The notes under the pieces: generated by a model
What the model saw: only the letters and a program-made list of their open reading frames with translations
What the model was told of the DNA's origin: nothing
Database searches by the model: none
Shown: in pieces, positions 1-64,000 of the stretch
How positions within the stretch are numbered: the first letter of the stretch is position 1
Layout: each line of letters opens with the position of its first letter
Sequence record: NC_106597.1
Source of the DNA: Escherichia phage BB1
Length of the DNA: 64,000 bases
Reading direction: 5' to 3' (one strand)
Position numbers and translations under genes: made by a program

Positions 1-99
1 CCCCACGGCTGACAAAGAAGTTTGCGAGACTTCTCTTAACTGCCAGAATAGACCCGCCGATCTATCGGAACCTACTCAATAAGTAAACTTTATAGTATC

Positions 100-220
100 A
101 TTCTAGACAGGACTCGAACCTGCTATCACTTGTGCGGACTTACGAGAACCATTCTTTCACTCGAATCGAACGAGCTTCTGCCCTAGCCAAGCTGGTTTCC
201 CCATCAACCACGCTAGAATG
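100..220 (-). other. tRNA-like element(s), not foldable into a canonical cloverleaf by hand
   Basis: Two T-arm-like motifs in minus sense (GCAGG-TTCGAGT-CCTGT at 107-123; GCTCG-TTCGATT-CGAGT at 159-175); terminal 7-mers complementary about 120 nt apart; no clean anticodon arm. Confidence 0.25.
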
Positions 221-404
221 TTTGATTGTTTTCAGTGCAAGAGTCCGAGTCTTGGACACGACCGCTTTGCAAGTACATAGGCAGCTTATCATGAGTCAGC
301 ACTTCCGAATTGCTAGCTCCGTGTTCTGCACTGAAATTTTGTTTAAAGAGTCCGGTGTAGCAGTCCGTAAGGGTGCACCTACTGTAGCCTTTACTCTTTA
401 AATT

Positions 405-480
405 TGGTACACCCACTAGGACTTGAACCTAGAACCCTCCGCTTAAGAGGCGGTAGCTCTAACCATTGAGCTATGGATGT
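405..480 (-). tRNA. tRNA-Lys (anticodon CUU)
   Basis: Manual cloverleaf in minus sense: acceptor ACATCCA/TGGGTGT, D-stem GCTC/GAGC, anticodon loop CTCTTAA, T-arm CTAGG-TTCAAGT-CCTAG, encoded CCA. Confidence 0.7.
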
Positions 481-556
481 ATTATTATGCTTTGCAGTGC
501 TCTAAATATAGATACTTCCCACGCGGTGGTTATCTATACCAGCGTCCTGCAAAAAT

Positions 557-633
557 TGGCGCGACCGATGGGATTTGAACCCACATTCCCTCCCGTGACA
601 GGGGAGTACCATTACCAAGCCAGCCCCGGTCGC
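557..633 (-). tRNA. tRNA-Asp (anticodon GUC)
   Basis: Manual fold: perfectly complementary acceptor (rc of gcgaccg/cggtcgc), 5-bp anticodon stem with loop rc of gtgacag, T-loop TTCAAAT, encoded CCA. Confidence 0.75.
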
Positions 634-642
634 ATAATTCAT

Positions 643-828
643 TTACTCAGCTTTGAGTTTTTCAATAGCTGCATTAAGTTCTTTAAGAAACTCTTTTCGT
701 ACATTAAGACGGTTGAGACTTACTAGTATATCATGTTTAAGTTCTTCGATGTATTTCTTCTCAACTTCAATATTGTTGAGAGTGCTATCACGATGAACTT
801 CTAGCTGTGCAATTACATTCTTGGACAT
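643..828 (-). CDS. hypothetical small protein (61 aa, coiled-coil-like)
   Basis: ORF with GAGGAAAC RBS-like motif upstream of ATG; no recognisable domain. Confidence 0.4.
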   Translation of the reverse strand: MSKNVIAQLEVHRDSTLNNIEVEKKYIEELKHDILVSLNRLNVRKEFLKELNAAIEKLKAE

Positions 829-855
829 GCTTGTTTCCTCAGTTATTAATGAAAA

Positions 856-927
856 TGGTATCTGTGGCTGAATTCGATGTCAGCAATGATAGCTGGTTGG
901 CTACCGGTTTACTTAACTCTACACAGA
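856..927 (-). tRNA. tRNA-like element (possible degenerate tRNA)
   Basis: TGG (rc CCA) followed by 6-bp complementary termini (tctgtg/cacaga); T-arm-like gctga-attcgatg-tcagc; anticodon arm not canonical. Confidence 0.3.
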
Positions 928-930
928 ATT

Positions 931-1013
931 TGGCGGGCCGTGTAGGATTCGAACCTACGTTGTCTTTCGACATGGATTAACAGTCCACCGCCAAACCGCT
1001 TGGCTAACGACCC
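931..1013 (-). tRNA. tRNA-Asn (anticodon GUU) with unusually long 13-nt variable arm
   Basis: Manual fold: acceptor GGGTCGT/ACGGCCC, D-arm GCCA-AGCGGTT-TGGC, anticodon arm GTGGA-CTGTTAA-TCCAT, variable GTCGAAAGACAAC (GAAA tetraloop hairpin), T-arm GTAGG-TTCGAAT-CCTAC, CCA encoded. Confidence 0.65.
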
Positions 1014-1165
1014 TGAATTTGTATTGCTGACTAGGATTTTCACCTAGACGGAGTTAGCACCGTAGCGTGTAGCGGCATACCTCTCCAAACCGTGCCTCAT
1101 CTTTCAATTACGGAGACAGTGTTCCTACGCGTGCCTGAATTGATTTAACAATTCTTTCAGCAAAT

Positions 1166-1241
1166 TGGACGACCGCATGAGATTTGAACTCACATAAAAA
1201 GGATTTGCAATCCTTCGCCTAAGCCATTCAGCCAACGGTCG
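1166..1241 (-). tRNA. tRNA-Cys (anticodon GCA)
   Basis: Manual fold: anticodon stem aagga/tcctt with loop rc of tttgcaa, T-loop TTCAAAT, acceptor pairs with one G-U, encoded CCA. Confidence 0.75.
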
Positions 1242-1289
1242 ATTTATCTTGTTCTGTCATGTTGCTTCTCCAGTTCAATTTATGTAATT

Positions 1290-1318
1290 ATTATACAGAA
1301 CTTTTGGAAACTAAGCAA
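1290..1318 (-). promoter_or_regulatory. early promoter, sigma70-like (minus sense TTGCTT-17 bp-TATAAT)
   Basis: Plus-strand attata at 1290-1295 and aagcaa at 1313-1318 with 17-bp spacer; member of the repeated promoter family. Confidence 0.6.
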
Positions 1319-1583
1319 CTACATTTTTTAAGAATTTGATGCCTTTCTTTTTCTTCTTATATTTCCACGTTAATGGATTCTGTCGATTATGAACGCTTGA
1401 GATCTTTGTCTCGTCAAAGTTCTTCAATATCATGTAATCACAAGATAATTGTTCTAATGGAATGTGATCACCGTCAAAAGCATATACATAAGGCTGTTGA
1501 CTAGCACGATAATGATAGACTTTGTTAATTCTACGTTTCAGCGACTTATCCGCGCAGTAAATAAAGAAATTTTCAGGATGCAT
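1311..1583 (-). CDS. hypothetical protein (90 aa)
   Basis: ORF with AAAGGAG RBS before ATG. Confidence 0.5.
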   Translation of the reverse strand: MHPENFFIYCADKSLKRRINKVYHYRASQQPYVYAFDGDHIPLEQLSCDYMILKNFDETKISSVHNRQNPLTWKYKKKKKGIKFLKNVVA

Positions 1584-1600
1584 CAGCAGCTCCTTTAAAT

Positions 1601-1675
1601 TGGTGCACCCCGTTGGTAACGATCCAACCTCTCAAGCTCTTCAGGCAAGCGCTAATCCATCTCAGCTAAAGGTGC
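1601..1675 (-). tRNA. tRNA, tentative anticodon GAA (Phe); non-canonical (U-U mismatches in anticodon stem, T-loop ATCGTTA)
   Basis: Manual fold: acceptor GCACCTT/GGGGTGC, T-stem GGTTG/CCAAC, anticodon loop CTGAAGA; anticodon stem has only 3 of 5 pairs. Confidence 0.45.
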
Positions 1676-1681
1676 AAATTT

Positions 1682-1758
1682 TGGCAAACCTACTAGGACT
1701 CGAACCTAGACCGTACGGTTTTGGAGACCGACATGCTGTCCAGTAACACTCTAGGAAT
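1682..1758 (-). tRNA. tRNA-Trp (anticodon CCA), tentative
   Basis: T-arm CTAGG-TTCGAGT-CCTAG, anticodon loop CTCCAAA, encoded CCA; acceptor and D-arm pair poorly. Confidence 0.5.
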
Positions 1759-1766
1759 GCAGAAAT

Positions 1767-1843
1767 TGGCGTCCTGTGCGGGGATCGAACCCACAAATCC
1801 TACCTTGAAAGGGTAGTGACTTTACCAGTTTGTCTAACAGGAC
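1767..1843 (-). tRNA. tRNA-Glu (anticodon UUC)
   Basis: Manual fold: perfect acceptor (gtcctgt/acaggac), anticodon stem ctacc/ggtag with loop rc of ttgaaag, T-loop TTCGATC, encoded CCA. Confidence 0.75.
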
Positions 1844-2325
1844 TTAAATTGCTTATTGGATAGATTGTTAAACTCGGAAAGTATTTCGTTTACACCTCTG
1901 TCTAACACTACCCATTCATTAAGCCGTTCAGGAAAGCTATTATGAAGCATTTTCTCCGCTTCTCTAGCATTAAACCAAAATGACCAATGTATTAACTTAT
2001 AATCACGTAAAGGAGAATAGGTTTGGTAATTTCCTAATCTTGTTTTAGGATCAGAAGACATACCAATTTTTACATAGTTATCCCAAGCTGGGTTAGTTAT
2101 TGCGTAAATAAAACCACAGCTGGATTTTTCTCCAATACTTTTGTTATACTTGATAAAAGATAGTGCAGATAACTTCAAGCTATATCGACGATTACTATCG
2201 CGACCAAAGTTAGCTGTACCGAATGTGAGGCTTTCTAACATTAGATCTTTGTTTATATCAGCTGGTGAACCCAACTGTATAATACCCCTATTTGCAGCTT
2301 CTTGAATTATCCGATCAATATACAT
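1834..2325 (-). CDS. T5orf172-type GIY-YIG-like domain protein (putative homing-type endonuclease)
   Basis: 163 aa; motif CGFIYAITNPAWDNYVKIGMSSDPKTRL resembles the GIY-YIG/T5orf172 core; AAAGGTAAAGG RBS; stop codon overlaps the 5' end of tRNA-Glu. Confidence 0.55.
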   Translation of the reverse strand: MYIDRIIQEAANRGIIQLGSPADINKDLMLESLTFGTANFGRDSNRRYSLKLSALSFIKYNKSIGEKSSCGFIYAITNPAWDNYVKIGMSSDPKTRLGNYQTYSPLRDYKLIHWSFWFNAREAEKMLHNSFPERLNEWVVLDRGVNEILSEFNNLSNKQFKSC

Positions 2326-2342
2326 ATCCTTTACCTTTAATT

Positions 2343-2430
2343 TGGTGGGCGTTAATGGAGTCGAACCACTCGAGTCGCAATGACCAGGGATTTACAATCC
2401 CCTCCGCTACCACTTACGGAATAAACGCCC
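2343..2430 (-). tRNA. tRNA-Tyr (anticodon GUA), long variable arm
   Basis: Manual fold: acceptor GGGCGTT/AACGCCC, anticodon loop TTGTAAA, long variable region, T-arm AGTGG-TTCGACT-CCATT, CCA encoded. Confidence 0.75.
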
Positions 2431-2558
2431 ATATTTAAAAGTATTCAAATACTAGTTTAAACACTTTTAAATATGTTTCCAAATTAGATAACTATTATAC
2501 CAAGTTTTAAGGCACTGAGCAAGTCAAATTTTAAAGAACTTGCTCAGTGCTGTATTAG

Positions 2559-2834
2559 TTAGTCGAACTTAGGAGTGACAGTTAAGGAGAATGGAAGTTC
2601 GAAGACTTCTTCGCCCTCATCACTAACAGTAATTACACGACCTTTAAGTTCAGACATTGAAATATCAATATCAGCTTTTGCATCTGGAGCCATGCCAGCT
2701 TCAACACATTTAGCTTTAATTTCCGGCAGAAGTTCTACATCGTAGAAATAAAGCCATTCAATCTCACCTTCCCAGCCTTCCCAGGATTTACAGATTGCAC
2801 TTTCAATACCAGTTGCTATAACACGATTTTGCAT
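2559..2834 (-). CDS. hypothetical protein (91 aa)
   Basis: ORF with GAAGGAG RBS. Confidence 0.5.
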   Translation of the reverse strand: MQNRVIATGIESAICKSWEGWEGEIEWLYFYDVELLPEIKAKCVEAGMAPDAKADIDISMSELKGRVITVSDEGEEVFELPFSLTVTPKFD

Positions 2835-2924
2835 TCGTTAACTCCTTCATCAATTTATATAACTATTATACCAGAAATTTAAAGCAAAAGGCAAGTACAT
2901 TTTTAAAAATTCTGTTTGGAGGAG

Positions 2925-3131
2925 CTAAACTCCAGATTCTTCAGCTAAGTCTAGGCTAATAAGAGATATAGCCATAATTGCTGCTCCGTGTTCTCTTTCT
3001 CCTGTCTCTTTAGCTAGGGTTATAATATCAAGAAATTGCTTATGAAAGTCTGCAACCTCTTGAGTCATACCTGCCTCAGCAATCATGCCTTTAAGCATGA
3101 AACGTTGTGCGGTAATTTCGGGATTAGCCAT
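2925..3131 (-). CDS. hypothetical protein (68 aa)
   Basis: ORF with GGAG RBS. Confidence 0.45.
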   Translation of the reverse strand: MANPEITAQRFMLKGMIAEAGMTQEVADFHKQFLDIITLAKETGEREHGAAIMAISLISLDLAEESGV

Positions 3132-3291
3132 GTTGTTTCTCCAGTTTCATGTTTAATAGTCTACAAATAAAATCAATGTCTTCATCTGTGCCTAGATCTC
3201 TATCTTCAAGAGTTGCCTTGAAGTTTTTCGTCAATTCCATGAGGATAACTTCTCTAGAACGACGTGTTGGCGGAGGTGGATGTCTATACAT
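3124..3291 (-). CDS. hypothetical small protein (about 55 aa, proline-rich N-terminus), below ORF-track size cutoff
   Basis: Hand-translated MYRHPPPPTRRSREVIL...; AAGGAAATAAG RBS; stop overlaps start of downstream gene. Confidence 0.4.
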   Translation of the reverse strand: MYRHPPPPTRRSREVILMELTKNFKATLEDRDLGTDEDIDFICRLLNMKLEKQHG

Positions 3292-3305
3292 CTTATTTCC
3301 TTAAG

Positions 3306-3382
3306 TTGGTAGGGGTGGTGGGATTCGAACCCACAAAACCTGAATTTTAAGTCCAGTACCTATGCCAATTCGATTACACCCC
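3306..3382 (-). tRNA. tRNA with anticodon UAA (Leu-type) but short class-I variable loop
   Basis: Manual fold: acceptor GGGGGTG/CACCCCT, anticodon arm CTGGA-CTTAAAA-TTCAG, variable GTTTT, T-arm GTGGG-TTCGAAT-CCCAC, A73, CCA encoded; D-arm does not pair canonically. Confidence 0.55.
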
Positions 3383-3484
3383 CATGTAATCAGTTTATTA
3401 GTTGGTACATATTATAGCCTAGTGAAAATCCTACTACTAGTCCCACAAACCAACCAATATAATAATCTTTTAGTTTCACAGGTA

Positions 3485-3670
3485 TTATCCTCGTTCAATA
3501 TCTAGGGAAATACCGCAGTTAGGATTAATACCTGTACCGTTGCAATTTGAACAAATCCAGATATTGCAAAAAGTATCTCCTGCTTCTGCATCAGAACTTT
3601 CACCAATTCCCCTACATTCAGGGCAGGCACATTCTTCTAGCTCTTGCTTGAGTTCTTGAAACTTAGACAT
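3485..3670 (-). CDS. small Cys-rich zinc-ribbon-like protein (61 aa)
   Basis: CxxC...C...CxxC pattern (CACPECRG...CNIWICSNCNG); AAGGAG RBS. Confidence 0.5.
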   Translation of the reverse strand: MSKFQELKQELEECACPECRGIGESSDAEAGDTFCNIWICSNCNGTGINPNCGISLDIERG

Positions 3671-3679
3671 ATAGTCTCC

Positions 3680-3868
3680 TTAGTCAATTACTTTTGAGGC
3701 TTCAAGGGAGTCGATATAGTATACGTTTTCTACCATAATCATATAATCTGCCACTTTATCCATAGCTTGGGCCTCAGAGGTAGCTCTGGCTAACCTATAT
3801 CCTTTTTTATATTCATCCGGGTATTCTCTATCTTGAATAAACACAACATAAACTATGTATAATTCCAC
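3680..3868 (-). CDS. hypothetical small protein; start uncertain (GTG at 3868 or ATG at 3763)
   Basis: Track ORF 3680-4015 overlaps tRNA 3888-3965, so truncated to the first plausible start after the tRNA with a GGGGA RBS. Confidence 0.3.
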   Translation of the reverse strand: MELYIVYVVFIQDREYPDEYKKGYRLARATSEAQAMDKVADYMIMVENVYYIDSLEASKVID

Positions 3869-3887
3869 TTGTAATCCCCTAATTAAG

Positions 3888-3965
3888 TTGGTGGCTCCCC
3901 GAGGATTCGAACCTACGTACCTTCCGGTTATGAGCCGGGTGCTCATACCATATGAGCTTGAGAAC
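3888..3965 (-). tRNA. tRNA-Met or tRNA-Ile (anticodon CAU)
   Basis: Manual fold: acceptor GGTTCTC/GGGAGCC (with G-U), D-arm GCTC/GAGC, anticodon arm CCGG-CTCATAA-CCGG; T-stem only 3 bp; CCA encoded. Confidence 0.55.
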
Positions 3966-3971
3966 CAAAAT

Positions 3972-4065
3972 CTGGAGGAAGATGCCAGACTCGAACTGGC
4001 ACACCATGTTTCCACAGTTACTGGCTGTTTAGCAAACAGCTCCCTTACCTTTAGGGTTAATCTTC
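3972..4065 (-). tRNA. tRNA-Ser (anticodon GCU)
   Basis: Manual fold: perfect acceptor GGAAGAT/ATCTTCC, 3-bp D-stem, anticodon arm GCTGT-TTGCTAA-ACAGC, long variable arm, T-arm GCCAG-TTCGAGT-CTGGC, CCA encoded. Confidence 0.65.
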
Positions 4066-4087
4066 CGAATTTATAAGATATATTATA

Positions 4088-4609
4088 TTAGAAATTTAGC
4101 TTCATAGCAAGAAAATTTTTCAAGTTTTCGGTAGACATCTCATCTACATCTACAGGAGAAACAAAGCCGTTTAATTTTCTAGCAAATTTTTCACCATCGG
4201 GATCATTGTCTCCAACAGCTACCAATTTAAAAGGTAGTAATTTCAGTTGCTTTAATAACGCTTTTCCTGGAGAAGAACCCAACATTGCTAGGGCTGGATA
4301 ACCAGCGTTATGTAACGCAACTGCCTTAAATACAGATTCAGCAATCAATACTACTTTTTCATCTCCATTGAGAGTTTCTAGTCCCCATACACACTGGGTA
4401 GTAGAATAAGTAAAGTATTTAGCTTCAAAGGGGCACTTACCATGACCTTTTGGAGCAGAAGGATTATAAGTTTGATAGCCCCTCAACATCCCAGAGAAGT
4501 CATACAACGGGACTGTTAGCCATCCTTCTGGACTTAACCAGCAATGATATTTATCTGTATCAAATCCCCTAGATAAGAGGTGCTGTGTTAGCTCATCAAC
4601 ATTCATATT
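4088..4609 (-). CDS. Toprim-domain-like protein (about 173 aa)
   Basis: Conserved-looking E (IAESVF) and DxD (VGDNDPDGEKF) resembling the Toprim fold; start moved to MNVDELTQ with GAGAGGAACC RBS downstream of promoter 4637-4665. Confidence 0.45.
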   Translation of the reverse strand, partial: NMNVDELTQHLLSRGFDTDKYHCWLSPEGWLTVPLYDFSGMLRGYQTYNPSAPKGHGKCPFEAKYFTYSTTQCVWGLETLNGDEKVVLIAESVFKAVALHNAGYPALAMLGSSPGKALLKQLKLLPFKLVAVGDNDPDGEKFARKLNGFVSPVDVDEMSTENLKNFLAMKLNF

Positions 4610-4636
4610 TGGTTCCTCTCTCAAATTTATAGATAT

Positions 4637-4665
4637 ATTATACAGAGAATTTAGCATTCAAGCAA
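4637..4665 (-). promoter_or_regulatory. early promoter (minus sense TTGCTT-17-TATAAT)
   Basis: attata 4637-4642, 17-bp spacer, aagcaa 4660-4665. Confidence 0.6.
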
Positions 4666-4781
4666 TCAAATTTTTTAACTTTTTAGAGGAAAATCATAGG
4701 GCACTTAAGGGTAGCAGATAAGTGGTGAGGACCAAAATTTGTGACCCCACTAAAAATCCGGGGGCAATTTTTAAAGACCCC

Positions 4782-4810
4782 TTGACATTTTCGCTGGGGT
4801 AGTGTAAAGT
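4782..4810 (+). promoter_or_regulatory. sigma70-type promoter (TTGACA-17-TAAAGT) sharing the 13-mer TTGACATTTTCGC with the element at 34512
   Basis: Consensus -35 at 4782-4787; 17-bp spacer; -10-like TAAAGT at 4805-4810. Confidence 0.5.
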
Positions 4811-4872
4811 ATATGTTATGGATGAGTGATCAAAGAGACACACATTTTCTATATACTAGGAGGTGTCAAAAA

Positions 4873-5859
4873 ATGACAGAAGAAGTAGCTAAGAGTCCTG
4901 AGACCGTCGCTAGCGTTGCAGCAGAACTGCACCGTCACGAGGAATCAGATAAGAAAAAGTGGGAGAAGGTCAGAGCCTACGAAGAAAAACATCGTGAACA
5001 CGATGATGAAGAAGATGACGATGATGAACATTGTCATAAATATGGAAAACATAAAATGCAAGAACCAGTAAACGTATTCACTAGTGGCTTCCCTGGCCTA
5101 CTGGGTGGTTACCCAGCAAACGCAGGTGCTTTCGGTGGTGAAGGTATGGGACTATTCGGAGCTATCCTAATCGGTGCTCTATTAACAGGCGGATTCGGTG
5201 GTTTCGGTGGATTCGGTGGACGTGGTGTAGTTGGTGAAGGTACCGCAGTTGATGCGGTACTTCAGAACCAAGATACCGCTAGTATTCTAGCAGCTATTAA
5301 CACTACTCGTACAGAAGCTAATCAGGGTACTGGGGCTGTGTTAAGCGCAGTTAACAATGGTTTTAGCCAGACATCCCAAAACCAGAGCCGTGATACTCAG
5401 TCTGTACTAACTACGATTTATGGTACAGGTGCTAATCTGTCTAATCAGATCTGCCAGGAAACTCGCAACGTTATTCAGGGTCAGTTCGATCTTTCTCGCC
5501 AGATTGATCAATCTTTCGCAGCTAACCAGATAGCTCGTGCACAAGATAAATTTGATTCTGCACAGATCGCTTTCCAGCAGACTTTACAAACTAATAACCA
5601 GTTTGCCGCTGTTCAGGCTCAGATGTGTGCTAACCAGAACTCTCTGGAACGTCAGATCGCTGAATGTTGCTGTGAACTTCAGACTGCGATCGCTGGTGTA
5701 ACTACTGCGCGTATCCAGGATGAGTTAGATGCATGTCGCCTACGTGAGGCAATCGCTGCGGGTAATGGTGCTAACGGTCAGGTAATTAATCAAATCGCTG
5801 TAAGTCTTGGTGCAATCACTCAGACTCTGGCTGGTCTGCAGGCTAAACTGCCGGCTTAA
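4873..5859 (+). CDS. low-complexity protein: acidic/His-rich N-terminus, Gly-zipper hydrophobic segment (GGFGGFGGFGG), Q/N/S/T-rich C-terminal region
   Basis: AGGAGGTG RBS 7 nt before ATG at 4873 (track ORF starts earlier at 4813); by eye GC and codon choice look higher than neighbours. Confidence 0.6.
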   Translation: MTEEVAKSPETVASVAAELHRHEESDKKKWEKVRAYEEKHREHDDEEDDDDEHCHKYGKHKMQEPVNVFTSGFPGLLGGYPANAGAFGGEGMGLFGAILIGALLTGGFGGFGGFGGRGVVGEGTAVDAVLQNQDTASILAAINTTRTEANQGTGAVLSAVNNGFSQTSQNQSRDTQSVLTTIYGTGANLSNQICQETRNVIQGQFDLSRQIDQSFAANQIARAQDKFDSAQIAFQQTLQTNNQFAAVQAQMCANQNSLERQIAECCCELQTAIAGVTTARIQDELDACRLREAIAAGNGANGQVINQIAVSLGAITQTLAGLQAKLPA

Positions 5860-5880
5860 TATTAAGGGGAGGAGCCCATT

Positions 5881-6297
5881 ATGAGTAAATATGGTTTTGT
5901 AAATAACGGACTTAATCAAAGTATGGGCTCCCAGCAGCCCATTCCGGGTCTGGATAACCCCTACTTACAACAGTTGCAACAGCGTTTAGCAGAAGCGCAA
6001 CAGATGCAGCAACAACTCCAGCAAAACCCTGGAAGTGTGAGTCCTATGCAAATGATGCAGCAAATGAGCGGGCAGTCGCAAATGCCTCAACAAATGCAGC
6101 AACAGGTGCCTCAGCAGCAAGTTCAGCAACAAACCCAACAACCGCAGGTTTCTGCGGAAGGACAGGCAGTACTAGCCCTTTTCGAAGACTTCGCAAAGAC
6201 AGAGGATGGGAAACAGCTTGTATCACTTATGGGTAAGTTTAATAGCTTCTGCCAAAGCCAAGTTGCAAAAGCTCAAAATGGGGGTAGTAACTCCTAA
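5881..6297 (+). CDS. glutamine-rich low-complexity protein (138 aa)
   Basis: GGGGAGGAG RBS; long poly-Q/QM stretches. Confidence 0.55.
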   Translation: MSKYGFVNNGLNQSMGSQQPIPGLDNPYLQQLQQRLAEAQQMQQQLQQNPGSVSPMQMMQQMSGQSQMPQQMQQQVPQQQVQQQTQQPQVSAEGQAVLALFEDFAKTEDGKQLVSLMGKFNSFCQSQVAKAQNGGSNS

Positions 6298-6306
6298 GGA
6301 GGAAAT

Positions 6307-6501
6307 ATGTGTTGCAGAAAATCTGTTTCGTGCTGCCCAATGCCTGTAGCACGTTGTTGCTCTCCAGCAATGTTTACACAAATACCGGCGTTCAATCCCT
6401 TTGCCTTTAAGCCTACTCTTATCCTGCCCCCTAGAGTAGATTTTCAGTCAAGATTGGCCTCCCGTATGGGTGGTTGCTGTACACCGAGAGTATGGTTCTA
6501 A
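6307..6501 (+). CDS. small Cys-rich protein (64 aa, four CC dipeptides)
   Basis: TAAGGAGG RBS 5 nt upstream of ATG; followed by intrinsic terminator. Confidence 0.45.
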   Translation: MCCRKSVSCCPMPVARCCSPAMFTQIPAFNPFAFKPTLILPPRVDFQSRLASRMGGCCTPRVWF

Positions 6502-6511
6502 ACCAAAAACA

Positions 6512-6548
6512 AAAGCCCCTGCCGAAAGGTAAGGGGCTTTTTCTTTTG
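6512..6548 (+). terminator. rho-independent terminator
   Basis: Hairpin aaagcccct...aaggggcttt followed by T-run. Confidence 0.65.
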
Positions 6549-6556
6549 CCTTAAAT

Positions 6557-6592
6557 ACAGAAAAGCCCGCGCTCTCGTAGGAAACGCGGGCT
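6557..6592 (-). terminator. rho-independent terminator (minus sense), downstream of SPFH gene
   Basis: GC-rich hairpin gcccgcg...cgcgggc with T-run in minus sense. Confidence 0.55.
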
Positions 6593-6616
6593 TGGTTCGA
6601 AGATTACGTGTAACTA

Positions 6617-7564
6617 TTACTTGTTACGCATATCCATGATCATTTGACCATCGTAGCCAGTACCTACCACAGTCTGAGGTACACCACCTTGATACTTCTG
6701 AGCACGGATCATTTCAACTTCCAATTGCTTCCAACGAATCATCTCAGGAGTAATGGTACGTTGCAATGCGGCGTTAGCTTCAGCTTCTTTCTTAGCTGCG
6801 TACAGTTTAGCATCTGCGTCACGTTCATTAGCAATAGCTTGGTTGTTACGAGCTTCACGATCTGCTTCTGCTTGTTTAACTTTTTGCTGTGCTTCCTGTT
6901 CAACGCGAGCAAGTTCAGCTTTCGCAGCATTAACTTGCTCTTCACGAACTTTGGTATTCTGTACCTGTTCCATGATTACTGGCGGCAAAGTAATATCCTG
7001 AAGGAACACCTGCTTAACTGTGTAACCATATGGGCGTGCATACTCTTCAACTTCCTGTTGAATTGCAGTTTGCAATTGAGCCTGAATTTTAGCATCAAAT
7101 AAATCTTGTGCTTTAGGTACAGACTTACCAAACTCACGAATAGTAGACAGTAATTTTTCAGTTACATACTTGTCTAGTGCCTGATCCTGAGTACCTGCGT
7201 TAATACGGTTAATCGGTGCTTTAGAACCATCAAACTGCAACATAACAGTCAGGTCAACAGTGGATTTAAACTTATCCTGGCTAGGAACCTGAAGTTTATC
7301 TAATTTTACAGCAATATCTTTTGTACTAAAAGTATCGAAAGATGCAAACGGGTTTACAAGATGGAAACCCGGCAATACTGGATTAGGGTCTACTTTACCC
7401 AGGAATGTTTGGGTTTTAACCGTACCATCAGAAACAATAGTATATGAATTAAAAGCTAGGATTAAACCTGCTAAACCAACTACAGCACCAATACCCCAAC
7501 GTTTAATAGTACGAATTACTTTCTGCTCAGAAGTCAGTTCTTTCATATTTTTAGTAGCAAACAT
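6617..7564 (-). CDS. SPFH/band-7 (prohibitin/HflK-HflC-like) membrane protein
   Basis: N-terminal TM helix (IGAVVGLAGLILAF), SPFH-like core, C-terminal Ala/Glu-rich coiled coil; AAAGGAAAT RBS. Confidence 0.75.
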   Translation of the reverse strand: MFATKNMKELTSEQKVIRTIKRWGIGAVVGLAGLILAFNSYTIVSDGTVKTQTFLGKVDPNPVLPGFHLVNPFASFDTFSTKDIAVKLDKLQVPSQDKFKSTVDLTVMLQFDGSKAPINRINAGTQDQALDKYVTEKLLSTIREFGKSVPKAQDLFDAKIQAQLQTAIQQEVEEYARPYGYTVKQVFLQDITLPPVIMEQVQNTKVREEQVNAAKAELARVEQEAQQKVKQAEADREARNNQAIANERDADAKLYAAKKEAEANAALQRTITPEMIRWKQLEVEMIRAQKYQGGVPQTVVGTGYDGQMIMDMRNK

Positions 7565-7598
7565 ATATTTCCTTTGTTTTAGTTACAGTTAATAAAAT

Positions 7599-7673
7599 TG
7601 GCCGAGGTGACAGGATTCGAACCTGCATAAAGGAATTTAGAAGACTCCTGCCTCTCCCTTAGACTACACCCCG
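7599..7673 (-). tRNA. tRNA-Arg (anticodon UCU)
   Basis: Manual fold: T-arm GCAGG-TTCGAAT-CCTGT, anticodon stem with loop rc of ttagaag, acceptor pairs with one G-U, CCA encoded. Confidence 0.7.
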
Positions 7674-8172
7674 TTTAAGTATTTTTAAGAACTCTCGTAA
7701 AAACTCTTAAAAATACAGACGATACCGGGAGAGTCATAAGTCTCACTCATTAAGTATTTCAAGACAAAATACGGTAACGTCTATTATTTTCCAGTTTAAG
7801 TCAGGGTGACTTAGTGGTTATGTCCTGCGGTATATTGAGGACTCGGTTAGGCTTGGGGTCATGACTTCCCGCCTTTTGCTGCTACTCAACAGGAGTTATC
7901 GCGAATTACCTGTGCTATTGTGCACCATTAGTGACATCTCTCATGTCAGCATTTCCCACTTTGTGGATAGCTTGAAAAACTACTCCGATATGGAGAAAGA
8001 ACTTCACTATCCTAGAATACCTTCTAAAGTTCTTCTTTAGCCTGGACATAGTTAAATCGTAATAAAACTATTCAGCAGACTGGTTGGTTAGTCTGGAACC
8101 AACTACCGCGTGGTTTAGGCAGTGCGCAACTAACCTAGGAAGCTTTTACGTTAAAAGCATCAGTTATCCAGT

Positions 8173-8250
8173 TCTTACCGACCGTAGGATTCGAACCTAC
8201 ATCTTCCACCAGTTACGGCTTGATAATACCAATTATACTAGGACGGCAGT
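8173..8250 (-). tRNA. tRNA-like element (possible pseudo-tRNA)
   Basis: Canonical T-arm GTAGG-TTCGAAT-CCTAC but no CCA, mismatched acceptor and no clean anticodon arm. Confidence 0.3.
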
Positions 8251-8470
8251 GTTACTACATAAGTGATTTCCACACCCCACTATTTATAAATCAGAGAAGA
8301 GTTTAGGGGAGAGGTTTCAGACGCCTCATTTTACACGTTCTAGCCACTAACCGGGATTGCCGCCCCCTGTGTACTAGTTTTACAACTAACCCACCGACTC
8401 TATTCAATGCGCTCCGGTTGGGATTCTGCACTCAGCGTAATCGGCTCGCTGTTCCCTAATTTATGAATAT

Positions 8471-8499
8471 ATTATACAGAATTTATAAGCATTTAGCAA
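8471..8499 (-). promoter_or_regulatory. early promoter (minus sense TTGCTA-17-TATAAT)
   Basis: attata 8471-8476, 17-bp spacer, tagcaa 8494-8499; conserved caatttatgaa downstream. Confidence 0.65.
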
Positions 8500-8507
8500 A
8501 TGAATTT

Positions 8508-8942
8508 TTAGAAAAATTCACTAGCAATCAAAGCAGTTGTTTTACCGTCATAACGTCCTGGAAACTCTGCCTTAATGGTTTTCATTAAGAGAGCTTTGGT
8601 AATGCCGGGGTTTAGCTTAACCAGTTCTGCAAAGTATTTACGAATTTCAGTTTCAGTCAGTTGACTTGGCTGATACTCTTGCAGCATGGAATAAAGCAGT
8701 TGCTCATAGTCTACATCAGTAGGGACTTTCGTACCAACTTTAATAGCGCGCTGTTTTGCATTTTCTAGAGCCTTAATCTGAGCTTTCAGATAGGCTACAA
8801 ACTCGGTTCGAGTAACAATGTCTTTATCAATACGTTGCAGGTCGCCAATCATGGTCTGAAGATTAAGTGCCCGCTCTTTATCACCGTGAGTACGTGCTAG
8901 ACTAAGCAGTCCACGAAGGGTCGTTAGGATATTTTCACCCAT
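8508..8942 (-). CDS. hypothetical protein (144 aa)
   Basis: ORF; start overlaps stop of upstream small ORF (TAATG). Confidence 0.5.
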   Translation of the reverse strand: MGENILTTLRGLLSLARTHGDKERALNLQTMIGDLQRIDKDIVTRTEFVAYLKAQIKALENAKQRAIKVGTKVPTDVDYEQLLYSMLQEYQPSQLTETEIRKYFAELVKLNPGITKALLMKTIKAEFPGRYDGKTTALIASEFF

Positions 8943-9112
8943 TATTTCATCCCCAATGCTTGGTTAAAAGATTGTTCTGTCATAACTGCTGAGACTTTGG
9001 CGAAATCAAACTTTTTAGGGTTCGTAGTGATTTCAGCAACGTTAGAAGTTTTAACAGTTTTCGTAGTACGAATACCGCGAGTGTTAACACCAATAATTAC
9101 AACTGATTTCAT
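8942..9112 (-). CDS. hypothetical small protein (about 56 aa), below ORF-track cutoff
   Basis: Hand-translated MKSVVIIGVNTRGIRTTK...; strong RBS AATGAGAGGAAGCGAAAT before ATG. Confidence 0.45.
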   Translation of the reverse strand: MKSVVIIGVNTRGIRTTKTVKTSNVAEITTNPKKFDFAKVSAVMTEQSFNQALGMK

Positions 9113-9143
9113 ATTTCGCTTCCTCTCATTAATTTATGAAAGT

Positions 9144-9172
9144 ATTATACAGAAATTTAAGTATTTAAGCAA
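9144..9172 (-). promoter_or_regulatory. early promoter (minus sense TTGCTT-17-TATAAT)
   Basis: attata 9144-9149, aagcaa 9167-9172. Confidence 0.6.
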
Positions 9173-9180
9173 ATAAATTT

Positions 9181-9648
9181 TTAAGTTTTAGTGACAACAG
9201 GTTTATAAAATGTATGTCCCTTAATCTTAGTTGTTTTCTTAAACTTCTTTGTCCAGTAAGGTTTATCTTTACCGCTATGAAAGTATAACGCTCCATATGT
9301 GGGATCTTGCGGTAAATCAACGTAGTATATCACTCTAGCTAAATTCTTAGCGGTTTGCCAAGCCTCATCAGTTTTATCAACTTTTGGTCTCTTAGATACC
9401 CAAGAGAACTGGTTAGACTGATATACTACTTTACAGTAGGAATCCGGGAATTTACCGGAGTTTACACGGTTTTTAGTAACATGTGCAATCGCCGTCATTC
9501 CCTTTATGCCCTCACCACGACTTTCGAAATAGATATTTTTAGCAATGCAATCTATTTCTTTTGCATCGTGCGATGCCTGACTACTAAAGCTGAAGGTAAG
9601 GGCAGCTACTAAAAGCAAAGCTGCCTTCATTCTTTTTACTCCTGCCAA
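9181..9648 (-). CDS. secreted cell-wall hydrolase, SleB-like
   Basis: N-terminal signal peptide (MKAALLLVAALTFSFSSQA); motif IAKNIYFESRGEG...VYQSNQFSW typical of the SleB/cell-wall hydrolase family. Confidence 0.65.
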   Translation of the reverse strand: MAGVKRMKAALLLVAALTFSFSSQASHDAKEIDCIAKNIYFESRGEGIKGMTAIAHVTKNRVNSGKFPDSYCKVVYQSNQFSWVSKRPKVDKTDEAWQTAKNLARVIYYVDLPQDPTYGALYFHSGKDKPYWTKKFKKTTKIKGHTFYKPVVTKT

Positions 9649-9953
9649 TCATATTCAACACGATTGGGATTTTCTTTATACCCTAAGTCAAGCAAATCAT
9701 TACGCATATTTTGCTTAGCTACTGGGTTCGAGGTTACTAGTACCACTTTCTTTGGTCTCTGCCCAAATTCTAAGAGTAAACGAAGAATTTGATAACCTTC
9801 CATACCATCTACCGCCAAGTCATTATCCATATAAACGAAGTGGCCTGTGGTATCAGTTTTATTCAGAAACTCTACAGCGGCTTCTGGGGTTCGAATGATA
9901 ATGTCCATTCCGTGAAGATTACGCACATCATCAATCAAAATATGAAAAGTCAT
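9636..9953 (-). CDS. stand-alone receiver (REC/CheY-like) domain protein, tentative
   Basis: 105 aa with alternating beta-alpha pattern, acidic pocket (ILIDD...MDNDL) and KKVVLVTS motif; ACGAGG RBS. Confidence 0.4.
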   Translation of the reverse strand: MTFHILIDDVRNLHGMDIIIRTPEAAVEFLNKTDTTGHFVYMDNDLAVDGMEGYQILRLLLEFGQRPKKVVLVTSNPVAKQNMRNDLLDLGYKENPNRVEYDWQE

Positions 9954-9982
9954 AATAGCCTCGTTTCATCAATTTAAAAATA

Positions 9983-10011
9983 TATTATACAGATAACTTA
10001 GTAAATTAGCA
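9983..10011 (-). promoter_or_regulatory. early promoter (minus sense TTGCTA-17-TATAAT)
   Basis: attata 9983-9988, tagcaa 10006-10011. Confidence 0.6.
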
Positions 10012-10395
10012 AATACATTTTTAAATTGTGAAACTAGTAAACCGATAAACAGCCTAGAGGCGCCACAGGCCATATCTTATGAGCCATGTACCTTTGATCT
10101 AGGGTTTGAATCATCAACGAATACTTTGCATCTTTTAGCTTTAGAAGTTTAGAAGTTTGAGTTCTTTAAACTTTTCAGCTTTCATACTTAAATGTTGATC
10201 TTTGAAGTTGTGTCGGTAATATCAACGACGCTTTGTTCTTACGTGTCAGCTTAAAAGGCTGGTGTAATAAACATAATCTCCAATAGATTATACTTTATAG
10301 TATGGTCAGCGGTCTTATTTAACCTCGTATTTCAACCGCTGCTGCGAGGTAAGATGCTTGGGCTTTCGTCTACCGATTTACTAGCTTTTAAATTA

Positions 10396-11034
10396 TTACT
10401 CTACTTCAATGAAGGTAGAGGCGTTAGACTCGGACAGAACAAAGTCAACATTTGTTGCAAAGTCCTGATATTCCTCGTCATGCTGCTTAATCAGCTTTTC
10501 CAGTTCCAGCGGATCAATCAAGAATGGGGTATTCTTGAGTTCTAGCAGGTTGAGCTGCATTTTAACTTCATCTTCGGAAGTTTTCTTATCGCGGGTAGCC
10601 ATGCTATCCTGCAAACGCTCATATTTAGCATCAAACTGTGCTTTCTGCGTATTAAACTTAACCGTAGCGGCATGGAACTGCTTACGCATGTTAGCCAGCA
10701 GTTGGGCTTTAAGTTCCATAGAACGCTTAGCTTCAATTGCTTCCGCAACAGTCATCTTACGAGAGCCAATCTCAACGATTGTTTCCGCATTGCTTTTAAT
10801 CAGAGCAGCTTTGATACGATCACGCTGGGACATCATATCCAGCAGAGACTGGAAATCAGTCTTAATACGAGTAGACAGATCAGCTACTTCGATTGCAGCG
10901 CCAACTACAACCTGGTTTTTATCCTTACCTTCACCAACAGCGATCAGAAGCTGCTGTTCAGTAGCTTTACGGATTTTAGCTTCCAGAGATTTGATAGTTG
11001 CCAGAGCGCGAGTTTTAGAAATACGAGTAGTCAT
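10396..11034 (-). CDS. hypothetical protein (212 aa, coiled-coil-rich)
   Basis: ORF with AAGGAAG RBS. Confidence 0.55.
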   Translation of the reverse strand: MTTRISKTRALATIKSLEAKIRKATEQQLLIAVGEGKDKNQVVVGAAIEVADLSTRIKTDFQSLLDMMSQRDRIKAALIKSNAETIVEIGSRKMTVAEAIEAKRSMELKAQLLANMRKQFHAATVKFNTQKAQFDAKYERLQDSMATRDKKTSEDEVKMQLNLLELKNTPFLIDPLELEKLIKQHDEEYQDFATNVDFVLSESNASTFIEVE

Positions 11035-11087
11035 TATTTGCTTCCTTATATGAAGTTTGAGATTTGAATTTGTTTAAAGTTGGTCTA

Positions 11088-11270
11088 TTACAGACCAATT
11101 GCCAGCAGAGTGCGTAGAACAGTATCGTTACTGTTATCAATTTTAGGATTAGCACGATTTAGCAGATCAAAGATTTTCTGGACACCTGATTGACGTTCAG
11201 CCATACGACGGATACCCAGATTACGAGTAGCTTTCTTACCATTTTTACGAACATTTTTAGATACTGGCAT
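11088..11270 (-). CDS. hypothetical small basic protein (60 aa)
   Basis: ORF with AAAGGAAAA RBS. Confidence 0.45.
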   Translation of the reverse strand: MPVSKNVRKNGKKATRNLGIRRMAERQSGVQKIFDLLNRANPKIDNSNDTVLRTLLAIGL

Positions 11271-11310
11271 ATTTGTTTTCCTTTTATTGTTTTCTCAAAT
11301 TTATGAATAT

Positions 11311-11339
11311 ATTATACAGAATTTTGGAGCCGGAAGCAA
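11311..11339 (-). promoter_or_regulatory. early promoter (minus sense TTGCTT-17-TATAAT)
   Basis: attata 11311-11316, aagcaa 11334-11339. Confidence 0.6.
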
Positions 11340-11340
11340 A

Positions 11341-12042
11341 TCAAATTTTCATTTTTTCGATCATAGCTGCAACACAATAGCTCTCAACTAAGGCATCAAA
11401 TGCTGGGTCGTGCTTAACCGGATAGATCCCATAACGAATGGTGTCCATCTTCTCCATTTTAGCTTTTGCCCAGCTAATACCCTCAGCCTCTAGATCTTTG
11501 TAACTATAACCAGCTTGCATCCAGAGATTACGAAGAGATCTAACATTGCCCAAATTCCAGAATTTCCACGGAACTACCTCTTCATTGGTTCCAGCATGGA
11601 ACGTGTTTGCAGAGTAGATAGTCATATCAAACTCTGGGCCATTGCCATAATACAGAGCATTTTCGCCTAGAGCCAACTCCATAATATTTTGAGCCATAGA
11701 GAAGGCAGCATAGTTTGAGCCAAATTTATTAGTGCAATGATGTTTACCATTTTGGAAGGCAATCAGTTTTGGATTACGCTCCTTCATAGCTTCCATAATG
11801 TGGATAGCAGACGGGCTATTTTTAGCTTGATCCATCCAGAATGCTAGAGTAGATGCTGTAACTTTGGCACCAGAATTAAGCTGATCCTGCACATCCAAAG
11901 TAACAAATACTAAGTCAGGGTCTTTATCAATCCCATGCATAGCCACAAAAGCGAAAGAAGGCATTGCGATATGAGTAGTACCACAATCTCCTGGAGTTCC
12001 CAGAGATTCAATATCTAGCATACCAAATGGTTTTACTTTCAT
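11341..12042 (-). CDS. DEDDh-type 3'-5' exonuclease (DnaQ-like fold)
   Basis: Exo motifs LDIES (D-x-E), FD, and H-x4-D (HDPAFDA); AAAGGATAAG RBS. Confidence 0.65.
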   Translation of the reverse strand: MKVKPFGMLDIESLGTPGDCGTTHIAMPSFAFVAMHGIDKDPDLVFVTLDVQDQLNSGAKVTASTLAFWMDQAKNSPSAIHIMEAMKERNPKLIAFQNGKHHCTNKFGSNYAAFSMAQNIMELALGENALYYGNGPEFDMTIYSANTFHAGTNEEVVPWKFWNLGNVRSLRNLWMQAGYSYKDLEAEGISWAKAKMEKMDTIRYGIYPVKHDPAFDALVESYCVAAMIEKMKI

Positions 12043-12070
12043 AACTTATCCTTTATTGTGTAGAAAACTA

Positions 12071-12307
12071 TTAAAGAGCTGTCTCTTTAATAGACTCCCA
12101 CTTCTTGGGGTCTTTAAAACCAGGAAGCATATCCTCACTGACATCCCAGTTTTCTTCCATAGAGAAGTCGGGCCATTCATTCCAGCTACCTTCCAGCTCT
12201 TCATAACAGGTGTCCATTACCTCATGACTAGAAAGTCGTGTATAATCTCTAGCGGACTTATGTGTGCTAGCACGGTTAAAATTGTTCTTTGCTACAAAAT
12301 TACGCAT
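12071..12307 (-). CDS. hypothetical protein (78 aa)
   Basis: ORF with GGAGAAAC RBS. Confidence 0.5.
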   Translation of the reverse strand: MRNFVAKNNFNRASTHKSARDYTRLSSHEVMDTCYEELEGSWNEWPDFSMEENWDVSEDMLPGFKDPKKWESIKETAL

Positions 12308-12319
12308 AGTTTCTCCAAA

Positions 12320-12341
12320 TAAGAGGGGCTTTCGCCCCCTG
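12320..12341 (-). terminator. intrinsic terminator-like hairpin (minus sense)
   Basis: gaggggc-tttc-gccccct hairpin with T-rich tract in minus sense. Confidence 0.5.
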
Positions 12342-12348
12342 ATTTAAA

Positions 12349-12564
12349 TCACTTGCCCAGCAGTTTAAGGATATTTTCCATAATAGTTTGGGCAGATTTT
12401 TCGCTCTTGTTGGTTTCAGCCAACTTTAAAGCGAGTTCTTCCTGCTGTTTCTGAATATCCGCAGCAATTTTTTGATCAGCCTCAATACGAGCTTGAAGCT
12501 CATCAGTGATAGTGGTAAAGGAAGCAACGATTTCAGTAACGGAACGTGGTTTCTTAGAGAACAT
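12349..12564 (-). CDS. hypothetical protein (71 aa)
   Basis: ORF with AAGGATA RBS. Confidence 0.5.
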   Translation of the reverse strand: MFSKKPRSVTEIVASFTTITDELQARIEADQKIAADIQKQQEELALKLAETNKSEKSAQTIMENILKLLGK

Positions 12565-12627
12565 AAAAGTATCCTTGATTAGTTAGAGAATTAGTAGATT
12601 GTAGGGGCTTCTGCCCCTATTTATCTA

Positions 12628-13143
12628 TTACTTCGCTTTACGCTTGCGAGCTGGTTTAGTAGATTTACGAGCAGAATCACCCGTGAACTTAATGCCTACA
12701 CCGTAACACAGAGCACGAACATTATCTTTACTATACTCTACGCCAAAGATATTTGGCTTAACAGAACCAAACTGTCCACGAGTATCACGCAATACATCTG
12801 CTGTTGGTTTACGCTTCTGGTTAACTGCCTTCTCATAGTCTTTCATAGACATACCATTACGAGAGAACAATTCAGCCCCAGCGTTGAAGCTCAGGGAAAC
12901 TGGGACAGATTTGTGGCCGTAATTTTCTACATACATAACCATTTTGTAGGATTTACGGGTGGCATTTTTAGCTTTAGGCTTCTGACGAATCGGAGCCGGA
13001 TTATTCAGTGCTTGCGCAGCCTGAGCATCGGTAGGATGCTTACGCAAGTGACGTTCCAGACGAGCTTTGCGATTAGCCTCAGTCTTCGGGAAAGTTTTAA
13101 CTGCCGGAGCTGCTTGAGTTTTTGCGTTTTTCTGCTTAGCCAT
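12628..13143 (-). CDS. hypothetical basic protein (171 aa; Lys/Arg-rich termini, possibly nucleic-acid binding)
   Basis: ORF with AAAGGAAAA RBS; composition only. Confidence 0.5.
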   Translation of the reverse strand: MAKQKNAKTQAAPAVKTFPKTEANRKARLERHLRKHPTDAQAAQALNNPAPIRQKPKAKNATRKSYKMVMYVENYGHKSVPVSLSFNAGAELFSRNGMSMKDYEKAVNQKRKPTADVLRDTRGQFGSVKPNIFGVEYSKDNVRALCYGVGIKFTGDSARKSTKPARKRKAK

Positions 13144-13181
13144 TATTTATTTTCCTTTTTGTTTATCAATTTATGAAGTAT

Positions 13182-13210
13182 ATTATACGAGAATTTGAAG
13201 CGTTTAGCAA
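13182..13210 (-). promoter_or_regulatory. early promoter (minus sense TTGCTA-17-TATAAT)
   Basis: attata 13182-13187, tagcaa 13205-13210. Confidence 0.6.
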
Positions 13211-13218
13211 ATGAATTT

Positions 13219-13668
13219 TTAATTTATTAACTGTAAGCTTCTTTTAATTTCAGACCTTACCTGCATCAAAAGAACTCCTAAAGTATTGTCCCCGATGCCT
13301 CGGCAAACACCCCAATATGTATCTCCCCAGGTATTTCCTTCGATCAAAGTTACATTTTTTGTTGCTAACAGTTTGTCTCTCAAATCAGGGATTGCAAACT
13401 TTAACCGTAAAAGCTCTAGCATTACATCATCTTTTACCTTATCCCAGTCAGAGCGTAGAGTTAATTTACGTCCTCTACGTTTGGCAACTCCTGCATTTAG
13501 GGAGCGTAGTACATGAGCTACATCATCTTTTTGGTCGGATTTCATAGCCTGAAAAGCATGTTCTACAGTATCAGCATGCCATATTTCATTTAGATATTCG
13601 AAAGTAATTGGTGATAAGTAAAAGTTAGATAAAAAACTATAAGTACCTTTAAATTCAGTAATCTTCAT
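13219..13668 (-). CDS. NADAR (YbiA-like) family protein
   Basis: Motifs YSFLSNFY and EHAFQAMK characteristic of the NADAR/DUF1768 family. Confidence 0.7.
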   Translation of the reverse strand: MKITEFKGTYSFLSNFYLSPITFEYLNEIWHADTVEHAFQAMKSDQKDDVAHVLRSLNAGVAKRRGRKLTLRSDWDKVKDDVMLELLRLKFAIPDLRDKLLATKNVTLIEGNTWGDTYWGVCRGIGDNTLGVLLMQVRSEIKRSLQLIN

Positions 13669-13949
13669 TTTTTACGCCCCGCATCTTTAGCCTCCTCGGC
13701 TGTATAGATATACTGATAAGCCCCTTTGGAGTAGGCTGGAGCAGTACACATTTTCTTACGCTCAATCTCTTCTTGAGCTTTTCTTTCGCGTTCCGCTAAT
13801 TCTTCGTCCAAATAAACTAAACGTTGTTCTGGAGGGGGTGGAAGACGTGTTTCTGGCTCGCCAATATTAGCCTTTCTTATTTGACGAGGTGATTGTGCAC
13901 GTTTTCTCAATGGTTTAAATCCTAATGAATTTGAGTTATAAATCCGCAT
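13665..13949 (-). CDS. hypothetical protein (94 aa)
   Basis: ORF with GAGGAGGG RBS. Confidence 0.5.
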   Translation of the reverse strand: MRIYNSNSLGFKPLRKRAQSPRQIRKANIGEPETRLPPPPEQRLVYLDEELAERERKAQEEIERKKMCTAPAYSKGAYQYIYTAEEAKDAGRKK

Positions 13950-13976
13950 AAAGCCCTCCTCACTTTCAATACGAAT

Positions 13977-14005
13977 ATTATACTAAATTAGAGGGCTTTA
14001 AGCAA
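13977..14005 (-). promoter_or_regulatory. early promoter (minus sense TTGCTT-17-TATAAT)
   Basis: attata 13977-13982, aagcaa 14000-14005. Confidence 0.6.
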
Positions 14006-14025
14006 GAAAATTTTTAATTTATTTA

Positions 14026-14502
14026 TCACATCTCAGCCATTTCAGCTTCAGTAATAACTGTATTACATAAGGCATCTACAGCTTCATTACCACTAATACC
14101 AGAGTGTCCTTTAACCTTAATAAAGGTAGGGTTAGTATTATGAAAGTTGATATACTGCTGTGTTAATTTAAATGCTTCCTGCCAAAGTTCTAGATTAAGA
14201 GGAACTTCACCATCTGCTTTCTTCCAGCCTTTCCTTTGCCAAGAAAACATCCAACTTTCCATACCATTTTTGCAGTAAGCAGAATCAGTATAGATAGCAA
14301 TTGGTCTATTATCTTTTTTAACAGACCAACGTAGAGCTTCTACAATAGCTGTGAGTTCCATCTCATTATTTGTAGTTTTAGGATTATAGCCAGATTTAGA
14401 ACCTAAACGATCGTCGTTATCATCATAGACAATAAAACCCCAAGCACCTGGACCTGGGTTAGACTTACAAGCACCATCTGTGTAAATGTGGAAAACCGAC
14501 AT
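14026..14502 (-). CDS. rnhA: ribonuclease H
   Basis: RNase H catalytic motifs (YTDGA, EMELTA, YTDSAY, HSG...NE..D); start set at MSVFHIY with GGGAGG RBS. Confidence 0.85.
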   Translation of the reverse strand: MSVFHIYTDGACKSNPGPGAWGFIVYDDNDDRLGSKSGYNPKTTNNEMELTAIVEALRWSVKKDNRPIAIYTDSAYCKNGMESWMFSWQRKGWKKADGEVPLNLELWQEAFKLTQQYINFHNTNPTFIKVKGHSGISGNEAVDALCNTVITEAEMAEM

Positions 14503-14783
14503 TATACCTCCCAACTAATTTTAAGACCCATATCTACAAAGGCGGCTTCTCTGTAGTATTGTGAGAGATGATACCCCTTATCCGATAAGGTTTTTAGTAC
14601 CGATTTAGCGGCTCCTGGCATTTCTCTAGGATTATATAGCCACCTAGCGTAAGGATTATCTCGAATAATTACTTCTGTATTTCCAGACTTAGCAGCTTCT
14701 ACAATCTTTTCTTCTATAAACTTTAGAAATGCGGGTACTTCTGTTAACCCTGCAAGTTCTTGGGCTTCTTTGGCTGAAATCAT
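14502..14783 (-). CDS. hypothetical protein (93 aa)
   Basis: ORF with GGAGGT RBS; stop overlaps rnh start (TAATG). Confidence 0.5.
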   Translation of the reverse strand: MISAKEAQELAGLTEVPAFLKFIEEKIVEAAKSGNTEVIIRDNPYARWLYNPREMPGAAKSVLKTLSDKGYHLSQYYREAAFVDMGLKISWEV

Positions 14784-14808
14784 TATATACCTCCAATTTA
14801 TAAAATAT

Positions 14809-14837
14809 ATTATATTTAAATTTCACTAAATAAGCAA
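14809..14837 (-). promoter_or_regulatory. early promoter (minus sense TTGCTT-17-TATAAT)
   Basis: attata 14809-14814, aagcaa 14832-14837. Confidence 0.55.
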
Positions 14838-14852
14838 ATGAAATTTAAATAT

Positions 14853-14874
14853 AATAGCCCCGAAGGGCTATTTA
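14853..14874 (-). terminator. intrinsic terminator-like hairpin after thyA (minus sense)
   Basis: tagcccc-gaa-ggggcta hairpin followed by T-rich tract in minus sense. Confidence 0.5.
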
Positions 14875-14876
14875 AA

Positions 14877-15731
14877 TTACACAGTGAATGGATATGCAAT
14901 AGCAGGATGGTGTTCGTAACCACGAACAGTAAAATCATCCTTGCTTACCCAGGTCAATACATCCTCCAGAGTTCTGATATTTGGATTGATTTCTAGGGTA
15001 GGAGGTGCAAAAGGTTCACGATCGAATTGCTTATGCTCCATCAAAACATTATACTGATCCTCATAGATATGAAGATTGATAATCTTCTGGCGTGCAATCC
15101 CTGGTTTAAGGCCTGTAATCTGTGCCATTAATGCTAGAAGCGTGTAGCACTGAACCATGTTAAATACTTGGCCTAATAGGAAGTCATTAGATCTCTGGAA
15201 AGAGTTCAGGTATAATGTATCCCCCAAAATAGAGAACTGATGAGTATGCATACATGGACGTAAGCAACCCTTTGAGAACTCTCCCGGATTCCAGAAGGTT
15301 AGAATTTCCCCACGATCATCAATGCCCTTTTTCAGATTATGATAAATCTTGGCTAGTTGGTCAAACATAAGACCATCGGAATTAGTCCACTGACGTCCTT
15401 GAACACCATAGACTCGTCCCATATCATCCTCACCTTTACGGTATGGATTGTCTAACCAAGCTAAGTTTTCATTTGCATTAGCATTCCATGTGTTAACACC
15501 AATAGCGCGGAATTGTGCTGCTGAATCATACCCACGTAGATACCCAATCATTTCCATTATTGCTTGTTTTGCAAACGCCTTACGAGTAGTAATAAGGGGA
15601 AATTCACCTGCACCTACGTTAAAAGTAAAATCTGCGTCAATAATGGTGAGGCAACGAACCCCTGTTCTAGGATTCGTTACCCACTGACCTTCTGATAGAA
15701 TACGTTTTCCAACTTCGATATACTGATCCAT
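14877..15731 (-). CDS. thyA: thymidylate synthase
   Basis: ThyA signatures incl. active-site region ([10 protein letters not shown]) and [12 protein letters not shown]-terminus. Confidence 0.95.
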
Positions 15732-16264
15732 TAATAAGTAACCAATTCCTGTACAAATCGCAGGCTGTTATCACTGTTTGCGCCAGTTGCGTAAACTAAA
15801 CGAGTAGATTCATAGTTGTAATCTAGAATCGTATTATCCAGATGTACATCTGCCTCTAGTTTTTGATTACTAAAGATTGTGGATACGAAAGCACTTTCAA
15901 TATGCCCATGTTGGTACATTTCTAGAAGAAGACTAGCACCACCTAGAACTACTGTTTGCTGATCTTTTAGAAAAGTAGGTAATGTATCACCTATCATTGA
16001 TATGGGAGTGTAAATATCGTGTGTAATATCGTCTGGCAGTGGACGATCAGCACGAATAAATAGGTCAGAAGCTCCAATCATACGTTCTCTAACGGCATAT
16101 GGAAGAGCTAAATAAGTACCTGCTCCAATAATAATATTATCAGGATTTAGTACATCTAATTGTGAATAAAAAGCATCTAGCTCTTCTTTAAAAGAGCCCC
16201 AGGGAAGCTTACCCCGGAGGCCGAACTCCCCATTCGGCCCAACTGCATACATTGCTGTAATCAT
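15731..16264 (-). CDS. folA: dihydrofolate reductase
   Basis: DHFR fold signature ([15 protein letters not shown]...LPW); translationally coupled to thyA and nrdB. Confidence 0.85.
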
Positions 16265-17406
16265 AGGAAATCTCCAAATTCATTGCCCAGATCTTTCAGA
16301 GTATCAGTAGAGGTCTCAGTTACCTGACCTACACGGTAAGCTGCACCAATCTGGATTTCTTGTGGAGCAGGCTGTAGAGAGGTAGTATCCAACCAGTTCA
16401 TAATCCACGGAATAGGGTTTTTGGTAATTACTGGTAAATGACTAGGCCATTCTACACCGATGTGCATAAATGCATTACGCCCCACAAAGTACAGATATTC
16501 TTCTAGAAGTTCTGCATTCAAGCCAATCAGACTACGACCTTTGAAAATGAAATGACCCCATTCAATTTCAGTTTTCAGAGTTTTCAGGAGCTGTGCTGGT
16601 GCTTTAGCCACTGCTTCATCCACCAGGTCTTTGTCAAACTGCTGGAACATAATCTGGATGATTGCTTTAGACATCTGGGTGTGCAGAGCTTCATCTTTAG
16701 CGATTAATTGCAGATTTTTAGCAATACCTTGCAGAATATCGTTCTCTGCTAATGCAAAGGTACATGCAAAGGATGCGTAAAACTGCATTGCTTCCAGACC
16801 ATAGATCGCAAAGTACGCGTCTAATAGTTTAGCCTGAGTTTCACGTTTAACTTCAGGGAACTCAGTTTCTGGATATGTATTGTCGCCACGATGATCGCGT
16901 ACTGCGATGAAATACTGACCTAACTGGTACAGTTCATCGAATAGTTCAACAGAATCAGCGATGCGTGCGAATGCTTCTTGGTTTTTGGTTACAGAATCAA
17001 TAAATTCTGCTGGATCAGTCAGCACATTACGAATAATATTGCTATAAGCACGACTATGTAGGTCTTCAAAATAGCTCCACTGTTTGAGCATACCTTCCAA
17101 TTCTGGACGACTTACAAGCGGCATAATAGCTGCTTCAGGGGCACGACTGATAAAAGAGTCTGTTTGGGTCTGCCATGCTAAGTTCAGGAGTGTGATTTCC
17201 TGAATTTCACGCGGGAGATTAGGCCATTGTTTCTTATCTGCTTCCAGACTGATTTCAGTTTCAGTCCAAAATTGAGAGCGTTGCAGAAGTGCCAGACGTT
17301 CTAGTTCTGGATGTGCTACACGTACATAATCTGCGATACCGAGAGAATCTCCCAGGAAAAGGTCAGCGTTAGTATGGTCCCAATTCAGGTTTAGTAAAGT
17401 AGTCAT
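16261..17406 (-). CDS. nrdB: ribonucleotide reductase class I small (beta) subunit
   Basis: Di-iron/tyrosyl radical protein pattern (E...H, FACTFALAEND); AAGAGGAAAA RBS. Confidence 0.9.
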   Translation of the reverse strand: MTTLLNLNWDHTNADLFLGDSLGIADYVRVAHPELERLALLQRSQFWTETEISLEADKKQWPNLPREIQEITLLNLAWQTQTDSFISRAPEAAIMPLVSRPELEGMLKQWSYFEDLHSRAYSNIIRNVLTDPAEFIDSVTKNQEAFARIADSVELFDELYQLGQYFIAVRDHRGDNTYPETEFPEVKRETQAKLLDAYFAIYGLEAMQFYASFACTFALAENDILQGIAKNLQLIAKDEALHTQMSKAIIQIMFQQFDKDLVDEAVAKAPAQLLKTLKTEIEWGHFIFKGRSLIGLNAELLEEYLYFVGRNAFMHIGVEWPSHLPVITKNPIPWIMNWLDTTSLQPAPQEIQIGAAYRVGQVTETSTDTLKDLGNEFGDFL

Positions 17407-17437
17407 TGATTTTCCTCTTTCTCACTATTTCAGGAAT

Positions 17438-17466
17438 ATTATAACAAATCTGGTAGCGATTAGCAA
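17438..17466 (-). promoter_or_regulatory. early promoter upstream of nrdB (minus sense TTGCTA-17-TATAAT)
   Basis: attata 17438-17443, tagcaa 17461-17466. Confidence 0.6.
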
Positions 17467-17482
17467 GTAAAATTTCAAAGAA

Positions 17483-17508
17483 AAAGGAGACCCGAAGATC
17501 TCCTTATT
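17483..17508 (-). terminator. rho-independent terminator after nrdA (minus sense)
   Basis: Hairpin ggagatcttcgggtctcc followed by TTTTTCTTT in minus sense. Confidence 0.6.
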
Positions 17509-17510
17509 TA

Positions 17511-19844
17511 TTATAATTGGCAACCACCTGATACGCATCCAGCAGCAGCTTCCTCTCCTGCACCTCCACCGTTTGCGGTGTTGAAGTTAGCATAATAGAA
17601 AGTTTTCCACCCGTATTTAACAGCAGTCATGAAATCACGAACTACTACTGGGCCAGGAATAATTTCATTCTCAAACTTGGTGTAGTCATAGTACATATTC
17701 GTACTGATAGACTGACTGAAGAATTTCTGCATAGTTGCTACCCATTTGATCCACTCGATACGATCCACATCATAAGCCAATTTATAGCTCATTAACGTTT
17801 CCCAATCGGTTGCACCTGGAGCAATTGCAATTACTTTATTCACTGCACTACCTTTGATAGATACAATCTTACGAGGCGGTTCAATAGAGTTAGTAACTCC
17901 TAGCAGAACAGAAGAACTTTCTCCCGGCATCTGAGCAGTCAGAACAGAGTTACGCATACCATATTTCAGAATATCTGCACGCAGAGACTCCCAATCCATT
18001 TCTAGACCTACGGATACCAGTTCATCAACAGTTTTCTTATACGTGTCGATTACCAGAGTTCCCTTAGATGGTTTAGTACGATCAAACCACTCACAGGCAC
18101 CCTGCTCTTTAGCCAGGCGTACAGAGGCTTTATGCAGGAAGTAAGACAGTTTTTCAGCCTCACGGTGAATCCAGTTACGGGCTTCAATACCTTCATAAGC
18201 CAGACCTTCTGCTGCCATTGCACCTGCTGCGTTCATTAGGCCAATACCAACATTACGACGTTTCTTAGCCGTATATTCCATAGTTGGGAACGGATAATCC
18301 TGAATTTCAATAATTGTATCAACGAATTTCAGAAGGATGTAGCAAGTTTTTTCCCACTCAGCTAGAGATTCCATGCGTCCAAGTACAACACCACCTAAGT
18401 TACATAGAGATACTTCACCAATATCCTCCGGCTTCATTTGATCAAGCTGCTCTTTTGTCTTATACAGCTCTGTAATATGATGGAACGGGCGTGTAGGCTG
18501 AGTAATTTCAACACAAAGGTTTGTCATACGGATCGGATCAAGGAAGTTACCGTGACGATTAGATTCCCCGATGTGATGAGCATACATACGTCCTGTTTCC
18601 ATTCGGATACGTAGCCAAGTATCTAGGATTTCTTTTGCAGAGACTTTAGGAGCTGCTGGAACTGTTTTTCCTTCATGGTCGATCTTTGTAAGAGATGCCA
18701 CACGTTTCTCCGCTGCCACGTAGATTTCTTCAAATTTAGCCTCGTCATCACTATAAAACGCTTCATGAACTTCTGGAGCATAGAAGTATGACATTAGCGT
18801 AATATCTTCGTTTTTAAGATAACGTTTTAACAAAAGATTGTTAAAGCTCAGAGAATAATCCATCTTATCGATTTTATTCTCATCTGTAGCACGTTGTTGC
18901 TTAACCTGCATCAATTGAATGATTTCAGGGTCGAAGTATGGATAAGACACTGTAGCAGAACCACCACGAGTTTGCTGAGTATTGGCCTTTACTGAGCGGT
19001 CAATGTGTCGATAATATGGCAGTTTTCCGGAATGCGGGAATGCCCCATTTCGCACCGGATCAGCAATTGATCGGCTTTCAAGATGATACCCGATTCCCGC
19101 TCTGGCTGCGACCATTTTGAAGACGATGTGCTCGGCGGTGTCGATTGAATCCAACGTGTCAGTGGAATCCACGAGACAGCAACTAGCAAATCCACGGTCA
19201 CTAGAGCGCAGACCAACCAGTGGCGGCGTAGGAACGTTGATTTTGTGGAGTGACATTGCGTTGTAGAGGTCGATTGCATCTAGAATTGTCCAGTTAGGTT
19301 GAGATAGCATCGCCATTGCCATACCCATGTAGGCAAACTGCGGGGTTTCATAAATTTCACCAGTGGCTATATTACGACGGGAATACTTATCAAAGAACTG
19401 CTTCAGCCCACCACTAGTAAAAAGACGGTCACGATCATGGTCGATAACCTGATTCAGAGCTTCAAATTGCTCATCGGTAATCCATGCACTCATGTCTTCC
19501 CATGCACCTACGCTAACCATGTGGTCATGGAAGAAGCGTAGAGAAGGTGGTTCGAAAGAGTCATAAAGGCGTTTACGCATTTGCGCAAGACGTAATTCCT
19601 TTGCTGGCACATCGTATGCTGGGTTATCTTTGATAAGACTTTCAGCAGCTTTAATTAATGCGTCCATCAGAGTGTCGGAATCTACAACCCCTTTAGGTAG
19701 AGTTTTTTGAGCAGCCATAGTAATGGCGGACCAACTTACATCAACTGTTTTGCAACCATACTCTGCCCAACCATTGAGTTTTTCAGGAGCAAAGTCTTCT
19801 ACAGTACCGTCACGTTTAATTACTTTTTCAATGCGATGGCTCAT
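17511..19844 (-). CDS. nrdA: ribonucleotide reductase class I large (alpha) subunit
   Basis: ATP-cone N-terminus (VIKRDGTVEDF), catalytic core (NLCVEI, CxxxxGxC tail); start moved to MSHRIEKV with AAAAAGGAAAG RBS because a promoter-like element lies inside the longer track ORF. Confidence 0.9.
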   Translation of the reverse strand: MSHRIEKVIKRDGTVEDFAPEKLNGWAEYGCKTVDVSWSAITMAAQKTLPKGVVDSDTLMDALIKAAESLIKDNPAYDVPAKELRLAQMRKRLYDSFEPPSLRFFHDHMVSVGAWEDMSAWITDEQFEALNQVIDHDRDRLFTSGGLKQFFDKYSRRNIATGEIYETPQFAYMGMAMAMLSQPNWTILDAIDLYNAMSLHKINVPTPPLVGLRSSDRGFASCCLVDSTDTLDSIDTAEHIVFKMVAARAGIGYHLESRSIADPVRNGAFPHSGKLPYYRHIDRSVKANTQQTRGGSATVSYPYFDPEIIQLMQVKQQRATDENKIDKMDYSLSFNNLLLKRYLKNEDITLMSYFYAPEVHEAFYSDDEAKFEEIYVAAEKRVASLTKIDHEGKTVPAAPKVSAKEILDTWLRIRMETGRMYAHHIGESNRHGNFLDPIRMTNLCVEITQPTRPFHHITELYKTKEQLDQMKPEDIGEVSLCNLGGVVLGRMESLAEWEKTCYILLKFVDTIIEIQDYPFPTMEYTAKKRRNVGIGLMNAAGAMAAEGLAYEGIEARNWIHREAEKLSYFLHKASVRLAKEQGACEWFDRTKPSKGTLVIDTYKKTVDELVSVGLEMDWESLRADILKYGMRNSVLTAQMPGESSSVLLGVTNSIEPPRKIVSIKGSAVNKVIAIAPGATDWETLMSYKLAYDVDRIEWIKWVATMQKFFSQSISTNMYYDYTKFENEIIPGPVVVRDFMTAVKYGWKTFYYANFNTANGGGAGEEAAAGCVSGGCQL

Positions 19845-19986
19845 TTGGCTTTCCTTTTTATAGTTATCAGGATTTAAGGAATATTCTACTTTATTATCGG
19901 TCATTAGGCAAATAAAATTTTCTGATAGAAAAGGCCCGAGTATTTTCATACCCAGGCCCTGTATATTACCAGTCTAGCTTTTTAGC

Positions 19987-20208
19987 TTATTCAATTACTT
20001 TAGCTCTAGCTACTTCTTTTAATAGAATATCTATGGAGGTGCTCAGCTCGTTATAATTGAATGGTTTATTTGGATTTGAGGTTACAATTTTCCACGCTAG
20101 GGTTGTCTTAGGACTTTCTTCCCCTTCCTTACGTGTAATTATATTAGCAGCACTCAGTGAAGTACGATGTATTTTAGTTTTACGGCTCAGATGAACGACG
20201 TTTCCCAT
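19987..20208 (-). CDS. hypothetical protein (73 aa)
   Basis: Start set at MGNVVHL with GGGGAAGGTG RBS immediately after phoH stop. Confidence 0.45.
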   Translation of the reverse strand: MGNVVHLSRKTKIHRTSLSAANIITRKEGEESPKTTLAWKIVTSNPNKPFNYNELSTSIDILLKEVARAKVIE

Positions 20209-20209
20209 A

Positions 20210-20962
20210 TTACACCTTCCCCATGTCTTTAAAAATGTCATAGAATGCTTTAGACTCAACAGAACGAACGTTATCAATCAATTCGATCATTGAGAATGGA
20301 GCATTTTCATATTTCTCATAAACTTCCATAAGAAGTGCTAGACCTGAGTCACCTTTAATGTCTTTCTGAGCTATATCTCCGCAGATAATTAAACGGCAGT
20401 CTTGTCCTACACGAGTTAGGAGACAAATCATTGCCTCAACGGAAATATTCTGAGCTTCATCGACAATTACATAGGAGTTGTTGAAAGTTCTGCCACGAGC
20501 ATGTTCGATAGCCAAAAATTTAATTTTCTGACGTTCGACATATCCTTTATATGCATGATCGCCGATGGCCCATTTCATACCATCGGCTATTGGCTCCAAC
20601 CAAGGCTCTAGCTTTTCCGCTAGATCACCAGGAAGCATACCAAGAGACTTACCTAGAGGTTCATTAGGACGTACGAGAATCACTTGCTCAATATCTGAGT
20701 GAATGTCTACTAGTTCCTGAGCTGCAAGAACGGACGGAATAAAGGTTTTACCAGTACCTGGCTCACCGATACCCACAGTCACTGTGTTGTTCTTGATCAT
20801 ATTGATATATGATTTTTGCTCGCGGTTTTTACCTACTAGGGATTTAGCAACTGGGTTAGCGTAATCATTAGAAAAATCAGCCTGAATTACGTTATTCTCA
20901 TATTTGTTGCCACGCTTTCTTGAACCATTGCGGTTCTCTCTTTTTTGACGTGCTTTTCCCAT
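20210..20962 (-). CDS. phoH: PhoH-like ATPase
   Basis: Walker A GEPGTGKT, Walker B IVDEAQN; start set at ATG 20962 after AGGAGTG RBS. Confidence 0.9.
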   Translation of the reverse strand: MGKARQKRENRNGSRKRGNKYENNVIQADFSNDYANPVAKSLVGKNREQKSYINMIKNNTVTVGIGEPGTGKTFIPSVLAAQELVDIHSDIEQVILVRPNEPLGKSLGMLPGDLAEKLEPWLEPIADGMKWAIGDHAYKGYVERQKIKFLAIEHARGRTFNNSYVIVDEAQNISVEAMICLLTRVGQDCRLIICGDIAQKDIKGDSGLALLMEVYEKYENAPFSMIELIDNVRSVESKAFYDIFKDMGKV

Positions 20963-21037
20963 AAATAACACTCCTATAGTGTACTTCGCTAACAGAGGAT
21001 CAACAAAAAGATCTTGTTTATCAACTTACAAATATAT

Positions 21038-21066
21038 TATACCAATATATACAGTAAAAAGCAACT
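21038..21066 (-). promoter_or_regulatory. early promoter upstream of phoH (minus sense TTGCTT-17-TATAAT)
   Basis: attata 21038-21043, aagcaa 21061-21066. Confidence 0.6.
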
Positions 21067-21177
21067 ACAATTTTAAATAAGCCTATGATATTGCATTTAA
21101 ATAAAAAATTTGCTTGCTTTTAATGGAAATGTATGGTATTAGATAATCATTTTATACCGCGTACATAGGCGCGTGAT

Positions 21178-21206
21178 TATACTATTTTAAGTACAAAATA
21201 GCAAAT
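21178..21206 (-). promoter_or_regulatory. second early promoter in divergent region (minus sense TTGCTA-17-TATAAT)
   Basis: attata 21178-21183, tagcaa 21201-21206. Confidence 0.55.
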
Positions 21207-21275
21207 AAATTTTTTAACAATTTGCTAACCTTTTAGCACAGATCAAAATACAATATCTAAGAGAAAAATTATATT

Positions 21276-21304
21276 GACATCCGCCCTCGAATGAGTTATA
21301 ATAG
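21276..21304 (+). promoter_or_regulatory. consensus sigma70 promoter (TTGACA-17-TATAAT) upstream of nrdD
   Basis: Perfect -35 and -10 hexamers with 17-bp spacer, about 28 nt upstream of the nrdD start. Confidence 0.7.
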
Positions 21305-21331
21305 TAGTCTTAGTTAGAGAAGGAGGGTGTA

Positions 21332-23206
21332 ATGAATCGTAATGAAGAACTAAAATATAAAGAAATGCAGGCGTTAATTAGAAACTGCAAAGAGATTATC
21401 GAAGGGTCAGCAGACGAAGAACTGCTATTTAATAATGCCAATAAACCCTCAGAACGTTTCCCTACACAAAGGGATATGCTTGCAGGTGAATTGAGTAAGT
21501 ATCTAATTCTAGAAGAAATGCCGATTCAGATTCGAAATGCCCATATGATTGGGGATATTCATTTCCATGATGCTGATTATGCTGCATTAGGTATGACTAA
21601 CTGTTGTCTGGTAGCTCTGGAAGATATGTTGAAGAATGGTATGAAAGTTGGTAATGCTGAAATTAGCACTCCAAACTCTATCACTACTGCGGCGGCTATT
21701 ACTGCTCAGATTATCACTCAAGTTAGCTCCCATCAGTATGGTGGTACTTCTGTAGATCGCCTTGATGAAGTATTAGCCCCTTATGTTCGTAAATCCTATG
21801 ACAAAAATCATGCGTTTGCAAAACGTTGGACTAAGGATGAAGCCAAAGCATCCGTAATGGCTACGGAGATGACTGAGAAAGAAGTCTATGACGCTTGTCA
21901 GGGTTTAGAATATGAAATCAATACCATGTTCAACTCTAATGGTCAGAGTCCATTTATTACCTTTGGTTTTGGTCTAGGAACTTCCTGGGAAGCACGTCTA
22001 GTACAGAAAGCAATACTGAAAGTACGCATGGATGGCTTAGGTATCAATAAACGTACAGCTATCTTCCCGAAACTGGTATTTGTTCTGCGTGATGGCGTAA
22101 ATATGAAACCAGGAGATGTTAATTATGACATCAAGAAGTTAGCTATGAAATGTACTGCTGAACGTATGTATCCAGATTATATCAGCTATGACAAGGTTGT
22201 AGAAGTTACTGGAGACTATAAAGTTTCTATGGGCTGCCGTTCATTCCTAGCTGCTACAGAAGATGGTGAAACTGCTGGTCGTAATAACTTAGGTGTTGTT
22301 TCTGTAAACTTGCCTAGAATTGCTATCGAAGCTGAAGGAAATATTGATCTATTCTTTGATTTGCTTGAGCTACGTGTGGATACAGCGTTAAAAGCATTGG
22401 AGTGGAGAGTTGATCGCTTAAAATACATCCAAGCTAAAGCTGCACCCATCCTCTATATGTCAGGAGCCTTTGGGTTACGCTTGGAGCCTGATGAATATGT
22501 ATTCGATCATTTCTATAACCGTGCTTCTGTATCTCTAGGGTATATTGGTTGCCATGAAATGCTACAGTTCATGTTTGGCAAAGATGTAGACACAATGTCC
22601 GAGACCTGCATCAAGTTTGTTCAGCGTGTATTGCAGTACATGCGAGATAGGGTCGATCAGAAGAAGGAGGAGACTAAGTTAGGTTATAGCCTGTATGCTA
22701 CACCGTCGGAATCCCTATGCGATCGTTTTTGTCGTCTAGACCGTGAATATTTCCCGGAGCATGAAGATATTCTGTCCAAAGGATACTACACTAACTCTCA
22801 CCACCTTGATGTGGAACGTAAAGTTGCTCCCAATGTGAAATTTGATTATGAATCTAACTTTACTCCGATTGCTTCTGGTGGATGTATTTCCTATGTAGAA
22901 CTACCGGATATGAAACGATTCCCAGATGCACTAGAATGGGTTATTAATTATGCTGCTAGTAAAGTTCATTACTTCGGTATTAATACTCCAGTGGATTCTT
23001 GTGGTAAATGTGGATTCTTAGGTGAAACAATAGCATCCGAAGATGGATTTAAGTGCCCTATCTGTGGTAATCATGACCCCGAAACTCTTGAAGTAACTCG
23101 TCGAGTTTGTGGGTATCTTGGAAATCCAGGTGCTCGTCCATTTAACCCAGGCAAACAGCATGAGGTTATGGGCAGGGTGAAACATCAGGATATTCGAGCT
23201 AAATAA
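21332..23206 (+). CDS. nrdD: anaerobic ribonucleoside-triphosphate reductase (class III)
   Basis: C-terminal glycyl-radical motif (RVCGYLG) preceded by Cys cluster (CGKCG...CPICG); AGAAGGAGGGTG RBS. Confidence 0.9.
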   Translation: MNRNEELKYKEMQALIRNCKEIIEGSADEELLFNNANKPSERFPTQRDMLAGELSKYLILEEMPIQIRNAHMIGDIHFHDADYAALGMTNCCLVALEDMLKNGMKVGNAEISTPNSITTAAAITAQIITQVSSHQYGGTSVDRLDEVLAPYVRKSYDKNHAFAKRWTKDEAKASVMATEMTEKEVYDACQGLEYEINTMFNSNGQSPFITFGFGLGTSWEARLVQKAILKVRMDGLGINKRTAIFPKLVFVLRDGVNMKPGDVNYDIKKLAMKCTAERMYPDYISYDKVVEVTGDYKVSMGCRSFLAATEDGETAGRNNLGVVSVNLPRIAIEAEGNIDLFFDLLELRVDTALKALEWRVDRLKYIQAKAAPILYMSGAFGLRLEPDEYVFDHFYNRASVSLGYIGCHEMLQFMFGKDVDTMSETCIKFVQRVLQYMRDRVDQKKEETKLGYSLYATPSESLCDRFCRLDREYFPEHEDILSKGYYTNSHHLDVERKVAPNVKFDYESNFTPIASGGCISYVELPDMKRFPDALEWVINYAASKVHYFGINTPVDSCGKCGFLGETIASEDGFKCPICGNHDPETLEVTRRVCGYLGNPGARPFNPGKQHEVMGRVKHQDIRAK

Positions 23207-23213
23207 GCTAATC

Positions 23214-23246
23214 AGCCAGGTTGCTAGTCGACCTGGCTTTTATTTT
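23214..23246 (+). terminator. rho-independent terminator after nrdD
   Basis: Hairpin agccaggt...acctggct followed by TTTTATTTTATTT. Confidence 0.65.
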
Positions 23247-23248
23247 AT

Positions 23249-23277
23249 TTGCTTTCAGCCAAAAATTTATGTATAAT
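23249..23277 (+). promoter_or_regulatory. early promoter (TTGCTT-17-TATAAT)
   Basis: -35 23249-23254, -10 23272-23277, followed by conserved tttataaatttgagagg leader and RBS. Confidence 0.7.
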
Positions 23278-23305
23278 AGATTTATAAATTTGAGAGGAGA
23301 AAGAT

Positions 23306-23686
23306 ATGGAATTAAAGCCCTATATAGTTGAGTCTACGTGTGGTGGTTTCCATCTTGGTGTAGACGATCTTAGAGAAGCTATTTTTGCATCTACTGGAGA
23401 TTATTCCCATTTAGAGGGTATTGGATATTCATCAATTATTGGTGATTGGGTAGAAACAAATCTAGATGTATCACCGTATAGCTCAGATTGCTTGTTTGAC
23501 GAGGATGAGGATGAAGTAGAACATACTATTGAATTTGTCTATAATAGAGTACTAAAAGTATACCAACGTAGTCCCAAGGGATACGAAGATATTACTAAAG
23601 ATATTAAACAATATCTTAAAGATATATACTCTAGTTTTTCTGACGAAGACCTAGAAACAGTTGCAGTGGAGTTTAATAATGACTAA
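23306..23686 (+). CDS. hypothetical acidic protein (126 aa)
   Basis: ORF with GAGAGGAGAAAG RBS. Confidence 0.55.
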   Translation: MELKPYIVESTCGGFHLGVDDLREAIFASTGDYSHLEGIGYSSIIGDWVETNLDVSPYSSDCLFDEDEDEVEHTIEFVYNRVLKVYQRSPKGYEDITKDIKQYLKDIYSSFSDEDLETVAVEFNND

Positions 23687-23885
23687 GAATGTAAAACACC
23701 TTAAATATCGCTTAATTTACAACGGACGTATGGAAACAGAAGATCTGGCCCAATTAGCTATTAATTCTAATGAGGTTACAGTGCGTGCGCTGGCAATTGA
23801 AAAGTTGCGTGCCTCTTATGAAAATCGTGTTATGGAACTAGAGGAGAAACTTTATGGCATTCTCGAAGCCGATGCTACCAGATAA
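23679..23885 (+). CDS. hypothetical small protein (68 aa)
   Basis: Start set at MTKNVKH with GGAG RBS. Confidence 0.4.
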   Translation: MTKNVKHLKYRLIYNGRMETEDLAQLAINSNEVTVRALAIEKLRASYENRVMELEEKLYGILEADATR

Positions 23886-24075
23886 GGGTTTAAACGCCGC
23901 TTTGGAAAACGCATTAATGCAGCGCTGGGAAACTGGCTATAAGGATGGTGTTGAATCCTGCGCTACTATGCTAGAAGTTATTGCTAATACCTTAAGGGAG
24001 AAAGGCAATAAAGAATTAGCTGAGCTATTAGACAGTATTGGGCAAAACTTCAGAGAACAGGTGAAAAATGCGTAG
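23854..24075 (+). CDS. hypothetical small protein (73 aa)
   Basis: ORF with GAGGAGAAAC RBS. Confidence 0.5.
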   Translation: MAFSKPMLPDKGLNAALENALMQRWETGYKDGVESCATMLEVIANTLREKGNKELAELLDSIGQNFREQVKNA

Positions 24076-24883
24076 ATTAATTATTATTAGCGGTGCAGGT
24101 TTGAGTGTTGAAAGTGGTGTACGAGCTTTTCGTACTGATACTGCTAGTGGTAAAGCATTGTGGGATGATTATGATCTAGAAGAAGTATGTAATATTCATG
24201 CCTTTCGTGGTAATTTTTATCATAAAACCCATATGTTTTACAACAAGCGTCGTGAAGAGCTAAAAACTGTTGAACCCAATCTTGCGCATTTGCGTATTGG
24301 TGAATGGTATAAACAATATCCAGGTCAAGTAGTAAACTTGACTACCAACGTTGATGACCTTATTGAGCGTGCTGGAGTATCAAAAGAAGACATACTCCAT
24401 ATTCATGGGTACCTGAAAGAAATTATAGTAGAGCACGCATTCGACCAGACACGTGATATTATTGATATTGGGTATAGCTCTATTGACCCCGATGACTTTG
24501 ACTGGGTTAAACCTAATGTAATCTTCTTTGGAGAGCATGCTCCAGCGTACAAAACAATGTATGAGATTTTTGATGGCATTACCGGTCAAGATATGATCAT
24601 TGTGGTTGGTTGCTCTAACCAAGTAATTAACTTCTACTGGGAATTATTTCCTGTTCTTAATTTGACTGCTGCGAAACTTATGGTTGTTAACTACTATGAT
24701 AGTGCCCTCGCGGCGGAACCGGGCTATCAAGGTATGACTCGTAGTGAGATGTACCAGCTGGAAGAACGCGGTATACCTTACTGGAGTAAAGGTGCGGTAG
24801 ATGCTTTCAGTGATCCTGATTTTATTGCTCGTGTAGAAGCTCATTTAGAGGGTAGACCCTATGTGTCGGGAAGCAAGAAATAA
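24068..24883 (+). CDS. Sir2 (sirtuin)-family NAD-binding protein, no zinc ribbon
   Basis: Sirtuin motifs GAGLSVESGVRAFR, TTNVDDL, HIHG, PNVIFFGE; no CxxC...CxxC zinc module. Confidence 0.7.
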   Translation: MRRLIIISGAGLSVESGVRAFRTDTASGKALWDDYDLEEVCNIHAFRGNFYHKTHMFYNKRREELKTVEPNLAHLRIGEWYKQYPGQVVNLTTNVDDLIERAGVSKEDILHIHGYLKEIIVEHAFDQTRDIIDIGYSSIDPDDFDWVKPNVIFFGEHAPAYKTMYEIFDGITGQDMIIVVGCSNQVINFYWELFPVLNLTAAKLMVVNYYDSALAAEPGYQGMTRSEMYQLEERGIPYWSKGAVDAFSDPDFIARVEAHLEGRPYVSGSKK

Positions 24884-25036
24884 TGAATGGGATATTTTTA
24901 TAACTGAGTCTGGCACTTGGTGTTATAGGTTTGCCTACAGATTTCCCAGTGTAAGAAAACGGTTGGGATACACGTATAAAATTATCTATACTACTGATAA
25001 TATATGGTTATCATCTGGGGAAGAGGAGAAACAGAT

Positions 25037-25219
25037 ATGTCCATAGTTAAATCTGTGTATACACATCCCGAGGATATATTTGTATGGGCAGATGGTAGTT
25101 GGTGCTATAGATGTGAGTTATGGGAAATGGACTATAAATCTGATGACTATGGTGTCATATATGTTGATACGGTTGAGTATGATACGTTCTTAGAAAGGAA
25201 CAAAAATGGAAATAAGTAA
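25037..25219 (+). CDS. hypothetical small protein (60 aa)
   Basis: Start set at MSIVKSVY with GAAGAGGAGAAAC RBS. Confidence 0.45.
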   Translation: MSIVKSVYTHPEDIFVWADGSWCYRCELWEMDYKSDDYGVIYVDTVEYDTFLERNKNGNK

Positions 25220-25712
25220 TACTCCAATTATTTTTCTAGATATTGATGGGGTGCTCAATTCGAGCATCTCCCACCATCATGCACCTGATGACGAAAAGAT
25301 TTTCTTTGGAAGTGACTGGGTTTTCAAACCGCTTCTCAAGGCTTTTCAGGACTTTATTCGTCCTTCTCCGATAATGATTGTTGGAGTATCCTCATGGTTC
25401 TCTGTCAGGAATGAGATGGAGAACGTTCAGATTATGACCGGATTAGGCCTTATTGATCGTTTTCTTGGTACAACGGATTTTACTGGTGGTGGGCTATCTA
25501 GGGGTAATTCTGTTCTTCGCTTCGTTGAAAAGCACAAGCTCAAACACTGGTGTGTGCTGGATGATGCTGGTGCTATGATGTATCAGTATCCAACAGTTAT
25601 AGTTAATGGTAGAACTGGGATAAATCTTCAAGATTTAAGAGCTGTTAGCTATATGTTAGAATTTAGTCCAGATCTTGAAATGTGTAAAGCCCTACAACAA
25701 TTTAAGGTGTAA
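25206..25712 (+). CDS. HAD-superfamily phosphatase-like protein
   Basis: HAD motif I FLDIDGVLN and downstream VLDD; AAAGGAAC RBS. Confidence 0.65.
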   Translation: MEISNTPIIFLDIDGVLNSSISHHHAPDDEKIFFGSDWVFKPLLKAFQDFIRPSPIMIVGVSSWFSVRNEMENVQIMTGLGLIDRFLGTTDFTGGGLSRGNSVLRFVEKHKLKHWCVLDDAGAMMYQYPTVIVNGRTGINLQDLRAVSYMLEFSPDLEMCKALQQFKV

Positions 25713-25714
25713 AT

Positions 25715-26143
25715 ATGTTCAATAATGTATTTTCTAAAGAAGCTAACCCAATATTGGTTAATTTTTGGCGTACTCTTCCAGCCAACCTGTACAACGAGGC
25801 TATTAATGCTCTGAAAATATGGTGTGAGAATAATGAAATCTCCTTTGCTTTTAAAGGTGAGATTGAAGAGGCTCCCTGTATTGGTTTAATTGTGCAGGTA
25901 GAGGATGGTCTTGAAGAGATTGTCGGCTGGAAAGAGCTAGATGAAATGGGCTTGGTTTTTGCGTTAAACTATAAGCTGTTTATGCCTAATAAACACCGTA
26001 TTGTTGTTAACTATAAAACCAATGAATCTCCTGGTTTTCAAGTTAATGAACATTACGGTTGGTCTTACTCACCGGAAGAGGTAAATGATGGTATCCAGAA
26101 ACTTCGTCGTTTTGGTTATCAGATTCCTGGTTTAACTGCCTAA
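25715..26143 (+). CDS. hypothetical protein, paralog A of a tandem pair
   Basis: Shares pattern PCIG...W.EL.EMGL.FALN..LF.P...Y.PE...L.R.GY.IPGL with 26153-26545. Confidence 0.55.
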   Translation: MFNNVFSKEANPILVNFWRTLPANLYNEAINALKIWCENNEISFAFKGEIEEAPCIGLIVQVEDGLEEIVGWKELDEMGLVFALNYKLFMPNKHRIVVNYKTNESPGFQVNEHYGWSYSPEEVNDGIQKLRRFGYQIPGLTA

Positions 26144-26152
26144 GGGGGCACA

Positions 26153-26545
26153 ATGGAACAAGTATATTGGCGTCAGATTGATCCTAGTTTGGTGAAGCGT
26201 GCGGAGAAGCTGCTACAACGTTGGTTGGGGGTAAGACAAGCCTCCTTCACTTTTCCGGAGCAGCAAATAGACGATCCCTGTATTGGTGTTTTCCTATCAG
26301 GCTACGCTAGGGAATGGGAATTGGATTGGAATGAGTTGTCTGCTATGGGTTTAATTGTTGCACTAAATTTCTCTTTGTTCCATCCACGTGGTTTGGCCAT
26401 ATGTCGTGTGCCTGATGACGGTTGTTCGCCCCATCTTTTACAGGTGGAGGATGATATTTGGGAGTACACTCCAGATATTCTCAAAGAAGCTAAAGAACAG
26501 TTAAACCGTGTTGGGATCTATGTTCCAGGCCTGAATGATGAATGA
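26153..26545 (+). CDS. hypothetical protein, paralog B of a tandem pair
   Basis: Alignable by eye to 25715-26143 over most of its length. Confidence 0.55.
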   Translation: MEQVYWRQIDPSLVKRAEKLLQRWLGVRQASFTFPEQQIDDPCIGVFLSGYAREWELDWNELSAMGLIVALNFSLFHPRGLAICRVPDDGCSPHLLQVEDDIWEYTPDILKEAKEQLNRVGIYVPGLNDE

Positions 26546-26636
26546 TTTTTATTAGCTGAAATTTGTAATCCGGGCTATTAGTGCTCGGATTATTACATAA
26601 TCTTTCCAGTCGATTAACAGTCAAAATAAATTGTCG

Positions 26637-26665
26637 TTGACAATTTGGATGGATTATGTAATAAT
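26637..26665 (+). promoter_or_regulatory. sigma70-type promoter (TTGACA -35) upstream of HNH endonuclease
   Basis: TTGACA 26637-26642, 17-bp spacer, AATAAT -10. Confidence 0.5.
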
Positions 26666-26684
26666 ATATGTATTGGAGGTGAGG

Positions 26685-27137
26685 ATGTCATTCACACAGC
26701 AAGAACTTTTAGATAACTTCCGATATGAAGATGGTAAGTTATTTAGAACTACAGGAAGAAATGCAGGGAAAGAATGTTGTGTTTCTACGGGTAACGGATA
26801 TTATCGTATATCTCTAGGGAATAGGACTATGCTTCGGCATAGAGCAATATTTTTAATGCATCATGGATACTTACCTGATTTAGTAGATCATGTGAACACT
26901 ATAAAAGGTGATGATCGTATTGAAAACCTTAGAGAGCAGACAGTATCTGGTAATCTAAGAAATATCAAATATAAGAAAGGAATGCATGTTTACCCTTCTG
27001 GTAGTAAGAACTGGCAAGTAGTATTTACTATTAACCGTAAACGTATAGTTAAAGGAACATATGACAACTATGAGGTTGCATGTTCTATGGCCAAGATGTT
27101 TAGAGGTCAATTATACGGTAGGGAATCAATCCAGTAA
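26685..27137 (+). CDS. HNH homing endonuclease (HNH_3 + AP2-like DNA-binding domain)
   Basis: HRAIFLMHHGYLP...VDHVNTIKGDDRIENLREQT motif; start set at MSFTQQ after GGAGGTGAGG RBS. Confidence 0.8.
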   Translation: MSFTQQELLDNFRYEDGKLFRTTGRNAGKECCVSTGNGYYRISLGNRTMLRHRAIFLMHHGYLPDLVDHVNTIKGDDRIENLREQTVSGNLRNIKYKKGMHVYPSGSKNWQVVFTINRKRIVKGTYDNYEVACSMAKMFRGQLYGRESIQ

Positions 27138-27145
27138 AATTTCAT

Positions 27146-27175
27146 TTGCAAGGGAGTATTATTTTATAGTATAAT
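27146..27175 (+). promoter_or_regulatory. early-type promoter (TTGCAA-18-TATAAT) without an adjacent ORF
   Basis: -35 27146-27151, -10 27170-27175; followed by degenerate leader and no start codon for about 500 nt. Confidence 0.5.
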
Positions 27176-27672
27176 ATTCCCATAAATGAGAGACATTAGT
27201 AAAAATTGATTTTGCTAATTTTTCTTGTTTACAATCCGCGATACGGAACAGTTAGGCTGCCCCATTAAGGGTTGTTTTAACTGTTACGTGTTAGTTTTTA
27301 AACAAATAGTTAATAGAATACTTAGCGATCTGCGTCCCGTAGGAACCCTGGTAAGGCCTCGAAGCAACCTAGATAGAGGTGGTTGTGAAGTGAGACGGGA
27401 GGAGTGAAAAACTCCGAGACGTGATTCTGTAAGTTATATTGCATCTAGTATGAGCTAGTATATGAAGCATTAGGTGAGCAAATCTGGCTTAGCGGCCATC
27501 CTCAAGGATTTGTGCGGTATAGCAAAGCAGCAGCGCAGCGTGAAAGTGGAAGTTGCCACCCCACTTCAGTATTTGCAATTAATTTGTTGAGAAATTGACA
27601 GTAACAGTTGTTCTATTCTTTCTGAATAGTCCTAAAGAAAACTTATTTCATTTCCAACACAGGAGTATTGTT
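27176..27672 (+). other. long untranslated segment; candidate structured RNA or regulatory leader
   Basis: About 500 nt without a credible RBS+ORF, several GC-rich hairpins (e.g. ggagt-gaaaa-actcc at 27401-27415), GC-richer than typical intergenic DNA here. Confidence 0.3.
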
Positions 27673-30459
27673 GTGTTTTCAATCCTACAAGGTCATGCAG
27701 GATTTCATCGCGATTTAGCCACAGGCAATTGGCGAGAAGTTAAGGCAGAAGATTATCTTTTTGCTAAAAGATTTTCCTCAAAGCATCCTGAAGGTAAACC
27801 AGCTTCAATGCCCTTCAAGTTTGATGTAATTGATGAAGTTGATCCTCAAACCCTAGTAGAAATGCTTCCTCTTATGAGACGTTTAACGTCTGACCCTCAT
27901 ATCGTTGCGGTACGAGGTCGATGTCTTGCACCTAAAAATAATGTGCGACGTAAGAAGGGCAACTTTAATGTATCTAACCCAAGTCATATAATTGCAATGG
28001 ACGTGGATGGTATTGTAGATACAGGTGGTTGTAACAAGTTTGATCTTGTTGGCATGGCTCGACATATTATTAGGATGTTAAATAGTATTAGTGAGGATAT
28101 GTTTCCTCTTGATGCAGGGTTTATTGCTCATGCATCGTCTTCGGCCGGACTAAAACCAGGTATCCGAATGCACTTAATACTAGAATCTAATGTTAAAGTA
28201 ACTCAGGGTCAAATCAAATTCTTATTTACATCTATCAACGAAAGTAGTAGACAAAAGTATGGCTTTGATATTGCCGACTTAGCTTATTACTCTTCTGTAC
28301 AGCTCCATTACTTTGCAGATCCTTTATTTATTGATGGTATAGTTGATCCGTTTAAAGCGGAGGGTGCTTCACGTCTGGTATTTGTTAAAGGCTCAAAAGT
28401 AAATTTACCTAATAATCTAGTTGACTATGAAACAACTAGAGGAGAGTTTAAAGAGGAATTCTACTCCCTACTCGATCAAATTAAAGGTAAAAAAGCTGCC
28501 TCTGATAAAGTAGAAGAAACCATCAGCGAATTAGAAGAAGCTGAGGATGGTGTATATCTACGTATTATTCCTAAACTCTATCACCGAGCACTAGAGGATG
28601 GTGTAGATTTTGGCTGGCTAGAGAAGGAGATCCGCCCAGCTTTATCTGAGTATATTGCAACTAAAGATAATAGTCGTAATATTCAAGATTACTTTAATAA
28701 CGGTCGAAAACAGGCTCTGAAAGCATTTGTTAATAATTCTAAACGTGATATACCTGATGTTTTAAAAGGTATTCCGCTTAAAAAGCTAGAAACTAACTCT
28801 CTAGAAACAGATAATTTCCTGAAATTAAACACTGTACCACCAGAAGGTTACATGACTTTTGTAAAAGCAAGTCTAGGCACAGGTAAAACCACGGCGGTTG
28901 TGCGTTGGTTAGATTCAGGGGTTATTAAAGGTAATTTCTTAGCAATTACCAATACTAGAGCACTGGTATCTTCAAATGCCAAGAAATTTAGTGCAGGACA
29001 ATATGATAAGTCTGTAGATATGCTTAATTTTAAGCGTGGTGCTATTGACCGTATGTCCACAACTATCCACTCTTTACATAAGTTTAAGAGTTTTATTGGC
29101 CAAATTGATGCAATCTTTATCGATGAATGTGATGCAGTAATGAATGACCTATTATTCGCCCCGGTTGTTAAGCAACGTCGCGAGTGTATTCAGGTTCTTC
29201 GGGATATTCTTGCAACTGCGAAAATAATTATATTATCTGATGGGGATATTAGTGCAGAAACAATTGAAGCATATGGTTCTTTGATTGAATTTGATAAACC
29301 GGTCGCATTTTATAATCATCATCGTAAGATGCTGTCAAAAGCTCATGCTTATGAGTTCCCTGATGAATCCAGTATTTGGGTTGCACTCCAGACTTCTCTA
29401 GAGATGGGTGAGAAATCTATTCTAGTATCTGATTGTGGTCCTGATGAGCTGAATGAGAAGGGTATGGCACTGCGTCGTAATACGGGTGCGTTAGTTAAGG
29501 AAATCCATTCAAACTCCACCTCAGATGTGGATATTCGACGTATTCTGGATTATACAACTAATGAGCTAATTGATCAACAAATTGATTGCTTATTATGTAG
29601 TCCATCCGTAACGAGTGGCGTTGACTTTAACTATTTCGATAATGTATTTGTTATTACTAGAACCAGTAATCAAGCGCCAAACATGCGTTTTCAAGCAATC
29701 AGGCGCGACCGTGGTGCTCAGAATATCTATTATTTTATTGATAAATCTACGAGTGGATTCTCCGCAGGTTCTGAACAATATAACATTGATGAAGGTTGGC
29801 TGGAGTTAGCACAGCAATTATACGCACGTCGCAGGGAGCTGGAATCTAGGAACTATACTAGTACTTTACGTTATTACTTGCTTGATCAGGGTGCAACTAT
29901 TGATATTTTCAGCGAAAGCTGGGGAACTATTGAAGGTGCTGGTAAAGAATATACAGAAGAGCGAATCAAAGCTATTCTGCATTCAACTCCAGATTATTGT
30001 GCTCCACGTCATGCGGATGCATATGAAGCTAAACTACTTCTTGTTCGCTATTACCATCTTGAGTCTATTAAAGATGTAACAGTTGAGCATGTTGAACAAT
30101 ATATCAAAGATAAACCAAATGATCGAGCTGCATTCTTCCATAAGATGCACGAGATGTTCTGGGAAGACATTAAGAAGTGTTCAAATGTAACCATTAAACC
30201 ATTCATAGAAGCTCTGAAAGGTAAGAAGAAAGACTTCTTCCTTAAAACAGGTCAGAGTGCTAACCCAAAATATGCTAGAATGTATCTTGGTATGATGGGT
30301 ATTGGTAAGGATATGAACACTGAAAATATCGTAGACTGGTACAGAACCTATTGTAAAATCGAATGTATGCCAATTCCTTTCAAATTCATGACAGAGGAAG
30401 AGAAAGCTATGGCAGAAGAAGTAATGTCCGAACTTGGAGCAACTAATGAAGATGCATAA
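27673..30459 (+). CDS. putative primase-polymerase (AEP-like N-domain) fused to P-loop NTPase/helicase
   Basis: N-terminal IIAMDVDG and SSSAGLKPGIRMHL resemble AEP motifs; Walker A LGTGKTT, Walker B IFIDECD; start set at GTG 27673 7 nt after AGGAG. Confidence 0.6.
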   Translation: MFSILQGHAGFHRDLATGNWREVKAEDYLFAKRFSSKHPEGKPASMPFKFDVIDEVDPQTLVEMLPLMRRLTSDPHIVAVRGRCLAPKNNVRRKKGNFNVSNPSHIIAMDVDGIVDTGGCNKFDLVGMARHIIRMLNSISEDMFPLDAGFIAHASSSAGLKPGIRMHLILESNVKVTQGQIKFLFTSINESSRQKYGFDIADLAYYSSVQLHYFADPLFIDGIVDPFKAEGASRLVFVKGSKVNLPNNLVDYETTRGEFKEEFYSLLDQIKGKKAASDKVEETISELEEAEDGVYLRIIPKLYHRALEDGVDFGWLEKEIRPALSEYIATKDNSRNIQDYFNNGRKQALKAFVNNSKRDIPDVLKGIPLKKLETNSLETDNFLKLNTVPPEGYMTFVKASLGTGKTTAVVRWLDSGVIKGNFLAITNTRALVSSNAKKFSAGQYDKSVDMLNFKRGAIDRMSTTIHSLHKFKSFIGQIDAIFIDECDAVMNDLLFAPVVKQRRECIQVLRDILATAKIIILSDGDISAETIEAYGSLIEFDKPVAFYNHHRKMLSKAHAYEFPDESSIWVALQTSLEMGEKSILVSDCGPDELNEKGMALRRNTGALVKEIHSNSTSDVDIRRILDYTTNELIDQQIDCLLCSPSVTSGVDFNYFDNVFVITRTSNQAPNMRFQAIRRDRGAQNIYYFIDKSTSGFSAGSEQYNIDEGWLELAQQLYARRRELESRNYTSTLRYYLLDQGATIDIFSESWGTIEGAGKEYTEERIKAILHSTPDYCAPRHADAYEAKLLLVRYYHLESIKDVTVEHVEQYIKDKPNDRAAFFHKMHEMFWEDIKKCSNVTIKPFIEALKGKKKDFFLKTGQSANPKYARMYLGMMGIGKDMNTENIVDWYRTYCKIECMPIPFKFMTEEEKAMAEEVMSELGATNEDA

Positions 30460-30964
30460 ACCAATGCCTCCTATGGAATTTATCCTAGAAAAGCTTAGGT
30501 ATGACGAAAGTACTGGGGACTTAATTTGGTTATCTGGCCCAAGGAAGGGAAAGGTAGCGGGCTCCAAAATGAAAACTGGGAGACAGCTAGAGTTTACGAT
30601 AAATGGGGAGCGGACAGCTTACTTAGCCCATAGAATAATCTGGTTTATAAAGACAGGCGAAGATCCTGGAGATAAAACTATCGACCATAAAGACGGTGAT
30701 AGTTTAAACAACTTGTGGGATAATTTACGTAAGGCTACCTATTCCGAAAATGGAAAGAATAAGAAGTGTTCTACTAATTCTACCGGATTCACTGGAGTTG
30801 TAAAACGAGGTAATAGGTATATGGCCTACGCTTACTGCGATGGAAAGCAGCATATTTTTGGTAGACGAGATACCCCGGAAGAAGCCCATCAGCTATACCT
30901 TAGGGGAGTTAAAGAGCTGTTTGGTGAATTTAATCCCTCGGAGAGATATGACAGTGAAGAATAA
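30446..30964 (+). CDS. HNH homing endonuclease (second copy, HNH_3 + AP2-like)
   Basis: AHRIIWFIKTGEDPGDKTIDHKDGDSLNNLWDNLR motif and GFTGV...AY AP2-like region; GGAG RBS; overlaps 3' end of upstream gene. Confidence 0.75.
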   Translation: MKMHKPMPPMEFILEKLRYDESTGDLIWLSGPRKGKVAGSKMKTGRQLEFTINGERTAYLAHRIIWFIKTGEDPGDKTIDHKDGDSLNNLWDNLRKATYSENGKNKKCSTNSTGFTGVVKRGNRYMAYAYCDGKQHIFGRRDTPEEAHQLYLRGVKELFGEFNPSERYDSEE

Positions 30965-31181
30965 AAAATGGGAAACAAGGAAGTTCCCAGTAAAAGAGCG
31001 TAAAGTTCCTGTTTACGACACTTCGGAAAAGCTATGTAGGGTGGTACCACATAGATTAGCTGGCATCCCTAACATATCCGAGTGGTTACTTAAACAACGG
31101 AAAACAAACGTGTCTCTTCGCATCGGCTTTGAATTAGATAAAGTCTATGCTGAACTTGCTTCTTTGCTCAAGGAATCGTAA
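30948..31181 (+). CDS. hypothetical small protein (77 aa)
   Basis: Start set at MTVKNKKW with GGAGAGAT RBS; overlaps HNH 3' end in another frame. Confidence 0.45.
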   Translation: MTVKNKKWETRKFPVKERKVPVYDTSEKLCRVVPHRLAGIPNISEWLLKQRKTNVSLRIGFELDKVYAELASLLKES

Positions 31182-31189
31182 AAATTTAT

Positions 31190-31218
31190 TTGCTTTCAGG
31201 AAAATTTTTCTGTATAAT
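31190..31218 (+). promoter_or_regulatory. early promoter (TTGCTT-17-TATAAT)
   Basis: -35 31190-31195, -10 31213-31218; conserved leader attcataaatttgagagagg. Confidence 0.7.
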
Positions 31219-31249
31219 AGATTCATAAATTTGAGAGAGGAGTTTAAAT

Positions 31250-31951
31250 ATGGCTGGTTCTCGCAGAAAGAAACATATCCATGAAATCCCGGATGAAGTC
31301 TTCAAAAAGGTTATAGAGCATCTAGAGAACGGTGGTACTAAGAAAGCAGCATGTGAAATGCTCGGCGTATCATCCAATCCAACTATGGAAAGGATGATTG
31401 AAGAATGGCAAGACCGCCAGATCCAAGTTGCCGAAATGAAGAAAAAGAAACGTGGCACACTCATTGAAGGCATCGAGTTAGCCAACGTTATTGAACAGTA
31501 TTTATCTGGTGATTCTTTTGAAGAGATTGCCGATCGTAATTATCGCTCTGTAGCAATGGTTAAATCTGTTCTGGAACGCTACGGTGCTCTACTTCGTTTG
31601 AATGATATTGTGGATCCATTGAATCCTCCGATTATTCCTGATGATGCTGTAGCAGAAGAATTTGCAGTTGGTGAGCTTGTTTGGGTTCCTGGATACCAGT
31701 GTATTGGTGAAATCAAAAAAGCAATGGATAACCCTGTTGGTTGTTACCGTGTATGGCTTTTATCAGAAGGCAAACAACAGAACGTTCATTATATGAATTA
31801 CGAGCTGGCTTCTGTTAAACATCTGGAAAAGCTAGGGGTTGATGTAAAATCTCTGGGATACAAGTGGACTCGTGAAGAAGTAATTTCGTTGATTAACGAA
31901 GCTGTTAAGGCTGCCCTGAAACTTGATAAAGAAAAAAGGAAAACGCCGTGA
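31250..31951 (+). CDS. putative DNA-binding protein with N-terminal helix-turn-helix
   Basis: HTH-like segment GGTKKAACEMLGVSSNPTMERMI; no other recognisable domain. Confidence 0.5.
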   Translation: MAGSRRKKHIHEIPDEVFKKVIEHLENGGTKKAACEMLGVSSNPTMERMIEEWQDRQIQVAEMKKKKRGTLIEGIELANVIEQYLSGDSFEEIADRNYRSVAMVKSVLERYGALLRLNDIVDPLNPPIIPDDAVAEEFAVGELVWVPGYQCIGEIKKAMDNPVGCYRVWLLSEGKQQNVHYMNYELASVKHLEKLGVDVKSLGYKWTREEVISLINEAVKAALKLDKEKRKTP

Positions 31952-32193
31952 GTAAACTAACAGATTTACTGAAAGCTGGGGACGTAAAATATCTCCAGCG
32001 AGATTGCTGGAAAAACGATAAAAACTTTATGCTTCTTTTTGAGTTTAATGTTGACAATGATACCATCAAAAGTTTTGCACCATTGCCCACAGGTATTTTT
32101 GAAAATTTTAAACGATCACATAAGCAAGATGTGGAGTTAACTTTAGAAGAAATTCTAGCGGATGATTGGGAGATTGTTGAGCTAGATGTGTAG
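31948..32193 (+). CDS. hypothetical protein (81 aa)
   Basis: ORF overlapping upstream stop (ATGA). Confidence 0.5.
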   Translation: MSKLTDLLKAGDVKYLQRDCWKNDKNFMLLFEFNVDNDTIKSFAPLPTGIFENFKRSHKQDVELTLEEILADDWEIVELDV

Positions 32194-32213
32194 CAATTAC
32201 CGAAAAATTTCAG

Positions 32214-32242
32214 TTGCTTAATCCTATAATTCTTGATATAAT
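32214..32242 (+). promoter_or_regulatory. early promoter (TTGCTT-17-TATAAT)
   Basis: -35 32214-32219, -10 32237-32242. Confidence 0.6.
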
Positions 32243-32299
32243 ATTCTCATAGTTTGAAAGAACTATTCTGTTTAATTCTTAATTAAGGAAATATAAAAT

Positions 32300-32710
32300 A
32301 TGACTACTCCAACTCAGTGGACTGATGAACTGTTCGAAAAAATGTCTTCCGAATACGTTGCTCGTATGGAGCAATTCCCAGAGGATGAACGTCCGGGTGT
32401 TAGCATGGAAATTGTTAGCGAAATTGCTCAGGAAAATGGTGTAACTCCGAACGGTTTTCGTATGAAGTTGACCAAAGCAGGTGTATATATCAAGAAAGCT
32501 GCTGGCTCTGCTTCTAAATCTAGCGCATCTACTGGAGAAAAGGCTTCTGGTGGTTCTCGTACTTCCAAAGCCCAAGCTCATGCCGACCTTCGTTCAGCAT
32601 TCTCTGATGCTGGCTTAGCCCCAGATTTTCTGGATGATGCAATTATCGACAAACTGACCGGTAAAGCGGCTGCTCATCTGGCAGAAGCAATCCGAGCTAT
32701 CACTAAGTAA
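32300..32710 (+). CDS. hypothetical protein (136 aa)
   Basis: ORF with AAGGAAAT RBS. Confidence 0.55.
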   Translation: MTTPTQWTDELFEKMSSEYVARMEQFPEDERPGVSMEIVSEIAQENGVTPNGFRMKLTKAGVYIKKAAGSASKSSASTGEKASGGSRTSKAQAHADLRSAFSDAGLAPDFLDDAIIDKLTGKAAAHLAEAIRAITK

Positions 32711-32746
32711 TTTTAGATAAATCCACCAACAAAAGGAACTACAGTT

Positions 32747-33043
32747 ATGACCAAAGCTGAAATTATCGCACAATGTGAAAAATTTGGTGAGTTTTATCTT
32801 CATTACGAGAAACTTCGTCAGAAAGGAACCACGTACCTTCAGGGTACGATGGAATTTGATCCAGCCCAAGATAAATATCTGGCTGAGCGTATTAAACGTG
32901 AACGTATTCGTAAAGCGAAAGATGATGAGATCCTTGTCTTCTCTCGTACTAATGATAGCTTCCGTTTTATTCCTGTCGAAAAAGTCCGTCGTGTGACTAG
33001 CCTCCAATCAGAGTTAGATCGTGCTTCTCCAGTAGGCCGATAA
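32747..33043 (+). CDS. hypothetical protein (98 aa)
   Basis: ORF with AAAAGGAAC RBS. Confidence 0.5.
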   Translation: MTKAEIIAQCEKFGEFYLHYEKLRQKGTTYLQGTMEFDPAQDKYLAERIKRERIRKAKDDEILVFSRTNDSFRFIPVEKVRRVTSLQSELDRASPVGR

Positions 33044-33053
33044 GAAACCAATT

Positions 33054-33077
33054 AGCCCCTATATGGGGCTTTTTGTG
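33054..33077 (+). terminator. rho-independent terminator
   Basis: agcccct-atat-ggggct hairpin followed by TTTTTGTG. Confidence 0.65.
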
Positions 33078-33093
33078 TATTTGGGATATGTAA

Positions 33094-33402
33094 ATGAGCG
33101 AACAGGTAAATCAAAACTATGAAGGACACGTTGATGACCAGTCCATCATACTTTGGGAGAAGGAGGGAGAACAAGTAAGACTAACAGTATCTGAATTTCG
33201 TGGGAATCTATACATGGGTATTCGTTACTGGCTTCTTGATATTAATGATGAATGGTTTCCAACGAAATCTGGCTTCTCTTTTCCTTACACCCTAGAAACA
33301 ACATCACAGCTTTTCTATGCGTTTACACAGATTCTTAGCGAATCTGAGGTTTTACATGAAGTACAGAAACGAGCTGAAGAACTCAAAGCCAAGAATGCCT
33401 AG
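33094..33402 (+). CDS. PC4-like (transcriptional coactivator p15 fold) ssDNA-binding protein
   Basis: Segment VRLTVSEFRGNLYMGIRYW...FPTKSGFSF matches the PC4/YdbC pattern (...FKGK.LIDIREYW...KGIS). Confidence 0.55.
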   Translation: MSEQVNQNYEGHVDDQSIILWEKEGEQVRLTVSEFRGNLYMGIRYWLLDINDEWFPTKSGFSFPYTLETTSQLFYAFTQILSESEVLHEVQKRAEELKAKNA

Positions 33403-33419
33403 TTCTTGGCTTTTTCTTT
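33388..33419 (+). terminator. rho-independent terminator
   Basis: gccaagaa...ttcttggc hairpin followed by TTTTTCTTT. Confidence 0.65.
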
Positions 33420-33429
33420 ATAAATGTAT

Positions 33430-33458
33430 TTGCTTTCAACTCAGTTTTATTATATAAT
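33430..33458 (+). promoter_or_regulatory. early promoter (TTGCTT-17-TATAAT)
   Basis: -35 33430-33435, -10 33453-33458. Confidence 0.65.
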
Positions 33459-33489
33459 ATTTATATAAATTGATGAGAGATATAAATAA

Positions 33490-34461
33490 ATGACTAATGT
33501 AAAAGACTTTATTAAACGCTGTCAAGAAGCATATTATCAAGGTATGTCTTTAATCTCTGATGAGGAGTATGATTGCCTGGTAAAACGCTTCCCATTAGAA
33601 GAAGAGATCGGACCTAAGGGTGATATTCCACATCTATATCGTATGTATTCTTTACAGAAAGTTTATTATAATCGTGGAGATAAACCCCCATTCAACCCAT
33701 TAGGTCAGGTAGAAACTGATAAGTTAGATGGTTGTGCGATTTCTCTGTTATATATTAATGGAGAATTTGTTCAAGCACTAACTCGTGGCAATGGTATTCT
33801 GGGAAATGATGTCACAAGCAACGTAAGATTGCTGAATATCCCTAAAAAGATTTCCCAAAAAATACCTACTCAAATCACTGGTGAAGTTCTAATTACAAAA
33901 GAAGTAGAAAATAAACGTAACTTTGCCTCTGGTGCTATTAACCTCAAAGATAGCGATGATTTCGTACAGCGTATCGGGGAAGGTGGTTTAATCTTCGTCG
34001 CATATGGCATTCAGTGTTCTGCTGAATCTGTAGGTATTACAGAAGCATATTTAAAAGATATGCTTTGGCTGGAGAATGAGAACTTCTTAACAGTTGTTAA
34101 TGTACGTTCCTTCTTTAAATGGATTCCGACGGACGGTAAAGTTGTTCGTATTAATGACAACAACAAATTCTTCCGTGAAGGCTGGACTAATAAATTCCCT
34201 CGCGGGGCGTTCGCTATTAAAGAGGATGAAGAAGGCGAGATTACAACTCTTACTAAAGTTGAATGGCAGGTAGGGGCTTCTGGTAAAGTAACTCCAGTTG
34301 GTTATTTCGAACCGGTAATTATTGATGATGCTACAATTGTTAAAGCGACTCTTAATAACGTTGATTATATTAACTCTCTCGATCTAGAGATCGGTTGCCA
34401 GATTCGAGTGATTCGTGCTGGTGGTGTAATCCCGTGCATAGTAGAGCGAGTATACGATTAA
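33490..34461 (+). CDS. ligA: NAD-dependent DNA ligase, N-terminal (adenylation/OB) subunit
   Basis: KxDG adenylation motif (ETDKLDGCAISLLY), TRGNGILGNDVT; ends before the zinc-finger/HhH/BRCT part. Confidence 0.8.
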   Translation: MTNVKDFIKRCQEAYYQGMSLISDEEYDCLVKRFPLEEEIGPKGDIPHLYRMYSLQKVYYNRGDKPPFNPLGQVETDKLDGCAISLLYINGEFVQALTRGNGILGNDVTSNVRLLNIPKKISQKIPTQITGEVLITKEVENKRNFASGAINLKDSDDFVQRIGEGGLIFVAYGIQCSAESVGITEAYLKDMLWLENENFLTVVNVRSFFKWIPTDGKVVRINDNNKFFREGWTNKFPRGAFAIKEDEEGEITTLTKVEWQVGASGKVTPVGYFEPVIIDDATIVKATLNNVDYINSLDLEIGCQIRVIRAGGVIPCIVERVYD

Positions 34462-34511
34462 TACATAACCCTTTGCTACCCATCTACCATATCGGAATTA
34501 TAAAGTGGTTA

Positions 34512-34540
34512 TTGACATTTTCGCCGCTTAGGTATATACT
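34512..34540 (+). promoter_or_regulatory. sigma70-type promoter (TTGACA-17-TATACT) within the ligase split
   Basis: -35 34512-34517, -10 34535-34540; shares TTGACATTTTCGC with 4782-4794. Confidence 0.5.
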
Positions 34541-34604
34541 ATTATCATTCAGTTGAGGGATAGAAAGTTATGGCGAGGGTAAGCAAAGTTAGTTAAAATT
34601 GTAG

Positions 34605-34633
34605 TTGCTAAATGCTTAAATACTTGCTATAAT
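34605..34633 (+). promoter_or_regulatory. early promoter (TTGCTA-17-TATAAT) upstream of ligase C-terminal subunit
   Basis: -35 34605-34610, -10 34628-34633. Confidence 0.65.
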
Positions 34634-34660
34634 ATTTATATAAATTGATAAGGAAGAAAT

Positions 34661-35443
34661 TTGATGAAAATCGAAATTCCAACACAATGTCCCTCTTGTG
34701 GTTCTAAGCTAGATCTTGTCAACGGACAATTATTCTGTCGGAATAAGTCCAACTGTCCAGCGCAATCAAGCAAGTTAATTGAGAACTTCTGTTCAAAAAT
34801 GAAGTTAAAGGGCTTTGGCCCAAAAACTATTGAGAAGCTGGAGCTGACGAAGATTTCAGAACTATTTTACCTAACCGAAGAAGATTTGGTTAGAGCCGTG
34901 GGTAGCAAGGTTGCCGCTAAGTTAATTAGCGAATTAAATACTAAAGTTCGCGGAGACATTGACTTTGGTTCAGTTCTCGGTTCTTTAGGAATCCCTCTAA
35001 TTGGAGAGGTTGCAGCAAAGAAATTATCCCAAAATTGCACTAGCTTCCATGATGTGAAGGCTGACGGCAAGGCTGGAGAAAATTATAAAGCCTGGCTAAA
35101 TTCCCCACAAGGCAAGGATGTTATCGAATTACCGTGGAAATTTTCAACTGGTATTAAGGGCACTAAAGCTGACGTCATCATTACAGATGAATTAGTTGCC
35201 CAGCCAAATGGAATCGCGGTATGTATTACCGGATCTTTGCAAGATTTTGCAAATCGAACGGATGCAACAAACTATTTAGAAAGTCTAGGGTATACGGTTA
35301 AGAAATCCGTTACCAAAGACGTCAAATACCTAATCTGTGAGGATGAATCGAAGCGTTCTTCCTCATCTTATAAGAAAGCCGAAACGAATGGGATAGAAAT
35401 CCTGTCGATTAAAGAACTATTGGAGAAAAATAATAATGTCTAA
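34661..35443 (+). CDS. ligB: NAD-dependent DNA ligase, C-terminal (Zn-finger/HhH/BRCT) subunit
   Basis: Cys4 zinc finger (CPSCGSKL...CRNKSNCPAQ), HhH-like GIPLIGEVAAKKL, BRCT-like C-terminus. Confidence 0.8.
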   Translation: MMKIEIPTQCPSCGSKLDLVNGQLFCRNKSNCPAQSSKLIENFCSKMKLKGFGPKTIEKLELTKISELFYLTEEDLVRAVGSKVAAKLISELNTKVRGDIDFGSVLGSLGIPLIGEVAAKKLSQNCTSFHDVKADGKAGENYKAWLNSPQGKDVIELPWKFSTGIKGTKADVIITDELVAQPNGIAVCITGSLQDFANRTDATNYLESLGYTVKKSVTKDVKYLICEDESKRSSSSYKKAETNGIEILSIKELLEKNNNV

Positions 35444-36203
35444 ACTGAACTGGAACGTAGAAGGTGTAACCGAGTCTCTGAAAGCAAAAGCCACTGCTCT
35501 GGGTGTTTCTGTAATCTCTCAAGAACAAGTAGCTGCTATCGCTACTGAACTGGCTGCTGAAACTGGCAAAGATGTTACTGCTCGCTCTGTTGGCTCTAAA
35601 CTGCGTAAAGAAGGTTTTGAAGTACAGAAAGCTAACGAAGTACAGAAATCCCCGTGGACTCCTGAGCAGGAAGCTGAACTGGTTGATTTCCTGAACGCTC
35701 ATGCTGGTCAGTATACCTATGCTGAAATCGCTGCTGCTGTAGCTGGTGGTCAGTTCGGTGCTAAACAGGTACAGGGTAAGATCCTGAGTCTGGAAATGAC
35801 TGCTTCTGTTAAACCAACTGAAAAAGCTGCTGCTGTTCGTTCCTTTACTCCGGATGAAGAAACTGATTTTGTTAATCAGGTTGTTGCTGGTGCTACTATT
35901 GAAGCTATCGCTGCTCACTTCGGTCGTAATATCAAGCAGATCCGTGGTAAAGCTCTGAGCCTGCTTCGTGAAGGTCGTATCGCTGCTATGCCGGTACAGG
36001 AAACCTCAAGTGCTAAAACTCGTGAAGATCTGTTAGAAGGTCTGGATCTGGCTAACATGACTGTTGCTGAGATCGCTGAGAAAACTGGTAAATCTGAGCG
36101 CGGTGTTAAATCTATGCTGTCTCGTCGTGGTCTGGTTGCTAAGGACTATGATGGTGCCGCTAAGCGTGCTAAACTGGATGCAAAAGCTGCGGCTGCTGAA
36201 TAA
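35436..36203 (+). CDS. Ala-rich protein with four internal HTH-like repeats; putative abundant DNA-binding protein
   Basis: Four repeats of about 30 aa (e.g. YTYAEIAAAVAGGQFGAKQVQGKILSLE / ATIEAIAAHFGRNIKQIRGKALSLL); by eye codon choice resembles highly expressed genes. Confidence 0.55.
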   Translation: MSKLNWNVEGVTESLKAKATALGVSVISQEQVAAIATELAAETGKDVTARSVGSKLRKEGFEVQKANEVQKSPWTPEQEAELVDFLNAHAGQYTYAEIAAAVAGGQFGAKQVQGKILSLEMTASVKPTEKAAAVRSFTPDEETDFVNQVVAGATIEAIAAHFGRNIKQIRGKALSLLREGRIAAMPVQETSSAKTREDLLEGLDLANMTVAEIAEKTGKSERGVKSMLSRRGLVAKDYDGAAKRAKLDAKAAAAE

Positions 36204-36220
36204 TCTGGTAAATTAAACCT

Positions 36221-36253
36221 AAGGGGAGGGGGCTATGCTCCTTCCCCTTTTTG
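36221..36253 (+). terminator. rho-independent terminator
   Basis: aaggggaggggg...ccttcccctt hairpin followed by TTTTG; overlaps the first track-ORF start at 36235. Confidence 0.6.
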
Positions 36254-36285
36254 CATTTAGAAGGCACGAAAGCGTGCAAAGGAGA

Positions 36286-37758
36286 ATGACCTTGTTTAAC
36301 GTGCAAGCTGTAGTGTTGAAGATGCTTCTAGCTTCTGAACAGAAGCAAATAGCATTGGAAACATTCTCAAAACTGCATAAAGATCATTTTAATGACGCTT
36401 TCTCCTCAATTTACCAAGCCGTCCAGAATTATTATAAAAAATATAACACAATGCCGTCCATTGATGCACTGATGCTTGAGGCTAATAGGAACGCCCGCCT
36501 TTCTCAAGCTCTAGTCGTCTTAGCTAACACTCAAATTCCAGAAGTGAGCATGGAACAGGCACTTGAAGTCCTAGAGGCCGAATATACACAGGATTTATTC
36601 CTGAAGCTTCTAGAAACAGACGTGCTTCAAGATTTAACAATGCTGGATCAGGGAGAAATTCTCAACCGAGTTGCCTCCCTTCACTTAAAATTAGAAGAGA
36701 AAGTAACGAATACTGGAAAAGTATTCAACGCAGATAACATGCGTATTTTCCAGAGAGAAGAAGATACCAAACTGAACCTAATCGCTCTTGGTATTTGTAA
36801 TGAGTTCGACGCTCAAATTGGTTTAGCTCGCACAGAAACGTTACTGCTTGGTGGTTGGCGTGGTACTGGTAAATCCATTATCTGTTCAAACATACAGGTT
36901 CAGCAATATTTGAATGGAGATATTGCTCCATACTTCTCAATTGAGATGAAAGAACATGAAGTATTTAGACGTAATCTAGCCATGTTAGCTGGTGTATCAG
37001 CATTAGCAATGCGTAATAATACTCTAGAAGGTGCAGCTCTGTTGAGATTGGCCAGAACTAGAGCTAGAATGTTTAATGGGGGTGAAGAGCTTTTTGATAA
37101 CTTCGTTAAACAGTACACAATGGCTAAGATGAGTGATTTCTACGATATGGAGAGTAAGCTAATAGAGGGATATGAACTACATACTCCCATGATTATTGTT
37201 TATGATCCTGAACTGTCCATTACAACAGTTGACGTAGAATTAAATAAATTAGTTGCTAGATACGGAGATAAAGTTACAGTAGCTTTACTGGACTATATTA
37301 ACCAAACCCGACTTCCAGACTCTAAAACCATTGATATGTATGACTGGAAAGAACAGATGGTTGTTAGCTCGTCTTTCAAATCTATCTGCCAGAAACATAA
37401 CGTGGCTGGCGTAGCTCCTTACCAGATCGATCAAGATGGTAGAACACGTATGTCAAAGGGGATTCTTGATTCTGCAGACATGGCTGCTAATCTTAATGCT
37501 GCAAAAGCTGATAATGGTCAAGGTGCTATTATGTTTGACTTCGTTAAGACTCGTTCTTCTGATAGCGTGAAGTTTATGCCTAAAATGAACTGGGAAACCC
37601 TGCGGATGGATAACACTACCAACCTAGCAATGGAAGATATATCTCAAATGGAAGCTGAGTTCGTTATCCCTATTGAGAAGGATAAGCCGGCTCAACCTAA
37701 ACGTGCTAAGAAAGACAAAGCTGAAAATTCAACAGGTGAACAGGCCAGCGATATATGA
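36286..37758 (+). CDS. replicative helicase-like P-loop ATPase (DnaB/RecA-fold), tentative
   Basis: Walker A GGWRGTGKS, Walker B-like region; start moved to MTLFNV (AAAGGAG RBS) downstream of terminator. Confidence 0.6.
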   Translation: MTLFNVQAVVLKMLLASEQKQIALETFSKLHKDHFNDAFSSIYQAVQNYYKKYNTMPSIDALMLEANRNARLSQALVVLANTQIPEVSMEQALEVLEAEYTQDLFLKLLETDVLQDLTMLDQGEILNRVASLHLKLEEKVTNTGKVFNADNMRIFQREEDTKLNLIALGICNEFDAQIGLARTETLLLGGWRGTGKSIICSNIQVQQYLNGDIAPYFSIEMKEHEVFRRNLAMLAGVSALAMRNNTLEGAALLRLARTRARMFNGGEELFDNFVKQYTMAKMSDFYDMESKLIEGYELHTPMIIVYDPELSITTVDVELNKLVARYGDKVTVALLDYINQTRLPDSKTIDMYDWKEQMVVSSSFKSICQKHNVAGVAPYQIDQDGRTRMSKGILDSADMAANLNAAKADNGQGAIMFDFVKTRSSDSVKFMPKMNWETLRMDNTTNLAMEDISQMEAEFVIPIEKDKPAQPKRAKKDKAENSTGEQASDI

Positions 37759-38645
37759 GTAGAATAACAGAACTACTTGATCTGAAAGGCATTGAATATA
37801 AAGACACAGGTGGGGACATCCTCATCTGTTGTCTCAATCCAGATCATGACGATAAACACCCAAGTTTGCGTATTGATCCTGAAACAGGTATTATGCACTG
37901 CTTGAGTTGTGGCTTCGGTAAAGGTATACCGAGCATTTACCATTATTTTAATGAGACTCAGTACCGACAGTCCCCAAGACTATCACAGGTACGTAAAAAG
38001 ATTTCAGAGATTAGGAATGGATCTACGAATCTTGCAATTCCTGAATCTGCTTACCTTTTCGAAGGTGATTTCCGAGGTATAAGTTCTAAGACCTTGAAGA
38101 AATATTTTGCTTTCCAACACCAAGCAGACTGGGAAGGCAGAATTGTATTCCCAATCACAGATGCTGTTGGACGCAATATCCTATTTTTGGGTCGTTCTAT
38201 AAACAGTTCTGCCCCTCCTAAATACCTAGTAAAACCAAAACAAGTTTCACCGCCAATTTTTCCTGTACGATATAATACTCCAGTTCTTATTCTAGTTGAA
38301 GGTATCTTTGATATGCTGAATCTAGAGGATAATGGTATAGACTATGCTTCTTGTTGCTTTGGTACACATCAGTTTACTTCAGACAACATTGCAGATAAGT
38401 TCAGTCCGTATATTATTGCTGGTGTTAAAGTTGTTGTTATCTTACTAGATAATGATGCTTCTGGTAATAAAGCTGCACAAGCACTGGCTAAGCTAATTCG
38501 TACAAAAACGCGTTTAACACCTGTAGTTGCTAACTTTCTTCTGCCTGAAGGTAAAGACCCAGGTGACTTAAATAAAGAAGAAATTGATATGTTAGCAAAA
38601 CGTATTGAAATTTTAGTTGCTGAATCGCTTAAAGATTTGGTATAA
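37755..38645 (+). CDS. DNA primase (DnaG-type: zinc-binding + Toprim)
   Basis: Zinc ribbon CCLNPDHDDKHPSLRIDPETGIMHCLSCG; Toprim motifs LVEGIFDMLNL and ILLDNDASG. Confidence 0.8.
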   Translation: MSRITELLDLKGIEYKDTGGDILICCLNPDHDDKHPSLRIDPETGIMHCLSCGFGKGIPSIYHYFNETQYRQSPRLSQVRKKISEIRNGSTNLAIPESAYLFEGDFRGISSKTLKKYFAFQHQADWEGRIVFPITDAVGRNILFLGRSINSSAPPKYLVKPKQVSPPIFPVRYNTPVLILVEGIFDMLNLEDNGIDYASCCFGTHQFTSDNIADKFSPYIIAGVKVVVILLDNDASGNKAAQALAKLIRTKTRLTPVVANFLLPEGKDPGDLNKEEIDMLAKRIEILVAESLKDLV

Positions 38646-38671
38646 TAGTCCTAAATAACTGAGGAGCTACT

Positions 38672-39001
38672 ATGGAATATGTATATATTTATGCGGATGT
38701 TCCAGTGTATGATAGTATAACACACAAAGAGGTTAAACTAGAGCGGTTTACAACACTGGAGTCCCTTAATAAACGAAAGAATTTCCATTTATTTGGTGAT
38801 CCTAAATTACCTGCATCTTATATTTACTTTAAAGTAAAAGATACAGGTCAAGAGGTATACCTAACATATGATTGGGCTGTTGTAGAAAATACTGAGCAAT
38901 CTATGAAAGCGCTAGATGCTTTTCTGCGTATAGATGAAGAATTTCGGGTACTAGAAAAGCAGCGCAATGAAATGCGTAAATTACTTCACACCTATAAATA
39001 G
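38672..39001 (+). CDS. hypothetical protein (109 aa)
   Basis: ORF with GAGGAG RBS. Confidence 0.5.
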   Translation: MEYVYIYADVPVYDSITHKEVKLERFTTLESLNKRKNFHLFGDPKLPASYIYFKVKDTGQEVYLTYDWAVVENTEQSMKALDAFLRIDEEFRVLEKQRNEMRKLLHTYK

Positions 39002-39004
39002 TAT

Positions 39005-39033
39005 TTGCTATTATCCCAATATTTTGATATAAT
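39005..39033 (+). promoter_or_regulatory. early promoter (TTGCTA-17-TATAAT) upstream of DNA polymerase
   Basis: -35 39005-39010, -10 39028-39033; leader contains inverted repeat ggtaagt...acttacc. Confidence 0.65.
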
Positions 39034-39094
39034 ATATTGGTAAGTTAGAGAAGAAACACTGAAGTTATACTTACTTACCAAGAGGAGATTAAAT

Positions 39095-41662
39095 TTGAAA
39101 ATCGCAGTAGTTGATAAAGCTCTAAACAACACTCGTTATGATAAACATTTCCAGCTATACGGCGAGGAAGTTGATGTATTCCATATGTGTAACGAGAAGT
39201 TATCTGGTCGTTTGCTTAAAAAGCACATTACTATTGGAACACCAGAAAACCCATTTGATCCTAATGATTATGATTTTGTTATACTAGTAGGTGCCGAACC
39301 TTTCCTGTACTTTGCAGGTAAGAAAGGTATTGGTGATTATACCGGTAAACGTGTAGAGTATAATGGATATGCTAACTGGATTGCGAGTATCAGCCCAGCC
39401 CAGTTACATTTTAAACCTGAAATGAAACCAGTTTTTGATGCAACAGTAGAGAATATCCACGATATTATCAATGGTCGTGAGAAGATTGCAAAAGCTGGTG
39501 ATTACCGTCCTATTACTGACCCTGATGAGGCGGAAGAATATATCAAGATGGTGTATAATATGGTTATCGGACCTGTCGCATTCGACTCCGAAACCTCAGC
39601 ACTATACTGTCGAGATGGTTATCTGCTTGGTGTTTCTATGTCTCACCAAGAATATCAGGGTGTATATATCGATTCTGATTGTCTCACAGAGGTTGCAGTA
39701 TATTATCTCCAGAAAATTCTGGATAGTGAAAACCACACTATTGTTTTTCACAACTTGAAGTTTGATATGCACTTTTATAAGTACCATCTGGGACTTGCTT
39801 TTGATAAAGCGCATAAAGAACGCAGGCTCCATGATACCATGTTGCAGCACTATGTTCTAGATGAACGTCGTGGTACTCATGGCTTGAAATCTCTAGCGAT
39901 GAAGTACACCGATATGGGTGACTATGACTTCGAACTAGATAAGTTCAAAGATGATTACTGCAAAGCACATAAAATCAAGAAAGAAGATTTCACCTATGAT
40001 TTAATTCCGTTTGATATTATGTGGCCTTACGCTGCGAAAGATACAGATGCTACCATACGTTTGCACAACTTCTTCTTACCAAAAATTGAGAAGAATGAAA
40101 AACTTTGCAGTCTGTATTACGATGTTCTAATGCCTGGTTGTGTATTCCTACAGCGTGTTGAAGATCGTGGTGTACCTATTTCTGTTGATCGTTTAAAAGA
40201 AGCTCAGTATCAGTTAACCCATAATCTGAATAAAGCCCGTGAGAAACTGTATACTTATCCAGAAGTCGTTCAGCTAGAAAAAGACCAGAACGAAGCATTT
40301 AACCCAAACTCTGTTAAGCAGCTACGTGTTCTTCTGTTTGATTATGTTGGTTTAACTCCAACAGGTAAACTGACGGATACTGGAGCAGATTCTACGGATG
40401 CAGAAGCTCTGAATGAACTGGCTACGCAGCATCCAATTGCTAAAACTCTGCTAGAGATTCGTAAGCTGACTAAGCTAATTTCTACTTATGTTGAGAAAAT
40501 TCTTCTGAGTATTGATGCAGATGGTTGCATTCGTACTGGTTTCCACGAACATATGACTACTTCTGGTCGTCTGAGTTCTTCTGGTAAACTGAACCTGCAA
40601 CAGTTACCTCGTGATGAATCTATTATCAAGGGTTGTGTAGTAGCTCCTCCTGGGTACCGTGTAATCGCGTGGGACTTAACAACTGCGGAAGTTTACTATG
40701 CTGCTGTTCTATCTGGTGATAGAAATATGCAACAGGTATTTATCAACATGAGAAATGAACCTGATAAATACCCTGACTTCCACTCTAACATCGCACACAT
40801 GGTATTTAAGCTCCAATGCGAGCCTCGTGATGTTAAAAAGTTATTCCCAGCTCTGCGTCAGGCTGCTAAGGCAATTACCTTCGGTATTTTGTATGGTTCT
40901 GGTCCGGCTAAAGTAGCTCATTCTGTTAACGAAGCTCTTCTGGAACAGGCTGCTAAGACAGGAGAACCGTTTGTTGAGTGTACTGTTGCTGATGCGAAGG
41001 ACTATATCGAAACTTACTTCGGTCAGTTCCCGCAGCTTAAGCGTTGGATTGATAAGTGCCACGATCAGATCAAGAATCATGGATTTATCTATAGTCACTT
41101 TGGTCGTAAACGTCGTCTGCATAATATCCATTCAGAAGACCGTGGCGTTCAGGGTGAAGAAATTCGTTCTGGGTTTAACGCAATCATTCAGTCTGCTTCT
41201 TCTGATAGCCTACTTTTAGGTGCTGTAGATGCAGATAATGAGATCATTTCTCTTGGCCTAGAACAAGAGATGAAGATTGTTATGCTGGTTCACGACTCCG
41301 TAGTTGCTATTGTTCGTGAGGATTTGATCGACCAATACAATGAAATCCTGATTCGTAATATTCAGAAAGACCGTGGTATTAGTATTCCTGGCTGTCCGAT
41401 TGGTATTGATTCAGATTCTGAAGCTGGAGGTTCTCGTGACTACTCTTGTGGTAAGATGAAGAAACAGCACCCATCAATCGCTTGTATTGATGATGATGAA
41501 TATACTCGTTATGTCAAGGGTGTATTACTTGATGCAGAGTTCGAGTATAAGAAACTAGCTGCAATGGATAAAGAGCATCCAGATCATAGCAAATACAAGG
41601 ATGATAAGTTTATTGCTGTATGTAAAGATTTGGATAACGTGAGAAGGATTCTCGGTGCTTAA
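39095..41662 (+). CDS. DNA polymerase, family A (Pol I-like, with 3'-5' exonuclease domain)
   Basis: Motif B RQAAKAITFGILYG, motif C VHDS, exonuclease FDSET; apparent TTG start 8 nt after AGAGGAG. Confidence 0.95.
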   Translation: MKIAVVDKALNNTRYDKHFQLYGEEVDVFHMCNEKLSGRLLKKHITIGTPENPFDPNDYDFVILVGAEPFLYFAGKKGIGDYTGKRVEYNGYANWIASISPAQLHFKPEMKPVFDATVENIHDIINGREKIAKAGDYRPITDPDEAEEYIKMVYNMVIGPVAFDSETSALYCRDGYLLGVSMSHQEYQGVYIDSDCLTEVAVYYLQKILDSENHTIVFHNLKFDMHFYKYHLGLAFDKAHKERRLHDTMLQHYVLDERRGTHGLKSLAMKYTDMGDYDFELDKFKDDYCKAHKIKKEDFTYDLIPFDIMWPYAAKDTDATIRLHNFFLPKIEKNEKLCSLYYDVLMPGCVFLQRVEDRGVPISVDRLKEAQYQLTHNLNKAREKLYTYPEVVQLEKDQNEAFNPNSVKQLRVLLFDYVGLTPTGKLTDTGADSTDAEALNELATQHPIAKTLLEIRKLTKLISTYVEKILLSIDADGCIRTGFHEHMTTSGRLSSSGKLNLQQLPRDESIIKGCVVAPPGYRVIAWDLTTAEVYYAAVLSGDRNMQQVFINMRNEPDKYPDFHSNIAHMVFKLQCEPRDVKKLFPALRQAAKAITFGILYGSGPAKVAHSVNEALLEQAAKTGEPFVECTVADAKDYIETYFGQFPQLKRWIDKCHDQIKNHGFIYSHFGRKRRLHNIHSEDRGVQGEEIRSGFNAIIQSASSDSLLLGAVDADNEIISLGLEQEMKIVMLVHDSVVAIVREDLIDQYNEILIRNIQKDRGISIPGCPIGIDSDSEAGGSRDYSCGKMKKQHPSIACIDDDEYTRYVKGVLLDAEFEYKKLAAMDKEHPDHSKYKDDKFIAVCKDLDNVRRILGA

Positions 41663-42152
41663 TTTCAAATTGCCCGTATATGCTTTACGGGCGTTTGTAT
41701 CAATTGAGCAAGAAGGTGATTATTCCGTAATTACAACAAGATATAATAAATATGTGCTAGATAATAGGAAGTTGCCTGGCACATTTTCTCAACGTAGGCT
41801 TATTCTATTTGAGAAACGGAAAGAATTACCATACAAGCTCTATCCTATTAGAGGTAGAATATCAATGTTGTCCCAATTAGTTGGGTCAAAGCGTAGCCAA
41901 TTTATAGATTCTGATGGAAATCTTATTAACTGGAAGAAAACTACGTTCTATGATGTTGTCACCTCTAAAGTTTTGCATTCAGCTAGAATCTATAACGGAA
42001 AATACCAATGCTATGTAGCTAAAGTTCCATATCCATTTGTATTATCCTATGTTCCAGCTTATATAAGCTATATTCTGGTAAATAATAGCCCTGTTATTTA
42101 TCAAGTCCATCAAGAGGAGCCTGAAATTCCTAGACTTAGAATAAAATTATGA
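41655..42152 (+). CDS. hypothetical protein (165 aa)
   Basis: ORF overlapping polymerase stop. Confidence 0.5.
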   Translation: MLNFKLPVYALRAFVSIEQEGDYSVITTRYNKYVLDNRKLPGTFSQRRLILFEKRKELPYKLYPIRGRISMLSQLVGSKRSQFIDSDGNLINWKKTTFYDVVTSKVLHSARIYNGKYQCYVAKVPYPFVLSYVPAYISYILVNNSPVIYQVHQEEPEIPRLRIKL

Positions 42153-43501
42153 AGGTTGTTATATCTAATAAAGCCTATTTCAAGCCCGATGATGAACTTT
42201 GGGATTACTGTAGTAAGCAAACCACTTATCACATAGAGACAATGACTAGTAAATACCCTATTATGTATAAGAATAGTGGTGTTGTTGCCAAAGAGATTAA
42301 GTGGATTCCTATTACGCGTCTGGACTTACTAGATGCTAAAGGAGTAAAATACGAATTAGTCGATAAACGCACATTAGCTCCAGTAGATATACCAAAACCT
42401 AAGTTCAAGCTGCGTGAAGAAGACCAGCTCCCAATATATGAAGAGTGCGATGATACCTGTATTATTAATGGTAAGCCTGGATTTGGCAAAACTATCCTAG
42501 CTCTTGCACTTGCATATAAATTTGGCCAGAAAACTTTGGTAATTTGTACCAACACATCTATTCGTGAAATGTGGGCGGCAGAAGTTCGTAAATGGTTTGG
42601 GTTTGAACCAGGTATCATAGGTTCTGGGAAATACAATATTGATCCACCAATTGTGGTCAGTAATATTCAAACAGTGAATAAACATGCGAATAATCTTTCT
42701 AAAGTATTCGGTACTGTTATAGTTGATGAAGTTCACCATTGTGTGGCTACAACTTTCACTAACTTCCTAGAAATATCATGTGCCCGCTATAAGATTGGAC
42801 TATCCGGTACATTAAAACGAAAAGATGGTCTACAAGTTATGTTCAAAGATTTCTTTGGATATAAGATCTTTAGTCCGCCGGTTAATAATACTGTTGCACC
42901 TACAATCCATAGGTACTCCGTGCCTGTTGAGTTATCGGGTAACCAAAACGTACCATGGGCATTACGTGCTAATGATGTGTATAATCATCCTGAATATCGA
43001 GAGACTATTATAAACCTGGCGCATTTATATGTGAATATGGGGCATAAAGTGCTCATTGTAAGTGACAGAACAGAGTTGATCCAAACAGTACTAGAAGCTC
43101 TTGCACAGCGTGGTGTTACAACATACGAAATTATAGGGGCAACCCACTTGGATGACCGATTAAAAATTCAGGAAGATATAGCAAAAGGTGGACCTTGTGT
43201 ACTTGCAGCAGCTCAAAGTATCTTCTCTGAAGGTATTTCCCTTAATGAGCTGTCTTGTTTAATAATGGGAAGTCTCATTAATAATGAATCTCTAATCGAA
43301 CAGCTTGCAGGACGTGTTCAACGTATTGTCGATGGTAAACTCGACCCTATTGTTGTAGATCTAATTATGAAAGGTGGCACTGGACTAAGACAGGCTTCCG
43401 GACGTATGGCAGTATATCGTAACAACGGGTGGAAAACTATTACCATGACTCCGGAAAAAGCAGTTCAATTAGCTAAAATTGCATTTGGCAACAGCTCATA
43501 A
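42149..43501 (+). CDS. SF2 (DEAH-type) helicase
   Basis: Walker A GKPGFGKT, Walker B VIVDEVHH, C-terminal helicase motifs. Confidence 0.85.
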   Translation: MKVVISNKAYFKPDDELWDYCSKQTTYHIETMTSKYPIMYKNSGVVAKEIKWIPITRLDLLDAKGVKYELVDKRTLAPVDIPKPKFKLREEDQLPIYEECDDTCIINGKPGFGKTILALALAYKFGQKTLVICTNTSIREMWAAEVRKWFGFEPGIIGSGKYNIDPPIVVSNIQTVNKHANNLSKVFGTVIVDEVHHCVATTFTNFLEISCARYKIGLSGTLKRKDGLQVMFKDFFGYKIFSPPVNNTVAPTIHRYSVPVELSGNQNVPWALRANDVYNHPEYRETIINLAHLYVNMGHKVLIVSDRTELIQTVLEALAQRGVTTYEIIGATHLDDRLKIQEDIAKGGPCVLAAAQSIFSEGISLNELSCLIMGSLINNESLIEQLAGRVQRIVDGKLDPIVVDLIMKGGTGLRQASGRMAVYRNNGWKTITMTPEKAVQLAKIAFGNSS

Positions 43502-43513
43502 ATGATGTATAAT
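43485..43513 (+). promoter_or_regulatory. early promoter (TTGGCA-17-TATAAT) at 3' end of helicase gene
   Basis: -35 43485-43490, -10 43508-43513, followed by conserved ataaatttgagagag leader. Confidence 0.55.
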
Positions 43514-43584
43514 ATATACATAAATTTGAGAGAGAAAGTTTCGGATTGATAAGAAAGTCCGAAGCAGAAAAATAAAAATTTTAG

Positions 43585-43614
43585 TTGCTAAATTCTCTCG
43601 AAATCTAGTATAAT
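43585..43614 (+). promoter_or_regulatory. early promoter (TTGCTA-18-TATAAT)
   Basis: -35 43585-43590, -10 43609-43614. Confidence 0.6.
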
Positions 43615-43998
43615 ATATACATAAATTCGAGGAGAAAACAAAAATTAAATTCTTCGATTATGAAAAGCTATACTTACTAGCTAGAGGAAATTCCGACCTA
43701 ATTATTAAGCTATTCAAAAGAATGCTTACAGAGCCTGATGCTCACCAATTATTGGTCGGTTCTTCATTCATTTTGAATGAATCAACAATAGTTGATAATC
43801 CAAATAAATTGTCTAATAGACAACTGGCAGAATATCTAGGAATTTTAAGTCTACGAAATTATGCCGAATACAAGTTTACAAACGATCCTAGTTTGGACAT
43901 ACAATATGTTCCAGTATGGATACCACGTTTAGTAATCGACACTAACCCACTAATCGCAATTAACAAATCGAAATTAATCTTTAAAGAGGAAATAAAAT

Positions 43999-44772
43999 AT
44001 GGCTAAGTCTTGGGGCGAAACTACTGGCGGTTCTAATGATAAAATCGAATTCCTGAAGTTCAACAACGGTATCACTCGTGTTCGTATCGTTTCTGGTGTT
44101 CTTCCACGTTATGTCTATTGGCTGACTAATAAAGAGGGTAGCGTAGCTCCTTTCGAATGTCTCCGTTTTAACCGTGACAAAGAGAGCTTTGTTCGTGGTA
44201 AAGCCGATCCGGTTCATGAGATGGGCTTCTTCGAGAAAGAGCTGGATAAAGATGGTAATCGTGTTCCGCTGAAACCGAAGAAAAACTATATCGCTTTTGT
44301 TATCGACCGTTCTGATAACAAACTGAAAGTAATGGAAGTCAAGGCTACTATTCTGAAAGGCATCCAGTCTATCATGAAGCAGTTGAATCTGGCAACCCCA
44401 TTTGATATTGATATTTCTATCGAGAAAAAAGGTAAAGGTTTCGATACTGAGTATGACGTACAGCAGATTGCTGCTATGCAGTTCCAGATTAAGCTGCAAG
44501 ATCCTAACAGTGCAGAATCTAAGCAATATGCTGCAGACGTAGATCTAATCGGTGAAGCTATGTGTGACGAAGATGGCGACATCATTAAGTTCGAAAAAGT
44601 TCCTTCTCTGGAACAAACCTATCCGGTTCCTACCTATGAAGAGCAGAAAGAAGCGATTCAAGCCTTCATGGAAGGTCGTGAGAATAAAGATGATGATGCC
44701 AAATCTGGTAATAGCAATGCGGGCTCCCAGAAAGGTATTGACTCAGAAGCTGCAAGCGATCTGGACGACTAA
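43999..44772 (+). CDS. hypothetical protein with acidic C-terminal tail (SSB-like feature); function uncertain
   Basis: 257 aa, AAAGAGGAAAT RBS, C-terminus DSEAASDLDD; by eye codon choice resembles highly expressed genes. Confidence 0.45.
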   Translation: MAKSWGETTGGSNDKIEFLKFNNGITRVRIVSGVLPRYVYWLTNKEGSVAPFECLRFNRDKESFVRGKADPVHEMGFFEKELDKDGNRVPLKPKKNYIAFVIDRSDNKLKVMEVKATILKGIQSIMKQLNLATPFDIDISIEKKGKGFDTEYDVQQIAAMQFQIKLQDPNSAESKQYAADVDLIGEAMCDEDGDIIKFEKVPSLEQTYPVPTYEEQKEAIQAFMEGRENKDDDAKSGNSNAGSQKGIDSEAASDLDD

Positions 44773-44778
44773 TAAATA

Positions 44779-44805
44779 GAGGGGCTTCGGCCCCTTTCTT
44801 TTTAA
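44779..44805 (+). terminator. rho-independent terminator
   Basis: gaggggc-ttcg-gcccct hairpin followed by TTCTTTTT. Confidence 0.65.
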
Positions 44806-44808
44806 CCA

Positions 44809-45786
44809 ATGAGAATATTATTTAGTGCTGATCATCATATCAAACTAGGACAAGATAAAGTTCCAAAGGAATGGCAGAAGCGTCGCTTCCTGATGCTAGG
44901 AGAACGGTTAAATGATATATTCCATAATCATAACTGTGATCTTCATATTGCTGGTGGTGATATACTTGATGTTGCCGACCCGTCGTCAGAAGAAATAGAG
45001 CTGCTTGAACAGTTCATGTCAAGACTCGACCATCCAGGCAAAATCTTTACTGGAAATCATGAAATGTTAACTAAAACCATTTCATGTCTATATCACTATG
45101 CAGGAGTTATTAATAAAGTAACTAGTGGAAAGTGGGAAGTAATTACCAAACCATATCGTTCTCCTGAATTTGATATTGTTCCGTATGATGAGATCCATAA
45201 ATCTAAGTGGAAACCATCTGAATCAAAACTATGTTTCACGCATGTTCGCGGTGAAATCCCTCCGCATGTAAAACCAGAAATTGATCTAACTAAGTACAAC
45301 TGTTATGATACTGTAATTGCTGGCGATTTACATTCTTATACTAATAGCCAGACTATCGGATCTACTAGACTCCTCTACCCAGGGTCTCCATTAACTACAT
45401 CGTTCCATAGAGAACGCACAAAAGGTACAAATGGTTGCTTTATCATTGATACCGACACATTAAAAGTAGAATGGATTGAACTCGGTGATTTACCACAACT
45501 GATTCGTAAAACAATCGGAGCTGGTGAAGAGATGGAACCTAGTGATTATGATCGTGTAGTCTATGAAGTTACTGGTGACGTTGTTCAATTAAAGTCTATC
45601 AAAGACTCTGATTTATTAGATAAGAAGATTAACCATCGAGTTACTAAAGACGCTAAGTTAAATCTTGTTGATCTTGATATGTTAGGCGAACTTGAACTTT
45701 ACTTCCGTGAAGTCGAGAAGCTATCTCAAGGCGACATTGATAGAATCTTGGCTAGAGCTGCGAAATATGTCAAAGATTACAATTAA
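44809..45786 (+). CDS. SbcD/Mre11-like nuclease (calcineurin-like phosphoesterase)
   Basis: Metallophosphatase motifs SADHH, GGDILD, GNHE. Confidence 0.8.
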   Translation: MRILFSADHHIKLGQDKVPKEWQKRRFLMLGERLNDIFHNHNCDLHIAGGDILDVADPSSEEIELLEQFMSRLDHPGKIFTGNHEMLTKTISCLYHYAGVINKVTSGKWEVITKPYRSPEFDIVPYDEIHKSKWKPSESKLCFTHVRGEIPPHVKPEIDLTKYNCYDTVIAGDLHSYTNSQTIGSTRLLYPGSPLTTSFHRERTKGTNGCFIIDTDTLKVEWIELGDLPQLIRKTIGAGEEMEPSDYDRVVYEVTGDVVQLKSIKDSDLLDKKINHRVTKDAKLNLVDLDMLGELELYFREVEKLSQGDIDRILARAAKYVKDYN

Positions 45787-47605
45787 GACACTAAAATTTA
45801 GTAACGTTATGTCTTACGGTAAGGACATCGTAATTCATTTCGATAAGAATCCAGTTACTCAACTAATTGGTGGCAATGGGCTAGGGAAATCCACCATTGC
45901 TACTGTTATTGAAGAACTATTTTATAATAAGAACTCACGCGGTATTAAGAAAGATGCTCTGTTCTCTTGGTCTTCTCCGAAAAAAGAGTATGATATGCAC
46001 GCTTATTTCTCGAAAGATGAAGATGAGTATGAACTGCATAAAGTAGTTAAGTCAACTGCTAAAGTAACTCTTATTAAGAATGGGGAAGATATTAGTGGAC
46101 ACACGGCAACCCAAACATACAAGATGATTGAAGAGATTATGGGTGGTGACTTCCAAACATTCACCAAACTAATTTATCAATCAGTGGGTTCCAATCTAGA
46201 CTTTCTAAAAGCAACAGATGCAACACGTAAGGCTTTTCTTGTTAACTTGTTCAATCAAGAACAGTACAAAGAAATGTCAGAAACTATTAAGGCTGACCGT
46301 AAAGAAATAGCAAATACCTTAAATAATTTGCAGGGCCAAATGGCTGTAATTACGAAAATCCTTAATGGAAAGAATAACTTGGGAACCTTACAAGAACCAG
46401 TCGAAGTGCCGGAGTTTGATGAAGAGCCATTAGCACAAGAACTTACTGAATCGAAAATTAAGGCGGCATTAGCCAAGTCTCAAGAGGCTAATATTACTAA
46501 ATTGCGTAATTTGGACAAAGCTGTACAAGTTGCCGAACAATCTTTCGAGCCTTTTAAAAATTTGCCTGCGCCCACTGACCAAAACGAAGAGATCTCAAGT
46601 GTTACGCGTGACCTAACGATTGTGACCTCACGTGCGGGCGAAGTTAAGAAACGTTATCAGAAGTTCAAGCAAGAGGCTTCAAATACTGAATGCCCTACCT
46701 GTGGTACTCATCTAGATACAACTGCTGCTCAAAAAGCAATGGATATGGCTAGAACAGAATATGATCCTCTGTTCAAAGAGAAGCAATCTCTTGAAGCTAA
46801 GCTAGAACAGTTGAAGAAAGAACAACTTGAGTATGTTGCGTATACTAGAGCAAAGGATGCTTTGGATAAAGCAGTGGTAGCTAGAGACGAGTTCAAAAAT
46901 TCAATGAGTGATGCTTCTTTTGAAGAACTCAATGTGCAAATCCTACAGGTGCAAATCCGACAATTAGAACAGGAAATCGCTGATGGGCGTTCTAAGGTTG
47001 CAATTGCTAAAGAACATAATGCAAATGTTGAGTTAGCCAATGCAAAATATAAAGCGAAACTAGAGCAGATTGAGAAAGCTGAAGCAGAAATGTCCGAGAT
47101 TACTTCTAAACTGGATGGAGTATCCGAAGCTGTTGCTGATCTCGATATTCTGATTGCTGCATTAAAGAATCTAGTAGGGTATAAACTAGAGCATAGTGTG
47201 AAAGTATTTGAAGAGCTAATTAATAAATACCTTTCAATTATGACTGGTGGTAAATTCGCACTTGGATTTGAACTTGATGAAACAAAATTACAAGTAGTAA
47301 TCTTCAATGATGGAAACCGTACCAGTATGGAGAACTGCTCTACTGGTCAGCAAAGTCGAATTAATCTAGCAACCCTGTTAGCTATTCGGATGCTGTTAAC
47401 ATCTATTAGTAAAGTTAATATTAATCTTCTATTCCTTGATGAAGTAATTAGCTTTATTGATACAAAAGGACTTGATACTCTCGTTGAACTATTAAATGAG
47501 GAAGAGAGTCTAAATTCTATCATTGTTTCTCATGGGCATACGCATCCACTAGCTCATAAGATTACTGTCAAAAAAGATGCAGAAGGATTTTCCTACTTAG
47601 AATAA
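45767..47605 (+). CDS. SbcC/Rad50-like ATPase
   Basis: Walker A GGNGLGKST, long coiled coil with CPTCG zinc hook, C-terminal LLFLDEV Walker B; start set at MSKITIK. Confidence 0.8.
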   Translation: MSKITIKTLKFSNVMSYGKDIVIHFDKNPVTQLIGGNGLGKSTIATVIEELFYNKNSRGIKKDALFSWSSPKKEYDMHAYFSKDEDEYELHKVVKSTAKVTLIKNGEDISGHTATQTYKMIEEIMGGDFQTFTKLIYQSVGSNLDFLKATDATRKAFLVNLFNQEQYKEMSETIKADRKEIANTLNNLQGQMAVITKILNGKNNLGTLQEPVEVPEFDEEPLAQELTESKIKAALAKSQEANITKLRNLDKAVQVAEQSFEPFKNLPAPTDQNEEISSVTRDLTIVTSRAGEVKKRYQKFKQEASNTECPTCGTHLDTTAAQKAMDMARTEYDPLFKEKQSLEAKLEQLKKEQLEYVAYTRAKDALDKAVVARDEFKNSMSDASFEELNVQILQVQIRQLEQEIADGRSKVAIAKEHNANVELANAKYKAKLEQIEKAEAEMSEITSKLDGVSEAVADLDILIAALKNLVGYKLEHSVKVFEELINKYLSIMTGGKFALGFELDETKLQVVIFNDGNRTSMENCSTGQQSRINLATLLAIRMLLTSISKVNINLLFLDEVISFIDTKGLDTLVELLNEEESLNSIIVSHGHTHPLAHKITVKKDAEGFSYLE

Positions 47606-47608
47606 AAC

Positions 47609-48091
47609 ATGGCTGTAGATAGTAGAGAGAAAGGTAAACGTGGCGAATATCAGGTAAGAGATATTTTACGTGAACGTACAGGTCTTGAGTGGGAACGTGT
47701 TCCTGGTTCTGGTGCTTTTGGCCAGAGCCACGGACTGAAAGGTGACATCTACCTTCCACCACAAAGCGGGCACATTAGTAAATACTGCTTCGAAGTTAAG
47801 TGGTATAAAGATGATAATATATCAAGTAATTTATTTAATGTTGGTGAATCCACTCTAGAGAAATGGTGGCAGCAGTGCTCACGTGAAGGTGAGCAGATGA
47901 ACTCCAAGCCTGCATTAATATTCAAAAAAGACAGAGGACAGTGGTTAATAGCTTTGGATAGCTCAGACCCGATGGTTGACAACTTAATGAGTCGTACCCA
48001 TATGGTGTTAAATAAGAAAGACATGGAAATCGTAATTGGCTTATTTGAACCGTGGCTACATCATGCATCTGTTGAGGACTTAATTAAATAA
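47609..48091 (+). CDS. putative PD-(D/E)xK nuclease, Holliday-junction-resolvase-like (tentative)
   Basis: Pattern KGKRGEYQVRDIL...SG...GDI...EVK resembles Hjc-type resolvases. Confidence 0.4.
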   Translation: MAVDSREKGKRGEYQVRDILRERTGLEWERVPGSGAFGQSHGLKGDIYLPPQSGHISKYCFEVKWYKDDNISSNLFNVGESTLEKWWQQCSREGEQMNSKPALIFKKDRGQWLIALDSSDPMVDNLMSRTHMVLNKKDMEIVIGLFEPWLHHASVEDLIK

Positions 48092-48966
48092 TGAGTAAAT
48101 CCTGGGGAAAATTTATTGAAGAAGAGGAAGCTGAAATGGCTTCCCGTCGTAACCTAATGATTGTCGATGGAACTAACTTAGGCTTTCGCTTCAAGCATAA
48201 CAATAGTAAAAAACCATTTGCCTCAAGTTATGTTTCCACTATTCAGTCTCTTGCAAAATCTTATTCTGCTAGAACTACAATAGTTTTAGGAGATAAAGGG
48301 AAGTCTGCATTCCGCTTAGAGCATCTTCCCGAGTATAAAGGGAATCGAGATGAGAAATACTCACAGCGTACGGAAGAGGAGAAAGCATTAGATGAGCAGT
48401 TCTTCGAGTATTTGAAAGATGCTTTCGAATTATGTGAAACTACATTCCCAACTTTCACTATTCGTGGTGTAGAAGCAGATGATATGGCAGCTTATATTGT
48501 TAAGTTGATCGGACATCTATATGATCACGTTTGGCTGATTTCTACTGACGGTGACTGGGATACTTTATTAACTGATAAAGTATCTCGCTTCTCTTTCACA
48601 ACACGTCGTGAATATCATCTTCGTGATATGTATGAGCATCATAATGTTGACGATGTAGAGCAGTTTATCTCTCTAAAAGCAATTATGGGTGATTTAGGGG
48701 ATAATATCCGTGGTGTTGAAGGTATTGGGGCAAAACGCGGGTATAACATTATTCGTGAATTTGGTAACGTTCTGGATATTATTGATCAGCTTCCACTGCC
48801 TGGAAAACAGAAATATATACAGAATTTAAATGCTTCGGAAGAATTGCTTTATCGAAACCTAATTCTGGTTGATTTACCTACCTACTGTGTGGATGCTATT
48901 GCTGCAGTGGGTCAAGACGTATTAGATAAGTTTACAAAAGATATTTTGGAGATTGCAGGACAATGA
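48091..48966 (+). CDS. 5'-3' exonuclease / flap endonuclease (FEN family)
   Basis: FEN motifs LMIVDGTNLGFRF, STDGDWDTL, helix-3-turn-helix GIGAKRG. Confidence 0.9.
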   Translation: MSKSWGKFIEEEEAEMASRRNLMIVDGTNLGFRFKHNNSKKPFASSYVSTIQSLAKSYSARTTIVLGDKGKSAFRLEHLPEYKGNRDEKYSQRTEEEKALDEQFFEYLKDAFELCETTFPTFTIRGVEADDMAAYIVKLIGHLYDHVWLISTDGDWDTLLTDKVSRFSFTTRREYHLRDMYEHHNVDDVEQFISLKAIMGDLGDNIRGVEGIGAKRGYNIIREFGNVLDIIDQLPLPGKQKYIQNLNASEELLYRNLILVDLPTYCVDAIAAVGQDVLDKFTKDILEIAGQ

Positions 48967-49409
48967 TTAAAATTAAATTAACCCATCCAGATTGTATGCC
49001 TAAGATTGGCTCCGAAGATGCCGCAGGTATGGATCTGCGAGCGTTCTTTGGTACTAACCCTGCTGCAGATTTACGTGCTATTGCACCAGGCAAATCTCTT
49101 ATGATTGACACCGGTGTCGCGGTAGAAATTCCGCGAGGTTGGTTCGGTTTGGTGGTCCCTCGTAGCTCCTTAGGTAAACGTCATCTGATGATTGCAAACA
49201 CCGCAGGAGTGATTGACTCAGACTATCGTGGAACTATTAAGATGAACCTTTATAACTATGGTTCTGAAATTCAAACTCTGGAAAATTTTGAAAGACTTTG
49301 TCAGCTAGTAGTAGTACCGCACTACTCAACTCATAATTTTGAAATCGTTGACGAACTAGGGGAGACTGGTCGTGGGGAAGGCGGATTTGGAAGTTCAGGA
49401 AGCAAATAA
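48963..49409 (+). CDS. dut: dUTP pyrophosphatase
   Basis: dUTPase motifs AAGMDLRA, GVIDSDYRG, GRGEGGFGSSG. Confidence 0.9.
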   Translation: MIKIKLTHPDCMPKIGSEDAAGMDLRAFFGTNPAADLRAIAPGKSLMIDTGVAVEIPRGWFGLVVPRSSLGKRHLMIANTAGVIDSDYRGTIKMNLYNYGSEIQTLENFERLCQLVVVPHYSTHNFEIVDELGETGRGEGGFGSSGSK

Positions 49410-49638
49410 TTTTACCGATCCTAATATGGTAGGTATTAATACTAATACGTCAACTTATCAGATTAAAACTACTGAACCAGAAACGGTTGTACTAAAAACA
49501 GATAAAGAAGGTAATGTTATTTTCTGGGATCCTGAAGGTTTTGTAGAGCTTTGTACTAATACGGATAATGAGCAGTTAAAAATATTATTAACTATTTATA
49601 ATCTTGGTATTATAGAAGGTTGTAGAAGTGAATAATAG

Positions 49639-49678
49639 AAAACCCCAGTGGATTTTGTCCACTGGGGTTTCTTTTTAG
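49639..49678. terminator. bidirectional rho-independent terminator between convergent early (+) and late (-) units
   Basis: Hairpin aaaaccccagtgga...tccactggggttt flanked by A-run upstream and T-run downstream. Confidence 0.7.
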
Positions 49679-49681
49679 CTA

Positions 49682-52600
49682 TTATCTATTCGCTAGTAGA
49701 GAGTTAACTACTATGGTTAGATCTGCAATTTGCTTTTTAAGATCAGATACTTCTGATTCTAGAGCTGTGATCCTGCTATCAGATTCTCTGCTTACCTGTA
49801 CTAACAACCCGGTAATGGCCCCATAATCTACCGAATAGAATCGTTCCTCTCCAACGAGAGGCTCACCGTTTAGGGTGGCACCTGCGAGATCTGTATATTT
49901 TGTAAATCCACTTACAGCCTCCGGTAGCGCTTCCATCACTTCCTGGGCTATAACTCCCGCGTACGGCATACCGTTTTCTTTAAGGGTATATGTATATCCT
50001 TTCATTTTACGGAGAGATTCTGTAGCATTGGGTATCTCTACTATGTTATCTTTTAGATCCCTATCAGAAGCTTGGTTAAATGCGATTGCTTGAGCAGCCC
50101 CATTTACTTGGAGAACACGAGATCCATCAGTATTTTGTTGCGCATAAAATAAGTATCCATCAGTTAATTTACACTCAATAACAGAAGGTCTTCCAGTAGT
50201 ATTACCCCATAATTGAAGTATAGCATCTTTAGCTGCATTTGATGTATTTTCAATTCTAAACTGTCGATTATTTGAACGACGTACAACTATAGCAGTACTA
50301 TCTGCAAAAACTCCACCACCATAATTAGGGGTCCTTATTGAAGTATTACCATCCTCCCCTAAACTTAATGAACTGCCCATCATCTCATTAGCTATAACAA
50401 CAGATTTTCCAGCTCCGGTTTTACCAAAATACCACATTCTAGTATTATTAGCTGTTCTACCTGCTAAATAACCACTTTCAGAAGTATCATCAACACTAGA
50501 TTTTAGGGTTAATGCCTCTCCATTTTTATTTATAAAAAGAGGGACTTTAAAATCAGCATATTGATCCGTAATTATACGATTCCATGCACCTATAGTGCCA
50601 GATTCAATACTTCTCAGATAATATTTATTACCCCTACCGGCTAGTTGAGTAGCATAGTTACCACTAAAACCTATATGTACCCCACCATATACAACATTGT
50701 TTTCAGGACTATTAACTTGACCAGCAATACCATAAAACTTATTGATAGTGTTATGTTGTGTATTCCAGTCTACACCAGTAGAAGATAACATACCTGAAGG
50801 AGCTGAGAAGGTCCCATCCTTATTAAAATTAAAGAATTTATGACTAGCAGAACTAGTCATATCCCTAACAATAATCTGTCCAGCTTCTTCTGTTGCCCTA
50901 AACTCACTTTGTCCTAATATGGTATCAGCACTATTTACTAACTGAGATGTGTATGTATTTTTTGTTACAGCATCGCCTCTAGCAGAAAAACTATTAGCAC
51001 CAACAACACTACCATTAAAAGTAAAAGAAGGTGCAGTAGCAGAAAAGGCGTTACCAGAGTTAAGATTATTAGTTAAAGCAAAATTAGGAGATAATCCCTG
51101 ACGGAAAGGATGATTAGAGTAAAAGCCAGAACCGCCACCAGTAAAGTTCAAGAGGTTGCTAACATTACCCTCAGCATTTCCATCACCCGCATCTGTTACT
51201 CCAAATTTAAATTTAACCCCGTTAGTTCCTAATACATAGTCTTCCGTTGGAACATTTATAACAACCTTTGGGTCTGTCATAATGTTCACAGGAAATGCTT
51301 TATAGTGCACATAAACTGCTATGTGTTGAGCATAGTCCTTGTTACTTCCTTTTATGCATAGAATACCCAACTCATTGGGGTCATACGTTGTGAATACTCC
51401 ATATGCTATACTAGGGCTATCGCTCCAGCCACCACAAGTTACGTAGCCAGAAAAAACATTATTATTCATCTCATGGCCGGCCGATCTACCAGGAGTACGA
51501 ATAGATATAGGTACTGGCATAACCCCATTACCATTAACACCTCCAGTATAAAATATAACTGGATAGTATTTCCCATCAACAGCACCTGAAGGCGCATTAA
51601 TAGTTTGGTAAGTACCTATAAATCCTGTAGTAGGTATACCTAAATTTTGTTGAGTTACAGTAAGATTCCTAACAGCTATAGTATCCGTATTAATCTCATT
51701 TGGTACGAATAGTTGACCATTATGTTTAAAATGGAATGTTTTATAAGATGGGCCAGTATCTTCTCCCATAATCTGCAGAGTTGCAGCAGCAGTACCATCA
51801 GAAAGTTTTTCAGGGTATAAGCGCATACGCGCTCTTTGAGTACCATTCACAGCTCTTAAGTAACTATTAATAATACCTCCAGCAGCTGCCGTACTATCAC
51901 TATATCCAGTTAATGATAGACCAGCAAATAATGGTGCATGCTGGGAACCTAGCTCAATAAGCTGTCTACAGTAGCTAGGATCGTAACTATTAAGGATAGA
52001 TCCCCAGGCAGACCATGTTGAGGTACCTGGGTTATAACTACGTTCGTATATCCTATTAGTACTAAAGGTAATGTATATCTGACAACATCCAGCAACCCCA
52101 TTAGCACTATTTTGTAGTACCATTAAGTTTCCCGCTTCTTGAATAGGATAATTACGGGCTATAGTTGCATTAGCAGATAGATTCTGGTAATAGAAACCTG
52201 CAGACTCACCCGTAAGATCATTCAAGTTCTGATCTGTTAAGGTAGAAAATCTACGATACATTACTTCCAGATTTCTACGTGCGTCAGAAGTATTAAGAGC
52301 ACCAGTGCCGCCCTGAGCTATTGCGAGAGGTTGCCACCTACTAGTTGTAGGATTAAATGCTCCCCACTGACCACCAGCATCAACCTGTAAGTAACAGCCA
52401 TCCGACTGAATATCTGTTGAACAAACGATGGTTCTTGTATCACTGGAACGTTGGAAGCGGTTTAGCTGTAGATTAGTTCTCGCTTCAGCAGCTGATCTAC
52501 CTCCGGTACCACCCTGTCCTACTGCAAGAGGTATGTATGTCCTATTCTCTATATCATAAGCTCCCCAGAGTTTATTGGAAGTAATAATTATTTTTGCACC

Positions 52601-53584
52601 TTCATTAGGGTTTAATAGTTGAGTTTCAGAATTTAGTTGGACGAGCTTATCAACCTCATTCTTACGTGCATGACGTGTCCACTGCGGGCCAGTAGATGTA
52701 CTCCAACGATAGGTGTATAATGAGCGAGACGCCCATCCTTGGAAAACACCAGTGTACGCTGGACTACCATCCACTTGACTAATAAACCCTGTAAGACTAC
52801 TCTCACCAGAGGCTATTGATGGGAAGCCTACTGCATTACTCATGATACGCATAAAGCCAATATACGCAGAAGGATTACCAGAAATATCAGGACAATCACG
52901 AGGGGCATTACCTAAACCTATAGAGGCTTTCATGCCGGAAGCTACATTTTCAGCTTTAGTAGCTGAAGCAGCCGCATTAGTTTCCGAAGTTTTAGCATTA
53001 GTTTCTGATACTTTAGCAGCATTAGCACTGTTAGCAGCAGCAGTTTTACTACTATTAGCGTTAGTTTCAGAAGTTTTAGCGGCAGAAGCAGATGCAGCAG
53101 CATTAGTTTCTGAGGTTTTTGCTGCGGAAGCAGATGCAGCAGCAGCAGTTTTGCTACTATTAGCATTGGTCTCAGAAGTTTTAGCCGCTGTTTCACTAGC
53201 TTTTGCATTGGTTTCTGAAGTTTTTGCAGCCGTCTCACTAGCTTTTGCGTTAGTCTCAGAAGTCTTAGCAGCTTTAGCGCTATTAGCAGAAGTAGTAGCA
53301 GAAGAGGCAGACTGAGTTGCAGATTGCTGGGAAGATGCTGCGGAAATTTCTGCTTCATTCTCAGAGTCTTTAGCGTTTAGCTCTGACTGTTTAGCATTAA
53401 TCTCTGATTGTTTAGCTGCTGCAGCAGAAGCTTTAGAGGATTCTATAGCAGTAGTTAGTTCTCCTGCCGTAATAGAGCTAATGGAATTAGAAAGCACAAC
53501 TGTATACTTAGGATACTTACTTGCAGTTATGCTATTCTGGTCCATAATGACCATTTGCTGTAAAATTATTTTAGTTATAGCCAT
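49682..53584 (-). CDS. ltf: L-shaped tail fibre protein with C-terminal intramolecular chaperone domain
   Basis: 1300 aa; N-terminal AKTSETNA repeats; C-terminal SDRDLKDNIVEI...GYTYTLKENG chaperone-type domain. Confidence 0.85.
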   Translation of the reverse strand: MAITKIILQQMVIMDQNSITASKYPKYTVVLSNSISSITAGELTTAIESSKASAAAAKQSEINAKQSELNAKDSENEAEISAASSQQSATQSASSATTSANSAKAAKTSETNAKASETAAKTSETNAKASETAAKTSETNANSSKTAAAASASAAKTSETNAAASASAAKTSETNANSSKTAAANSANAAKVSETNAKTSETNAAASATKAENVASGMKASIGLGNAPRDCPDISGNPSAYIGFMRIMSNAVGFPSIASGESSLTGFISQVDGSPAYTGVFQGWASRSLYTYRWSTSTGPQWTRHARKNEVDKLVQLNSETQLLNPNEGAKIIITSNKLWGAYDIENRTYIPLAVGQGGTGGRSAAEARTNLQLNRFQRSSDTRTIVCSTDIQSDGCYLQVDAGGQWGAFNPTTSRWQPLAIAQGGTGALNTSDARRNLEVMYRRFSTLTDQNLNDLTGESAGFYYQNLSANATIARNYPIQEAGNLMVLQNSANGVAGCCQIYITFSTNRIYERSYNPGTSTWSAWGSILNSYDPSYCRQLIELGSQHAPLFAGLSLTGYSDSTAAAGGIINSYLRAVNGTQRARMRLYPEKLSDGTAAATLQIMGEDTGPSYKTFHFKHNGQLFVPNEINTDTIAVRNLTVTQQNLGIPTTGFIGTYQTINAPSGAVDGKYYPVIFYTGGVNGNGVMPVPISIRTPGRSAGHEMNNNVFSGYVTCGGWSDSPSIAYGVFTTYDPNELGILCIKGSNKDYAQHIAVYVHYKAFPVNIMTDPKVVINVPTEDYVLGTNGVKFKFGVTDAGDGNAEGNVSNLLNFTGGGSGFYSNHPFRQGLSPNFALTNNLNSGNAFSATAPSFTFNGSVVGANSFSARGDAVTKNTYTSQLVNSADTILGQSEFRATEEAGQIIVRDMTSSASHKFFNFNKDGTFSAPSGMLSSTGVDWNTQHNTINKFYGIAGQVNSPENNVVYGGVHIGFSGNYATQLAGRGNKYYLRSIESGTIGAWNRIITDQYADFKVPLFINKNGEALTLKSSVDDTSESGYLAGRTANNTRMWYFGKTGAGKSVVIANEMMGSSLSLGEDGNTSIRTPNYGGGVFADSTAIVVRRSNNRQFRIENTSNAAKDAILQLWGNTTGRPSVIECKLTDGYLFYAQQNTDGSRVLQVNGAAQAIAFNQASDRDLKDNIVEIPNATESLRKMKGYTYTLKENGMPYAGVIAQEVMEALPEAVSGFTKYTDLAGATLNGEPLVGEERFYSVDYGAITGLLVQVSRESDSRITALESEVSDLKKQIADLTIVVNSLLANR
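52940..53305 (-). repeat. in-frame tandem repeats inside the tail-fibre gene (AKTSETNA/AKASETAA heptad-like units)
   Basis: Repeated tttctgaagtttt/agcagcattag DNA units; produces spurious antisense ORFs 52842-53315 and 52942-53358. Confidence 0.75.
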
Positions 53585-54006
53585 TATTGAGTTACCCCAT
53601 CGCTAATATAAACTTTGCCTTCCATAATACGGAAAGAGCTAGCAGCGCTACCAACAGCTGTTCTAGTAATTATAACATCGTAGTATCCAGCTAACCTTTG
53701 TCTAGGATTATACCTATCTCTTTCTTTAGATGCTTTAGATGCAATAGTAGTTACAGCATTAACAGGTAAACTTATAGATGCTACACCTTGTTTAGCATCT
53801 ATAATAGAAGTGGTAAAGGATGCTAAATTTTCAGCCCCATCCTCTAAACTACTCTTAATACTTCCTCTAAGAGAGAAGCCAGTAAGATCTACTGGCTTAG
53901 ATGTAGCAGGATAAACACTATCATCTACATCCATAAATTGCATAAGTAAACCATAAGGTACGTTTTCGTCTACTACTAAATCAATAACTCTATTTTCTGT
54001 ACTCAT
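53584..54006 (-). CDS. tail collar protein (p132-like), by size and synteny
   Basis: 140 aa, directly upstream of ltf in a T5-like tail cluster; no domain confirmed. Confidence 0.5.
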
Positions 54007-54011
54007 TATTT

Positions 54012-56150
54012 TTACCTTATATGGATATACCCGTTTTGCAGGTCTATCTTCATTTTGTAAGATCCCTCTGGATTAGAGGATAGTGCGGCTGCACGATCAT
54101 ATATAATATTTACACCAATTTGTGATAAGAAAGCGTTATTAGCAACAATTTTACTAGCAGTTACCGTACCATTAACTATCATATCACCATGTAAAACCAT
54201 TGCAGGGCTAGCCCATGCTGAACCATTCCACTGCCTAGTGAATGCTGTTCCTGGTGCCCCACTTTTATACTCGGTTAATACATCATATTTAACAGGACCA
54301 GTACCAAAATTAGATGTAAAAAACGAATTAGCCTGAGAATCATTCCATGCCGTTAAGTTAGCAATAGCAAGAGAATACATTCCAGGACCACGTTGTCCGT
54401 CTGCTCCTGGCCGCCCATCAGCACCTGGTTTTCCATCGGCACCTGGTTTTCCATCAGCACCTGGTAGTCCATCAGCTCCCGGCTTACCATCTACCCCTTC
54501 TGTACCGCTCCATTGAACTACATCTGACCAACTAGTTCCGGATACTAATTGATTAGTAACAGGGTCCAGAGTACCCGTAGAACAGTAAATATTCTGAGTA
54601 TTAGATATTCTATTCGGCGGAGTTTTAGACCAACCAGAAGGTGGGTATGCAGGGCTTGTTGGTTTAGCAGGTAATGAAGTACCTAGAATATAAATAAATA
54701 CTGTTTGCTTACCTTGTATACCTGTTTCTATATCAATATCGCCATTAGGTGTACCAATTACAACTCCACTAGAAATTCTTAATGTATCACCATCGAAACG
54801 AATATATTGCGTAGCATTACCAATATCTACTTTTGGCTTCGCAGTAGCATTATCCATGCCCATCCAAATACCAGATTTTGTATCTCCCCAAGTTTTACCT
54901 TGAGTATAAATTGCTGGGTTGTCTTGACCAGTTAAGTTAGTCATTACAAAGTTCGCAGCATTAATGGTTTTAGTTATTACACTTCCATCAACGTTAATTA
55001 TCTTTTTAATAGGGTCAAAAGATATTGGTGCTTTTCCTTCTGCATCTAGAAGACCTATATTAATAGCACCTGTAGCAGCATCTATTAGGAAGGTTTGTTT
55101 CCAGGTAGATCCATCTTTGATCTTACCCTTAATGTACGCGTAATTTACTTCGATACCAGTTTCATTAACAAAACTATTATCTAATGGAGTACTCTCATTT
55201 AATATAAATGTCTGTACTGCGGAATCAGTAACATCTTGAGCATCTGGTCCCCAGGCAATAGATGACACTTTAAATTTATGCTCTACTTTCCATGGAAATG
55301 ATATAATTGTTGCTGACTGAGCAGCACCCACGTTGATTTTTTGTGCCTTAGTCCATCCAGTTCTAGCAAATTCTGCTGAATCTATATATGATAGAACGAA
55401 TTCACGAACGTTGGCGCCTGTCCCTCTATTCCAATCCCATTGCACACGTAAATCATAGCGTTCTTTACCATCCGCTATACGCGCAGCTTTAAACACAATA
55501 TTAACAGGAGCTGTAGGAGGTACAAAGTTATATCTAACTTCAAAGACAGTAGGATACTCATAGTATCCAGATGAATCAATAGTTACTCCGTCTGGCAGGG
55601 ATACTTGTCCAGAAATTCTTACCTTATAGGATCCGATTGGCACACCACCAAACATAATAGTTGGCATCAACGCACCAACATAATATTTAACCCACGGATT
55701 ATTAGCATTAGAATTATTTTTTAATTCTATAGTACAATAATCAGCTTCTCCTGTAGTATCTATATAAACTATTGGCGCTCCAACACCTACGTCTACAGGC
55801 TCTGATTCACATCTAACACCTGTAATTCTAGGTGCTGACTTCATTTTAAAAGTTTGTTTATCAGATAGATTAATACCTATCTGAGCATTAAGTAGTTCAG
55901 AGTCTATTATAGAATCATAAAATGCACCCTGAACTTCATAAGTTGTTGTAGGTTTTAAGTTATTAATAGTTACAGAAAAGGTATCAACTCCAGTAAAATC
56001 TCTACGAGTAACGTTGCTACCTTCTTTAAGCCAAAAAGATCTACCTATAACGTCATAATCAGAATAGATAGAATGCTGGATATACGCCAACGTATATCCA
56101 GTTAAGACGCTATTTAGAACCATTTTAGCTGGTGCATTATTTGAAATCAT
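54012..56150 (-). CDS. baseplate/central-fibre protein (pb4-like) with collagen-like repeat
   Basis: 712 aa; GKPGADG x5 Gly-X-Y tract; position between hub and collar genes. Confidence 0.6.
54380..54490 (-). repeat. collagen-like Gly-X-Y repeat ([31 protein letters not shown]) coding tract
   Basis: Repeated 15-18-nt DNA unit ccatc(a/g)gcacctggtt. Confidence 0.7.
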
Positions 56151-59000
56151 TTAAATAGTAGCCCAACCAACAGATTGCTCACCATTTTCCCCTTCTGCTC
56201 TAATCCTGAATCGTAGTTTACGATTAATTCCTAAAGCACCAGAGTTTAATAGTGCAAAATCCGCCTTATTATATGTTAATAGATAGTCATAGGTATAGGC
56301 ATCCTCTATCCTAATACTACGAAGCATTCTATCCTGAGAATCATGTATTTCTAGAGTATAATAAATTTCTGGAATTATTTCTTCCTCGGGTATCTTATCC
56401 CAAGCAAGTTTCACGTCTGGTCCAACAAATTCAGTCACGTCTCCAGAAGCTGTATTAGTTACTCTAAAGTTACTAACTACACTTAAGTTTCTAGCAGAGT
56501 TAAGATCCACGGAAAGGGTAACAGGAGAACTACGTCTACCATTAATATCAACAGCACGTAACTCAAAAATAGCTAAACCAGCAGGCTCACCTATAATCTC
56601 CTGAACCATCCTTTCATTAGGATTATTCTCTAATTGCTGAATTATGTAAGGATCTACATGACCTGAATGAGCTATAGAATAATATACTACGTTATTAGTA
56701 AGACTAGGTAGCCAAGATAGTTCCCCATTTTTACCTATAGCACCTATCATACCACCAGGAGTTGGTGTATACTTAAAGTCCCTAGGAGGAAGTACATTAT
56801 TACTAATATCTGGAATATCATTACCACTGTTATCCACTTGATCAGAGTTGATAAATACATCTTCACCATACTCTTGTAGTGTTAAGTTAATCTTACCATC
56901 ACGAGTATTTTCTACTTCATCTACTAGGAAGAACTTATCCTTCCACCCATAACGCTCATAAGTAAAAGCAATCGGATCATTTGGCTCTATACCAATAAAC
57001 TTATAAGGTACTGAGAAGCTAAGTGTACGTGAGTATCTAGATTTTTTAAGTTCCCTATCTGCATAACTACGAGCAGTGTAGTAGTTAGTAATATTTGCAA
57101 AAGATAGCTGAAGTTTTTTATCCAAACCCTTATCTTGTTCTTTAAACTTAGAGTTATAGAATGTAATAGAGTTTGTTTTCCAACTTAGCGCAGGATCTAC
57201 TAGGGATGCTTGTACTGAGTTAAACTTATTTCTACCAGTAGTATCAGATAAGTCTAAGTCCCCGTAAGTATCTAGAAAACCTATCTTCAAAGGAGTTGTA
57301 GAATGCTTCTCTACAGTTATTCTATACTCACCAGATAAGTTATTTATAGCTCCGCCAAAAGAATCCAGTACTCCTTGAACATTTTTAAATACTGATTCGG
57401 AGGTATCTAATATAGTGTTTAACTGAACTACTTGGCGATGTTCAGAAATAGAATCACTCCAACCAACATATCTCCAATAGGGTTGCCAGCTAATCTGATA
57501 AGATTCATCAATTATATCTAGAATTTTTGCTTCTGATATAATCTTTTGTAGCGGGAACTGATCCAGAGTTATATTAGCCCCATAACGTTCAGAGGTTAGA
57601 TAGTCCATGAGCTGCCAGATACCGTTAAGGCTAGTTTTATCAGCTTTAACAGACCCATCAGAGCTATATACTTTGACTTTCTTACCTTGTACTTCAGCAC
57701 TAATTTCTGGAATTTCAGTTCTATTCTCATTAATAGTAAATCTAACTACAGCGTAGGCTGTGTCTAAGAGCTTATAACGAGAATCCCAGTATTCTGGGCC
57801 ATTGCCATTTTGATTTTGTAAATAGAAACCCTTTCTTTTAGCGATATCCACTAATACTTGAGCTGCTGTCTGATCTGGTTTGCCATGAAAAGTCCATATT
57901 CTTATGTCACCATTACCATCATTATACTTATACTCCTGACCATGAACAGAAGGTTGAGAAGTGCTTGTACCAGCAGCTAGTCTATGCATTGTATCACCTA
58001 CTAGTTTCTTACGACCGAAGCAGGTTCTAGTATTGGAATCTGCTTCATCGAAACAGATCATTGGGCTGTCCCCAATATAGAAATCTAGGAATCCATCAAT
58101 TTCTCCTTCCGAAAAAGCATAGACTACATACACTATATTAGGGTTATTTAGCTCAGTATCTGCAAAAATAGGGATACCAGGGATTTTCTGAACCCCATAT
58201 ACAACAGGTATAAATTTAGCAGCTAAGTTAAAGTCTAAATCAACTTCTTTAGTTACAGTCTCATAATACTTTTTAAGACTGTAACTTCTTGATAGCCCAA
58301 AAAGTTTCTTCTTGGACTGAAGTTTATAACGCTCTTCTTTTACTTGATATTTAGCTAATATAGTGGTACTTTTATTAGAGTGGAAGAAGCCATAGTCTTC
58401 TTGGTACTCAGGACGTTTAGCACCATTAGAAGGTTGTAATTGTCCATTAACAACTTCAAGCCCTCGGTGGGAAGCATCATCGGTATAACGACCGTTCACT
58501 CTATCAAAATCATAGAACTGATTAGAACAGTTCCATGTTATAACAGAGGTTCCTATACCGGAAGTACTAACGTTGTCCTTTATTCCGCCGCCAGTAATTT
58601 TACCACGAAAGAATAGTAAAGGTCCATTAGTATCAGGATCTACAGGAAGAATATTACCTTCTTCATCAATTATAGCTTGATGTATAGTGATAGTTCTATC
58701 TAAGAAAGATACTCCATTTTGAACTAGTTTTAATACTTCATCTTCTGCTGTACCAGTTATGGTAAAAGATAGACTACCAATAGATAGTTCACGGTTTTGC
58801 TTATGGGAGCCGATACTTTTTACTTTACCAGATCTATATAAGATTCCATTATAGGTAACATCTCTAAAGTAGTCAGTTAAATAAACATAAGTAGCAGCAG
58901 AGCCTGATGAACTAGGAAGCTCTAAAGCTATAAGACAAGCTGTTTTTAGCTTGTCATGAGTATTAAGATATGTTTTAGCACTATCGAGTATCTGCTTCAT
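56151..59000 (-). CDS. baseplate hub / tail tip protein (pb3-like)
   Basis: 949 aa protein between Dit and pb4-like genes; assignment by size and synteny. Confidence 0.6.
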   Translation of the reverse strand: MKQILDSAKTYLNTHDKLKTACLIALELPSSSGSAATYVYLTDYFRDVTYNGILYRSGKVKSIGSHKQNRELSIGSLSFTITGTAEDEVLKLVQNGVSFLDRTITIHQAIIDEEGNILPVDPDTNGPLLFFRGKITGGGIKDNVSTSGIGTSVITWNCSNQFYDFDRVNGRYTDDASHRGLEVVNGQLQPSNGAKRPEYQEDYGFFHSNKSTTILAKYQVKEERYKLQSKKKLFGLSRSYSLKKYYETVTKEVDLDFNLAAKFIPVVYGVQKIPGIPIFADTELNNPNIVYVVYAFSEGEIDGFLDFYIGDSPMICFDEADSNTRTCFGRKKLVGDTMHRLAAGTSTSQPSVHGQEYKYNDGNGDIRIWTFHGKPDQTAAQVLVDIAKRKGFYLQNQNGNGPEYWDSRYKLLDTAYAVVRFTINENRTEIPEISAEVQGKKVKVYSSDGSVKADKTSLNGIWQLMDYLTSERYGANITLDQFPLQKIISEAKILDIIDESYQISWQPYWRYVGWSDSISEHRQVVQLNTILDTSESVFKNVQGVLDSFGGAINNLSGEYRITVEKHSTTPLKIGFLDTYGDLDLSDTTGRNKFNSVQASLVDPALSWKTNSITFYNSKFKEQDKGLDKKLQLSFANITNYYTARSYADRELKKSRYSRTLSFSVPYKFIGIEPNDPIAFTYERYGWKDKFFLVDEVENTRDGKINLTLQEYGEDVFINSDQVDNSGNDIPDISNNVLPPRDFKYTPTPGGMIGAIGKNGELSWLPSLTNNVVYYSIAHSGHVDPYIIQQLENNPNERMVQEIIGEPAGLAIFELRAVDINGRRSSPVTLSVDLNSARNLSVVSNFRVTNTASGDVTEFVGPDVKLAWDKIPEEEIIPEIYYTLEIHDSQDRMLRSIRIEDAYTYDYLLTYNKADFALLNSGALGINRKLRFRIRAEGENGEQSVGWATI

Positions 59001-59611
59001 AGACTTTCCCTCAAGGAAAGTGAAATACCAGAGTAAGTACCATTGTTATTTAATGTAGAACCAAAAGAATCAGCATTCATTAGCTTAGTTCTAAATAAGA
59101 TACCATTAAAAACTGGTTTTTCACTACCCGTAGTAGTAATAAATAGGTCAGGGTATAAGGATAAGTTCCATACATTTCCTGAGCTAGTAAAATTTGTTAT
59201 TTTATAGACTTTTGGGTGATTGGATAATTTAAATAGATCTCCAGCTTTTGGTAGTCCTGTCAAAGTTCCATTAGTATTTAGTATAATCTGAGAACCTTTC
59301 TGGCCTGCTGGTATAGTAACACTTTTAGTATCACCACGTACTCTAAATGCTTCATACTGAGGTAGAAGTACTTCTAGATAATCTCCAGTTCTTTTATATT
59401 CTAAAATTTTAGAATCTAGGAATGCATATTCATCTGGGAAAAGTTCCGGGTATGAGATATTAATTCCCCAGTATTGAGCAGATATTTTAACCTCTTTGAC
59501 TTTACCATTAGGTAATTCATCACGAATCATAGGGTCATTATCTACTACGTTGACGCTTTCAAAACCTAACCCTGGGTACTCTGGGTTCGTGTATGGATCT
59601 GGTAGTCTCAT
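58997..59611 (-). CDS. distal tail protein (Dit, pb9-like)
   Basis: 204 aa, immediately downstream of tape measure gene; synteny-based. Confidence 0.6.
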   Translation of the reverse strand: MRLPDPYTNPEYPGLGFESVNVVDNDPMIRDELPNGKVKEVKISAQYWGINISYPELFPDEYAFLDSKILEYKRTGDYLEVLLPQYEAFRVRGDTKSVTIPAGQKGSQIILNTNGTLTGLPKAGDLFKLSNHPKVYKITNFTSSGNVWNLSLYPDLFITTTGSEKPVFNGILFRTKLMNADSFGSTLNNNGTYSGISLSLRESL

Positions 59612-59689
59612 AGTTAATTTCTCCTCTTTAATAACAATATTATAATAGTATTGGAAAATTTTATCAAGAAATTTTTATTTTTCCATAAA

Positions 59690-59716
59690 GAAAAGGAGGA
59701 CATAAAGTCCTCCTCC
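59690..59716 (-). terminator. intrinsic terminator-like hairpin between tape-measure and Dit genes (minus sense)
   Basis: ggaggac-tttat-gtcctcc hairpin followed by TTTTCTTTATGG in minus sense. Confidence 0.45.
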
Positions 59717-59720
59717 AATA

Positions 59721-62700
59721 TTACATATTACCAAGAGATTTAAGGGTGGATCCATTCTCATTAAGAGCCAGTTCCACGGCATCTCTTAAAGCAGTGCTGT
59801 TATTCGATGCAAAATCTCTAAAGCTAGCAGCATCCATTGTGCTAATATTCAGAATGATTGGTCTTCCAGAGGTAGTCTTTGATCCATCAGAAAGCTGATC
59901 ATTAGGTGTGGCTTTCATAGGAACCATAGGAGTTACTACTTCGGTACCATGCTCACCCATTTGATAACTAACCCCAGGGTACATCATACCACCTTCAGCA
60001 CGAGGAACAAATGAGTTGGCATTACCAATACCTTTATCACCACGTAGGTAGGATAATTCTCCTGAGCTAGCTTGCATAGATACATCAACGTTCTTCTGTC
60101 GCTCACCTAGGGTTAGGTACTGAGTAGTATCTGCTCCAGAATCTGCAATAGAAGACATACCAGATGCAGAAGATGCTTGAGCAAGAGCTAAGGCACCTGC
60201 TAAACCTGCCGCCACCATCAAAGGAATAGAGAACGGGTATGGTACAGCTGTTGCTGCCTGCATTACTGCCACTGCTGTCTGGATAATAATTTGTTTCTTT
60301 GCTGCGTCTTGCTGGATTTTTAACTTTTCAGCTTCTAACTTTTTCAGTTTAGCTTTAGATGCTTCAGATTTACCATCTCGTTTCTGTTCTGCTGCAATAG
60401 CCTGATCAATTGCACTAACCTGTTGACTAGTACTATATTGAATCATAGAGGCCACAGTCTGCATACCAGAAGCAATCATAGACGTAGTATCTAGAGATCC
60501 CTGTGAGAATTGAATCATAGAGTTAGTTAAATTACCCATGCTTTGAGCTACAGCAGTTGCTTCGGAATTTAACTCAGATAGTTTAGAGATTGCCTGATCA
60601 TATGAAGACATCCTATTCTGCATATCAGCAAAATCTTTATCTGCTCCAGATAGACCAGTTGTAGGAGTATAAGTAGCTCCAACAGAAGAACCTACCTGTT
60701 GCTGCATCTGAGCATTACGTTGTGCTGTTAAAGCTGACATCTGGGCCCTTGTCTTGGCTATTTCGGCATTCCAGCGCATTTGCTCGTTAGCATTACCTTT
60801 GGTAAGTTCTTTCATCTGAGTATAAAAATCTAACTGCATTTCCATTTTTTGCATTTCCCCTGCCAGAGGGAACATGGAAGTTAGAGTATTTTCAAAGGCT
60901 TCTTGCCTTTTACTGGTCATTTCAGCTTGCTGATCCTGACGGAATTTCCATATTTCACGTTCAATTTGGGCTTGAGAACGTCTAGACTGTTCAGCCTCTT
61001 TCTGTTTATCAGCTTGTTTTGTATACCATTCGTACTTCTCTTTTTCAATGGTCAATTCAAGATTTAACTGTGCTAGACGATACTGAGTATCTGTCATAGT
61101 ACGGTTATTTAAGAGAGCTATCTCACGATCTACACCAAGAATTTTATCTGTGTAATCCTTGACCTTCTTCTGAGCTTCCATACCATGATTGGTAAGTTTA
61201 AGTTTCTCCAGCTGAATTTTTTCAATTTCTTTCTCAACAGCTTTATTTCCCTGGTTTGTTTGAAGAACACGGCGTAAAGCAGTTTCTTGCTCTTCTAACT
61301 GTTGCAACTCTAAACGTCTACCAGCTTCCTGAGCTTTTTCCTTATCCTTAGTTTGATTATACACATCAGCTATTTTCTGTTGAACTGCTAACTGATTTTT
61401 AGTTTCATTACCCGTTAGTTTAACGTACTCGGATAAGGCTTGGGAAGCAGTTTTCATCTCAGATAGGGTGTTAAACCCTAAGTTGAGACTTTTAACATAC
61501 TCATCCGCACTCTTACCAGTTCCTGCGGAGAGAGATTCTACATTTCTAATTACCTCTTCAAAAGTTGCACTAGTTTTAGCAGCGGTATCTGTACTACTAG
61601 CTATATTTTGAAAGTCATTAGCTAAATCACTAGCCGTTTTCTTAGTCTGATTATATGCTTTTTGTTGTTCTGTCAGGCTCTTTAGAGCAGCAGAATTAAA
61701 GTCGTATACAGCATCTGGGTCATACACATCTTTCTGTAGATTAATCTGTTTCTGGAACTCTGGATTAGCTTTTGCAGCAGCAGCTCCAGCAGCTTGATAA
61801 GCCGATTTCCAAGCATTGAGGTTCTCTGTAGAATCCTCTACTTCCTTACCAAGTCTAGTTACTTGTAGACCCATAGCCGCTGTTTCTTCTACAAACTTTT
61901 TATTAGCTTCGGAAGCGCCCGCGGCTGCAATACCAACAGGAATACCTTCACCAACTTGACGTATAGCTAGTTTTGTATAGAAATCTGCTTGTTCCATTCG
62001 TTTATCGAACTCAGATTTTAGCTTATTACGCTTATCAAGAGATTCCTTATACATATCTAGAGCTTTATTATAGCCTTCTTCAGAAGCGGCCAAACTTAAA
62101 GCAACAGCACCAACGTTGGTAGGATCTATCTGTCTATTAGTTTTTTCTTGAGCTCTAGCTGCTTCAGCAGATACAGAAGCCTGAGAAGTATAAAATACTG
62201 TGTTGATAGCATCAATTACTGGCCCTAAGTACTTAGCAGCAGCTTGTTGTATTGTTCTTAGTGCAGCATCTGCGTTAGCAGCAAATTGCTCCCACGGAGT
62301 AGCACGTAAAACTTCATCTAAGTAACCAAAACGTTTAGTAGATTCTGCTATAACAGCATTAGCATACGCTTGCTGTTTCTGGAAGGTAGTAAGGCTATTA
62401 ATATTATATGTTATACCCGTGTTTGCAGCATTTAACTGTTTAACGTAATCAGCATAAGCATCGTTAAGACGAATAGTAACACCAAGTTCATCCAGAAGTT
62501 CGATTTCTTGTTTAGATACACCCTTAATTACACGGTTAAGTGCGTCAGTCATATCAACGCCAAGAACAGCAGCAGCACGACGAGCTACTAGACCAAACTT
62601 ATTAAGTTGTTCAGCATCAAATCCATAAGCGGACGCTGAGGATGCTTGTCTCATAGCTTCTTCAAAAGAGATTGCATAGCCAGCTGCCTCTTGCAGTGAT

Positions 62701-63404
62701 CTAGCAAGGGACTGAACAGGAGTACCTGTCTGAGTACCTACTATAACACCAAATTTTTCTAGACGATTTAGCTGATCACCTAGTTTAAGTTGTTCGAATG
62801 CAGATTGCAAAACGAAGATGTTGGAAGCAAGAGCTGCGTACATAATAGGTAAACTACCACCTATCTTAGCCATTGCTGCAAAATCACGAGTTGCACCGCG
62901 TGCTGAACCAGAAGTATTACCAATAGCTCTAGAAGCTCTACCAGCAGCACCAGCAGTATCATTAAAACCTCTAGCTGTACCGCCTAAAACTCTATTGGTA
63001 TCATACAATCTATCTTGAACTTTCTCTGTTGCAGCTGCAACATCATTACCCATTGCTTTAACAGATCTAGAAACTCCATCGAATCCAATTTCTAGTTTAT
63101 CTGTTACTTCAATAAGTTGGATAGCCAGGTAATCTAGCTTATCACCAATACCATCAATGGATTTAGTGATACCAGCCATACCCCTACTAGCTTGCATTTT
63201 AGTAAGACTTTTTGCTGCTCTATCTGCTGCCCTCTCAATGGAGTATAGAGTTCTGGGCATTTTACCTAACTGTTCATTTGTTAGTTCAGAAGCAGCAGCA
63301 GCGTTCTCTAATGCATCAGCTACGTTTTCAATAGACTTTGCAGTACGAGTTGCCCCCTTCTGTTTAACGTCTATTAGTAATTCTCGTATTAGCTTATCAG
63401 TCAT
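59721..63404 (-). CDS. tail tape measure protein (pb2-like)
   Basis: 1227 aa, long coiled coil, hydrophobic TM-like segment near the C-terminus (IIIQTAVAVMQAATAV...LAGALALAQA). Confidence 0.85.
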   Translation of the reverse strand: MTDKLIRELLIDVKQKGATRTAKSIENVADALENAAAASELTNEQLGKMPRTLYSIERAADRAAKSLTKMQASRGMAGITKSIDGIGDKLDYLAIQLIEVTDKLEIGFDGVSRSVKAMGNDVAAATEKVQDRLYDTNRVLGGTARGFNDTAGAAGRASRAIGNTSGSARGATRDFAAMAKIGGSLPIMYAALASNIFVLQSAFEQLKLGDQLNRLEKFGVIVGTQTGTPVQSLARSLQEAAGYAISFEEAMRQASSASAYGFDAEQLNKFGLVARRAAAVLGVDMTDALNRVIKGVSKQEIELLDELGVTIRLNDAYADYVKQLNAANTGITYNINSLTTFQKQQAYANAVIAESTKRFGYLDEVLRATPWEQFAANADAALRTIQQAAAKYLGPVIDAINTVFYTSQASVSAEAARAQEKTNRQIDPTNVGAVALSLAASEEGYNKALDMYKESLDKRNKLKSEFDKRMEQADFYTKLAIRQVGEGIPVGIAAAGASEANKKFVEETAAMGLQVTRLGKEVEDSTENLNAWKSAYQAAGAAAAKANPEFQKQINLQKDVYDPDAVYDFNSAALKSLTEQQKAYNQTKKTASDLANDFQNIASSTDTAAKTSATFEEVIRNVESLSAGTGKSADEYVKSLNLGFNTLSEMKTASQALSEYVKLTGNETKNQLAVQQKIADVYNQTKDKEKAQEAGRRLELQQLEEQETALRRVLQTNQGNKAVEKEIEKIQLEKLKLTNHGMEAQKKVKDYTDKILGVDREIALLNNRTMTDTQYRLAQLNLELTIEKEKYEWYTKQADKQKEAEQSRRSQAQIEREIWKFRQDQQAEMTSKRQEAFENTLTSMFPLAGEMQKMEMQLDFYTQMKELTKGNANEQMRWNAEIAKTRAQMSALTAQRNAQMQQQVGSSVGATYTPTTGLSGADKDFADMQNRMSSYDQAISKLSELNSEATAVAQSMGNLTNSMIQFSQGSLDTTSMIASGMQTVASMIQYSTSQQVSAIDQAIAAEQKRDGKSEASKAKLKKLEAEKLKIQQDAAKKQIIIQTAVAVMQAATAVPYPFSIPLMVAAGLAGALALAQASSASGMSSIADSGADTTQYLTLGERQKNVDVSMQASSGELSYLRGDKGIGNANSFVPRAEGGMMYPGVSYQMGEHGTEVVTPMVPMKATPNDQLSDGSKTTSGRPIILNISTMDAASFRDFASNNSTALRDAVELALNENGSTLKSLGNM

Positions 63405-63423
63405 ATTTTATTTTTCCCAATAA

Positions 63424-63455
63424 AAAAGGCTCTGGGCAAATCACCCAGAGCCAAG
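63424..63455 (-). terminator. intrinsic terminator-like hairpin (minus sense)
   Basis: ggctctggg-tgatttg-cccagagcc followed by TTTTTT in minus sense. Confidence 0.5.
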
Positions 63456-63487
63456 CCTCATCGTGGAACGCCCATTGGAGGAAACTT

Positions 63488-63856
63488 TTACCGTGCACGA
63501 GATCTAGCATGTGGCTTAACGTTAGGAATCCTTCCGTTTTGCGGTTTATGCTTCTCGGCACGTTTACGTGCAGCATCTACAGCTTTAGCATCAAATATAT
63601 TGATAATGTGTAGAACAAATTCTTTTTCTATAGGATCAGTAATCCCATAAATATCAAATAAAACACCTAAAGCAGCTTTGTCTTTACCTATAAAAATAGG
63701 AAAGTCACCAGGTATGAAACAGTCAATTAGACTATTATAAATATTCATACTAATAGCTACAATAGGTGGAAAGTCTTCAAGTTCAACAGGCATAGCCTTA
63801 GGATCAGGCTCTATACCCATTGATTCACAAAGTATTAAATATTGTTGTTTAGTCAT
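63488..63856 (-). CDS. putative tail assembly chaperone (synteny with tape measure)
   Basis: 122 aa ORF immediately upstream of tape measure gene. Confidence 0.45.
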   Translation of the reverse strand: MTKQQYLILCESMGIEPDPKAMPVELEDFPPIVAISMNIYNSLIDCFIPGDFPIFIGKDKAALGVLFDIYGITDPIEKEFVLHIINIFDAKAVDAARKRAEKHKPQNGRIPNVKPHARSRAR

Positions 63857-63917
63857 TTTAGATGCTGAGCTTTTAATACACTTATCTGCAAAATCAGCAA
63901 CAGCATCTAGTAATTCT

Positions 63918-64000
63918 TTACGCTTTTGAGCTACGAAAAGTGTCTAAGTGGAACACTGTCTGGTTGATCCAAGAATCAAACGCGGCGGAGTTCTGCATAA
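63918..64000 (-). CDS. 3' end of a minus-strand gene continuing beyond the window (likely tail component)
   Basis: Open frame from window edge to TAA (minus sense ...FDSWINQTVFHLDTFRSSKA*); partial. Confidence 0.4.
   Translation of the reverse strand, partial: MQNSAAFDSWINQTVFHLDTFRSSKA

Follow-up and report, generated by a model that had tools for sequence, protein, structure and literature searches.

The window, that is, the whole 64-kb stretch of DNA that was analysed, belongs to a T5-like phage and is 99.5% identical to phage slur09. The DNA polymerase of T5, a classic model phage, is in use as a processive, strand-displacing enzyme. The DNA polymerase gene (T5 pol) lies at 39095..41662 on the + strand and encodes a family A enzyme of 855 aa, identical in length and start to T5 YP_006950. 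Pfam recognizes a 3'-5' exonuclease domain at residues 137-331 (PF01612, 1.2e-39) and a polymerase domain at residues 368-760 (PF00476, 5.7e-66); together with the T5-specific N- and C-terminal extensions, these make it a T5-type family A polymerase. The best solved relative is the Klenow fragment (6e-50), and the Protein Data Bank holds no structure of the T5 polymerase.

The first-pass annotation had taken the TTG at 39095..39097 (+) as the only plausible start of this gene, preceded by a Shine-Dalgarno sequence, and both assignments are borne out. The Shine-Dalgarno sequence AAGAGGAG is located at 39080..39087 (+) and is followed by a 7-nt spacer (AUUAAAU, 39088-94), an arrangement near-identical to that of the PN25 leader, GAGAGGAGTTTAAAT-ATG. 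An in-frame stop codon, TAA, is found 5' of the TTG at 39041-43; no ATG, GTG or TTG occurs between this stop and 39095, and the first in-frame ATG after the TTG is codon 31 (39185). Homology points to the same codon, as the N-terminal MKIAVVDK can be aligned from residue 1-2 across 11 clades; the homologous start codon is ATG in 6 of the 10 aligned relatives, and in 4 of the 10 the start lies 1-4 codons upstream. The identical TTG start is annotated in slur09 and in the T5 reference genome (NC_005859). TTG 39095 is therefore shown to be the true and only workable start of the T5-type polymerase. Both this start and the Ppol promoter were already known, since they are annotated in the T5 reference genome. 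TTG is used by 3 of the 57 CDSs in the curated T5 annotation, so that pol is not the sole case. The 1989 record of the T5 polymerase has an incorrect start because of a 1-nt sequencing error, and the TTG is worth retaining in expression constructs and annotation pipelines.

Early T5 promoters rank among the strongest known. The sigma-70 early promoter of the gene, Ppol (39005..39033, +), consists of a -35 element TTGCTA (39005-10), a 17-nt spacer and a -10 element TATAAT (39028-33) that is extended by a TG at 39025-26; besides this TG, it has 10 of 12 consensus matches, and NC_005859 carries an annotation for its T5 homologue. Directly downstream lies ATATT (39034..39038, +), the hallmark discriminator common to all early T5 promoters (PMC7472727), and the complete arrangement, TTGCTA-17-TATAAT with TG and then ATATT, is that of a T5 early promoter as described there. 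Primer extension has shown that Ppol transcripts are made in vivo (Klimuk 2020, PMC7472727); they are short-lived, appearing at 20 min and being gone after 30 min (PMC7472727). From the span annotated in T5 and the comparison with PN25, the +1 is predicted to be the 6th or 7th nucleotide past the -10, that is, G39039 or G39040, directly after the discriminator. The sequence TATAATATATT is present in 18 copies in the window, against 5.3 expected, and most of these sites are followed by the T5 promoter motif CATAAATTTGAGA, of which GGTAAGTTAGAGA is a variant.

In the phage studied here, a cassette (38647..39033, +) comprising a leader, ORF109 (38672..39001) and a fresh -35/-10 is inserted between the ancestral Ppol -10 and the pol leader. 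ORF109 has no Pfam match. The ancestral -10, TATAAT at 38641-46, overlaps the primase stop, just as the primase stop codon of T5 sits within the -10, and the pol leader has remained intact despite the insertion.

The stem-loop in the polymerase leader

The inverted repeat ggtaagt...acttacc that had been noticed in the leader is present exactly as described, with GGTAAGT at 39039-45 and ACTTACC at 39073-79. Inclusion of TT 39037-38 and AA 39080-81 extends it to 9 perfect bp, and over 39037-48 and 39070-81 there are 11 pairs out of 12. The repeat is genuine, but it represents only 7 bp of a three-helix element 41 nt long, and its 5' arm falls on the predicted Ppol transcription start. On comparative grounds, it is shown to be the basal helix P1 of a stem-loop that fills the whole 5' UTR, from about the +1 of Ppol up to a point 2 nt short of the GAGGAG core of the Shine-Dalgarno sequence.

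In P1, the 5' strand GGUAAGU (39039..39045, +), which is at the same time the form taken at Ppol by the T5 initial-transcribed motif (C)ATAAAT, is paired with the 3' strand ACUUACC (39073..39079, +). TT 39037-38 can lengthen this helix at the DNA level. At the other side, the last nucleotide of the 3' strand is 39079 and the helix can take in the AA of AAGAGGAG (39080-81), so that the leader element reaches the ribosome-binding site. The 5' internal loop UAGAG (39046..39050, +), a purine-rich and SD-like stretch, corresponds by homology to GAGAG in the standard leaders of T5. P2 is formed by AAG (39051..39053, +) and CUU (39070-72), and P3 by AAC (39055..39057, +) and GUU (39064-66); the 3' strands of P3 and P2, with the 3' internal loop AUA (39067-69) between them (39064..39072, +), were assigned by folding of the alignment. 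A single-sequence fold favours an alternative register of P2, with GAG 39048-50. The apical loop ACUGAA (39058..39063, +) contains the core YUGA (39059-62), which is present in all hairpin-bearing enterobacterial-phage lineages examined. The CTG at 39059-61 in this loop is in frame with pol by happenstance.

The leader can be compared with the PN25 module (TATAAT-AGATTC-ATAAATTTGAGAGAGGAGTTTAAAT-ATG), with which it shares the -10, the discriminator, the transcribed-region motif and a near-identical Shine-Dalgarno sequence and spacer. It differs from PN25 in its start codon, TTG instead of ATG, and in about 28 extra nt (39053-39080), which provide the P2/P3 hairpin and the partner strand of the 5' end.

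The exact repeat pattern is expected 0.01 times per window, and a perfect repeat of at least 9 bp occurs in 0.4% of shuffled 61-nt segments. The window contains 36 repeats of at least 9 bp (16.9 +/- 4.1 in simulations), and the fold of the 77-nt leader, at -10.7 kcal/mol (z = -1.07), is unexceptional; therefore, the repeat alone is weak evidence, and its reality rests on the conservation and covariation seen in the sequences of relatives. The predicted probability of P1 is about 0.99 if transcription starts at G39039 and about 0.3 if it starts at G39040, in which case a 6-bp stem is left that is mostly unfolded. The stem is thermodynamically marginal in T5. In mRNA starting at 39039, the GAG core of the Shine-Dalgarno sequence is predicted to be unpaired with a probability >0.9. 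As it would be accessible in the free RNA, repression would require a bound factor.

A covariance model of the element (R1) scores 89 bits at 39034-97 and has no hit with an E-value below 0.3 in the rest of the window or at T5 positions 40-90 kb. A shared operator for multiple genes, of the RegA type, is rejected on the basis of this single copy. No known family was found with Rfam 15 (38900-39250, E up to 10), where the best scores are 13.7-15.4 bits against thresholds of 65-100 (E 2.9-7).

Covariation and selection on the leader

RNAalifold yields three helices with compensatory changes in each. Ten distinct leaders were aligned with MAFFT (alignment A3), without fitting to a structure; in A3, 91.9% of the cells pair, against 28-52% with the partners slid, and both-sided changes are found in 9 of the 16 pairs, against 2.9 +/- 1.1 in shuffles, none of which (0/500) matches this number. 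About seven independent lineages underlie the covariation. In P1, the Proteus phage Stubb has both-sided changes in 4 of the 7 pairs, and two basal pairs are changed in Eos, where the covariation includes repeat pairs 2 nt upstream of the likely +1. P2 is GAG/CUC in Stubb, a compensatory change. In P3, a C-G pair has become U-A in the PR1-like and Stubb leaders, and around the constant YUGA the stem occurs as AAC/GUU, AAU/AUU, UAAC/GUUA (Slocum), GAAAC/GUUUU and GCC/GGC (My1-like and DU_PP_V-like leaders). A-to-G changes in 3' strands yield G-U pairs, and therefore the pairing is possible only as + strand RNA. Judged by these substitution patterns, the element is shown to be a + strand RNA structure that is maintained by compensatory and G-U-preserving changes. 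A dimeric DNA operator is rejected, as the distance between the arms is not constant (27, 31, 14 nt) and the G-U-type substitutions allow pairing in that RNA only.

The element spans Tequintavirus, Epseptimavirus, Sugarlandvirus, Serratia phage Slocum, Eos, the PR1-like lineage and Novosibvirus. My1-like and DU_PP_V-like phages have a reduced form. Refolding of the L026 and L032 leaders gives a reduced hairpin. In T5, Sugarlandvirus and Stubb, 13 nt separate the base of the helix from the start codon; in My1-like phages, the helix adjoins the Shine-Dalgarno sequence although it is not at the 5' end, beginning about 5 nt into the transcript. Among the more distant relatives, the pol leaders of Pogseptimavirus, D423 and the freshwater clades contain no such hairpin, and Vibrio phages have instead a terminator-like hairpin far from the Shine-Dalgarno sequence. 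No further lineages came from searching IMG/VR with the N-termini of Stubb and the PR1-like phages, and a metagenome scan yielded mostly distant clades without the element.

Conservation is not confined to the helices. The identity of the leader, compared with that of 4-fold sites in pol, is 0.97 vs 0.59-0.71 in Epseptimavirus, 0.85 vs 0.39 in Sugarlandvirus, 0.78 vs 0.48 in the PR1-like lineage and 0.67 vs 0.51 in Stubb. The 64-nt leader reaches at least 99% identity in 199 of 526 phage records; a coding segment of 64 nt, used as control, does so in 1 of 448. By these measures, the unpaired nucleotides of the element are shown to be under purifying selection as well. Over its first 15-20 nt, the leader corresponds to the conserved transcribed-region motif of T5 promoters, and its last 15 nt are the Shine-Dalgarno sequence and spacer; part of the leader conservation therefore has other causes.

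Readings without an operator

It could be imagined that the leader has no function as RNA, its 5' arm being kept as the initial transcribed region and its 3' end as the ribosome-binding site, with a fortuitous complementarity between them. This would agree with the relation of GGTAAGTTAGAGA to the promoter motif, with a fold z of only -1.07 and with the fact that about half of the 36 repeats of at least 9 bp in the window are expected by chance. However, compensatory double changes in 9 of 16 pairs are not matched by any of the 500 shuffles, the pairing collapses on sliding the partners, positions 39055-39072 are outside the promoter motif and the ribosome-binding site and yet are conserved and covarying, and no complementary strand accompanies the other T5 promoters in the window. 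Fortuitous complementarity is already disfavoured by the covariation and is very unlikely. Still more far-fetched is a leader mini-ORF or alternative start, with an SD-like GAGAAG (39048-53) and a CUG/UUG (39059-61) that would give a 12-codon N-terminal extension of the polymerase in T5 and whose translation would modulate the main start. A YUG is indeed kept in the loop, 4-6 nt past a purine-rich tract, Stubb carries AGGAGG-N4-TTG, the CTG of T5 is in frame with no stop before the TTG, and the PR1-like and Sugarlandvirus frames close with TAA just before the Shine-Dalgarno sequence. On the other hand, frame and length differ by lineage (a fusion in frame with pol, 7 codons, or 16-17 codons that overlap pol), the amino acids are conserved no further than the RNA helix demands, the N-termini align at MKIAVV across clades, and CUG initiates very poorly in E. 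coli. With frames that are inconsistent between lineages, a leader peptide or CTG start is considered very unlikely. A further explanation, in our view a quite unlikely one, is that the element acts not on Ppol transcripts but on read-through transcripts of the upstream helicase-primase genes, where it could be a terminator or attenuator, a site of RNase processing or a 3'-end hairpin insulating the two units. The full repeat, including the nucleotides upstream of the +1, exists only on read-through RNA, and its basal pairs covary in Eos; such covariation upstream of the +1 is more readily explained by read-through transcripts, or by an unusual start site, than by an element strictly specific to Ppol. 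The -10 of T5 contains the primase stop, the T5 annotation has no terminator between the K28 promoters and pol, and in two Vibrio-phage lineages (L060 and L183) the equivalent position is taken by a 13-pair hairpin with a T-run, which scores as an intrinsic terminator and has the same offset from the pol promoter. The T5-type hairpin, in contrast, has a long interrupted stem of low G+C without a T-run and is not detected as a terminator, with 0 terminator-like sites in 38000-40000, and it stayed with pol when the cassette separated it from primase by 390 nt. A site for RNase III is unlikely too, as the helix, with about 13-16 interrupted pairs, would be too short and too interrupted, judging from known substrates.

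More serious, if on the unlikely side, is the possibility that the element is a 5'-terminal stem-loop stabiliser, in which P1 blocks RppH/RNase E and prolongs the life of the pol mRNA with no trans-acting factor. Such stabilisers, of the E. coli ompA 5' UTR type, were reportedly described by Emory, Bouvet and Belasco in 1992; their stem pairs the first nucleotides of the transcript, as P1 would if the predicted +1 holds, so that it would start at nucleotide 1, and is placed by the promoter and not by the coding sequence. The 5' arm starts 3-4 nt past the -10 in T5-type, Sugarlandvirus, Novosibvirus, Eos, Slocum and Vibrio-phage leaders (2-4 nt in L109), an offset that is constant despite differing arm sequences and loop lengths of 4-31 nt. 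Furthermore, the hairpin of the Vibrio phages stays with the promoter, the Shine-Dalgarno sequence being about 45 nt away, the terminal stem is predicted with near certainty for a start at G39039, and RNase E drives phage mRNA decay (PMC3014915). However, for stabilisation a stem alone would suffice. The ompA-type stabilisers need neither a loop sequence nor a fixed relation to the Shine-Dalgarno sequence, whereas in the T5 leader the conservation of loops and internal loops far exceeds that of synonymous sites, YUGA is kept and the element ends at the Shine-Dalgarno sequence. Their stem is terminal, unlike the My1-like helix, which adjoins the Shine-Dalgarno sequence all the same; the repeat also takes in 2-3 nt upstream of the probable +1. 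Finally, the 6 bp left by a start at G39040 would be mostly unfolded, and Ppol transcripts are short-lived in vivo (PMC7472727).

A possible translational operator

The reading that is tentatively preferred, as a plausible one, is that of a gene-specific, operator-type element of post-transcriptional control next to the ribosome-binding site. The hairpin is positioned where a translational operator would sit, and a conserved YUGA loop on a covarying stem has the look of a specific binding site. A candidate trans-acting factor would recognise the YUGA loop and the internal loops and, because the helix ends at the Shine-Dalgarno sequence, would when bound compete with the 30S subunit, setting the polymerase output from a very strong early promoter. 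Given the strength of these promoters, it is biologically sensible for polymerase synthesis to have a brake of its own. As a secondary and non-exclusive effect, the pairing of the first Ppol transcript nucleotides in P1 might shield the 5' end from 5'-end-dependent decay. What was a 7-bp repeat is now a defined 41-nt RNA element, with its helices, loop motif and natural compensatory variants specified.

The leader had also been likened to that of T4 gene 43. The layout is indeed comparable (-10, about 7 nt, hairpin, Shine-Dalgarno sequence, start); the likeness does not extend to the weak start codon, as T4-type gene 43 starts with ATG and hairpin and TTG are uncoupled in relatives of T5. As in T4 and RB69, a gene-specific hairpin is found in the leader of a phage replicative polymerase gene, a few nucleotides downstream of the -10 and just 5' of the Shine-Dalgarno sequence, and the loop sequence is kept while the stem is variable (PMC3014915). 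The T4 gene 43 operator is a hairpin of 16-18 nt with a UAAC (or UAAA) loop, which is bound by the family B polymerase (PMC3014915); the T4-type leader reads AGCC-UAAUAACUC-GGCU. It overlaps the ribosome-binding site by sequence beyond the hairpin, whereas the T5 element is composed of 41 nt and three helices, with a YUGA loop (ACUGAA). Moreover, the T5 enzyme belongs to family A and gp43 to family B, the start codons are TTG and ATG, respectively, and binding and repression, demonstrated for the T4 operator, are putative for the T5 element.

By analogy with gp43, the polymerase itself would be the obvious candidate repressor and a plausible one, and yet that it is the specific partner of the element seems unlikely. 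Literature searches gave no report of post-transcriptional control of T5 pol or of the polymerase binding its own mRNA. Doubtful, too, is the wider proposal that T5-type family A polymerases repress their own translation via a YUGA-loop hairpin adjoining the Shine-Dalgarno sequence, convergently with the family B gp43 of T4 and RB69, and with TTG as a second brake in T5, Epseptimavirus and PR1-like phages. If the polymerase were the ligand, autogenous translational control of replicases would have evolved twice, in unrelated polymerase families. The TTG is an independent, lineage-specific down-tuning of translation outside the conserved element. It is considered separate from the hairpin because most hairpin-bearing relatives use ATG; this combination is found in Sugarlandvirus, Slocum, Eos, Novosibvirus and the My1-like and DU_PP_V-like phages.

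The polymerase gene and its start codon

Over the 801-nt stretch around the leader, identity to Escherichia phage slur09 is 99.5%, and there are matches in 437 T5-like phage records. The ORF at 39095..41662 encodes an 855-aa family A protein in which residues 137-331 form a 3'-5' exonuclease domain and residues 368-760 a polymerase domain. Its closest solved relative is the Klenow fragment, with no T5 polymerase structure among those solved. This protein is the replicative DNA polymerase of T5, whose reference genome annotates this 855-aa CDS from the corresponding codon, with a promoter just upstream. For the T5-like Escherichia phage SelmaRatti (MZ501103.1), the annotation describes the polymerase as a precursor with an intein.

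The first-pass annotation considered TTG 39095-97 the only plausible start of this gene, pol, behind the Shine-Dalgarno (SD) sequence, and this is borne out. The codon is preceded by AAGAGGAG (39080-87) and a 7-nt spacer. Between the upstream in-frame stop (TAA 39041-43) and 39095 there is no other ATG, GTG or TTG in the pol frame, and the first in-frame ATG thereafter is codon 31. The N-terminus MKIAVVDK can be aligned from residue 1-2 in 11 clades, at identities down to ~45%. The homologous start codon is ATG in six of ten relatives, and the remaining four start 1-4 codons upstream. Every one of 33 T5/Epseptimavirus loci drawn from IMG/VR keeps TTG. In the PR1-like lineage, the homologous codon is CTA and a TTG lies three codons upstream. 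Among the CDSs in 50 kb of curated T5 annotation, the start codon is ATG in 50, GTG in 4 and TTG in 3. Judged from frame, alignment, T5 annotation and CDS start counts, the TTG start is correct and had been recorded before; it is uncommon without being unique.

The 1989 T5 record (M24354.1) has a start at an out-of-frame ATG and a shorter protein because of a 1-nt insertion ~43 codons into the gene (GCTCAAAAAAGC at 160-170 of that locus, GCT-TAAAAAGC at 39213-39222 of the window). A 99%-identical T5-like genome, metagenome contig CYGL01000004.1, carries ATTAAATTTAGAAAATC instead of ATTAAATTTGAAAATC (locus 385-405); because of the extra A, probably an assembly error, an in-frame TAG replaces the TTG start and the gene is left without a start codon.

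Promoter context of the leader

Ppol, the sigma-70 early promoter of pol (TTGCTA-17-TATAAT with an extended -10 TG), ends at 39033. Directly after the -10 comes ATATT (39034-38), which in all early promoters of T5 is the consensus discriminator according to Klimuk et al. 2020 (PMC7472727), who also detected 'Ppol' transcripts in vivo by primer extension. The window holds 18 copies of TATAATATATT, where 5.3 are expected, and most of them run on into CATAAATTTGAGAG..., the transcribed-region and leader module standard in T5, as at PN25 (31213). Many T5-type promoters are present, at 31173-31240 (+), including the textbook PN25 sequence at 31213, and at 14 other sites; the module CATAAATTTGAGAGAGGAG...ATG is common to most of them. 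Ppol carries GGTAAGTTAGAGA, a variant of the standard transcribed-region motif. Comparison with PN25, together with the extent of the T5 promoter annotation, predicts +1 at G39039 or G39040, so that the 5' arm of the inverted repeat would constitute the first nucleotides of the pol mRNA. In comparison to the standard module, the pol leader is ~28 nt longer, and the extra nucleotides supply the complementary strand.

The ancestral -10 of the pol promoter is the exact insertion point of a 387-nt cassette (window 38641-39033), which leaves the pol leader intact. Within the cassette are ORF109 (38672..39001, 109 aa, no match in Pfam), preceded by a short leader, and a new TTGCTA-17-TATAAT promoter; with the insertion in place, ORF109 is driven by the old promoter and pol by the new one. 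The cassette part is covered by only 49 of the 437 T5-like records. Elsewhere, at 43468-43660 (+), two tandem promoters ~100 nt apart correspond to P31A and P31B of the T5 annotation. Downstream of the first there is a strong hairpin, TTTCGGATT...AGTCCGAAG (-14 kcal/mol), and no obvious ORF; this promoter may yield a short structured transcript.

Distant relatives have other arrangements. In two Vibrio phage loci, Thalassavirus GRLPWR (L060, 326-365) and a related contig (L183, 309-352), the pol promoter (TTGCAA/TTGCTA, 17-nt spacer, TGnTATAAT) is followed after 3-4 nt by a 13-pair hairpin and T-run scoring as an intrinsic terminator. The hairpin arms of the two have completely different sequences, and an attenuator, or a terminator of the primase unit overlapping the pol promoter, is possible. 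A large clade from freshwater and marine metagenomes (L111, L112, L114, L116, L118, L119, L124, L129, L132, L135, L146, L147, L157 and others) has a very short leader and, ~30-60 nt upstream of pol, a palindrome around the -10 (GATAC-gcTATAATaaa-GTATC) that has the look of a DNA operator, not of an RNA hairpin. In a freshwater relative of 44% identity, L109 (Ga0114982_1007717, locus 340-400), the hairpin ACACTT-accg-AAGTGT comes right after the -10 and a TTG start lies behind AGGAG; here, hairpin and TTG are combined independently.

A conserved three-helix leader

The inverted repeat of the leader has the sequence and position originally described (GGTAAGT 39039-45, ACTTACC 39073-79). Adding TT/AA brings it to 9 perfect pairs; across 39037-48/39070-81, 11 of 12 positions pair. 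The chance of such a repeat in a given 61-nt AT-rich segment is 0.4%, the window has 36 against ~17 expected, and the 77-nt fold has a z of -1.07; by itself, the repeat could not have been taken as functional. Its 3' strand (39069-39079) is a tandem ACTT-ACTT-ACC, giving the 5' arm GUAAGU two possible registers 4 nt apart, with ACUUAC 39069-74 or 39073-78; the second would use up helix P2.

Leaders were collected from T5/Epseptimavirus variants and the PR1-like lineage, which start with TTG, and from Sugarlandvirus, Serratia phage Slocum, phage Eos and Proteus Novosibvirus (Stubb), which start with ATG. RNAalifold on an ordinary MAFFT alignment of leaders gives three helices, P1 (39039-45 with 39073-79), P2 (39051-53 with 39070-72) and P3 (39055-57 with 39064-66), and an apical loop (39058-63). 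In the alignment of ten distinct leaders, standard pairs occupy 91.9% of cells, against 28-52% with the 3' partners slid by 1-3 columns, and both-side changes affect 9 of 16 pairs, against 2.9 +/- 1.1 in shuffles (0/500 reach 9). Four of the seven P1 pairs are replaced on both sides in Stubb and two basal pairs in Eos; among relatives, A-U becomes G-C in P2 and C-G becomes U-A in P3. Several A-to-G changes in the 3' strand yield G-U pairs, which make sense only as + strand RNA. The YUGA loop core is retained in every one of these lineages, as well as in My1-like and DU_PP_V-like leaders, where GCC-CUGAUA-GGC replaces AAC-ACUGAA-GUU and a short basal helix still adjoins the SD. A classification of the latter two as hairpin-less was rejected, given this hairpin and basal helix.

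Leader identity to the window exceeds identity at 4-fold sites in the first 300 pol codons in Epseptimavirus (0.97 versus 0.59-0.71), Sugarlandvirus (0.85 versus 0.39), the PR1-like lineage (0.78 versus 0.48) and Stubb (0.67 versus 0.51). At least 99% identity over the 64-nt leader is found in 199 of 526 phage-collection records, and over a 64-nt coding control in 1 of 448. A covariance model built from the leader alignment scores 89 bits at 39034-97, with no second copy better than E = 0.3 in the 64-kb window and 50 kb of T5, and the leader matches no Rfam family. On the strength of covariation, conservation, single copy and the lack of an Rfam match, the element is therefore real, selected, specific to pol and not yet described as an RNA family. 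Both the promoter and the TTG start were known previously; for the conserved three-helix leader there appears to be no earlier description, and in kind it belongs with structured 5' leaders and translational operators.

Comparison with T4 and possible modes of action

A T4-type gene 43 leader reads TATAAT-atatca-AGAGCCTAATAACTCGGGCT-ataaact-AAGGA-atatct-ATG. The order of parts is like that of T5 pol, but the start is ATG instead of TTG. The T4 operator is a 16-18-nt hairpin with a UAAC loop, and its repressor is a family B enzyme (PMC3014915). These differences in start codon, hairpin size and loop, and polymerase family place the T5 element outside the T4 operator family, although its mode of action may be similar. 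A weak start combined with a hairpin had been put forward as the architecture of T4 gp43; with its ATG start, gene 43 does not fit this, and the pairing is not part of the T4 system. Nor is it conserved among T5 relatives, as hairpin-bearing lineages mostly start with ATG. Of the translational-operator reading, the location and a genuine structure stand, while the TTG is a separate feature.

The stem-loop begins at about +1 and stops 2 nt short of the GAGGAG core, which is predicted to be accessible in free RNA. We tentatively favour an operator-type element, because the covarying stem carries conserved unpaired nucleotides and a conserved loop motif, and because the helix base stays beside the SD even where it is not 5'-terminal (My1-like). 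A factor bound to the stem-loop would block 30S entry; by analogy to T4 gp43, the polymerase would be the natural candidate, albeit a doubtful one. The main rival, a passive 5'-terminal stabilising stem, is possible but rather unlikely: the constant 3-4-nt offset from the -10 across hairpin-bearing phage lineages (one nt earlier in L109) supports it, whereas the conserved loops and the marginal stability with +1 at G39040 (P1 probability ~0.3) weaken it.

A role on read-through transcripts is improbable; covarying pairs upstream of +1 and the terminator-like hairpins at the same place in Vibrio phages would suit it, but the T5 form has no T-run. Chance pairing combined with promoter conservation is more improbable still, and a leader ORF hardly likely at all. 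The apical loop contains a CTG (39059-61) in the pol frame, with no stop before 39097 in T5-type phages; in Sugarlandvirus and PR1-like leaders, this frame is closed by a TAA just before the SD.

Follow-up and report, generated by a model that had tools for sequence, protein, structure and literature searches.

The sequence identifies positions 49682-56150 of the window, the whole 64-kb stretch of phage DNA analysed here, as belonging to a T5-like phage (Tequintavirus), with lateral-fibre and central-fibre genes in an ordinary arrangement. The repeats in this standard block, which lie in the lateral fibre protein pb1 and the central fibre protein pb4, are probably structural periodicities that have drifted in length over evolution and not host-range switches. 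The system is a known one and only minor descriptive detail is new; current understanding of T5 infection is unchanged by these results.

Gene Content of the Fibre Block

The ORF list of the window gave the gene order pb3, pb4, LtfC/p132, and pb1, with all four genes on the minus strand (Table 1). The same order was observed in T5, PS3-1, slur09, and seven other annotated relatives (ten in total), and the DNA flanking the block was 96-97% identical to Tequintavirus genomes. The pb4, LtfC, and pb1 genes were identified by Pfam, PDB, and PHROG matches. The PHROG family matched by LtfC carries the label 'collar tail protein for L-shaped tail fibre attachment', and NCBIfam held no model for pb1 or LtfC. 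Other frames of the repeat DNA contained ORFs at 52842-53315 (plus strand) and 52942-53358 (minus strand), which were rejected as by-products of low-complexity sequence. The original prediction had named a tail fibre ending in a self-cleaving chaperone-type domain and a pb4-like protein; these identities were right, the fibre being of the L-shaped kind and the autocleavage itself presumed.

The pb4 protein matched PB4_spike (E 3.8e-192) and three PB4 Fn3 domains in Pfam. All four models (PF24169, PF24170, PF24171, and PF24168) passed the cutoff of 27 bits, with scores of 140, 135.5, 211.3, and 637.7 bits. Against T5 pb4 in the PDB (7ZLV, 7ZN2, 7ZN4, and 7ZQB; Linares et al. 2023, PMC10038345), the score was 1507.7 bits, at about 93% amino acid identity, and the best Foldseek matches were 8HRE and 7ZN2. 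The T5 and window proteins have in common three FNIII domains, a beta-helical spike, two decoration domains, and the genome position; in the window, as expected of the family, pb4 has the pb3 hub gene on one side and the LtfC/p132 collar gene on the other.

Table 1. Genes and protein segments of the fibre block, with window coordinates and the basis of each assignment.
Feature	Position	Strand	Basis
pb3 baseplate hub protein, 949 aa	56151..59000	-	ORF; length and position as T5 pb3; weak Pfam Phage-tail_3 match
pb4 central straight fibre protein, 712 aa	54012..56150	-	Pfam, PDB, Foldseek
pb4 aa 482-548, Pro-rich small domain upstream of the tract (putative spike decoration domain 1)	54507..54707	-	AF2 model
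pb4 aa 549-590, 14 uninterrupted Gly-X-Y triplets, probable counterpart of T5 'linker 2'	54381..54506	-	Direct reading; TRF
pb4 aa 591-641, small domain downstream of the tract (putative spike decoration domain 2)	54228..54380	-	AF2 model
LtfC/p132 collar protein, 140 aa	53584..54006	-	Pfam PF23926 LtfC, E 1.5e-15; PHROG 34807
pb1/L-shaped (lateral) tail fibre gene, 1300 aa	49682..53584	-	ORF; PDB 8HQZ chain d; PHROG; gene order
pb1 aa 1-39, collar-anchoring N-terminus	53468..53584	-	Near-identical across T5-clade phages
pb1 aa 40-221, 26 uninterrupted heptads, predicted trimeric alpha-helical coiled-coil proximal shaft	52922..53467	-	TRF, autocorrelation, AlphaFold2
pb1 aa 222-1172, distal fibre, likeliest receptor-binding part, allele differs from T5	50069..52921	-	Sequence comparison
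pb1 aa 1173-1300 plus stop, intramolecular chaperone/Peptidase_S74 domain	49682..50068	-	Pfam PF13884; Ser/Lys spacing

Collar Anchor and Predicted Shaft of pb1

A previous study of DT57C reported that the N-terminal beta-strands of LtfA insert into the LtfC ring and are followed, from T40 onward, by a helix that assembles into a three-helix coiled coil (PMC10713586). In the present study, pb1 residues 4-215 matched DT57C LtfA (PDB 8HQZ chain d; E 1.3e-35), and residues 1-247 were 65.6% identical to T5 pb1. As in T5 pb1 and DT57C LtfA (8HQZ, 4UW7/4UW8; PMC10713586, PMC4690869), we found a collar-binding N-terminus, a long helix from residue 40, a heptad coil of comparable length, and a C-terminal S74-type chaperone with a Ser/Lys dyad. 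The helix start at about residue 40, the LtfC-docking N-terminus, and the LtfC/p132 gene adjacent upstream are those of a T5-type L-shaped fibre. DT57C differs in that it has a branched LtfA/LtfB pair, whereas the window has a single fibre gene.

In-frame tandem repeats had been predicted in the N-terminal region of the fibre, and they were observed there. Tandem Repeats Finder (TRF) detected arrays with periods of 21, 42, and 105 nt at 52974-53416, all multiples of 3, and the 26 heptads followed the consensus [E/A][T/I/L]xA[K/A]xS with no stutter. The residue autocorrelation of the coil was 0.49 at lag 7, compared with 0.08-0.20 at lags that were not multiples of 7, and AlphaFold2 modelled residues 40-221 as a single helix with a pLDDT of 90-98. 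These results suggested that the 21-nt/7-aa repeats specify a single unbroken helix about 182 residues long. In a trimer, this helix would form the coiled-coil proximal shaft that joins the collar-anchored N-terminus to the distal, exchangeable receptor-binding part. The segment is predicted to match the trimeric shaft of DT57C LtfA, and the trimer would continue beyond the part resolved in DT57C.

We compared coil lengths by alignment in relatives collected from IMG/VR through their LtfC genes. Searching proteins with the N-terminal 254 aa of pb1 gave no usable sample of T5-type fibres, since the results were dominated by low-complexity matches between the coil and unrelated fibres some 410-430 aa long. 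The indels between relatives were +77, +14, and +/-7 aa, every one a multiple of 7 aa.

Distal pb1 and Its Chaperone End

Past residue 247, pb1 showed no similarity to T5 pb1, and it is the whole of this part that truly differs from T5. Residues 248-1172 were unrelated to the polymannose-binding part of T5 and belonged to the fibre type of the Salmonella/Escherichia phages FGS029, ESCO30, and Kenya-K20, to which the distal DNA was about 90% identical. The T5 pb1 crystal structures 4UW7 and 4UW8 did not match the window pb1 owing to its different distal allele. The fibre of PS3-1 is another allele again, shorter at 1215 aa. The PHROG matches along pb1 formed a mosaic, with 5481/24369 at the N-terminus and 6578 over residues 375-1299.

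The homology of pb1 to other phages broke at about residues 162, 197, 246, and 311, within or just past the coil, and the SE11 (L011) fibre departed from it inside the coil. Lambdoid E. coli prophage side tail fibres (PF08400; 'S74 family peptidase') resemble pb1 in the SETNAK-type heptad coil, in the sequence of the post-coil junction, and in ending with an S74 chaperone, but have another virion-attachment N-terminus; the junction was found in a side-tail-fibre-like protein (P0080) of this type. Pieces of distal pb1 occurred in 1186 of 5426 E. coli genomes, in matches covering only 16-18% of the distal DNA at about 79% identity. It is plausible, though short of what we would expect, that the repeats are chiefly recombinational, providing low-complexity homology between otherwise unrelated fibre genes for swapping or inserting distal modules, with length variation as a by-product. 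The breakpoints with other Tequintavirus fibres near residues 162, 197, and 246, the divergence of SE11, the likeness to prophage Stf-like fibres, and the several PHROG families are consistent with this reading, as are larger pb4 orthologues that keep residues 1-561 and 580-712 and carry unrelated insertions exactly at the Gly-X-Y tract. However, the breakpoints were taken from BLAST coverage and not from a formal recombination test, and those at residues 246 and 311 lie outside the repeats. Recombination is also compatible with the structural explanation and not exclusive of it. Under the structural explanation, which we prefer, both tracts also probably lie where a conserved module for virion attachment meets one that is variable or insertable.

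At the C-terminus, the chaperone-type domain that had been predicted was confirmed by a Peptidase_S74 match (PF13884) to residues 1173-1224, with an E-value of 1.3e-13 and 51.4 bits against a cutoff of 22. The SDRDLK motif (Ser1173/Lys1178) aligned with SDARLK of T5 pb1 at equal spacing, with the Lys five residues downstream; the T5 dyad Ser1264/Lys1269 was named in PMC4690869. The MYRF auto-processing domain 7DC3 was also matched, though weakly. The predicted cleavage site is just ahead of Ser1173 (codon 50066-50068), where the chaperone would cleave itself off and unmask the distal part. Host specificity would be expected in distal pb1 and in pb5, not in repeat number.

The Gly-X-Y Tract of pb4

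The Gly-X-Y collagen-like tract predicted in the pb4-like protein was present, and its 14 triplets reached 16 nt past the original end coordinate of 54490. The chance expectation for 14 in-phase glycines was about 7e-13, given 8.5% Gly in the rest of pb4. TRF found an 18-nt period with 4.3 copies and 83% matches at 54415-54491; a separate repeat-family search at seed 10 gave no family in the collagen region, although TRF and direct reading showed the 18-nt units. The PS3-1 tract contained three perfect 18-nt copies and that of the window two copies differing by 1 nt; these copies are real slippage substrates.

In T5 pb4, two small globular decoration domains have been described, of which the second (d2) spans residues 567-618, and residues 548-566 are linker 2 (PMC10038345); the legend giving these ranges is partly garbled, with the same range printed for d1 and l2. 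The decoration domains are invisible before receptor binding, the linkers being flexible (PMC10038345), and 527 residues were modelled in 7ZLV (before receptor) versus 671 in 7ZN2 (after receptor). As the central fibre bends after receptor binding, the decoration domains are clamped by FNIII strings. In the AF2 monomer model of the window pb4, residues 552-586 had a pLDDT below 50, with a well-folded small domain on each side. The upstream domain had strands at 482-490, 520-529, and 545-548 (pLDDT 81-91), and the downstream domain had strands at 591-596, 624-629, and 632-641 with a helix at 604-615 (pLDDT 77-91). The flanks of the tract were identical in T5 (upstream ...QWSG), which has 6 triplets against 14 in the window, a difference of 24 residues or four GADG(K/R)P units. 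Based on the T5 legend and the AF2 model, the tract is probably the equivalent of linker 2. The 14 triplets would then be an extended spacer joining the two decoration domains, which would protrude as a loop from the beta-helical spike between its strands 15 and 16.

A genuine collagen triple helix, that is, a short rigid rod of about 12 nm projecting or repositioning the decoration domains in place of a flexible spacer, appears unlikely. The run of 14 triplets is uninterrupted, with Pro in 7 of the 14 and Lys/Arg-Asp pairs, and the adjoining trimeric spike could nucleate such a helix. The tract resembled Scl2/SclB (NF038329; 23.7 bits against a cutoff of 325) and PHROG 1806 'collagen like minor tail', and AlphaFold3 models of giant pb4 orthologues show triple collagen helices (2026 paper); our literature search on the collagen tract in T5 pb4 found only this paper and an unrelated one on pb10. 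Like phage and prophage collagen-like segments and bacterial collagens (PF01391; NF038329; PHROG 1806), the tract is a Gly-X-Y run beside a trimeric domain with unit-wise length polymorphism. In contrast to bona fide bacterial collagens, it is much shorter and under the curated cutoffs, scoring 26.7 bits for Pfam Collagen (PF01391), marginally below the threshold of 27.2. Moreover, the homologous T5 segment is a per-subunit linker at the side of the spike and not an axial rod (PMC10038345). At each end it joins a domain that leads back into the same beta-helix, so that three parallel chains would have to converge off-axis. Relatives also manage with only 4-6 triplets, and a helix so short would not be stable.

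Repeat Number among Related Phages

The pb4 tract had 5, 6, 8, 10, 12, or 14 triplets among relatives and 4-16 across the family. The T5 clade, whose sequenced pb4 genes were 90-98% identical outside the tract, formed a series of 6, 8, 10, 12, and 14 triplets with conserved flanks, in which one step was one 18-nt GADG(K/R)P unit; a sister clade without an internal DNA repeat had an invariant 5. As in the window, 14 triplets were found in the Salmonella phages PS3-1, Kenya-K20, and LmqsSP1 (Tequintavirus), and these three independent genomes ruled out an assembly artefact. The pb4 of PS3-1 was 99.2% identical to that of the window. The variable unit positions read K-L-K-K-R in the window, R-K-K-K-R in PS3-1 and LmqsSP1, and R-R-K-K-R in Kenya-K20.

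Within near-identical sets (five T5 records, five Kenya isolates, SE8/SE11, and HASG4/EASG3), the triplet number was equal. Among 11 genes compared, both pairs with at least 98% identity agreed, namely window/PS3-1 (over the gene outside the tract) and PS3-1/Kenya-K20 (over 300 nt on either side of the tract), and differences were seen only from about 3% nucleotide divergence upward.

These comparisons upheld one part of the original proposal of slipped-strand variation and not the other. Copy number was not invariant between species, in pb4 or in the pb1 coil, and the whole-unit differences are what slippage or unequal recombination would give; among near-identical isolates the number was constant. 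Both tracts would tolerate length change in whole units, which are 18 nt for pb4 and multiples of 21 nt for pb1; the likeliest cause is slippage during replication or unequal recombination, with short direct repeats as the sites. It is highly improbable that the tracts are hypermutable contingency sites at which frequent slippage within populations changes fibre length or flexibility and hence host range. The whole-unit differences between related phages and the near-perfect 18-nt copies in pb4 could be read in this way. However, the long perfect tandem repeats of a contingency locus were not found, the longest exact repeats being 17 nt in pb4 and 18 nt in pb1, where the copies were 61-79% identical in DNA. 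Repeats this short and imperfect point to variation on an evolutionary timescale and not to hypermutability, and the comparison across genome records suggested the same. In addition to the identical numbers in near-identical isolates, coil length was equal in 7 of 8 phages with the window's fibre type despite only about 86-91% DNA identity of the fibre block (six phages with a full-length match). On/off phase variation was ruled out, every repeat unit being a multiple of 3 nt.

The further proposal that the repeats alter fibre length and thereby host range was not supported. The pb4 tract in T5 is an off-axis linker between two decoration domains of the spike (PMC10038345), so its length should not set fibre length, and the authors of the T5 structure assigned pb4 no direct role in host recognition (PMC10038345). 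Phages of both Escherichia and Salmonella were represented in each of the classes with 6, 8, 10, and 12 triplets; all three 14-triplet records came from Salmonella phages. Across the 6-12 triplet classes, triplet number does not appear to track host genus. In pb1, it is the part past residue 247 that differs from T5.

Implications for Annotation and Engineering

The practical value of these results lies in the right annotation of the adsorption apparatus of T5-like phages. In phage therapy or engineering, a search for host-range determinants would be better directed at pb5 and the distal two-thirds of pb1 than at the repeat tracts.

We think it very unlikely that the length of the pb4 linker (6-14 triplets, at a site where larger orthologues accommodate from hundreds to thousands of additional residues) is a selected, tunable tether. 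If it were, its length would set the reach of the decoration domains into the surface polysaccharide layer or the ease of the infection trigger. T5-like phages would then have a second, unrecognised layer of host adaptation, and the long alleles might form a real collagen triple helix.

The small new observation concerns linker 2 of pb4, where the stepwise series from 6 to 14 triplets coincides with the position of the extra modules in larger orthologues. These proteins carry 350-410 extra residues of domain-plus-GXY modules exactly at the tract site, and in one of them (P0046) d1-like modules are repeated. Linker 2 is thus an insertion-tolerant position in the T5 central fibre, one that might serve for display or engineering.

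Gene Organization and Origin of the Fibre Block

The region of interest spans the lateral-fibre gene, the collar gene, and the 3' end of the central-fibre gene. Four co-oriented minus-strand ORFs filled 49682-59000 of the window. The DNA upstream of this block (25000-49600) was 96-97% identical to several Tequintavirus genomes, and T5 and nine further annotated relatives share its arrangement of pb3, pb4, LtfC, and pb1 in that order, with genes for dUTPase and flap endonuclease next in the opposite orientation. Together with the Pfam assignments, these results show that the window comes from a T5-like phage. LtfC was a single 140-aa ORF in the window and in all other relatives, whereas in the T5 GenBank record (AY543070, 8572-8996) the collar gene appears as two small ORFs, T5.135 and T5.136; according to a table footnote in the DT57C paper, a frameshift error in that sequence is the cause.

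Predicted genes of the fibre block
Gene product	Position	Strand	Evidence
pb1 (lateral tail fibre), 1300 aa	49682-53584	-	ORF
LtfC (collar protein), 140 aa	53584-54006	-	ORF; Pfam PF23926
pb4 (central straight fibre), 712 aa	54012-56150	-	ORF; Pfam PB4_spike (E 3.8e-192) and three PB4 Fn3 domains
pb3 (baseplate hub), 949 aa	56151-59000	-	ORF

The pb1 Repeats Encode a Predicted Coiled-Coil Shaft

The in-frame tandem repeats that the original prediction had placed at the N-terminus of the tail fibre were recovered by Tandem Repeats Finder as arrays with periods of 21, 42, and 105 nt between 52974 and 53416, all in frame. At the protein level, they correspond to 26 consecutive heptads of the form [E/A][T/I/L]xA[K/A]xS at pb1 residues 40-221, with no stutter. 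The residue autocorrelation was 0.49, 0.51, 0.46, and 0.42 at lags of 7, 14, 21, and 28, against 0.08-0.20 elsewhere. The first 215 residues of pb1 matched DT57C LtfA in the PDB (8HQZ chain d, E 1.3e-35), in which the residues ahead of T40 thread into the LtfC ring, and a long helix from T40 trimerises into a three-helix coiled coil directed away from the tail (PMC10713586). The AlphaFold2 model of the first 260 residues of pb1 contained a single continuous helix at 40-221, with pLDDT of 90-98. These results indicated that the repeats encode the proximal shaft of the fibre, modelled as a coiled coil, and by inference the shaft is trimeric over its whole length. The repeat copies shared just 61-79% DNA identity with each other, and the longest exact DNA repeat in the coil was 18 nt. 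Two ORFs in alternative frames or on the opposite strand (52842-53315, plus strand, 157 aa; 52942-53358, minus strand, 138 aa) are contained wholly within the heptad-repeat DNA and would yield Leu/Ala/Lys-rich low-complexity strings; they were rejected as genes and are almost certainly by-products of the repeats.

Coil length was compared by alignment of eleven fibres. It was identical in the window, FGS029, ESCO30, Kenya-K20, PS3-1, slur09, and NBSal005, even though DNA identity of the fibre block among the six with a full-length match was only ~86-91%. The T5 coil differed from that of the window by -7, -7, and +7 residues, SP01 carried 77 and 14 additional residues in the coil followed by the same post-coil junction as the window, and the coils of Sugarland and VEc33 were much longer or different. 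All coil indels were multiples of seven residues, so the heptad register was kept, except for one 3-residue gap in Kenya-K18, at which its fibre departs from the others.

The Coil Separates a Conserved Anchor from an Exchangeable Distal Part

Homology to T5 pb1 was limited to residues 1-247, the remainder being a different allele, and homology to other phages stopped at about aa 162, 197, 246, or 311, as read from BLAST coverage. The SE11 fibre diverged within the coil. An E. coli prophage fibre whose N-terminal domain is of the lambdoid type also had both the coil motif and the post-coil junction (IGLG.APRDCPDISGNPS.YIGFMRIMSNA.GFPSIASG), and the PHROG matches along pb1 were mosaic. These sequence comparisons indicated that the coil is the hinge, with a conserved anchor on one side and an exchangeable distal part on the other. 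A role of the repeats as recombination junctions, which would complement rather than compete with their structural role, is put forward tentatively.

Of 5426 complete E. coli genomes, 1186 (about a fifth) contained pieces of the distal fibre. Distal-fibre segments and the S74 end within 49682-52920 were ~79% identical to E. coli prophage fibres that carry the annotation "prophage tail fiber N-terminal domain-containing protein" or "pyocin knob domain-containing S74 family peptidase". These matches are evidence for exchange of fibre modules between virulent T5-like phages and temperate phages. The chaperone-type domain expected at the fibre end was identified by Pfam as Peptidase_S74 ("chaperone of endosialidase", aa 1173-1224). 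It opens with SDRDLK, and the spacing of Ser1173 and Lys1178 is exactly that of T5 Ser1264 and Lys1269, the residues highlighted at the cleavage site in the crystallography paper (PMC4690869). Two copies of a QGGTG..(S/T)..(E/D)AR.NL motif (IPLAVGQGGTGGRSAAEARTNLQL and QPLAIAQGGTGALNTSDARRNLEV) were observed at about 52250-52480 (aa about 368-394 and 418-444). It is a recurrent motif of fibres, and its second copy here gave a weak HMMER alignment to DT57C LtfA 444-472.

The pb4 Gly-X-Y Tract Is a Predicted Side-Arm Spacer

The collagen-like tract predicted in the pb4-like protein consisted of 14 Gly-X-Y triplets without interruption at aa 549-590 (54381-54506; chance expectation ~7e-13), extending 16 nt beyond the end originally predicted, and contained an in-frame 18-nt array (54415-54491, Tandem Repeats Finder). 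The window pb4 is ~93% identical to T5 pb4, whose structure has been solved; T5 and DT57C pb4 were the top Foldseek matches. In T5, linker 2 comprises residues 548-566 and domain 2 residues 567-618 (PMC10038345), and residues 549-566 are its six Gly-X-Y triplets. In both its journal and preprint versions, the T5 paper has a partly garbled figure legend, so the tract position was checked independently with AlphaFold2. In this model (40 homologues), residues 552-586 had pLDDT below 50 and were flanked by two small well-folded domains (482-548 and 591-641). The T5 chain has 527 modelled residues before and 671 after receptor binding, consistent with the reported mobility of the decoration arm until FNIII strings clamp it after FhuA binding (PMC10038345). 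Collectively, these results indicated that the tract is, on the modelled structure, a spacer in the spike side arm, outside the fibre axis. According to the T5 structure paper, pb4 plays no direct part in host recognition (PMC10038345).

Triplet Number Varies in Whole Units among Relatives

Direct reading gave 6 triplets in T5, 8 in slur09 and Kenya-K18, 10 in FGS029 and ESCO30, 12 in Bf23 and phiP4, and 14 in the window, PS3-1, Kenya-K20, and LmqsSP1, with identical flanks across all five classes. Alignment spans over 60 phage records fell into the same classes (354, 372, 390, 408, and 426 nt), one 18-nt GADG(K/R)P unit apart. The 14-triplet alleles differed in which unit is repeated: PS3-1 carried three perfect GGAAAACCAGGTGCTGAT copies and Kenya-K20 two units with two perfect copies each, which points to independent duplications, judging by the repeats. 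Across 71 database homologues, the range was 4-16, and a sister clade whose tract (GTEGTIGHDGQRGPG) has no internal DNA repeat had 5 triplets in 14 of 14 sampled loci.

The predicted proneness to length change thus held between related phages, which differed by whole units, but not within near-identical isolates: one triplet number was found within the five T5 records, the five Kenya isolates, SE8/SE11, and HASG4/EASG3. The 11 genes compared included two pairs with at least 98% identity, window/PS3-1 (over the gene outside the tract) and PS3-1/Kenya-K20 (over 300 nt either side), and triplet number was the same within each. A hypermutable host-range switch, as first proposed, is therefore very improbable; moreover, all repeat units are multiples of 3 nt. 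Repeat change as host-range variation was not supported: the pb4 tract lies off-axis, and Escherichia and Salmonella phages both occurred in each of the 6-, 8-, 10-, and 12-triplet classes. The 14-triplet records (n = 3) were all Salmonella phages.

The Tract Coincides with an Insertion Site in Larger pb4 Orthologues

Two larger orthologues, P0046 (1037 aa) and P0064 (1108 aa), aligned to window pb4 in two stretches, residues 1-561/570 and 580/583 to the C-terminus, placing their extra 350-410 residues exactly at the tract. Both carried repeated modules of a small domain plus Gly-X-Y there; P0064 had seven such tracts, about 70 aa apart, alternating with domains of ~60 aa. This suggests that amplification of the decoration arm can produce a long, beaded appendage. 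The PHROG profile of the pb4 family has 3453 positions, and its alignment to window pb4 breaks at position 562. A 2026 paper reports pb4 orthologues of ~3450 aa in which modelled collagen triple helices connect the beta-domains (PMC13611949). The alignments mark the tract as an insertion-tolerant site. The modelling of the giant orthologues and the suitable composition of the tract would allow the 14-triplet allele to form a true collagen triple helix; we consider this unlikely, because in the T5 topology the linker of each chain is tethered at both of its ends to the side of a single beta-helix, and relatives function with 4-6 triplets.

We regard as likely a reading in which the pb1 coil and the pb4 tract are structural periodicities that permit length change. 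They would lie at module boundaries and drift in length over evolutionary time through unit-wise slippage or unequal recombination, and host specificity would reside in distal pb1 and pb5. Both the genes and their structures are already well known, as is the chaperone. In the literature searched, we found no description of the stepwise series of 6-14 triplets in linker 2 or of its coincidence with the insertion site of giant orthologues, and these constitute a modest descriptive addition.

T5-type pb4 or pb1 was also deposited under unexpected hosts, namely OR849419 ("Listeria phage LM 4-14-1"), P0072 ("Enterococcus faecalis"), and one "Campylobacter" record. Listeria, Enterococcus faecalis, and Campylobacter are not hosts of T5-like phages. 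These records are probably contaminant or mislabelled contigs.
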